Shown here one piece after another: positions 1-25,708 of a stretch of DNA of 25,708 nt. The DNA comes from Candidatus Eiseniibacteriota bacterium. GTDB lineage: Bacteria > Eisenbacteria > RBG-16-71-46 > JABDJR01 > JAWXBZ01. The stretch is taken from positions 1 to 25,708 of the forward strand of contig JAWXBZ010000018.1 of NCBI GenBank assembly GCA_034440375.1. Reading direction: 5' to 3'. The notes under the pieces are model-generated. The model searched no databases and had not been told where the DNA came from. It saw nothing but the letters and a program-made list of their open reading frames with translations. Numbering within the stretch: the stretch's first letter is position 1; every line of letters starts with the position of its first letter. The position numbers and the translations under genes were made by a program.

Positions 1-2
1 CC

Positions 3-1379
3 CTGCCCCTCCCCAACAGGCCACCTCCCATCGCCTATGCCCCGGTTCCAAGCGCGCCGATCTCGGAGCCCGTAGCCGCGCCCCGCGACAAGCGGTCGTC
101 ACCGGTTATCCTGGCGGTCATCCTGACCGGCGTCGCGATCGTCGCCCTCTTTCTTGGACGCGACCTGATCGCAAATCTGTTTGGGGGTCGCAAGAACGGC
201 GTGACCACCCCGGCGGGCGACGTGGTGGACAAGTCACCGGCGGAACCGAATCGACCGGCGCCGCCGATCACCCCGTCGACCGACGGAACGGGCGCCACCG
301 GCTCCAATCCCGGCACCGGAGCGAGTGTCAACACGGGCACCGAAAACCCGGCGAATGACCCCGGCAGCCGGCCGATCGCCACGCCGGTCGTCGCGCCACA
401 CACCAACCAGCCACCCGCTCCAACGCCGATAGCGGTCCCGCGCGAAAATCCGCCGGCGACTCCGCCCGGGACGAATCCGAATACCAACCCGCCGGCGACT
501 TCGACCCAGGCACCGCCGACCCCGTCGGTGACTCCACCCGCCACATCAACGACGAATCCGGAGAGGCCCGTGACGCCACCGCCGGCCGCCTCGACAACTC
601 TCGGAGCCCAGATCGTCGTCTCCGCCGCCGGCGACGGGCAGTTCCGAACCCTGGAAGAGGCGCTGAAGGCGCATTACGACTCGGGCGCCACGCAGCGTCG
701 GACCATCACGATGACGTCGGGAACCTACCGGCTGCCGGCCGACCTCGTCCTTCACACGCCCCTCGAAATCGTCGGGCAGGGAAACGTCATCCTGCAAGGC
801 TCCGGCAGCAAGGCCGCCATTAGCGTCCGTCTGCCGGGAATCACGTTGAAAGACCTGACCATCACCTCCAGCGCGCAGTACGGCCTCCTCGTGGTCGGTT
901 CAGGGGCTGTCACGATCCAGAACTGCACCATCACCAACAACCGGGAGGCGGCACTTGCCATCACCGAAAGTGGCAGCGCCATCGGGTCGAACTGCACGCT
1001 GAGCGGCGCCAATTTCGGCGCCATCAGTGACGGCGGGAGCGAAGGCAACCTGACCAACTGCACGATTACCGGCAACGGGATCGGGGTCCAGGCCCGGGCG
1101 AGCTCGACGATCCGGCTGACCGGAGGCACCGTGGCGCGAAACCGTCAGAGCGGCATGCTCGTGTCAACCGGCGGAACAATCAGCGCAAGCGGTGTCATGA
1201 TCGCCGACAATGGCGGCAACGGTGCCACCGCCCGTTCGGGGCGCATCACCCTGAACGGCGGGACGATCACGAACAACGCGCAGTTCGGCCTGCGTTGCGA
1301 GTCGGCAGCCGGCGTCATCGACAGGACCGGCGTCTCCCTGGTCGGGAACAAGATGGGCGACACCGAGGGCTGTCCCTAG
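3..1379 (+). CDS. 5'-truncated membrane-anchored protein: TM helix, Pro/Thr-rich linker, C-terminal right-handed parallel beta-helix (pectin-lyase-like) domain
   Basis: Frame 3 is open from base 3 (LPLPNRPPPIAYAP...SSPVILAVILTGVAIVALFLGRD), upstream of the track's GTG at 201, so the gene starts outside the window. Hydrophobic TM stretch, long P/T/N linker, IVVSAAGDGQFRTLEEAL beta-helix cap and repeated (I/L)xNCTITxN turns. Confidence 0.75.
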   Translation: MPLPNRPPPIAYAPVPSAPISEPVAAPRDKRSSPVILAVILTGVAIVALFLGRDLIANLFGGRKNGVTTPAGDVVDKSPAEPNRPAPPITPSTDGTGATGSNPGTGASVNTGTENPANDPGSRPIATPVVAPHTNQPPAPTPIAVPRENPPATPPGTNPNTNPPATSTQAPPTPSVTPPATSTTNPERPVTPPPAASTTLGAQIVVSAAGDGQFRTLEEALKAHYDSGATQRRTITMTSGTYRLPADLVLHTPLEIVGQGNVILQGSGSKAAISVRLPGITLKDLTITSSAQYGLLVVGSGAVTIQNCTITNNREAALAITESGSAIGSNCTLSGANFGAISDGGSEGNLTNCTITGNGIGVQARASSTIRLTGGTVARNRQSGMLVSTGGTISASGVMIADNGGNGATARSGRITLNGGTITNNAQFGLRCESAAGVIDRTGVSLVGNKMGDTEGCP

Positions 1380-1400
1380 TCCCGACTGGAGGTCAACGAC

Positions 1401-4400
1401 GTGCCGGATGCCCGATCGGAACAACCGCGCGTCAAGGCGCCACCTGACCCCATCACACTGGGTCTGGCCGGTTTTGAATTTCAGGACCTCTTTCGCCCCG
1501 CCCGCCTGGCCAAACTCGACCGGGCCTTTCTCGATCAGGTCCGACTGGTTGACGCCCCGCTCGTCGACCAGTTGATTGACGCCCGGGCTGACCGCGGCGA
1601 GTCGCTTGACGAGGAAGCCAAGGTTGACCTGCTCATGCACATGGCTCCACATGTGGGTCAGTTCGTGGCCCAACTCTTTCAGATCGAGGCCGCCTCGGCC
1701 CACCTGGACCAGCGGGCCCTCGACGACGCCCCGATCTTCGACTCCAGACGCCTTTTCCTCGAGCGGCGCGTTTTCAAGTCGGTTCCGGATGAGGCCACGC
1801 TCCTCTGCATGGACACGACTGGCGCCCTTGCCGCCTACCACGATGTCGTGAATCGACGCCTGCCGCCCGAGGCGATGACCGACGACCGCGAACTCGAACT
1901 CGGACGGATTGCCGTGATCCTCATGCAACAGGAAGCCACGGCCAAAGCGGGCAGTGCCGAAGCCTTCCCATGGGAGATGGAATCAGTCCAGGCGGACCTG
2001 GATGTGGTCGGCCGCTGGGCCACCATCCTGGCGTATCACCCCATGCAACAGGCGGTCACCGCGACGTGGCCCATTTTTTTTCGGCCGCAACGGCTTGATT
2101 TTGAGGAACTCATCGAGCGGCAATTCGATGAGCCGGGAGTGCCCACGCTCTTTCACGGTCTCGATTCGCATCGCCGCCCCCGGGACGGCTTCGACCTGAC
2201 CGACCGCCGCGGCACGCGTCGCCAGGCGTTGAGCGAGATGCACTATTGCATCCTTTGTCACGAGCGAAAAAAAGACTCCTGCAGTCATGGCTTTCCCGAG
2301 CCGGCAACCGACCGGGTCGCAAAGACCGGCATCGCCGTCGCCCCCGAACCCGGCGGTGACTCCCCCGGGCCACGCGTCCGATCTCCCAAGCTCGGTCAGG
2401 CCTTCAAGAAAAATCCCCTCGGCATCCCGATCACCGGCTGTCCGCTCGGGGAAAAAATCTCCGAGGCCCACGCCCTGAAGCGGGGGGGCCACTCCGTATC
2501 GGCGCTGGCCATGATCATGGTCGACAATCCGCTCTGCGCCGGCACCGGCCATCGCATCTGCAACGACTGCATGAAGGGGTGCATCTACCAGAAGCAGACG
2601 CCGGTCGACATCCCGATGGCCGAAACCAACATCCTGACCGGCGTGCTGGGGCTGCCCTGGGGCTTTGAGATCTATTCGCTCCTGATGCGCTGGAACCCGC
2701 TGAACCTCCGCCGGCCGGTCGCGCTCCCCTACAACGGTCGAAACGTGCTCGTCGTCGGCATGGGCCCGGCCGGCTACACGCTGGCGCACTACCTTCTGAA
2801 CGAAGGGTTCGCCGTCGTCGGGATCGACGGGCTCAAGATCGAGCCGCTGGCGCTCCGCTTCCATGGCGACGACCTGGGAAATCCCCGTCCGATTCGTGAC
2901 ATGCGGGAGCACATCACACCGTTGATCGGCCGGACGGTCCTCGGTTTCGGGGGCGTTTCGGAGTACGGCATCACGGTCCGATGGGACAAGCACTTTCTCG
3001 ATGTGAACTACCACGCCCTCATGAGGCGCGATCGGTTCCTGCTTTACGACAGCGTCCGATTCGGTGGCACACTGGAAATCGATGATGCCTGGGAGATTGG
3101 ATGCGACCACATCGCCATCGCCACGGGCGCCGGGCGCCCTACGATGCTCGACGCGCCGGGGAGCCACCGGCGGGGCATCCGGGCCGCGTCCGACTTCCTG
3201 ATGGCACTGCAGGGAGGTGGTGCCTACAAGCCGACCAGCCTTGGCAATCTCCAGGTGAATCTGCCGGCGCTGGTCATCGGTGGTGGCCTCACCGCCATCG
3301 ACGCGGCCACCGAGACCTCGGCTTACTACCTCGTGCAGATTGAACGGGCACTCAACCGCCATGAAACACTGGTTGCCGAACTGGGAGACGTGGCCGTGCA
3401 TGCCGCATTCGACCCGGTCGATCGCGCGGACCTCGATCGCTGGCTCGATCACGGCCGTCAGCTGCGTGCCGAGCGCGTGGCGGCCCGGGCCGAGGGGCGC
3501 CGGCCGGACCTCGAGAAACTGGTCGCCGGGTGGGGCGGGGTATCGATCGTCTACCGCAAGCGGCTGCAGGACTCGCCTGCCTATCGGCTGAATCACGAGG
3601 AGGTCGAGAACGCCTTGAAGGAAGGGATTGGATTCGCCGACTGTCTCTCGCCGGTGGAATTCCTCCCGGCACCCGACGGATCGGTGGCCGGCATCCGCTT
3701 CGAACGCCAGGCCTCGATCGACGGGCGCTGGAAAGGCACCAGTGAATTCCTGGAATTGCCGGCCCGATCGGTGATGGTGGCCGCCGGGACCCACCCCAAC
3801 GTTTCCTACGAGCGCGAGCACCCGGGCACGTTTGCGATGGACGGCCGGGGGGAGTTTTTCCGCGGGCACCGTCGCGGTACAGGGGGCCTGGATCTCGAGC
3901 CGGTGCCCGAGGGGGCGATCGGATTCTTCACTTCCTACCAGAAGGACGGACACTTCATCACGTTTTACGGCGACAACCATCCGATCTACGCCGGCAATGT
4001 CGTCAGGGCAATGGCTTCGGCCCGCGACGGCTTCGAAGAGGTGACGGCCCTCTTTGCCGACGAGATCGCCGTACTTGATCCGGCCGACCAGTCGACTCGG
4101 GAGAAGGCCTTCGTCGAATGGAACAGCCGGCTCGACGATCTGCTGATAGCCCGCGTGGATCGGGTGACGCGACACACGCCGGAGGTTGTTGAACTCGTGG
4201 TTCGCGCGCCGATGGCCGCCCGACGCTTCCGCCCGGGCCAGCTCTTCCGCCTGCAGAACTATGAGACGCGCGCGGAGCTCGTGGACGGCACGCCCATGGC
4301 CATGGAAGGTCTGCCGGTCACCGGCGCCTGGGCCGATCCGGAACAGGGGCTGATCGGCATCATCGTTCTGGAAACCGGCGGGTCGGCGCGCCTGGCCGCG

Positions 4401-5126
4401 AGGCTCCGCCCGGGCGAACCGATCGCACTCATGGGGCCGACCGGAAATCCAACCGAAATCCCGGAAAATGAAACCGTCCTCCTGGTCGGCGGGGGGTTCG
4501 GCAATGCAGTGATTCCATCGCTGGCCCGGGCCATGCGGGCCCGCGGAAATCGCGTGCTGGCCTTCGCCGGGTACCGTCATGCCGGCGACCTGTTCTGTCG
4601 TGAATCAATCGAGATGGCCGTGGACCGGGTCATCTGGTCGACCGAGGAGGGTCCGCTCATCGAGCCGGCCCGCCCGGACGATCGGAGCGTGGCCGGGACC
4701 ACGGTCCGGGCGATGTCGGCCTGGGCCTCGGGCGAACTCGGCCCGGTTGACATCCCGCTGTCAGCGGTGACGCGCCTCCTGACCATCGGCCCCAACCGGA
4801 TGATGGCCGCGGTCGAGGCGGCGCGGCAGAACGGCCTGGGGCAACACCTGGGCGCCGGCTGCCTGGCCCTTGGCTCGATCAATTCGCCGATGCAATGCAT
4901 GATGAAGGAGATCTGTGCCCAATGTCTCCAGCGCCACATCGATCCTGAAACCGGGCGGGAGTCATACGTGTTCTCCTGTTTCCAGCAGGACCAGCCGCTG
5001 GATCGGGTCGACTTTGACCATCTCGCCGAACGCCTGCGGCAGAATTCAGCCGCGGAAACCCTGACCAGACTCTGGATCGACCGGCTGCTGGCCCGTCGAC
5101 CGCACGAGACGGCGGTAACGACATGA
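1401..5126 (+). CDS. Large FAD/Fe-S oxidoreductase: GltD/NfnB-like module fused to a C-terminal PyrK/NfnA-like (FNR-type, 2Fe-2S) module
   Basis: SD GGAGG before GTG. Cys motifs CILCH..C, GCP, CAGTGHRICNDCMKGC; Rossmann motifs VVGMGPAG and VIGGGLTAID; C-terminal PGQLFRLQ, LMGPTG, VGGGFGNA and CMMKEICAQC...C. Confidence 0.85.
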   Translation: MPDARSEQPRVKAPPDPITLGLAGFEFQDLFRPARLAKLDRAFLDQVRLVDAPLVDQLIDARADRGESLDEEAKVDLLMHMAPHVGQFVAQLFQIEAASAHLDQRALDDAPIFDSRRLFLERRVFKSVPDEATLLCMDTTGALAAYHDVVNRRLPPEAMTDDRELELGRIAVILMQQEATAKAGSAEAFPWEMESVQADLDVVGRWATILAYHPMQQAVTATWPIFFRPQRLDFEELIERQFDEPGVPTLFHGLDSHRRPRDGFDLTDRRGTRRQALSEMHYCILCHERKKDSCSHGFPEPATDRVAKTGIAVAPEPGGDSPGPRVRSPKLGQAFKKNPLGIPITGCPLGEKISEAHALKRGGHSVSALAMIMVDNPLCAGTGHRICNDCMKGCIYQKQTPVDIPMAETNILTGVLGLPWGFEIYSLLMRWNPLNLRRPVALPYNGRNVLVVGMGPAGYTLAHYLLNEGFAVVGIDGLKIEPLALRFHGDDLGNPRPIRDMREHITPLIGRTVLGFGGVSEYGITVRWDKHFLDVNYHALMRRDRFLLYDSVRFGGTLEIDDAWEIGCDHIAIATGAGRPTMLDAPGSHRRGIRAASDFLMALQGGGAYKPTSLGNLQVNLPALVIGGGLTAIDAATETSAYYLVQIERALNRHETLVAELGDVAVHAAFDPVDRADLDRWLDHGRQLRAERVAARAEGRRPDLEKLVAGWGGVSIVYRKRLQDSPAYRLNHEEVENALKEGIGFADCLSPVEFLPAPDGSVAGIRFERQASIDGRWKGTSEFLELPARSVMVAAGTHPNVSYEREHPGTFAMDGRGEFFRGHRRGTGGLDLEPVPEGAIGFFTSYQKDGHFITFYGDNHPIYAGNVVRAMASARDGFEEVTALFADEIAVLDPADQSTREKAFVEWNSRLDDLLIARVDRVTRHTPEVVELVVRAPMAARRFRPGQLFRLQNYETRAELVDGTPMAMEGLPVTGAWADPEQGLIGIIVLETGGSARLAARLRPGEPIALMGPTGNPTEIPENETVLLVGGGFGNAVIPSLARAMRARGNRVLAFAGYRHAGDLFCRESIEMAVDRVIWSTEEGPLIEPARPDDRSVAGTTVRAMSAWASGELGPVDIPLSAVTRLLTIGPNRMMAAVEAARQNGLGQHLGAGCLALGSINSPMQCMMKEICAQCLQRHIDPETGRESYVFSCFQQDQPLDRVDFDHLAERLRQNSAAETLTRLWIDRLLARRPHETAVTT

Positions 5127-6028
5127 CCACGCCCAACTCCTTCATCCTCGACGTCACGGAAGCTGATTTCGAGTCGAAGGTCATCGAAAAATCAAAAACG
5201 TTGCCCGTGGTCGCTGATTTCTGGGCCCCCTGGTGCGGCCCGTGCAAACAGCTCGGCCCCGTCCTCGAGAAACTGGCCGCGGAATGGAATGGGGGTTTCT
5301 TCCTGGCCAAGATCAATACCGACGAGGCACCTAACATTTCACAGGCGCTGCGCATCAGCAGCATTCCGCTGGTGCTGGCCTTTCACGAGGGGCAGGTGGT
5401 TGACGAATTTGTGGGCGCCCTGCCCGAGGCGCAAATTCGGGAGTGGCTGACCCGGCTGGCACCACCGGCCGCGGCGGCGGCCGCAGAGGCGCCACCGCCC
5501 GCGGCACCGGAAACCGGCACCGCACGCGCCGACAAGCTCCGCGCGGGAGGCCGATTCGATGAAGCCGAAACGCTTCTGAATGAGCTCCTCGCGATCGACC
5601 GTGATGACCCGGCGGTCTTGCTTGGCCTGGCCCGCCTCCGGCTGGACCAGAAACGGGACGCCGACGCGCTGGCCCTGATTGACCAGATCCCACCGGGCGA
5701 GGAGCGCCGAATCGCCGATCGCCTCGCCGCCGAGGTTCGAATCCGTGGTGCTGCGGGGGAGGTCACGGCTGACATCGAGGCACTGGAGAGGCACCTGGCC
5801 TCGACGCCGGATGATCTGGAGGCGCGCTATCAACTGGCCCGCGCACTGGCCGCGGCCGGTCGACACGAGGAATCGCTGACCCACTACCTGGCCATCGTCC
5901 GGGCCAACCGCGCCTTTCGTGATGACGCCGGACGCCGGGGGATGCTCGACATCTTCCAGGTGCTGGGGGGTGAGCATCCCCTCACCGGAAGCTTCCGGCG
6001 TGACCTCTCGCAGATTCTGTTTTCCTGA
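5123..6028 (+). CDS. cnoX: Thioredoxin-TPR chaperedoxin (CnoX/YbbN family)
   Basis: DFWAPWCGPCK thioredoxin motif, C-terminal TPR-like helices ending FRRDLSQILFS; ATGA overlap with the upstream gene. Confidence 0.9.
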   Translation: MTTPNSFILDVTEADFESKVIEKSKTLPVVADFWAPWCGPCKQLGPVLEKLAAEWNGGFFLAKINTDEAPNISQALRISSIPLVLAFHEGQVVDEFVGALPEAQIREWLTRLAPPAAAAAAEAPPPAAPETGTARADKLRAGGRFDEAETLLNELLAIDRDDPAVLLGLARLRLDQKRDADALALIDQIPPGEERRIADRLAAEVRIRGAAGEVTADIEALERHLASTPDDLEARYQLARALAAAGRHEESLTHYLAIVRANRAFRDDAGRRGMLDIFQVLGGEHPLTGSFRRDLSQILFS

Positions 6029-6030
6029 CG

Positions 6031-7065
6031 ATGACAAATCGTACCCGCGGACAGGGGTTGATTGCCGGCATCATCCTGATCCTGGCGATGTGGACCGGTG
6101 TCGCCAGGGCCAGCGCCGGCGAGGGACCAGTTTTGACCGCACCGCCTTTGCCGACCTTGCGCGCGCCGGGACCGAAGTTGATCCCTCCGGGAACGGAGCC
6201 ACTCCTCCTGGCACCCCCCACGCTCCGCGTCGCCGTGGCCCCGGGCGAAACGCTCCAGGTGACCGTGGCGGGCCGGGGTGATCCGATCATCCTGCTTCCC
6301 GGCCTTTTCGGCCTGGCGTACGGCTACCGACATGTGACGCCACTCCTGGTCGACGCCGGATTCCAGGCAATCGTGATCGAACCCCTGGGCATCGGTTGTT
6401 CCAACCGACCAAAGCTGGCCGACTACACGCTGACCGCCCAGGCCGCCCGGCTGGCCGTGGTCATCGAGCGACTCGAGCTGTCACCGGCCGTCGTGATCTC
6501 ACATGGCATCGGCTCGTCGATGGCCCTCCGCCTGGCACTCTTGCATCCGGGGATGGTCCGGGGAATCGTTTCGATCGAGGGCGGGCCCTCGGAGACGGCG
6601 GCCTCGCCCACGCTCGGGTCGATCATGAAATTTGCCCCGCTGCTCAAGCTGGTGGCCGGAGAGGGGGCCATTCGAGGCAAGGTGCGTTCCCTGTTCGAGA
6701 AGGCCTCGGGTGACCGCTCGTGGATCACGGAGGAAGTCATTCGCGCCTACAGTGACCCGCTGGTGGCGGACTTCGGCTCGGCGGCCGCCTCGTTCCGCGC
6801 GATGTCGAACTCGACCGAGCCCGAGTCTCTCGGTCCGAACCTGGGCCGAATCAAGGTGCCGGTCGACCTGATTCTCGGCGGAGCCCCGCACGAGCATGGT
6901 GTCCCGCCGATGGAACTGGCCACGCTTCGAAAGTCGTTGCCCGACTTCCTGTCGGTGGCGGTCCCGGGTTCCGGACACTATATTCACGAAGAACAACCGG
7001 CCGCCGTCCTCATTGCGGTTCGACGCGTTCTGCGGCGCGCCGGACGGGTCAGTCGACCAGGATGA
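6031..7065 (+). CDS. Secreted alpha/beta-hydrolase-fold protein with nucleophile Ser replaced by Gly (possible pseudoenzyme)
   Basis: Signal peptide; GRGDPIILLPG, EPLGIGCS (DxxGxGxS-like), GSGHYIHEEQP. The nucleophile elbow reads SHGIG instead of GHSxG. Confidence 0.8.
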   Translation: MTNRTRGQGLIAGIILILAMWTGVARASAGEGPVLTAPPLPTLRAPGPKLIPPGTEPLLLAPPTLRVAVAPGETLQVTVAGRGDPIILLPGLFGLAYGYRHVTPLLVDAGFQAIVIEPLGIGCSNRPKLADYTLTAQAARLAVVIERLELSPAVVISHGIGSSMALRLALLHPGMVRGIVSIEGGPSETAASPTLGSIMKFAPLLKLVAGEGAIRGKVRSLFEKASGDRSWITEEVIRAYSDPLVADFGSAAASFRAMSNSTEPESLGPNLGRIKVPVDLILGGAPHEHGVPPMELATLRKSLPDFLSVAVPGSGHYIHEEQPAAVLIAVRRVLRRAGRVSRPG

Positions 7066-8482
7066 CCCGGGCGCTGGCCGTGACCCCGCCGGCGCGTGCC
7101 CTGACGAAATAGAGGCCCGGCGCCGCCCGCCGGCCGCCCGCATCAAGCCGATCCCATCGGATTGATTCCTCAGGACCGAACGTGCCGAGCGTTGTCACGA
7201 CCCGTCCGCCGACGTCGAGGATCGTCACCGAGACCGGTCCCTCCGGCGCCCGCGTCCAAACGAGACGCACGAAACCGGACGCAGGGTTCGGTGACAGGGC
7301 AAAGGCCATCGAGGCCGCGGCGGGTGGGCGTTCAGAGTCGGGCACATCCACGCCGCCGGTTCGGAATACGCGCCAGATCGTGGACGTGGCGAAATCGCAT
7401 ATATAGAGGGAGCCGTCGGGCCCCACGGTGACGTCGAGTGGCCTGGCAATGCCGGTCACGAAATCGGTGACCGGTCCGGCGTTCCAGGTGACGCCGGTTT
7501 TCGACAGCCGCGTCCGGACGATCTTGTGGCCGAAGTTGGTGAAGCATTCCTCCACCGATTCCTGTTGACCGAACTGGGCGATGAAAAGATCGTTGCCGTC
7601 GAATCCGGTGAAGCCGGACCCGAAGCAGAGACCGTCGGACGAACCGTGCGGATCGAGCCGGAGCAGCGGCGACGTCATCGACAGGTCACATCCCCCCAGC
7701 TGCTGGCAGTCACCGGCGCCGCACGGGGCGGGGGTACATTGCGCGGACACATCGGCGCAGTCGCCATCGCCATGGCACCATGGAAAGCCAAAATTGCCGG
7801 CCGGACGGATCCAGTTGAGCTCATCCACCGCTTCGTCACAGTTCCAGGCCGAATCCGGCGCGGCGCCATTATCGGTGCCGAACAGGCTGCCTTCGGCGTG
7901 GAACGCCAGGCCGTACGGGTTCCGGAAGCCGGTGGCGAAGACATCCACGAAACCGGTGGTCGGATGAAACCGCAGAACGCTCGAGGCCCACGGGTGCGTG
8001 TTGAGGCCCCGGTTCGAATCGGAGCCGACACCGACGTACAACAGGTTGTCCGGCCCGACCACGATGTCGGTCGTCCAGTGCTTTCCCCACGGGATGTCGT
8101 CGGTCAGCACGACCAGCGTGTCGGCCACGCGATCACCGTTCCAGTCGGTGTATCTTGTCACCGTGCCGACGCTGGTGACGAAAACCGACCCCTGGTGGTG
8201 GGTCAGACCCAACGGCCAGATGAGCCCGCTGCTGAAAACCACTGTCGTATCGGCGCCTCCCACCCCGTCCAGATCCCTCATGGCCAGGACCTGCCCCTCG
8301 AACCGCGTCACCCAGAGCCAGCCGTCCGGCCCCCACTGGATCGAGGTGGGATGCTGAATGCCGGTGGCCCACGGGACGACATAATAGCCGGGGGCGGCCA
8401 CCGGAACGGCCGGCGCCGGGGAGCTGGCGACCATCGTCAACACGAGGATCAAGGATGCGGCGGCGGGAAGCGGATGGCGCAT
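7049..8482 (-). CDS. Secreted glucose/sorbosone-dehydrogenase-like beta-propeller with C-terminal T9SS-CTD/FlgD-Ig-like domain
   Basis: Signal peptide; propeller motifs ATGFRNPYGLAF, DELNWIRPAGNFGFP, RPLDVTVGPDGSLYICD; tail SPNPASG...TILDVGGRVV...WDRLDAGGRRAAPGLYFVR. Confidence 0.85.
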   Translation of the reverse strand: MRHPLPAAASLILVLTMVASSPAPAVPVAAPGYYVVPWATGIQHPTSIQWGPDGWLWVTRFEGQVLAMRDLDGVGGADTTVVFSSGLIWPLGLTHHQGSVFVTSVGTVTRYTDWNGDRVADTLVVLTDDIPWGKHWTTDIVVGPDNLLYVGVGSDSNRGLNTHPWASSVLRFHPTTGFVDVFATGFRNPYGLAFHAEGSLFGTDNGAAPDSAWNCDEAVDELNWIRPAGNFGFPWCHGDGDCADVSAQCTPAPCGAGDCQQLGGCDLSMTSPLLRLDPHGSSDGLCFGSGFTGFDGNDLFIAQFGQQESVEECFTNFGHKIVRTRLSKTGVTWNAGPVTDFVTGIARPLDVTVGPDGSLYICDFATSTIWRVFRTGGVDVPDSERPPAAASMAFALSPNPASGFVRLVWTRAPEGPVSVTILDVGGRVVTTLGTFGPEESIRWDRLDAGGRRAAPGLYFVRARAGGVTASARVILVD

Positions 8483-8491
8483 GAGGCTTCA

Positions 8492-8500
8492 AGATTAACA
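8492..8500 (-). promoter_or_regulatory. Putative extended -10 promoter (TG-T-TAATCT) for the propeller gene; near-leaderless
   Basis: The minus strand reads TGTTAATCT then 9 nt to the ATG at 8482; no SD present. Confidence 0.4.
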
Positions 8501-8504
8501 TGGG

Positions 8505-8545
8505 ACCCGGAAGCCGCCACACCGCGGTCGCGACGGCTTCCGGGT
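8505..8545 (-). terminator. Strong hairpin after the DinB-family gene (likely terminator)
   Basis: Perfect 12-bp inverted repeat ACCCGGAAGCCG (8505-8516) / CGGCTTCCGGGT (8534-8545) just past the stop at 8557; U-tract is weak. Confidence 0.6.
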
Positions 8546-8556
8546 TGGCCCCGTAC

Positions 8557-9060
8557 CTACTGTTCGTCCGCCGACGGCCCGTAAATCGACGGGAGCGGCA
8601 CCCCGTTCATCCGGAGATACACGCCAAGCTGCGCCCGATGATGCACGTTGTGATTGAAGATCATGCTCCGCAACACCGCCCGCCGCGGCATCGTGAACAT
8701 GGTCTGGCCGCCGGCCATCAGCGACCAGGGCGCGTCCATGTCCGCCTCGGTCAGGTCCGAGAGGGCGCTCCGCGCCTCGGCTACATTTCGATCGAACGTG
8801 GCGAGCAACGCCGTCCGGTCCGGTGCCACGTCTTCCACGTAGGCCGATCCACCAATCGGTGCGACGTCAAAGGACGACTCCTTGACCGTCATCACGCCCC
8901 ACGAAGGCAAGTTGGCCAGGTGGTTCGCCAGCCTTCCCACGGTCATCGACTTCGGATGTGGCTGCCACTCTTCCTTTCCCTCCGGCAAGCGCTCCAGTTC
9001 CTTCCGCGTATGCCCCATCTCCTGATCGAACTCGGCCATCATGTCGTCTTTCCAGTTCAT
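8557..9060 (-). CDS. DinB/YfiT-superfamily putative metalloenzyme
   Basis: Start refined to ATG 9060 (AGAGG SD). WQPHPKSMTVGRLANHLA and NHNVHHRAQLGVYLRMNGVPLPSIYGPSADE are typical DinB-family motifs. Confidence 0.9.
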   Translation of the reverse strand: MNWKDDMMAEFDQEMGHTRKELERLPEGKEEWQPHPKSMTVGRLANHLANLPSWGVMTVKESSFDVAPIGGSAYVEDVAPDRTALLATFDRNVAEARSALSDLTEADMDAPWSLMAGGQTMFTMPRRAVLRSMIFNHNVHHRAQLGVYLRMNGVPLPSIYGPSADEQ

Positions 9061-9114
9061 CGGTGCCTCTGTTGTCTTGATTCCACAGTCCTGTTCGCGC
9101 ATTGCGATGGCCGG

Positions 9115-9130
9115 TGAAATCGGCTTGTCA
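9115..9130. promoter_or_regulatory. Imperfect TGACA-N6-TGTCA-type palindrome upstream of the DinB-family gene (candidate WYL-regulator site)
   Basis: The minus strand reads (T)TGACA-AGCCGA-TTTCA, one mismatch from the palindrome; it overlaps the mazF stop codon. Confidence 0.35.
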
Positions 9131-9475
9131 ATCCGGATCGATGAGCGCCAGCAACCGTGCCGTCGCTTCCTGCACAACGTTTGGCGTCGCCCGGGAAATT
9201 CGTGTCGCCCTCCGGGCCCTCCAGTCCAGGCTCTTGATCTGATCGCACAGGACAACGCCTCCAATTCCGGCTTCGTCCGGCAGCGGCACTTCGAATGGAT
9301 ACTTCTTGACCTGCGACGTGACCGGACAAACCAGTGCCAGGCCAACCTTCCTGTTGTAGCTTTTTGGCGAAATCACCAGCGCCGGACGTCGCCCGGCCTG
9401 CTCGCTTCCCGCCTTCGGATCGAACTGAAGCCAGACCAGATCACCACGTTCCGGGACGTAGTTCGCCGCCATCAC
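9128..9475 (-). CDS. mazF: MazF/PemK-family endoribonuclease toxin
   Basis: YVPERGDLVWLQFDPKAGSEQAGRRPALVISPKSYN...CPVTSQVKKYPFEV...DQIKSLDWRAR; overlaps the antitoxin stop. Confidence 0.95.
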   Translation of the reverse strand: MMAANYVPERGDLVWLQFDPKAGSEQAGRRPALVISPKSYNRKVGLALVCPVTSQVKKYPFEVPLPDEAGIGGVVLCDQIKSLDWRARRATRISRATPNVVQEATARLLALIDPD

Positions 9476-9717
9476 CAGATCTCCCGGCCGATCGGATCAC
9501 TCGTATCGATTTCTTCGTGCCGGTTCTTCGTCGTCACCTTTTTCAGGAGATCGTCCAGGCGATATCGGCGATGTTTTGCCGGGCGAATCGTCAGGATCTC
9601 TCCGTCCACAGTGATGTCCACCGTAGAGCCCTCACCCACCCCCGCCTCCCGCGCGAACGAACTCGGGATGCGCAACCCCAGGCTGTTTCCCCATCTGCGA
9701 ATTTTGGTTTCCATCAT
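9472..9717 (-). CDS. mazE: MazE (AbrB-fold) antitoxin
   Basis: TKIRRWGNSLGLRIP N-terminus and YRLDDLL...HEEID..PIGREIW tail; SD GGGAGGAG supports a start at 9717 or 9714 rather than 9744. Confidence 0.93.
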   Translation of the reverse strand: MMETKIRRWGNSLGLRIPSSFAREAGVGEGSTVDITVDGEILTIRPAKHRRYRLDDLLKKVTTKNRHEEIDTSDPIGREIW

Positions 9718-9731
9718 CAGCTCCTCCCGTT

Positions 9732-9760
9732 CGGATGGATACACATTGAGTATACATCCG
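9732..9760. promoter_or_regulatory. mazEF operator palindrome overlapping a putative -10 (TATACT, minus strand 9749-9754)
   Basis: CGGATGGATACACA-T-TGAGTATACATCCG: 14-bp arms with 2 mismatches, directly upstream of the mazE SD. Confidence 0.7.
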
Positions 9761-9790
9761 GGGATGGCGTGACATACCCCCCCCTGCTTC

Positions 9791-11035
9791 CTACTTCGTC
9801 AACGACGGCGTCCTCAGGACGAACCCGTAACCGTCCTGTTCCAGCCGCCCCATCAGGCTGATCGACTTGCCGGCCACGACGGCCGAGTGACCGAAGCGGT
9901 CGCGGACACGGTCCAGGCTGGCGTACAGACGGTCGAGCCGCTGGCCGCGTTCCGGGTCGAACAGGTCCATCTGGCCGGCGCCGTCGATGAGAAAGTGCGA
10001 GAGCGCCATGCCGATGCCGTGCAGGCTTTCGCGCCGCGTGTGGAGGCGGCCCAGGAGATCCCGCGCCAGTTCGAATATCTCCTCATCGCGATCGGATGCG
10101 GCACAGAGCCGGCGGCTCATGGCCGGGCTGCCGGAATCGGTGTAGCGGATCTTCACCTGAACGGTCCGGGCTTTCAAGCCGAGTTGACGCGCCGTCTTCA
10201 CGCCCCGTTCCGTCAGGTAGTAGAGCATCCCGCTGATTTCGGCCGGGTCGATGGTGGCCTCGTGAAACGACGTCTCGCGGCTGATCGACTGCGGCACCTC
10301 GCGCACGATCACCGGCTGCGTGTCGCGCCCGCGACAACGTTCGTACAGGAACCGCCCCGGCTCGCCGAACAGCGTGGTGAGATGATCGATCGACAGGACC
10401 CGCAGCCCCTCGATCGTCCGGATGTTCAGCCGCCGGAGCACCTCCGAGGTGGCGCGCCCGACGCCCGGCAACTTGTCGATCGGCAGCGCCCGGATGAACG
10501 GATCTTCCATGCCCGCCGCCACCTGAAAGAGCCCGTCCGGCTTGACCGACTTGGAAGCCATCTTGGCCACCATGCGACTCGATCCGATGCCGACGGTGAC
10601 ATCGAGGCCGGTCCGTTCGCGCACCAGGCGTTTCAACCGCCGCCCGGCCAGGAGGAAATCGCCGCCGTGCAGCCGTGCCGTGCCGGTCAGATCGCAGTAA
10701 GCCTCGTCGAGGTAGGCCTCCACCGCCGGCGAGAACTCCCGTGCCAGTTCGAAGATCCGTGCCGCGAAGGCCCGATAGGTCTTTTCGCACCCGTCGAGAA
10801 TGACGACGCCGGGACAGGCCCGCCGCGCCTCGGACAGCCGCTGCCCCGCGTAGCAGCCGAACCGTCGTGCCTCATACGAACAGGACGCAATGACCCCGTT
10901 TCCCACGATGACCGGCTTTCCCCGAAGCTTCGGGTTCCGCTGCTGCTCGATGGCCGCGAAGAAGGCGTCGATGTCGAGATGAAGGATGATCCTCCCGCCC
11001 GGCGGCGCCTCGTCGTCCACCCGTCCCTCATCCAT
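9791..11035 (-). CDS. dinB: Y-family DNA polymerase (Pol IV/DinB-like) with beta-clamp motif and RecA-NT-like C-terminal extension
   Basis: HLDIDAFFAAIEQ, SYEARRFG, LDEAYCD, AKMASKSVKPDGL, LPGVG, SISRETSF; clamp motif QMDLF, then LDRLYASLDRVRDRFGHSAV. Confidence 0.92.
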   Translation of the reverse strand: MDEGRVDDEAPPGGRIILHLDIDAFFAAIEQQRNPKLRGKPVIVGNGVIASCSYEARRFGCYAGQRLSEARRACPGVVILDGCEKTYRAFAARIFELAREFSPAVEAYLDEAYCDLTGTARLHGGDFLLAGRRLKRLVRERTGLDVTVGIGSSRMVAKMASKSVKPDGLFQVAAGMEDPFIRALPIDKLPGVGRATSEVLRRLNIRTIEGLRVLSIDHLTTLFGEPGRFLYERCRGRDTQPVIVREVPQSISRETSFHEATIDPAEISGMLYYLTERGVKTARQLGLKARTVQVKIRYTDSGSPAMSRRLCAASDRDEEIFELARDLLGRLHTRRESLHGIGMALSHFLIDGAGQMDLFDPERGQRLDRLYASLDRVRDRFGHSAVVAGKSISLMGRLEQDGYGFVLRTPSLTK

Positions 11036-11282
11036 CGAGCGTCACCGTCTCGAGCGTCCAGAGCATGTCGCCCGCGTGAAATTTGAGTTGAAAGAGATCG
11101 CCGTTGGTGGCCGTGACCGAAAAGTAGAGAAGCTTCTGCATCCCCTCGCGATCCTCCCAGCGGGCATTGACCGTCGACACGCGATAATCCTGGGACCCCC
11201 GCCGAAACAGGAGCGGCGTGATGCCCCCCCCCTGAAAATCGGCGCGGACTTTCACCGACTCGTCGATCCGTTCGACACGCAT
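11028..11282 (-). CDS. Small beta-rich protein, DUF6504/ImuB-C-terminal-like, overlapping the polymerase start
   Basis: Start refined to ATG 11282 (GGGAG SD), 84 aa. Pattern PLLFRRGSQDYRV..V.ARW...YFSV...NGDLFQL.F.....WTL; 8-bp overlap with dinB. Confidence 0.7.
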   Translation of the reverse strand: MRVERIDESVKVRADFQGGGITPLLFRRGSQDYRVSTVNARWEDREGMQKLLYFSVTATNGDLFQLKFHAGDMLWTLETVTLDG

Positions 11283-11383
11283 GACCGTTGACTCCCGTGC
11301 GCCCCGGAGCCGGCGGGTCGGAGGCGCTGCCTCATCAGGATGTAATTGGAGCGCGGGCGGGGACCGCGAATGGGACAATCAAT

Positions 11384-11412
11384 ATATTACTAAATATTTG
11401 AATAGTAATCAA
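11384..11412 (-). promoter_or_regulatory. sigma70-type promoter TTGATT-N17-TAATAT with operator palindrome ATTACTA-N10-TAGTAAT (11386-11409)
   Basis: The most AT-rich island in the window; exact 17-bp spacer; perfect 7-bp inverted repeat overlapping both hexamers. Confidence 0.65.
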
Positions 11413-11468
11413 GCCTTCTCATTATATATAGTTCGCAAATCCGGCCGGGCGCCGGGGAAGGGAAACGC

Positions 11469-11684
11469 ATGCCCACACTCCGAAACTCCAAAGACCGGGA
11501 TGCCATTCGCGAGCGGCTGGCCGGCATCACGCCTACGCACTCGCGGCGGTGGGGCATCATGAATGCCCACCAGATGATCTAGCGGCTGGAACCAAATCCC
11601 ATCTTCGGTAACCTGAGCGTCGACGAATGGGGCAAGCTCTCCTGGAAACATCTCGATCATCACTTGAGGCAGTTCGGGGCGTAG
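11469..11684 (+). pseudogene. DUF1569-like (DinB superfamily) pseudogene with central deletion and in-frame TAG
   Basis: Translates MPTLRNSKDRDAIRERLAGITPTHSRRWGIMNAHQMI*RLEPNPIFGNLSVDEWGKLSWKHLDHHLRQFGA*. Both ends match the family termini (WGxM..QM; FG.L...EWG....KHLDHHLRQFG), with TAG at 11580-11582. Not in the ORF track. Confidence 0.8.
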
Positions 11685-11709
11685 CCCGTCCAACCGACAG
11701 CAGGCCACC

Positions 11710-12174
11710 ATGTCCATGCCGAAACCAACCGAAGCGCACCAGAAGCTGGCCAAGCTCGCCGGCAGGTGGCGCGGCATCGAGAAATTGCATCCGTCGCCGT
11801 TCGATCCGGCCGGCGGAGAGGCTGAAGGGCGCGTTGACAACCGGCTGGCACTGGACGGCTGGATCGTCCTGCAGGAGTACGAGCAGGAACGGAGCGGCGC
11901 GGTCAACTTCAAGGGGCACGGCGTCTTCAGTTTCGATCCGGGGCGTGGCGTGCCTGTCATGACCTGGTGGGATTCGTTCAGCGGGGTGGCCAACGAGTAC
12001 GCGGGTGACTGGCAGGGGGATGTCCTGACGCTGAATGCGAAGACACCATACGGCCATAGTCGGGCCACCTTCGATCTGTCGAACGCGGGAGAGTACGGCT
12101 TCAAGATGGAGGTCAGTCCGGATGGCAGCCAGTGGTTCCCGTTCATGGAAGGCCAGTACCGGAGGATCGACTGA
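11710..12174 (+). CDS. DUF1579-family protein
   Basis: MPKPTEAHQKLAKLAGRWRG...LDGWIVLQEY...FKGHGVFSFDP...WWDS...FMEGQYRR pattern. Confidence 0.75.
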   Translation: MSMPKPTEAHQKLAKLAGRWRGIEKLHPSPFDPAGGEAEGRVDNRLALDGWIVLQEYEQERSGAVNFKGHGVFSFDPGRGVPVMTWWDSFSGVANEYAGDWQGDVLTLNAKTPYGHSRATFDLSNAGEYGFKMEVSPDGSQWFPFMEGQYRRID

Positions 12175-12232
12175 CCATGGCCATCCACCCCGACCCGGAC
12201 AACAACCCGGTCGATCGGATCGCGCCGCCGGT

Positions 12233-12634
12233 TTAGACCACGCCGCCAGCCGGCTCGAAGAGCGCCGCCACGGCCCCGGCCGGATCCTGGATGACGCAAT
12301 AGCGCCCCATGCCGCCCATTTCCCTGGCCGGGCGGAGTATCGTGCCGCCCAACTCCTGGCAGCGGGCGATGGAGTGATCGAGGTTGGCCACGTTGATGTA
12401 GATGAGCCACTGTGCCGGCAGTCCGGCGTTGGCACCACGCGCATGACAGATGCCGGCCATGGGGTGCCCGCTTCGGGGTGATGACATGTTGAAGTCGTCA
12501 TACTCACCCATGGCCACCGGCTCACCCACCCATCCGACGACGTCCGTGTAGAACCGCCGGATATCCCCGGCGTCATTGACCGTCAGATCAATCCAGGTGA
12601 TGGCACCCTGTTCTGGTTTCGGGCTTTCGGACAT
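12233..12634 (-). CDS. VOC/glyoxalase-family protein
   Basis: GAITWIDLTV...FYTDVVGW...WLIYINVANLD...GG.IL...GRYCVIQDPAGAVAALFE; SD GGAGGGAG. Confidence 0.9.
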   Translation of the reverse strand: MSESPKPEQGAITWIDLTVNDAGDIRRFYTDVVGWVGEPVAMGEYDDFNMSSPRSGHPMAGICHARGANAGLPAQWLIYINVANLDHSIARCQELGGTILRPAREMGGMGRYCVIQDPAGAVAALFEPAGGVV

Positions 12635-12735
12635 CGACTCCCTCCGGCGGGATGGCCTATGATTTGGTTCCAGCGAGAGGACGAGCTTCCCGTGATTCGA
12701 GTTCGCTTTCCATGCCGATCAACTGGAGGATTCCG

Positions 12736-13115
12736 ATGACCCGGGTCACCGCGCTCGTCCGGGTGGCCTTCGCGGCCATCGTGATCATGCCGGTTGTGCT
12801 CTTGGTTCTCCCGGGAAAAGCACCCACCCGGGCGCAATCGCGACCGACCTCGCCGATGCCGGCGCCCACCGACAGTCTCGGCCGGGCCCGGGCCGCCATG
12901 GCCGCTGACGTGCTGGCCTCCACTGTCACGTTGTCGGCGAATGGGCCAGCGATGCGAAGACCCCGAAACTGGTAACCCGGCGGATGGCGGCCATGGTGGA
13001 CACGATCAACACTCGGCTCCTGGCCAACATCGAGGGGCTGAAAAGTGAGCGGGCGATGGTCAACTGCACGACCTGTCATCGCGGCCGGGTAAAACCGGCC
13101 CTTCACCTGAACTAG
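12736..13115 (+). pseudogene. Secreted di-heme c-type cytochrome (photosynthetic reaction-centre cytochrome-like family) pseudogene, frameshifted by internal deletion
   Basis: SD GGAGGA and ATG 12736 give a signal-peptide N-terminus in frame 1 up to ...ADVLAS. From about 12918, frame 3 reads LHCHVVGEWASDAKTPKLVTRRMAAMVDTIN...VNCTTCHRGRVKPALHLN*, with intact CTTCH at 13065-13079 and a truncated xxHCH. Confidence 0.78.
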
Positions 13116-13567
13116 TCTCCGAGCGACAGATCGTCGGATAGCTCGTTCCGATCTTTCTTGTGGCCGGGAAACTGTTTCGAGAGCACCTTTCCGATGTCTG
13201 TCACGGCTTCGGCCAGGCCGGCAGCGAACTCATCCTTCCGGAAGCGGGCGGCCAGTCGATCGCGGATGGCGTTCCAGCCGTCGCAACCCATCATGGCGTC
13301 AATTCCCTCATCGCCGAACACCGCGAACTCGTGATCGGTAAGCGACAGATAAATCAGGACTCCGTTCCGCTCGGCAGTGGCGTCCATCTTGAGGAGATGA
13401 AACAAGAGCCGGGCGGCCTCAAGCGCCGGACGACCGCACTTGCGGTCGATGCGGACGCGGATCTCGCCGGTCGTGTCTTTCTCCGACTGCGCAATGGCCT
13501 GGACCACCAGCTCGGACTCGGTGGCGGTCAGGAATGTCTTTGGATTGGTACCTCGATCGCGTGTCAT
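13112..13567 (-). CDS. TPM-domain (DUF477-like) protein
   Basis: FLT..E...VQAIAQSEKDTTGEIRV...TAERNGVLIYL....FAVFGDEGID...NELSD; start refined to ATG 13567, immediately after the upstream stop. Confidence 0.88.
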   Translation of the reverse strand: MTRDRGTNPKTFLTATESELVVQAIAQSEKDTTGEIRVRIDRKCGRPALEAARLLFHLLKMDATAERNGVLIYLSLTDHEFAVFGDEGIDAMMGCDGWNAIRDRLAARFRKDEFAAGLAEAVTDIGKVLSKQFPGHKKDRNELSDDLSLGD

Positions 13568-13568
13568 C

Positions 13569-14384
13569 TCACCAGCTCCCGCTCGCACCGCCGCCGCCGG
13601 AGTCGCCGCCACCGCCGGAAAATCCGCCGCCGCCGCTGAATCCACCCCCGAACCCGCCGAAACCGCCGCCACCCCATGGGTCACGATAGCGACGGCGGCC
13701 ATTGCCGGTCAGCTCGGAGCCGCCGTGACGGGCGCGAGCGCCGAGCATGTTGAATACGCTCAAGAGAATTACCGCGGCGATCAGGGCGATGAACAGGTTC
13801 GGTCCCCGCCCTTCCTCCGCCTGCCGCACGGGCTCCGCCCGCGCGGCATTTGGATCAGTGACCAGCTTTTCCACCTCGGCGAACACCGCACCCAATCCCT
13901 CGCCGTAGCGGCCGGTCTGAAATTGCGGCCGGAGATGGTCACGCAGAATGCGCGAAGAACGCGCATCGGTCAGGACCCCCTCCAGACCGTAGCCCACCTC
14001 AATCCGGGCGATCCGCTCGTCGAAGAAAAGCAGGAGAAGAATGCCGTCATTCTTCGTTCGATTGCCCAGCCGCCACTTCTCAAAGAGACGGTTCGACACG
14101 TCACTCAGATCATCGCCCTCGATGCTCTTGTAGATGGCCATGATCATCTGGTGGCCGGTGGCTCGCTCGAATCGGGTCAGCTGCTCCTCAAGGTAGGAGA
14201 GCGTGGCCGGGTCGATGACGCCGACCTTGTCGATAACCCGCTTCTCCGGAGCCGGCGGCAGGACGAATTCCGCCACCGCCGGGGCCGCACCGAGGACGAG
14301 TGCGAGGAGAATTGCGCTCGGCCAGAAGTACGGCCGAAGGCGAAACTGGCGAATCGGTGGAACGGGGCGCTTGGGAATCATCAT
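13569..14384 (-). CDS. TPM-domain membrane protein (YgcG-like) with Gly-rich tail
   Basis: Signal peptide, DGILLLL..DERIARIEVGYGLEGVLTD, TM helix, GGFSGGGGDSGGGGASGSW end; start refined to 14384 or 14381. Confidence 0.88.
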   Translation of the reverse strand: MMIPKRPVPPIRQFRLRPYFWPSAILLALVLGAAPAVAEFVLPPAPEKRVIDKVGVIDPATLSYLEEQLTRFERATGHQMIMAIYKSIEGDDLSDVSNRLFEKWRLGNRTKNDGILLLLFFDERIARIEVGYGLEGVLTDARSSRILRDHLRPQFQTGRYGEGLGAVFAEVEKLVTDPNAARAEPVRQAEEGRGPNLFIALIAAVILLSVFNMLGARARHGGSELTGNGRRRYRDPWGGGGFGGFGGGFSGGGGFSGGGGDSGGGGASGSW

Positions 14385-14397
14385 GATCGGCGGGTTG

Positions 14398-14991
14398 TCA
14401 AAACTTGACCGCGGGCGCCTTGTCCGAACCCGGTGCGGAGGCAAAGTAGGGCCGCGGCGCAAATCCGAACATGCCGGCCAGGAGCGAGGTCGGGAAGATG
14501 CGGATCTTCGTGTTGTAGGTCTGCGCCACCTGGTTGAAAGTGCGTCGCTCCACGGTGATCCGGTTTTCGGTTCCCTCGAGCTGGCTTTGAAGATCGAGGA
14601 AGTTCTGGTTGGCCTTGAGCTGCGGATAGTTTTCCGCCACGGCCAGCAGTCGGGAGAGCGCCGAGGTCATCTGCCCCTGGGCCGCCTCGAAATTCTTGAG
14701 CGCCTCGGGATCCTTGAGCATTTCCGGCGTCAGCTGGATCGATCCGACGCGAGCGCGCGCCTCGGCAACGGCGATGAATGTCTCCTGCTCAAAAGCCGCC
14801 GCCCCCTTCACCGTTTCGACCAGGTTGGGGATGAGATCGGCCCGGCGCTGATAAACATTTTCCACCTGCGCCCAGGCCTGGTTCACCCCTTCCTGACTGG
14901 ACACGAGGCCGTTGTACTGCCCCGAGAGCCAGCCACCGACAAGAACGAACAAACCAACGAGCACCAGCAGAACTACCAGGCCCTTTTTCAT
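14398..14991 (-). CDS. lemA: LemA-family protein
   Basis: YQRRADLIPNLVETVKG, ENYPQLKANQNFLDLQSQLEGTENRITVER, PAVKF end; SD GGAGG. Confidence 0.95.
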   Translation of the reverse strand: MKKGLVVLLVLVGLFVLVGGWLSGQYNGLVSSQEGVNQAWAQVENVYQRRADLIPNLVETVKGAAAFEQETFIAVAEARARVGSIQLTPEMLKDPEALKNFEAAQGQMTSALSRLLAVAENYPQLKANQNFLDLQSQLEGTENRITVERRTFNQVAQTYNTKIRIFPTSLLAGMFGFAPRPYFASAPGSDKAPAVKF

Positions 14992-15027
14992 GGGATCGTG
15001 CGCCTCCGTGTAGGGGAAGTAGCGGGT

Positions 15028-15627
15028 CTAGAAGTAAAACGTGACACCGGCGAGCGCATTCCAGCGGTCGTAATCGAATTCCTTCAGCTGGTCCTGCGTG
15101 CCCTGGTCAAGATTGCGATCGGCGTCGATGAATTCCCAGCGCATTTCACCGAATAGCCCGACCTTGTCCGAAGCCTCGTACTGGGCACCACCGCCGAGGA
15201 GCCAGCCGAAAGCCGTCTCGGAATCTTCGGTGATCTCGATGTTGTCACCATTATCGTAGGTGATGAAATTCCAGGAGACGCCGGCCGAAGCAAAGGGGCG
15301 AAACTTCGGCAATGGCAGGTAAAGCCGGGCCATGGCCGTCACCGGCGTATTCTTCGCCTTGTAGAAGCCGAGTTGCTCCCCGTCCGCATCGATCAGGATC
15401 AGGTCTTCCTCGAAAATGAAGTCGACGCCACCGATGAAGCCCAGGTTGTCGATCGGGCGGAACTCACCGTGAATTCCGGCGCGCCCGCTGCCGGATTCGG
15501 CATCCCCGGACTCGCCGTAGCCGCCGTGAAAGCCGAGCCCGAGGACAGAACGGGCCGACGCGGGATCGGAAACAGCAAGGAGAACTGCGCAGGTCAGAAA
15601 CTTGATCGGGGCTGCAAGATGACGCAT
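15028..15627 (-). CDS. Outer-membrane beta-barrel protein (8-stranded OmpA/OmpW-like)
   Basis: Start refined to ATG 15627 (AGGAGGA SD); signal peptide, amphipathic strands (FRPFASAGV, FGWLLGGGAQY), C-terminal GVTFYF BAM-type signal. Confidence 0.82.
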   Translation of the reverse strand: MRHLAAPIKFLTCAVLLAVSDPASARSVLGLGFHGGYGESGDAESGSGRAGIHGEFRPIDNLGFIGGVDFIFEEDLILIDADGEQLGFYKAKNTPVTAMARLYLPLPKFRPFASAGVSWNFITYDNGDNIEITEDSETAFGWLLGGGAQYEASDKVGLFGEMRWEFIDADRNLDQGTQDQLKEFDYDRWNALAGVTFYF

Positions 15628-15794
15628 TCGGACATCCTCCTGATGATTGGTCATGCCATGAATGGCCCACTGCCGGCATGGAACGCCGGGTGGCCGTGCG
15701 CGAGTTGTTTGTTGGCTAAGGAGTCTAACAGGAAGACGACCGGGTTCGGGAACACCCCAACGCCCCCCGATATCGGGTTAGTCCTGCTCGCCCC

Positions 15795-16691
15795 TCACCC
15801 TCGTCGCACGAACAACAGTGCCACACCGGCCACTGCCAGGACAGCGCCCAATACGGCCCGGCCGCCGACAGGTTCCTTTCGAACCAGCACGACAAGCGGC
15901 AGGATGAGGATCGGCACCGTCGACATCAGCGTGGCAGCTACGGCCGTGCCCGCATGACGCACGGCAACCAGGGACAGCCAGACCCCGAGTAACGGACCCA
16001 GGAGCGTGGCCCCGAGCGCCGCCAGCCGAACACCCGGATCGCGAAGAATTCGGGCCGGCGCGGCGAGTCGCCGGAGGACCACTGCGACGGCCCAGATCAC
16101 CAGGGCGGCGGCCACCATGCGTATGGCAACGGCCACCAGGGGATCCAGGTCTTCGCCCATGCCGCGACGCGCCAGAATCAGACCAACGGCCTGGCAAATC
16201 GCGGACAGGATTCCGAGCAGAATACCCTGCAGGCGATGGCCGGCCGGCATTGCTGTTGCCGGCCGATCGAGTATCACCCAGACGACGCCGGCCATCGTCA
16301 GGGCCATCCCGGCCATGCCAAACCGCCCAAGTTTTTCGTCCAGGAACAGCCACGCCAGCACCGCTGTGATGGGTGGAGTCAACGCCGACAGGAGGGTAGT
16401 CACCCTCGGCCCCAGTCGTGCCAGTGATCCGAAGTAGCCGGAGTCACCGATGACAAGGCCAACCAAACCGGACAGCACCAGCCATCCCATTGCCGGATCG
16501 CCCAGCGCCGGCACGGTGCGCGCCAGGCCGGTGACCAGCAGCAGGACGGTCAGGATCAGCGCCGCCAGCGTGATGCGGAACTGATTCAGCGCGAAAGCCC
16601 CGACCTGTTCCGTAACGTAGGCGAACAGCAGCGAGCCTACGGACCAGCAGGCAGCCGTCGCCAGCGCGGCGAGTTCACCAATCAAGATCAA
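15795..16691 (-). CDS. DMT/EamA-family transporter
   Basis: About 10 hydrophobic helices; GELAALATAACW, LSGLVGLVIGD, LFLDEKL, two-repeat architecture. Confidence 0.9.
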   Translation of the reverse strand: MILIGELAALATAACWSVGSLLFAYVTEQVGAFALNQFRITLAALILTVLLLVTGLARTVPALGDPAMGWLVLSGLVGLVIGDSGYFGSLARLGPRVTTLLSALTPPITAVLAWLFLDEKLGRFGMAGMALTMAGVVWVILDRPATAMPAGHRLQGILLGILSAICQAVGLILARRGMGEDLDPLVAVAIRMVAAALVIWAVAVVLRRLAAPARILRDPGVRLAALGATLLGPLLGVWLSLVAVRHAGTAVAATLMSTVPILILPLVVLVRKEPVGGRAVLGAVLAVAGVALLFVRRG

Positions 16692-16709
16692 TGCAGAGGG
16701 AGCGGGCGG

Positions 16710-18260
16710 TTAGCTGCTCTTGCGTGGCGTCCGGACCCGGGTCCCGCCGGACCCCGGGCCGCGTCGACCGCGGGCTGCCGGTGCCGGAGTGGCCGCGCTG
16801 CCGCGGGCTGCCGGTGCCGATGCGGCCGGCCGGCCGCGTCGGGTCGCCGGAGCCGCACCACTCCCCGTGGCCGGATCGGCAGTGCTCGTGCGGCGTCCGC
16901 CGCGCGTTCCGGGGGTCCGGGTCGTGGCCACCCGGGTCCGCGTCGTCTTGCTGGGCGAATCGGTGGTGGGGCGACTCTGGGCCAGTGCTTCGGCCCGGGC
17001 GTCCATGTCGCGTTCCTCCTGCGTTCGGTCGTCGTCCCCATGCGGGGCCGGCGGGCTTCCACCATCGGCCTCCATGTCTCGGGCCTCCGGCAGTTCCTCG
17101 ACGCCGGCCGCCGCGTAGCGCTGGAAACCGTACTCGTCCCGATCGTCAGCGGCGTAGGCCGGCGTCGCGGCCTCGGCAGGAATCGATTCGGCCGGCGGGT
17201 TGTAGACGGCCATCGGAGCCGAATCCGTATAGTCACCCGTAGCCGACCCGGGGGTCTCCGGTGAGCCGCCATCCGGGACGACACCGGTTGATTCCACCGA
17301 GGAGCCGATTGGAACCCCCGGCCCACTGCCCGGGGCGGCGCCATCGCGGCGGTCATCCCAACGACGTTCGTCACGACCACCACGGCGGCCACGACGGCGA
17401 CCAAAGCGATCCTCCCGTCCACCAATCTCCTCGCGGGGCCGGAAATCGCTGCGTGGGGCCGGCGTGGCGCCATTGCCGGGGCCCGCGGAAGGTACCGTGA
17501 CCTCGCGGCCGGCCTCACTGACCACGTACGTGCCGCTGCGCGGATCCGTGGTCAGTGACAGGAGACCCAATCGCTGCGCATCCTCGAGCACGTTCGAGAA
17601 GGAACGAAACCCGTAGTAGGTTTCGTTGAACTGCGGCCGCTTCCTCTTGATCGTGTCCTTGACCATCGAAGACCAGATGACTTCCTTGTTTTCACGCCGA
17701 AGCGCCACCATGGCATCCATGACCAGCGCGAAAAGCTTTTTCTTTTCGGGGGTGACGCCGCCCAGGTCAACCGAGGGCGTGGTCAGCGGGGGCCGATCCA
17801 GGTCCTCGTAGAAGATGAATTCGTCGCAGTTATCGACGAGCAGGTCGGAGGTCGAGCCTCTCATGCCGAGGCCGATGACCCGCTTGCCGTTCTCCTTGAG
17901 CTTGCTGACCAGTGGCGAGAAGTCCGAATCGCCGGAAATGATGACAAAAGTGTCCACGTGGGATTTCGAGTACGAGAGATCCATGGCATCCACCACGAGG
18001 CGGATGTCGGCGGAATTCTTGCCGGTCATCGAGCGGCGGGGAATTTCGATCAGTTCGATGGCCGCCTCGTGCAGCCCGGCGCGATAATCGCGGAAGCGGC
18101 CCCAGTCGGCGTAGGCGCGCTTGACGATGATCTTGCCTTTCTCCACCAGCCGCTCGAGAACTTTCTGGATTTCGAACCGCGGGCCGCGGCGCCCCTCGAA
18201 TCCGAGGGCGAGGTTTTCGAAATCGACGAATACGGCGAGTGAGTTTTCGTTGTCAGCCAT
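16710..18260 (-). CDS. NYN (LabA/DUF88 PIN-like) domain protein with OST-HTH/LOTUS domain and long disordered tail
   Basis: AVFVDFEN, KRAYADW, GKNSADIRLVVDAM, ISGDSDFSPLV; LOTUS-like SMVKDTIKRKRPQFNETYYGFRSFSNVLE. Confidence 0.92.
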   Translation of the reverse strand: MADNENSLAVFVDFENLALGFEGRRGPRFEIQKVLERLVEKGKIIVKRAYADWGRFRDYRAGLHEAAIELIEIPRRSMTGKNSADIRLVVDAMDLSYSKSHVDTFVIISGDSDFSPLVSKLKENGKRVIGLGMRGSTSDLLVDNCDEFIFYEDLDRPPLTTPSVDLGGVTPEKKKLFALVMDAMVALRRENKEVIWSSMVKDTIKRKRPQFNETYYGFRSFSNVLEDAQRLGLLSLTTDPRSGTYVVSEAGREVTVPSAGPGNGATPAPRSDFRPREEIGGREDRFGRRRGRRGGRDERRWDDRRDGAAPGSGPGVPIGSSVESTGVVPDGGSPETPGSATGDYTDSAPMAVYNPPAESIPAEAATPAYAADDRDEYGFQRYAAAGVEELPEARDMEADGGSPPAPHGDDDRTQEERDMDARAEALAQSRPTTDSPSKTTRTRVATTRTPGTRGGRRTSTADPATGSGAAPATRRGRPAASAPAARGSAATPAPAARGRRGPGSGGTRVRTPRKSS

Positions 18261-18506
18261 GTTTTCTCCAAGTAATGAATGGGCGGGATTTTGTGGGGCC
18301 CACCCAGGCGCGCATCCGGGCCAGGCTAAGGCCGTGGGACAGCGGGCCGGAAACGGGGGCCGGAGGGATCCGGCGACCGGCTGCGAGGTCAGGGGCCCAC
18401 CATGGGGCCGCGTTTAGTGACCGCGAGCGACAGCAGCATACGTTATTTTGGTACTGATGTCGCCCTCGGACTTGGCGAGACCACCAAAATTGTCCACAAT
18501 GTCAGA

Positions 18507-18863
18507 ATGAACACGCCATCCGAGGAACACGAGCGTCCCAACCTGTCCGACTTGCCGCGGCTTTTCCGATCCACCGTCGACCGCGGCATCGACCTGGCAT
18601 CCGCCCGGGTGGAACTGATCCAGGCGGAAATTCGCGAAGAAGCGGAACGGCGCCTGCGCCGCCTGCCGAACATCATCATCCCCGCGACTTTCCTGTTGCT
18701 CGGGTTTGCTCTCTTGAATGTGGGGTTGGTGGCCTGGCTGGCCGGGTCAATCGGCCTCACCGCGGCGGCCTTCAGCCTGGCGGGTCTCTACGTGTTGATT
18801 GGAGGGATCGGGACCTGGTGGTTCCTCCGGAGCGGTGGACTCAATCCGCCGGACGCGCCATGA
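18507..18863 (+). CDS. YqjE/holin-X-like two-TM membrane protein
   Basis: LASARVELIQAEIREE followed by two TM helices; start refined to ATG 18507, which lacks an SD (candidate TTGGCG-N17-CACAAT promoter 6 nt upstream). Confidence 0.7.
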   Translation: MNTPSEEHERPNLSDLPRLFRSTVDRGIDLASARVELIQAEIREEAERRLRRLPNIIIPATFLLLGFALLNVGLVAWLAGSIGLTAAAFSLAGLYVLIGGIGTWWFLRSGGLNPPDAP

Positions 18864-19168
18864 CGGTGAAACCATCGGTCGCGGAACTTCGGGCGCGGGT
18901 GGAAACTGCCCAGGCCGAGTTGCACGCCTCTGTCGAAACGATTACCTGCGTGATTGAGGATGCGTTGGACTGGAAGCGCGCCGTTCGAAAACATCCGATT
19001 CAGGCCGCGGCCCTGGGACTGACCCTCGGATTTCTGGTCCTCCGGGCCCCCGGGGCGATGCCGGGCCTGCTCAAGCAGGTGGGAAGCGTCGGCCTCAAGT
19101 CACTTGCCGGCGCAGGGGGCGGTTCGATCGTGAACAGCCTCCTGCGCCGATTCCTGCCAGGTCGATAA
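18860..19168 (+). CDS. DUF3618/YqjK-like small protein
   Basis: ATGA overlap at 18860-18863; ELRARVETAQAELHASVETI...DWKRAVRKHP followed by a hydrophobic helix. Confidence 0.65.
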   Translation: MTVKPSVAELRARVETAQAELHASVETITCVIEDALDWKRAVRKHPIQAAALGLTLGFLVLRAPGAMPGLLKQVGSVGLKSLAGAGGGSIVNSLLRRFLPGR

Positions 19169-19189
19169 ACTAAGCCGGCCTCGGTCGTC

Positions 19190-19450
19190 TCAGTCGTCGC
19201 GCCTTCCGCCGCGAACCAGAGCTCCCACGGCCACCCCAATGGCGAAGGAAGCCAGGATGAGGGTGCCGGGATGCTTCTTGACGAAATCGCCGACGTCGTC
19301 CGCGATATCGTCAATGTGCTTGGCCTTGAACTCACGGGCGGAGGCGTCGACCTTGTCGAGCAGTTCCTTCCCCTTCGATTTCAGGTCGTCTCCCAGGCGA
19401 TCGGCACGCGCGGAGGCGTCGTGAAGCTTGGACTCCAGTTTTTCATCCAT
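19190..19450 (-). CDS. YqjD/ElaB (DUF883)-like tail-anchored protein
   Basis: Charged helical N-terminus, DFVKKHPGTLILASFAIGVAVGALVRGGRR C-terminal anchor; SD AAGGA. Confidence 0.8.
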   Translation of the reverse strand: MDEKLESKLHDASARADRLGDDLKSKGKELLDKVDASAREFKAKHIDDIADDVGDFVKKHPGTLILASFAIGVAVGALVRGGRRDD

Positions 19451-19513
19451 TGTCCGGTCCTTTCGGTTCGGAATTGCCGCGGTACTTCGAACGAGATGGG
19501 AGTTTAACTGAAA

Positions 19514-20131
19514 TTGCCCCGGCCGCCAGTGTTTCGCAAGTCAACCGCTCCCTATCGAGTTCCGACTCCCGCGGAGGAACAGGAGCTTGTGGCGGCATGC
19601 CTGGCCGGCGATGCGGCCGCCTGGCGGCGCCTCCTCTCCCGGTACGAAACGGTCATCTGGCTGATCCCGAAGCGATTCGGTCTTTGCGAGGAGGACGCGG
19701 CGGAAGTCTTTCAGGCTGTCTGCCTGGCCCTGTTTCGGGGGCTGCCGCGACTGAAGCAGGCGGCCGGCCTGACCCGGTGGGTGTTGACCACCACCCACCG
19801 TCAGTCGCGCGATCTGGCACGGAAGCGTCGCCGCGAGGCCCCTCTCCCGGAAGAGCCGGACCTTTCGACCATTCCCGACCAGTCGCCGTCTGTCGCTGAC
19901 CTTCATGAGGAAGCCGTTACCCGCGTGGCCATCAGGGCCGCGATCGATCGGCTGGCTCCCCGGTGCGCGGAACTCCTTCGCCTGCTATATCTTGAGGCAG
20001 ATCCGCTCTCCTACCGGGAGGTGGCGAAGCGCTTCGATATCCCGGAGGGGACGGTTGGCCCGACCCGGGCCCGGTGCCTGTCACGACTCCGGGAAATACT
20101 GGAAAAAGAACTGCGGGGTAGTACGAAATGA
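19514..20131 (+). CDS. ECF-type sigma-70 factor
   Basis: LVAACLAGDAAAW, region 2 DAAEVFQAV...LTRWVLTT, region 4 LSYREVAKRFDIPEGTVGPTRARCLSRLR; start codon uncertain (TTG). Confidence 0.92.
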   Translation: MPRPPVFRKSTAPYRVPTPAEEQELVAACLAGDAAAWRRLLSRYETVIWLIPKRFGLCEEDAAEVFQAVCLALFRGLPRLKQAAGLTRWVLTTTHRQSRDLARKRRREAPLPEEPDLSTIPDQSPSVADLHEEAVTRVAIRAAIDRLAPRCAELLRLLYLEADPLSYREVAKRFDIPEGTVGPTRARCLSRLREILEKELRGSTK

Positions 20132-20225
20132 TCTGCGCATTCCACATTAGAGATGTCAGCGTGAATCGCAACGTCCATGGCCGCACGTGGATGGCCTGGC
20201 CGGCCCGAGGAGAAATCAGGTGACA

Positions 20226-20885
20226 ATGCGGGGTCCCCACTTTCGCAAGGCTCATGTCACGGAAGCGGCGTTGCTCGATCACGTCGAGCAACGGCTGAAC
20301 GACGACAGCCACCGCGACATCCAGAGACATCTCGCGGATTGCCACCGGTGCCGTTCGGAGGCCGCCGACCTCCTTCGGCTGGTCGAGGACCTCCGTGCCG
20401 AATCCCGGGATTCGCCTCCTCCGCATCTTGCCGCCTGGGCCCGGATGATTCCCGAACTGGTGGCGCCGCGGACCCGACCCGGGTGGCTCAAGCTGGTTGC
20501 CGATACGTGGGCCGATCTTGCCGGGGGGGCCTTGGCCTCGATTGTTTCTCTCCAGCCGACGCCCATGCTGCGGGGCGTCGACATCCCCCATCGTGCCGGT
20601 CGGCGGCGACTTCTATTTGCCGCCGGCCGGTTCGATCTGGACATGGAGATCGGCTACCCCGGCGCCGATGACCCGCGGCACATCCACGGGCAGGTTCTTC
20701 CCGTCGGTCAGACCCGTCACCTCTGGACGGATTGCGACGTCCACCTGACCCGGGGGCGCGCCGCCTACGCGCGAACCCGCCTGGACCGCCGGGGCGAGTT
20801 TGTTTTCCCCCGTGTTCTCGCGGGTCGTTACCATCTGACGCTCACCGGACCCGCTCCCGCTCGCACCCCTTCCTTCGAGGTCTGA
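20226..20885 (+). CDS. Soluble zinc-binding anti-sigma factor (zf-HC2/ZAS) with C-terminal beta-sandwich (carboxypeptidase-regulatory-like) domain
   Basis: H(V)...HLADCHRC (HxxxCxxC), no TM segment, C-terminal IHGQVL...TRLDRRGEFVFPRVLAGRYHLTL; start 20226 or 20187. Confidence 0.82.
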   Translation: MRGPHFRKAHVTEAALLDHVEQRLNDDSHRDIQRHLADCHRCRSEAADLLRLVEDLRAESRDSPPPHLAAWARMIPELVAPRTRPGWLKLVADTWADLAGGALASIVSLQPTPMLRGVDIPHRAGRRRLLFAAGRFDLDMEIGYPGADDPRHIHGQVLPVGQTRHLWTDCDVHLTRGRAAYARTRLDRRGEFVFPRVLAGRYHLTLTGPAPARTPSFEV

Positions 20886-20887
20886 CC

Positions 20888-23674
20888 GTGGCGCGGCGAA
20901 TGATCGGGGCCGGCAACAAGCAGGAGCCGGCCGGCAACCTGTTGGACCGCGTGGCTGTCGCCAATCGGACCAATCCAACCGAGGCGCTTCGTATGGTCCG
21001 ACAGGCGCTGACGGAAGTCGTGCCCGGCCGCGATTTCGACGGGCGGCTGCTGCGTGCCAGGCTCATCCGCTATCGGGGCCATGCCCGGCGCGCGCTCAAC
21101 GATTTTCCCGGGGCGCTGGCCGACTATCGCCTGGCACTCCGAACCTTCACGGCCCTCGGTGACTGGCACGAGGCGGCCGTGACGCGGATCGGACAAGTGT
21201 CGGCGCTTTTCTACCGCGGCCGCCACGAGGAGGCACTGGAAGCCGCGGAGGCGGGGCGCATCATCCTGATGCGCCTCGGCGACCGTCTCCGCCTGGCCCG
21301 ACTCGATACCAACACGGGAAACATCTTCCACCGGCTCGACCGGCCGGCTGATGCCCTCGTCTGGTACGAGCGTGCGCGCCGTGCCTTCCGCCGGGTCGGC
21401 GATGCCGGCGATCTGGCGCTGGTTGACCTGAATAGCGGCAACGTCCTGATCCAGCTCGGTCGCCTCGACGAGGCCCGGGCGGCCTACCACGCCGCACGCA
21501 CCGAGTTCATCCAGCGCGGACTTGATCTGGCGGTGGCCGAGGCGGACTATGGTCTGGCCTATCTGCTCTTCGTCGAAAACCGCTTCACCGAGGCTCTCGA
21601 GGCTTTCGAGAATCTGCGACCCCGCCTGGAACGGCTGGGCGAGCGACGCCTGGCCGCGCTGTGCGACATGGACTCCGCGGAGACCTACCTCCGATTGAAT
21701 CTCTGGGAGGAGGCCCTCATTCGCGCCGAGCGGGCCGGACGCCTCTTCCGTGCGCTGGAGATGCGCTATGAAGAGGCTCGCTCCGGTGCATTTCTCGGGA
21801 TGGCTCATTTCCAGCTCGGCCGACGCACACCGGCGCTCACGGCCTGGCGCCGGGCGGCGACACTATTCGAGCGCGAGGGAAACCGCACCTGGCGGGGCCT
21901 GCTGCTCCTTTTCATGGCCCGGGCGGAACGACATCTCGGTCGACGTGCGGAGGCCCGCTCGCTGGTCCTGCGAGCGCAGCCGTTGCTTCGCCCCCCGGCA
22001 CCAATGGTGGCAGCGGCCGAGGCCACGTTTCTGCTGGGCGTCATCAATGCCGAACTGGCCAGAACGCCGCGCGCACGGTCTCTTGCCCGGGTGCCGTTGG
22101 CGTCCGCATCCAGAACCGCCAGAAAACTTGGCGCGGACTGGCTGCATCGGGATGCCGAGGAAGCCCTGGGCGAGCTGGCCCGGGTGGACGGAAGGCGACC
22201 CGCGGCACGCCGCCACCTGGGGAACGCCGTGGAGGCGGGCGAACGCCTTCGTTCGATGATCGGCGGCGACGAGTTTCAGGCCGCCTTCTTCCGGGATCGC
22301 TCCCATCCCTACCTTACGCTGGCCCGCCTCGAGCTCGAGTCCGGACGATTGGACGAGGCCTATGCATGGATCGAGCGGGGCCGCGCCCGATCGCTGCTGT
22401 CGGATGTTGGAAGACTGCCGCGACGGACGGCATCTGAGGCGAACCGGGCTCGGGATCGCGCCGCGGAGCTCGAGGCCGTCCTGCGTCGACTGGCCTCCCA
22501 CTACCAGCCGGGACAGGCCCTGCATGCCGGGCAGCGCCCGGTGGCGGGTGCCTCGCGTCTCCCGGACCAGCTGCGTCGCCATCTTGAGTCGCGGGCCGAA
22601 GCACTGATGGACCGGATCTATCCGGTTGCACGGGCCCTCAGTTCACGAATCGACCCTGCCGGCGCGAACCGCCCGCTCCTGTCGGCGGACGAAGCCCTGA
22701 TCTCCTACTTTGAGAACGACGGCGTTTTGTCCGCGTTCGTCGAAACCGCCGATGGTCTGTCGCTGGCGACTGATCTTGCATCGGTGGGCGCCGTGGCCGG
22801 CGTGGCCGAACGGCTGCGATGGCAATGGGAGCGATTCCGACTTGGCGGCAGCCACTTCGAGCGACATGGTCGGCTTCTCCTCGACGATGCCGTCGAGGAT
22901 CTAAGGCTTTTGCACTCGATGCTGGTGGCCCCACTCGCGATGGCCACGACCAAAAGTCGATGGATCGTGGTTCCAGGACCGTCGATGGCGGGCCTCCCGA
23001 TCGCCGCCTTCCACGACGGTCGCCAATTCCTCGTCGAATCGCGTGAAACGGTGGTGACGCCGGGTCGGGCGGTTCTGGCGATGTGTCGGGCCCGCCTTTC
23101 CAGGCGTGGATCGGGGACACTGCTGATCGGGCAGTCGGGGCCAGGCACTCCGGAAGTCGCGGCCGAACTTCGAGCGATCCAACGGATCACCCCGAAACCG
23201 GTGCAGATCCTCAAGGGAAAGGACGCCACGGTGGCCAATGTCCGGCGCCTGGCGGGTGCTTGCCGCGTCCTTCACCTCGCCTCACACGGATTCTTCCACG
23301 GTGAGCGGCCACGACTTTCTGGGATTCGCCTGGCCGACCGATGGCTGCATGCCAACGACATTGCCGGAGAGTCGCTCACGGCAGAGTTGGTGGTTTTAAG
23401 TGCTTGTCAAAGCGGAACTTCCATGGTGTTCGGTGGTGATGAGTGGATGGGCCTGTCGCGGGCTTTCCTCAAGTCCGGGGCCGCCCGGGTCCTGGCCAGT
23501 CTGTGGGATGTGGACGACCGGGCCACCCGGCGACTGATGACCCGTTTCACCGCGGAATGGGCCCGCCCCGGCGTCCTGCCGGCGGCGGCCCTGGCAAAAG
23601 CCCAGAGAGCGTTGCTCCTCGAGAATCGACACCCCTATTTCTGGGCGGGCTTTGAATTACTGGGGACCCCCTGA
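20888..23674 (+). CDS. TPR-CHAT (caspase/separase-like, clan CD) protease
   Basis: Long TPR array; CHAT motifs VLHLASHG (His 23285-23287), LVVLSACQSG (Cys 23405-23407), GLSRAFLKSGA..VLASLWDVDD, HPYFWAGF; start refined to GTG 20888 or ATG 20900, right after the anti-sigma stop. Confidence 0.93.
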   Translation: MARRMIGAGNKQEPAGNLLDRVAVANRTNPTEALRMVRQALTEVVPGRDFDGRLLRARLIRYRGHARRALNDFPGALADYRLALRTFTALGDWHEAAVTRIGQVSALFYRGRHEEALEAAEAGRIILMRLGDRLRLARLDTNTGNIFHRLDRPADALVWYERARRAFRRVGDAGDLALVDLNSGNVLIQLGRLDEARAAYHAARTEFIQRGLDLAVAEADYGLAYLLFVENRFTEALEAFENLRPRLERLGERRLAALCDMDSAETYLRLNLWEEALIRAERAGRLFRALEMRYEEARSGAFLGMAHFQLGRRTPALTAWRRAATLFEREGNRTWRGLLLLFMARAERHLGRRAEARSLVLRAQPLLRPPAPMVAAAEATFLLGVINAELARTPRARSLARVPLASASRTARKLGADWLHRDAEEALGELARVDGRRPAARRHLGNAVEAGERLRSMIGGDEFQAAFFRDRSHPYLTLARLELESGRLDEAYAWIERGRARSLLSDVGRLPRRTASEANRARDRAAELEAVLRRLASHYQPGQALHAGQRPVAGASRLPDQLRRHLESRAEALMDRIYPVARALSSRIDPAGANRPLLSADEALISYFENDGVLSAFVETADGLSLATDLASVGAVAGVAERLRWQWERFRLGGSHFERHGRLLLDDAVEDLRLLHSMLVAPLAMATTKSRWIVVPGPSMAGLPIAAFHDGRQFLVESRETVVTPGRAVLAMCRARLSRRGSGTLLIGQSGPGTPEVAAELRAIQRITPKPVQILKGKDATVANVRRLAGACRVLHLASHGFFHGERPRLSGIRLADRWLHANDIAGESLTAELVVLSACQSGTSMVFGGDEWMGLSRAFLKSGAARVLASLWDVDDRATRRLMTRFTAEWARPGVLPAAALAKAQRALLLENRHPYFWAGFELLGTP

Positions 23675-23802
23675 GATTGGTGGCAGGCAGAAAAATGTTC
23701 GCCTACACTAACTAAGGTGAGCGGTAGCATCGCCGCCTGCCGGTTGACTCAGGGGGGTATCGAGTGTCCACGCGACTCAAATCGCTTAGAGGAGTCAACG
23801 CC

Positions 23803-25170
23803 GTGTCCCAAGACGTCTTCCCTCGCCGGTACCAACTGTTTTTGACGCGGCTATCCGGGCGCGCGACATTCCGTCTGGTTCTCGGTCTCTCCCTTGGCCT
23901 CCTGGTCGGGTGTGGCTCCGGCGAATCGACGCGCCCCTCGGCCCCTTCAGTTGGCACCACACCGACCGTTCCCGCCGGGACATGGCAGATCATCGGCGAC
24001 CTCGACCAGGAAGTCGTCGTGAGCCTTCGACAGGCAACAAGTGCCGCCGCCGTCTGGCTGGATTACGGCCTGGACCCGGTGGAAGTTCTGTCGGACGGCC
24101 GGACCTGGCGAACCTCGGTTCGAGGGCCCAAGCGTCCGGTGGGCGACCTCATCAACCAGCTGGCCAACGACCAGCGAATCAGCGATGTGGAAGCCAACGT
24201 CCCGGTGGGCTCACCGACACTGCGCCAGTCGAGCATGTCGTTTGACGAGGGATTTCCGTCCGCCACGACCTACAGGGACCAGAGCGTGCGCGACCGCCTC
24301 CACCTCACGGAGGCCCATGCCACGTCCCGCGGGTTCGGCGTCATCGTGGCCATCCTGGACACAGGCTTTGACATGGACCACCCGGATTTGAAGAGCCGGC
24401 TTCTCGGCACGGGCTGGGATTTTGTCGACCGCGATGCCGACCCGACCGAAGCGCCGGACGGCCTGGACCAGGACGCCGACGGCCAGGTGGATGAGGCGCT
24501 CGGCCACGGCTCCCATGTCGCCGGCCTCCTGCACATGGTGGCGCCCGGCGCCCGGATTCTGCCTCTCCGGGTCCTCAACAACGACGGCCTGGGCAATGCG
24601 TACTCCGTGGCGAGCGCCATCGAGTATGCCGTGAACAATGGAGCCAGCATCATCAACATGAGCCTCAGTTTTTCCGGACCGTCGGCGGCCGTTGATCGCG
24701 CGATCGGCCTGGCGGTTTCGCATGGCGTCCTCCTGGTAGCGGCGGCCGGCAATTCGGGCACTTATGGGCCACTCGACTATCCGGCATCCGATCCCCGCGT
24801 CTTGGCTGTGGCGTCGGTCGACGCCAGGGAGCAGCGCTCCAGTTTCTCGGCCTGGTCCAACGCCGTGGCCATCTCGGCGCCCGGGGAAAATCTGCTGAGC
24901 ACCTACTGGAATGGCAATTACGCCGTCTGGAGCGGCACCTCGATGGCCGCCCCGATCGTGAGCGGAACTGCCGCCCTCCTCATGTCGAGCCGCCTGGGAT
25001 TGCCGGCCGCTCAGGTTCGAAGCCGGCTGATCTCCCGCGTGGGAATGCTCCGCGGGACCGCCTACGGGATGGGGGCCGGCATCGTGGCTCCAGGAGCCGC
25101 GGTGGGCATTCCAGCAGCATTCGAACAACCGCACTACACCATTCCAATCACGGACTACAGCGGTCGCTAG
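23803..25170 (+). CDS. S8 subtilisin-family serine protease, probable lipoprotein
   Basis: Triad ILDTG (Asp 24358), GHGSHVAG (His 24505), SGTSMAAP (Ser 24940), AAAGN; lipobox LLVGC (Cys 23911); SD GAGGAG favours GTG 23803 (alternative 23764). Confidence 0.92.
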   Translation: MSQDVFPRRYQLFLTRLSGRATFRLVLGLSLGLLVGCGSGESTRPSAPSVGTTPTVPAGTWQIIGDLDQEVVVSLRQATSAAAVWLDYGLDPVEVLSDGRTWRTSVRGPKRPVGDLINQLANDQRISDVEANVPVGSPTLRQSSMSFDEGFPSATTYRDQSVRDRLHLTEAHATSRGFGVIVAILDTGFDMDHPDLKSRLLGTGWDFVDRDADPTEAPDGLDQDADGQVDEALGHGSHVAGLLHMVAPGARILPLRVLNNDGLGNAYSVASAIEYAVNNGASIINMSLSFSGPSAAVDRAIGLAVSHGVLLVAAAGNSGTYGPLDYPASDPRVLAVASVDAREQRSSFSAWSNAVAISAPGENLLSTYWNGNYAVWSGTSMAAPIVSGTAALLMSSRLGLPAAQVRSRLISRVGMLRGTAYGMGAGIVAPGAAVGIPAAFEQPHYTIPITDYSGR

Positions 25171-25223
25171 GCCCCTGGCCGCCTGTTTTTCCACCAAAAC
25201 GTCACCTGATTTTCCTGCATTTT

Positions 25224-25273
25224 GCCGCGTCGTTCCCCCACCTTATGAAGCGAAGGGGGGAACGGCACTCGGC
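25224..25273 (+). terminator. Hairpin downstream of the S8 gene (possible terminator or structural element)
   Basis: GTCGTTCCCCC (25229-25239) pairs with GGGGGAACGGC (25256-25266), plus outer GCCG/CGGC; no following U-tract. Confidence 0.4.
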
Positions 25274-25426
25274 TCAGGGCGCCCGCTCCTCCTGCCGAAT
25301 GCGCCCGGGGGTGGCATGGTTCGCGACCTAGAATTTGGTCCTGCATCCGCCCCTCGGTCGAACGAGGAGCCTCATCCGGCGAGGGTGAGTGTCTTTCGCG
25401 TCCGGCCCCTCCGGGTGCTCTTTTAG

Positions 25427-25481
25427 TGATTCGAGATCCGGCCCCGGGGATTCGGTGCCTCCCGGGGCTTGATCTGAATCA
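25427..25481. repeat. Long imperfect inverted repeat
   Basis: TGATTC-g-AGATC-cg-GCCCCGGG ... CCCGGGGC-tt-GATCT-GAATCA, about 19 paired positions. Confidence 0.65.
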
Positions 25482-25708
25482 GTCCATGACCACGTTTCGA
25501 TTTCAGAGACGGCTCCCGACCTGCTATCGGCCGTTTCTTCGGCAGCGCCAACTTGAGCGGCAACTTGACCGACTCCGCTGACCGGAGTTCCCGACCGCCA
25601 CAGTGGGATGGAAGCCGCTCTCTATTTCTTGGGGTCGGTGACCGACAGACCGGCAACGGTGAGTAGCATTTGCATCTTTGTTCCTGCCCCCGCCGGCCCC
25701 TTCTCTTC

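What the first reader, a model, noticed from the sequence alone, without database searches (positions are those of the whole stretch)
19514..25170. CRISPR-independent Craspase-like module: ECF sigma, soluble ZAS anti-sigma, active TPR-CHAT protease, S8 lipoprotein protease
Seen: four co-oriented genes, with anti-sigma and CHAT separated by 2 nt. CHAT has an intact His/Cys dyad and no signal peptide; the anti-sigma has no TM; the S8 has an intact triad and a lipobox. Established: in type III-E CRISPR the TPR-CHAT Csx29 cleaves Csx30, which holds an ECF-like sigma factor. Inference: here the TPR array senses a cytoplasmic ligand, CHAT cleaves the anti-sigma, and the freed sigma induces the exported protease, giving a caspase-like proteolytic signalling or defence switch without cas genes. 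Similar neighbourhoods probably exist in other taxa, but I know of no characterised trigger for this arrangement.
Basis: partly seen in the sequence, partly recalled or inferred. Interest (0 to 1): 0.82.

Follow-up and report, generated by a model that had tools for sequence, protein, structure and literature searches.

The report
Sigma, anti-sigma, caspase-like protease, subtilase cassette
This is a real, widely conserved but untested four-gene unit in which a cytoplasmic caspase-like protease probably docks onto a soluble zinc anti-sigma factor to switch on a sigma factor and an exported protease; it is a CRISPR-free relative of known protease-gated sigma switches.

Summary
The window holds four co-oriented genes: an ECF sigma, a soluble zinc-finger (ZAS) anti-sigma with a C-terminal beta-sandwich, a cytoplasmic TPR-CHAT with an intact His/Cys dyad, and an S8 lipoprotein.

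The cassette is conserved. The same genome holds a second copy. In 41 related genomes, 12 of 13 full-length anti-sigma loci have the sigma upstream and the CHAT directly downstream; the 13th runs off its contig. Acidobacteriota carry the same four genes in another order, and Chloroflexota keep only the anti-sigma/CHAT pair.

Where the anti-sigma is soluble the CHAT lacks a signal peptide. Where it is membrane-bound the CHAT is exported.

A controlled complex prediction supports docking of the anti-sigma beta-sandwich onto a conserved helical hairpin of the CHAT protein (score 0.72, best control 0.00). Cleavage, trigger and regulon are all untested.

The system is not Craspase: there are no cas genes here, and the Csx29 model scores 26 bits against a cut-off of 300. 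The closest known systems are DdvS/DdvA, which is a fused membrane form, and the computationally described ECF54 context.

This scan has noted the same cassette type before in 20 findings on other DNA. I class it as a new variant of a known kind, of moderate interest.

The parts
19514..20131 (+). ECF-type sigma factor (205 aa from the TTG start; the exact start is uncertain)
   Evidence: Pfam Sigma70_r2 and r4. TIGR02937 4.4e-24. Homologues stand upstream of the anti-sigma in all 13 full-length loci of relatives.
20226..20885 (+). Soluble ZAS anti-sigma factor (219 aa; alternative starts 20187 and 20220): N-terminal four-helix anti-sigma domain plus C-terminal beta-sandwich
   Evidence: NF052375 2.3e-05, zf-HC2 0.011, CarboxypepD_reg 0.02. 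No TM segment. AlphaFold2 model with pLDDT 80.4: helices 13-78 and strands 89-97 and 125-207.
20328..20351 (+). Zinc motif H35-x3-C39-x2-C42 (with His10 at 20253-20255)
   Evidence: H35, C39 and C42 are in 119 of 119 family sequences, H10 in 111 of 119. All four are invariant in alignment A4.
20523..20582 (+). Low-confidence loop (residues 100-119) inside the beta-sandwich, carrying the family-wide conserved Arg (R116, nt 20571-20573). Candidate cleavage loop; this is inference.
   Evidence: pLDDT is below 50 for residues 100-119. R116 is invariant in 19 of 19 sequences in A4. In the 119-sequence MAFFT run the conserved Arg column (117 of 119) falls three residues from R116. I read that as local misalignment caused by the window's 14-residue insertion.
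20598..20846 (+). Beta-sandwich domain (residues 125-207); predicted docking face for the CHAT protein
   Evidence: Strands in the model. Confident contacts at residues 91-94, 126-130, 137-141, 154-164 and 189.
20888..23674 (+). Cytoplasmic TPR-CHAT protease (928 aa)
   Evidence: Pfam CHAT 3.8e-54 plus TPR families. Model pLDDT 84.6. Foldseek: separase 8.6e-16, DdvA 1.3e-13, Csx29 2.0e-13.
20930..22387 (+). TPR-like helical solenoid (residues 15-500); presumed sensor part
   Evidence: Regular helix pairs H15 to H499 in the model. TPR_12 1.8e-17.
22784..22924 (+). Helical hairpin (residues 633-679) predicted to hold the anti-sigma beta-sandwich
   Evidence: Confident contacts at residues 645-667. 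Q646, W647, R649, F650, R651, R659, H660 and L664 are invariant in the four closest homologues.
22898..23665 (+). CHAT caspase-fold domain with the His800 (23285-23287) / Cys840 (23405-23407) dyad
   Evidence: Pfam match over residues 671-926. Same coordinates. H796, H800 and C840 are invariant in 14 of 14 sequences.
23764..25170 (+). S8 subtilase lipoprotein (468 aa from GTG 23764; lipobox Cys at 23911-23913)
   Evidence: Pfam S8 1.5e-47. The mycosin model scores 186 bits, below its cut-off of 278.75. Five of the seven S8 homologues printed from the other cassettes have a Cys after a hydrophobic stretch.
25166..25185 (+). Weak terminator-like hairpin with a T run right after the S8 stop (a stronger one lies at 25398-25418)
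   Evidence: Pattern scan. No such site lies between the four genes, apart from weak in-gene matches.

Best explanation
This is a cytoplasmic, split version of a protease-gated sigma switch.

1. At rest, the ZAS anti-sigma holds the ECF sigma with its N-terminal zinc-bound helical domain. At the same time it is docked, through its C-terminal beta-sandwich, on a conserved helical hairpin just before the caspase-fold domain of the TPR-CHAT protein.
2. A ligand sensed by the long TPR solenoid activates the His800/Cys840 dyad.
3. The anti-sigma is cut. The most likely site is the flexible loop of the beta-sandwich that carries the conserved Arg.
4. General proteases remove the remnant.
5. The freed sigma transcribes its own operon, including the S8 lipoprotein, which is exported and acts outside the cytoplasm.

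Shown by sequence and comparison: gene content, intact catalytic residues, conserved linkage, and matching compartments. Supported by a model only: docking. Inferred: cleavage, its site, the trigger, and S8 as an output.
For: 1. Linkage in relatives. Across 41 related genomes there are 13 full-length anti-sigma loci, in 10 genomes. Twelve have the sigma upstream and the CHAT directly downstream; the other (L015) ends 70 nt past the anti-sigma. Seven weaker hits that match only the zinc-finger part have no CHAT beside them. S8 is adjacent in 7 of 8 loci with enough flank, but not in L027.

2. Linkage across phyla. Acidobacteriota carry the genes as sigma-CHAT-anti-sigma-S8 in L037, L039, L046 and L056; in L035 and L092 no sigma was detected. 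Four Chloroflexota loci keep only anti-sigma and CHAT. The anti-sigma/CHAT pair is therefore the constant core.

3. Compartments match.
- Soluble anti-sigma with a CHAT lacking a signal-like N-terminus: 10 of 11 loci, with L112 ambiguous.
- Membrane anti-sigma (Kyte-Doolittle 2.08-2.77) with a CHAT that has a signal-like N-terminus: 6 of 6 loci.
- Bacteroidota: all 12 CHATs printed have signal-like N-termini. A neighbouring protein of 218-258 aa was found in 10 of the 12, and 9 of those 10 have a TM-like segment.

4. Complex prediction (CHAT residues 80-928 with anti-sigma residues 70-219).
- Score 0.72, against 0.00 for the best of 3 controls.
- The mark was reached by 58 of 80 solved complexes and by 2 of 110 mismatched pairs.
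- The runs agree in at least 67% of their contacts.
- The partner's pLDDT is at least 68.
- The contacts fall on residues conserved on both sides.

5. Catalytic residues are invariant in 14 of 14 homologues.

6. Precedent. Csx29 cuts a flexible loop in the C-terminal domain of Csx30, whose N-terminal domain holds an ECF-like sigma (PMC10028731, passages read). DdvA fuses a ZAS domain to a TPR-CHAT (PMC11506125, passages read).
Against: - No cleavage has been observed anywhere.
- The confident contacts do not include the Arg loop or the catalytic site, so the model supports docking, not cutting.
- A soluble ZAS anti-sigma can sense redox by itself, which would make the CHAT unnecessary as a trigger.
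- Two close CHAT homologues (L038, L053) have no sigma, anti-sigma or S8 within about 5-6 kb.
- L027 lacks an adjacent S8.
- I found no shared promoter motif upstream of the sigma genes, so autoregulation and S8 as a target are assumptions.
- The published reading of the ECF54 context proposes that the proteases degrade the sigma itself (PMC8999054).
- Signal peptides and TM segments were judged by hydropathy and by eye, not with a dedicated predictor.
- The profiles used were built from some of the same relatives.
Confidence: 0.5

Rival explanations
1. The anti-sigma is itself the sensor, through redox or metal attack on its zinc site as in RsrA or ChrR. The CHAT and S8 proteases are outputs of the sigma regulon or accessory factors, not the trigger.
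For: A complete H-x24-H-x3-C-x2-C site is conserved in 111-119 of 119 family sequences. The protein is soluble. The two-domain build recalls ChrR, a weak Foldseek match at rank 3, E 0.011. Casas-Pastor et al. warn that neighbours may be targets rather than regulators (PMC7826278, passage read).
Against: It does not explain why the CHAT always shares the compartment of the anti-sigma's non-sigma-binding part. It does not explain why Chloroflexota keep the anti-sigma/CHAT pair without an adjacent sigma. It does not explain the predicted docking. The Spirillospora (actinobacterial) counterpart lacks the zinc domain but keeps the beta-sandwich.
Confidence: 0.2
2. The anti-sigma acts as a securin-like tether. 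It keeps both the sigma and the caspase-like protease inactive, and one trigger frees both. The main substrates of the CHAT are other cell proteins, for example in a growth-arrest or death response.
For: The predicted binding is on a face away from the catalytic site. The best structural matches of the CHAT protein are separases, which securin controls. In a type III-B system, CHAT and caspase-like proteases cut many proteins (bioRxiv 10.1101/2023.06.23.546230, abstract and passages read).
Against: There is no defence context. No other substrate candidate is conserved in the locus. The exported S8 has no role in this reading.
Confidence: 0.15
3. The proteases keep the system off by degrading the sigma factor itself. 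This is the published proposal for ECF54.
For: [quoted passage not shown]
Against: Here an anti-sigma is present. S8 is an exported lipoprotein and cannot reach a cytoplasmic sigma. The predicted partner of the CHAT is the anti-sigma; the sigma itself was not tested.
Confidence: 0.08

Closest known systems
DdvS/DdvA of Myxococcus xanthus (PDB 8rot, 8rw5; PMC11506125)
   Same: An ECF sigma is held by a zinc (ZAS) anti-sigma domain that is linked to a separase/craspase-type TPR-CHAT. Proteolysis by the CHAT is proposed and the trigger is unknown. The CHAT model here matches DdvA at Foldseek E 1.3e-13.
   Different: DdvA is one membrane-spanning chain with a periplasmic, dimeric TPR-CHAT. Its active site is described as incomplete, and it feeds into RseP cleavage. 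Here the anti-sigma and the CHAT are separate, soluble, cytoplasmic proteins joined by a beta-sandwich domain that the passages I read do not describe in DdvA. An S8 gene comes with them. The regulon is not a CBASS/CRISPR island.
ECF54 genomic context (Huang et al. 2015, not held; Casas-Pastor et al. 2021, PMC7826278; review PMC8999054)
   Same: An ECF sigma sits beside proteins with CHAT, subtilase and 'carboxypeptidase' domains. The anti-sigma's C-terminus weakly hits CarboxypepD_reg. A Spirillospora (actinobacterial) locus has S8, a sigma, a short beta-sandwich protein and a CHAT. Its sigma scores 143 bits with my cassette sigma profile, against 17-63 bits for four other ECF sigmas found beside ZAS-like hits in that genome.
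   Different: ECF54 is described as lacking an anti-sigma factor, and degradation of the sigma was proposed. Here the beta-sandwich protein carries a full ZAS anti-sigma domain. I could not run the ECF group models, so membership of this sigma is open.
Type III-E Craspase: Cas7-11, Csx29 (TPR-CHAT), Csx30, CASP-sigma (PMC10028731)
   Same: The logic is the same. A TPR-CHAT cuts a loop in the C-terminal domain of a two-domain inhibitor whose N-terminal domain holds an ECF-like sigma. The fold is similar: 8eey_B at E 2.0e-13.
   Different: There is no Cas7-11, crRNA or Csx30/Csx31 here. The Csx29 family model scores 26.4 bits against a cut-off of 300. The activation signal cannot be target RNA.
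CalpL/CalpT/CalpS (type III CRISPR SAVED-Lon protease, anti-sigma, ECF-like sigma)
   Same: A soluble protease cuts a soluble anti-sigma to release a sigma (as summarised in the bioRxiv 10.1101/2023.06.23.546230 discussion).
   Different: It uses a Lon-type protease activated by cyclic oligoadenylate and is linked to CRISPR. No SAVED domain is present here.

Membership tests
Type III-E Craspase (Csx29) | Protein reaches the curated Csx29 family model | tested here: not met
   NF041237 scores 26.4 bits against a cut-off of 300, over residues 789-889 only.
Type III-E Craspase (Csx29) | Encoded with Cas7-11/gRAMP, a CRISPR array and Csx30/Csx31 | tested here: not met
   The 25.7-kb window has no cas family among the 18 other ORFs scanned and no array. 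The genome's Cas1 is on another contig. I did not search the genome for Cas7-11 itself.
DdvA-type anti-sigma | One chain with an N-terminal ZAS domain, a TM helix and a periplasmic TPR-CHAT | tested here: not met
   The genes are separate, with a stop at 20885 and a start at 20888. No TM segment. No signal-like N-terminus on the CHAT.
DdvA-type anti-sigma | Separase/craspase-type TPR-CHAT fold with a His-Cys dyad | tested here: met
   Foldseek: 8rw5 at 1.3e-13 and 8rot_A at 6.0e-13. The dyad is invariant.
Class I zinc-binding anti-sigma (ZAS) factors | H-x3-C-x2-C motif with an upstream ligand, in a helical anti-sigma domain | tested here: met
   H10, H35, C39 and C42 are conserved. Four helices span residues 13-78 at pLDDT about 97 for residues 11-50. 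Pfam zf-HC2 reaches only E 0.011, below its cut-off.
Class I zinc-binding anti-sigma (ZAS) factors | Binds and inhibits the cognate sigma | not tested
Adjacency to a sigma holds in 13 of 13 loci of relatives.
ECF54 group | Genetic context with CHAT, subtilase and carboxypeptidase-domain proteins | tested here: met
   CHAT and S8 are strong Pfam hits. CarboxypepD_reg is only a weak hit, E 0.02. The context is as worded in PMC8999054.
ECF54 group | No anti-sigma factor in the context | tested here: not met
   A ZAS anti-sigma is present.
ECF54 group | Sigma assigned to the group by the ECF classification models | not testable with these tools
   No ECF Hub models are on hand. The only indirect evidence is the 143-bit match of the Spirillospora (actinobacterial) cassette sigma to my profile.
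Peptidase S8 (subtilases) | Asp-His-Ser triad in an S8 fold | tested here: met
   Pfam 162.7 bits over profile positions 3-273 of 288. The LDTG, HGSH and GTSMAAP motifs are readable.
Mycosin (type VII secretion S8) | Reaches the curated equivalog cut-off | tested here: not met
   TIGR03921 scores 186.2 bits against a cut-off of 278.75.

The most novel reading that the evidence does not exclude
A widespread, CRISPR-independent, wholly cytoplasmic caspase-like signalling pathway of bacteria. A TPR solenoid senses an intracellular ligand, possibly a foreign or damaged protein. The CHAT protease, pre-docked on the beta-sandwich of a zinc anti-sigma, then cuts it at a conserved Arg loop. This turns on a sigma regulon that ends in an exported subtilase. 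The same docking module, with or without the zinc domain, would then explain the 'anti-sigma-less' ECF54 group of Actinobacteria.
Probability: 0.35. Interest if true: 0.75.

Novelty: new variant of a known kind. Interest (0 to 1): 0.58.

Why it matters
Protease-gated release of ECF-like sigma factors by caspase-fold CHAT proteases has so far been shown only inside CRISPR systems (Craspase). It has been proposed for one membrane protein (DdvA) whose trigger is unknown.

This cassette puts the protease and its presumed substrate on two small soluble proteins with no CRISPR parts. That makes it a simple system for three questions: what activates a stand-alone TPR-CHAT, where it cuts, and what the sigma turns on.

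The anti-sigma family is large. 613 representatives of 50%-identity clusters score at E <= 1e-30, and 118 of the best 150 are single-domain-set proteins of 184-278 aa. One mechanism would therefore annotate many genomes in several phyla. It would also revise the published view that the related ECF54 context has no anti-sigma-like partner.

Tried and rejected
- **Promoter motif.** I looked for a shared two-block motif in the 220 nt upstream of 11 sigma genes. Nothing was shared by more than 4, and those few were GC-rich words. The sigma-70 scan found no site.
- **Sequence search of solved structures.** The CHAT gave only TPR proteins. The anti-sigma gave nothing.
- **Foldseek of the anti-sigma model.** No match at E <= 0.001; only Ig-like domains and ChrR came up weakly.
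- **PADLOC.** Nothing for the sigma, anti-sigma or CHAT; only a generic subtilase model for S8. I dropped the defence-system reading as unsupported.
- **The search for related loci.** It could not use the broad anti-sigma or CHAT alignments. A four-sequence CHAT alignment worked.
- **Huang et al. 2015,** the first description of ECF54, is not held. What I say about ECF54 rests on passages of PMC8999054 and PMC7826278. Supplements are closed and may hold the group's context tables.
- **Third CHAT gene of the genome (contig C233).** It is a different type (102 bits) with no S8 within the 1.5 kb held beyond it; the contig ends on its other side.
- **The cut site.** The conserved Arg loop as cut site is a proposal only. 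The confident contacts of the complex do not include it.
- **Literature.** I found no experimental paper on this split cytoplasmic cassette. Searches: 'CHAT domain'+ECF+anti-sigma (4 papers); five terms including 'genomic context' (1 paper); CHAT+ECF+sigma (34 papers); ECF54 (5 papers).
Full report
**1. What is in the window**

Four genes lie head to tail on the + strand between 19514 and 25170.

- **Sigma (19514-20131).** It carries sigma-70 regions 2 and 4 and matches the ECF superfamily model at 4.4e-24.
- **Anti-sigma (ORF 20187-20885).** A GAGGAG at 20207-20212 and the orthologue's N-terminus make GTG 20220 or ATG 20226 the likely start. I number it from 20226, giving 219 aa. It has the zinc motif H35-x3-C39-x2-C42 with an upstream His10. 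Database matches are weak: NF052375 anti-sigma 2.3e-05, zf-HC2 0.011, and at the C-terminus CarboxypepD_reg 0.02 and fn3_3 0.01. Its most hydrophobic 19-residue window averages 1.17 on the Kyte-Doolittle scale, so it has no membrane segment.
- **TPR-CHAT (GTG 20888 to 23674).** It starts 2 nt after the anti-sigma stop, and the orthologue begins at the aligned position. Pfam CHAT scores 3.8e-54 and several TPR families match. His796, His800 and Cys840 are invariant in 14 of 14 homologues.
- **S8 protease (23764-25170).** Pfam scores 1.5e-47, and the triad motifs are readable. A lipobox LVGC places Cys50 at 23911-23913.

No terminator-like site separates the genes; weak ones follow the S8 stop.

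**2. Surroundings and host**

The rest of the window encodes ordinary-looking proteins:
- a thioredoxin-TPR protein and a hydrolase;
- a DinB-type polymerase;
- TPM-domain proteins;
- an outer-membrane beta-barrel and an EamA transporter;
- a NYN-domain protein and small membrane proteins.

There is no CRISPR array. The genome's only Cas1 match is on another contig. PADLOC models match none of sigma, anti-sigma or CHAT. The best named matches of the DinB-like protein are Candidatus Eisenbacteria MAGs at 56-58% identity, so the host is probably of that lineage or near it.

**3. Conservation in relatives**

The genome (3.96 Mb, 264 contigs) has a second full cassette on contig C105. Against the window's proteins its identities are 45% (sigma), 32% (anti-sigma), 39% (CHAT) and 41% (S8).

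Of 41 related genomes, 17 gave some match to the anti-sigma. Thirteen loci in 10 genomes match it over its full length:
- all 13 have a sigma gene directly upstream;
- 12 have the CHAT gene directly downstream;
- the remaining one (L015) ends 70 nt after the anti-sigma.

Seven weaker matches cover only the zinc-finger part. They sit beside a sigma gene but have no CHAT in the 1.5-kb flank; these are other ZAS families.

S8 is adjacent in 7 of 8 loci that have a complete CHAT and enough flank. It is co-oriented downstream in five (L026 has two copies) and divergent upstream of the sigma in two. L027 has none within 5 kb downstream.

The profiles were built from several of these same sequences, so the scores are circular. 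The adjacency itself is not.

**4. Conservation across phyla**

A scan of species-representative genomes with a CHAT alignment returned 80 loci. Fourteen hold a CHAT that matches the profile along its length. That means 410 bits or more, or, in L039 and L051, two adjacent ORFs that together cover it.

- **Acidobacteriota.** Four loci carry all four genes as sigma-CHAT-anti-sigma-S8 (L037, L039, L046, L056). L035 and L092 show CHAT-anti-sigma-S8 with no sigma detected by my profile.
- **Chloroflexota.** Four loci (L045, L051, L055, L065) have anti-sigma then CHAT, with no sigma or S8 beside them. Their anti-sigma has two zinc motifs and the same beta-sandwich.
- **Cut by contig ends.** L034 shows CHAT then S8. 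L036 shows CHAT only.
- **No partners.** L038 and L053 have none of the partners within about 5-6 kb, even at relaxed thresholds.

The anti-sigma/CHAT pair is therefore the constant core. The changing gene order argues for selection on content rather than for inherited synteny.

A profile of 19 anti-sigmas searched against 1.84 billion cluster representatives gave:
- 37,977 hits at E <= 0.001;
- 5,777 at E <= 1e-10;
- 613 at E <= 1e-30.

Of the best 150, 118 are single-stretch proteins of 184-278 aa. The other 32 are giant proteins with many copies of the beta-sandwich.

**5. Compartment rule**

In every locus where the anti-sigma-like protein is soluble, the CHAT N-terminus has no signal-like hydrophobic stretch. 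This holds for the window and its relatives and for 10 of 11 further loci (L112 is ambiguous).

In the 6 loci where the ZAS protein has a clear membrane segment (Kyte-Doolittle 2.08-2.77), all 6 CHAT proteins begin with a signal-like segment.

In Bacteroidota, 12 CHAT genes with signal-like N-termini are followed by a convergent ECF sigma gene. In 10 of the 12 a protein of 218-258 aa lies between them, and in 9 of those 10 it has a TM-like segment near residue 45-87.

These calls rest on hydropathy and eye only, and related genomes are not independent. The pattern still fits a direct contact between the CHAT and the part of the anti-sigma that does not bind the sigma.

**6. Structure**

*Anti-sigma model* (19-row alignment, mean pLDDT 80.4):
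- four helices over residues 13-78, with the first three (residues 13-61) at very high confidence;
- a strand at 89-97, the conserved LVxDS motif;
- a low-confidence loop at 100-119;
- a beta-sandwich at 125-207.

Arg116 in that loop is invariant in the 19-sequence alignment. In a 119-sequence alignment the motif reads LVFDS...QP..G.R[SG]....R.LL[YF], with the Arg in 117 of 119 sequences. In that run MAFFT put the window's Asp119 in the Arg column. I attribute this to the window's 14-residue insertion, because the orthologue aligns Arg to Arg.

*CHAT model* (pLDDT 84.6):
- about 22 helix pairs up to residue 500;
- a poorly modelled linker;
- a three-stranded sheet at 602-632;
- a helical hairpin at 633-679;
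- the caspase fold.

Its best Foldseek matches are human separase (8.6e-16), DdvA (8rw5, 1.3e-13) and Csx29 in Craspase (8eey_B, 2.0e-13).

**7. Docking test**

I folded CHAT residues 80-928 with anti-sigma residues 70-219, each with its alignment.

- The score was 0.72 (runs 0.72, 0.72, 0.71), against 0.00 for the best of three controls.
- In the tool's calibration, 58 of 80 solved complexes and 2 of 110 mismatched pairs reach this mark. The tool says these counts hold only roughly here, because my own alignments were used.
- The runs agree in at least 67% of their contacts.
- The partner's pLDDT is at least 68.
- Confident contacts join CHAT residues 645-667 to anti-sigma residues 91-94, 126-130, 137-141, 154-164 and 189.

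Both faces are conserved. On the CHAT side, Q646, W647, R649, F650, R651, R659, H660 and L664 are conserved in the closest set. On the anti-sigma side, so are R127, D139, G155 and Q156.

The Arg loop and the catalytic dyad are not among the confident contacts. The model therefore supports binding, not cutting. A Csx29-Csx30 complex is solved, but no sequence link to either protein appeared: the solved-structure sequence searches found no CHAT protein for the CHAT query and nothing for the anti-sigma.

**8. What is known**

*DdvA of Myxococcus xanthus.* It is a single membrane protein with a cytoplasmic ZAS domain and a periplasmic TPR-CHAT. Self-cleavage is proposed and the trigger is unknown. 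[quoted passage not shown]

*Craspase.* Csx29 cuts a flexible loop in the C-terminal domain of Csx30, whose N-terminal domain holds the ECF-like CASP-sigma (PMC10028731, passages read).

[quoted passage not shown] The classification paper says ECF54 has no putative anti-sigma (PMC7826278, passages read). The original paper is not held.

I looked at one actinobacterial genome, the Spirillospora sp. genome reached through locus L104. It has S8, a sigma, a protein of about 150 aa, and a CHAT in a row (L182).
- The short protein matches only profile positions 57-203 (E 6.4e-06).
- It has the G-x-R-G...R-x-L-x-F motif and the sandwich, but no zinc motif.
- Its sigma scores 143 bits with my cassette profile, against 17-63 bits for four other ECF sigmas found beside ZAS-like hits in that genome.

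So the 'carboxypeptidase' neighbour of ECF54 is probably this beta-sandwich protein. The window's cassette would then be the same system with a full ZAS domain attached. This is one genome and an inference.

**9. Mechanism and verdict**

The best reading (confidence about 0.5) is a cytoplasmic protease-gated sigma switch. The anti-sigma bridges the sigma and the CHAT. The TPR array senses an unknown intracellular signal, and the CHAT cuts the anti-sigma. The sigma then drives the operon, and the S8 lipoprotein is the exported output.

The rivals are:
- a self-sensing redox anti-sigma with the proteases as outputs (0.2);
- a securin-like tether whose release frees the CHAT for other substrates (0.15);
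- degradation of the sigma itself (0.08).

It is not a Craspase member. It is a split, soluble variant of the DdvA idea and matches the ECF54-type context.

Earlier agents of this scan reported the same kind of cassette in 20 findings on other DNA. I checked their leads to DdvA and ECF54 in the papers myself.

My class for it is a new variant of a known kind, with moderate interest. It is conserved and testable, but it is neither unprecedented nor demonstrated.

Noticed in passing
L068, L070, L071, L079, L080, L082, L084, L085, L098, L101, L110, L113 (Bacteroidota loci): Exported TPR-CHAT genes are followed about 700 nt downstream by a convergent ECF sigma gene. In 10 of the 12 loci a protein of 218-258 aa with a TM-like segment (9 of the 10) lies between them. 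This looks like a separate, membrane-spanning sigma/anti-sigma/CHAT module without an adjacent S8.
   Followed up: partly
L045, L051, L055, L065 (Chloroflexota loci): The anti-sigma homologues carry two zinc motifs in tandem plus the same beta-sandwich. They sit directly upstream of the CHAT, but neither a cassette-type sigma nor an S8 is nearby.
   Followed up: partly
L182 (Spirillospora sp. genome), about 1460-1905: A short protein between the sigma and the CHAT keeps the conserved Arg motif and the beta-sandwich but lacks the zinc anti-sigma helices. It may be the 'carboxypeptidase' neighbour described for ECF54.
   Followed up: partly
P0001-P0009 and 23 others among the best 150 representatives: These are giant proteins of 1,221-7,796 aa with 11 to 61 matched stretches of the anti-sigma's beta-sandwich domain. 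The domain therefore also occurs as a long tandem repeat.
   Followed up: no
window 16710-18260 (- strand) and 16768-16838: A NYN-domain protein (7.5e-37) has a long Arg/Gly/Pro-rich C-terminal tail. The tail is encoded by DNA of about 70% G+C that holds a 33-nt tandem repeat (2.2 copies).
   Followed up: no
window 1401-5126 (+ strand): A 1,241-aa ORF whose only Pfam match is a Pyr_redox_2 stretch at residues 448-642. The rest is unexplained.
   Followed up: no
L003 (own genome, contig C233): A third CHAT gene of a different type (102 bits with the cassette profile) lies at a contig end. No S8 lies within the 1.5 kb held beyond it.
   Followed up: partly
L039 5740-8644 and L051 958-3961: The CHAT homologue is split into two overlapping ORFs. 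This could be a frameshift, a broken gene or an assembly error in these MAGs.
   Followed up: no
L038 and L053: Close full-length CHAT homologues (528 and 472 bits) have no sigma, anti-sigma or S8 within about 5-6 kb, so the CHAT also occurs alone.
   Followed up: partly
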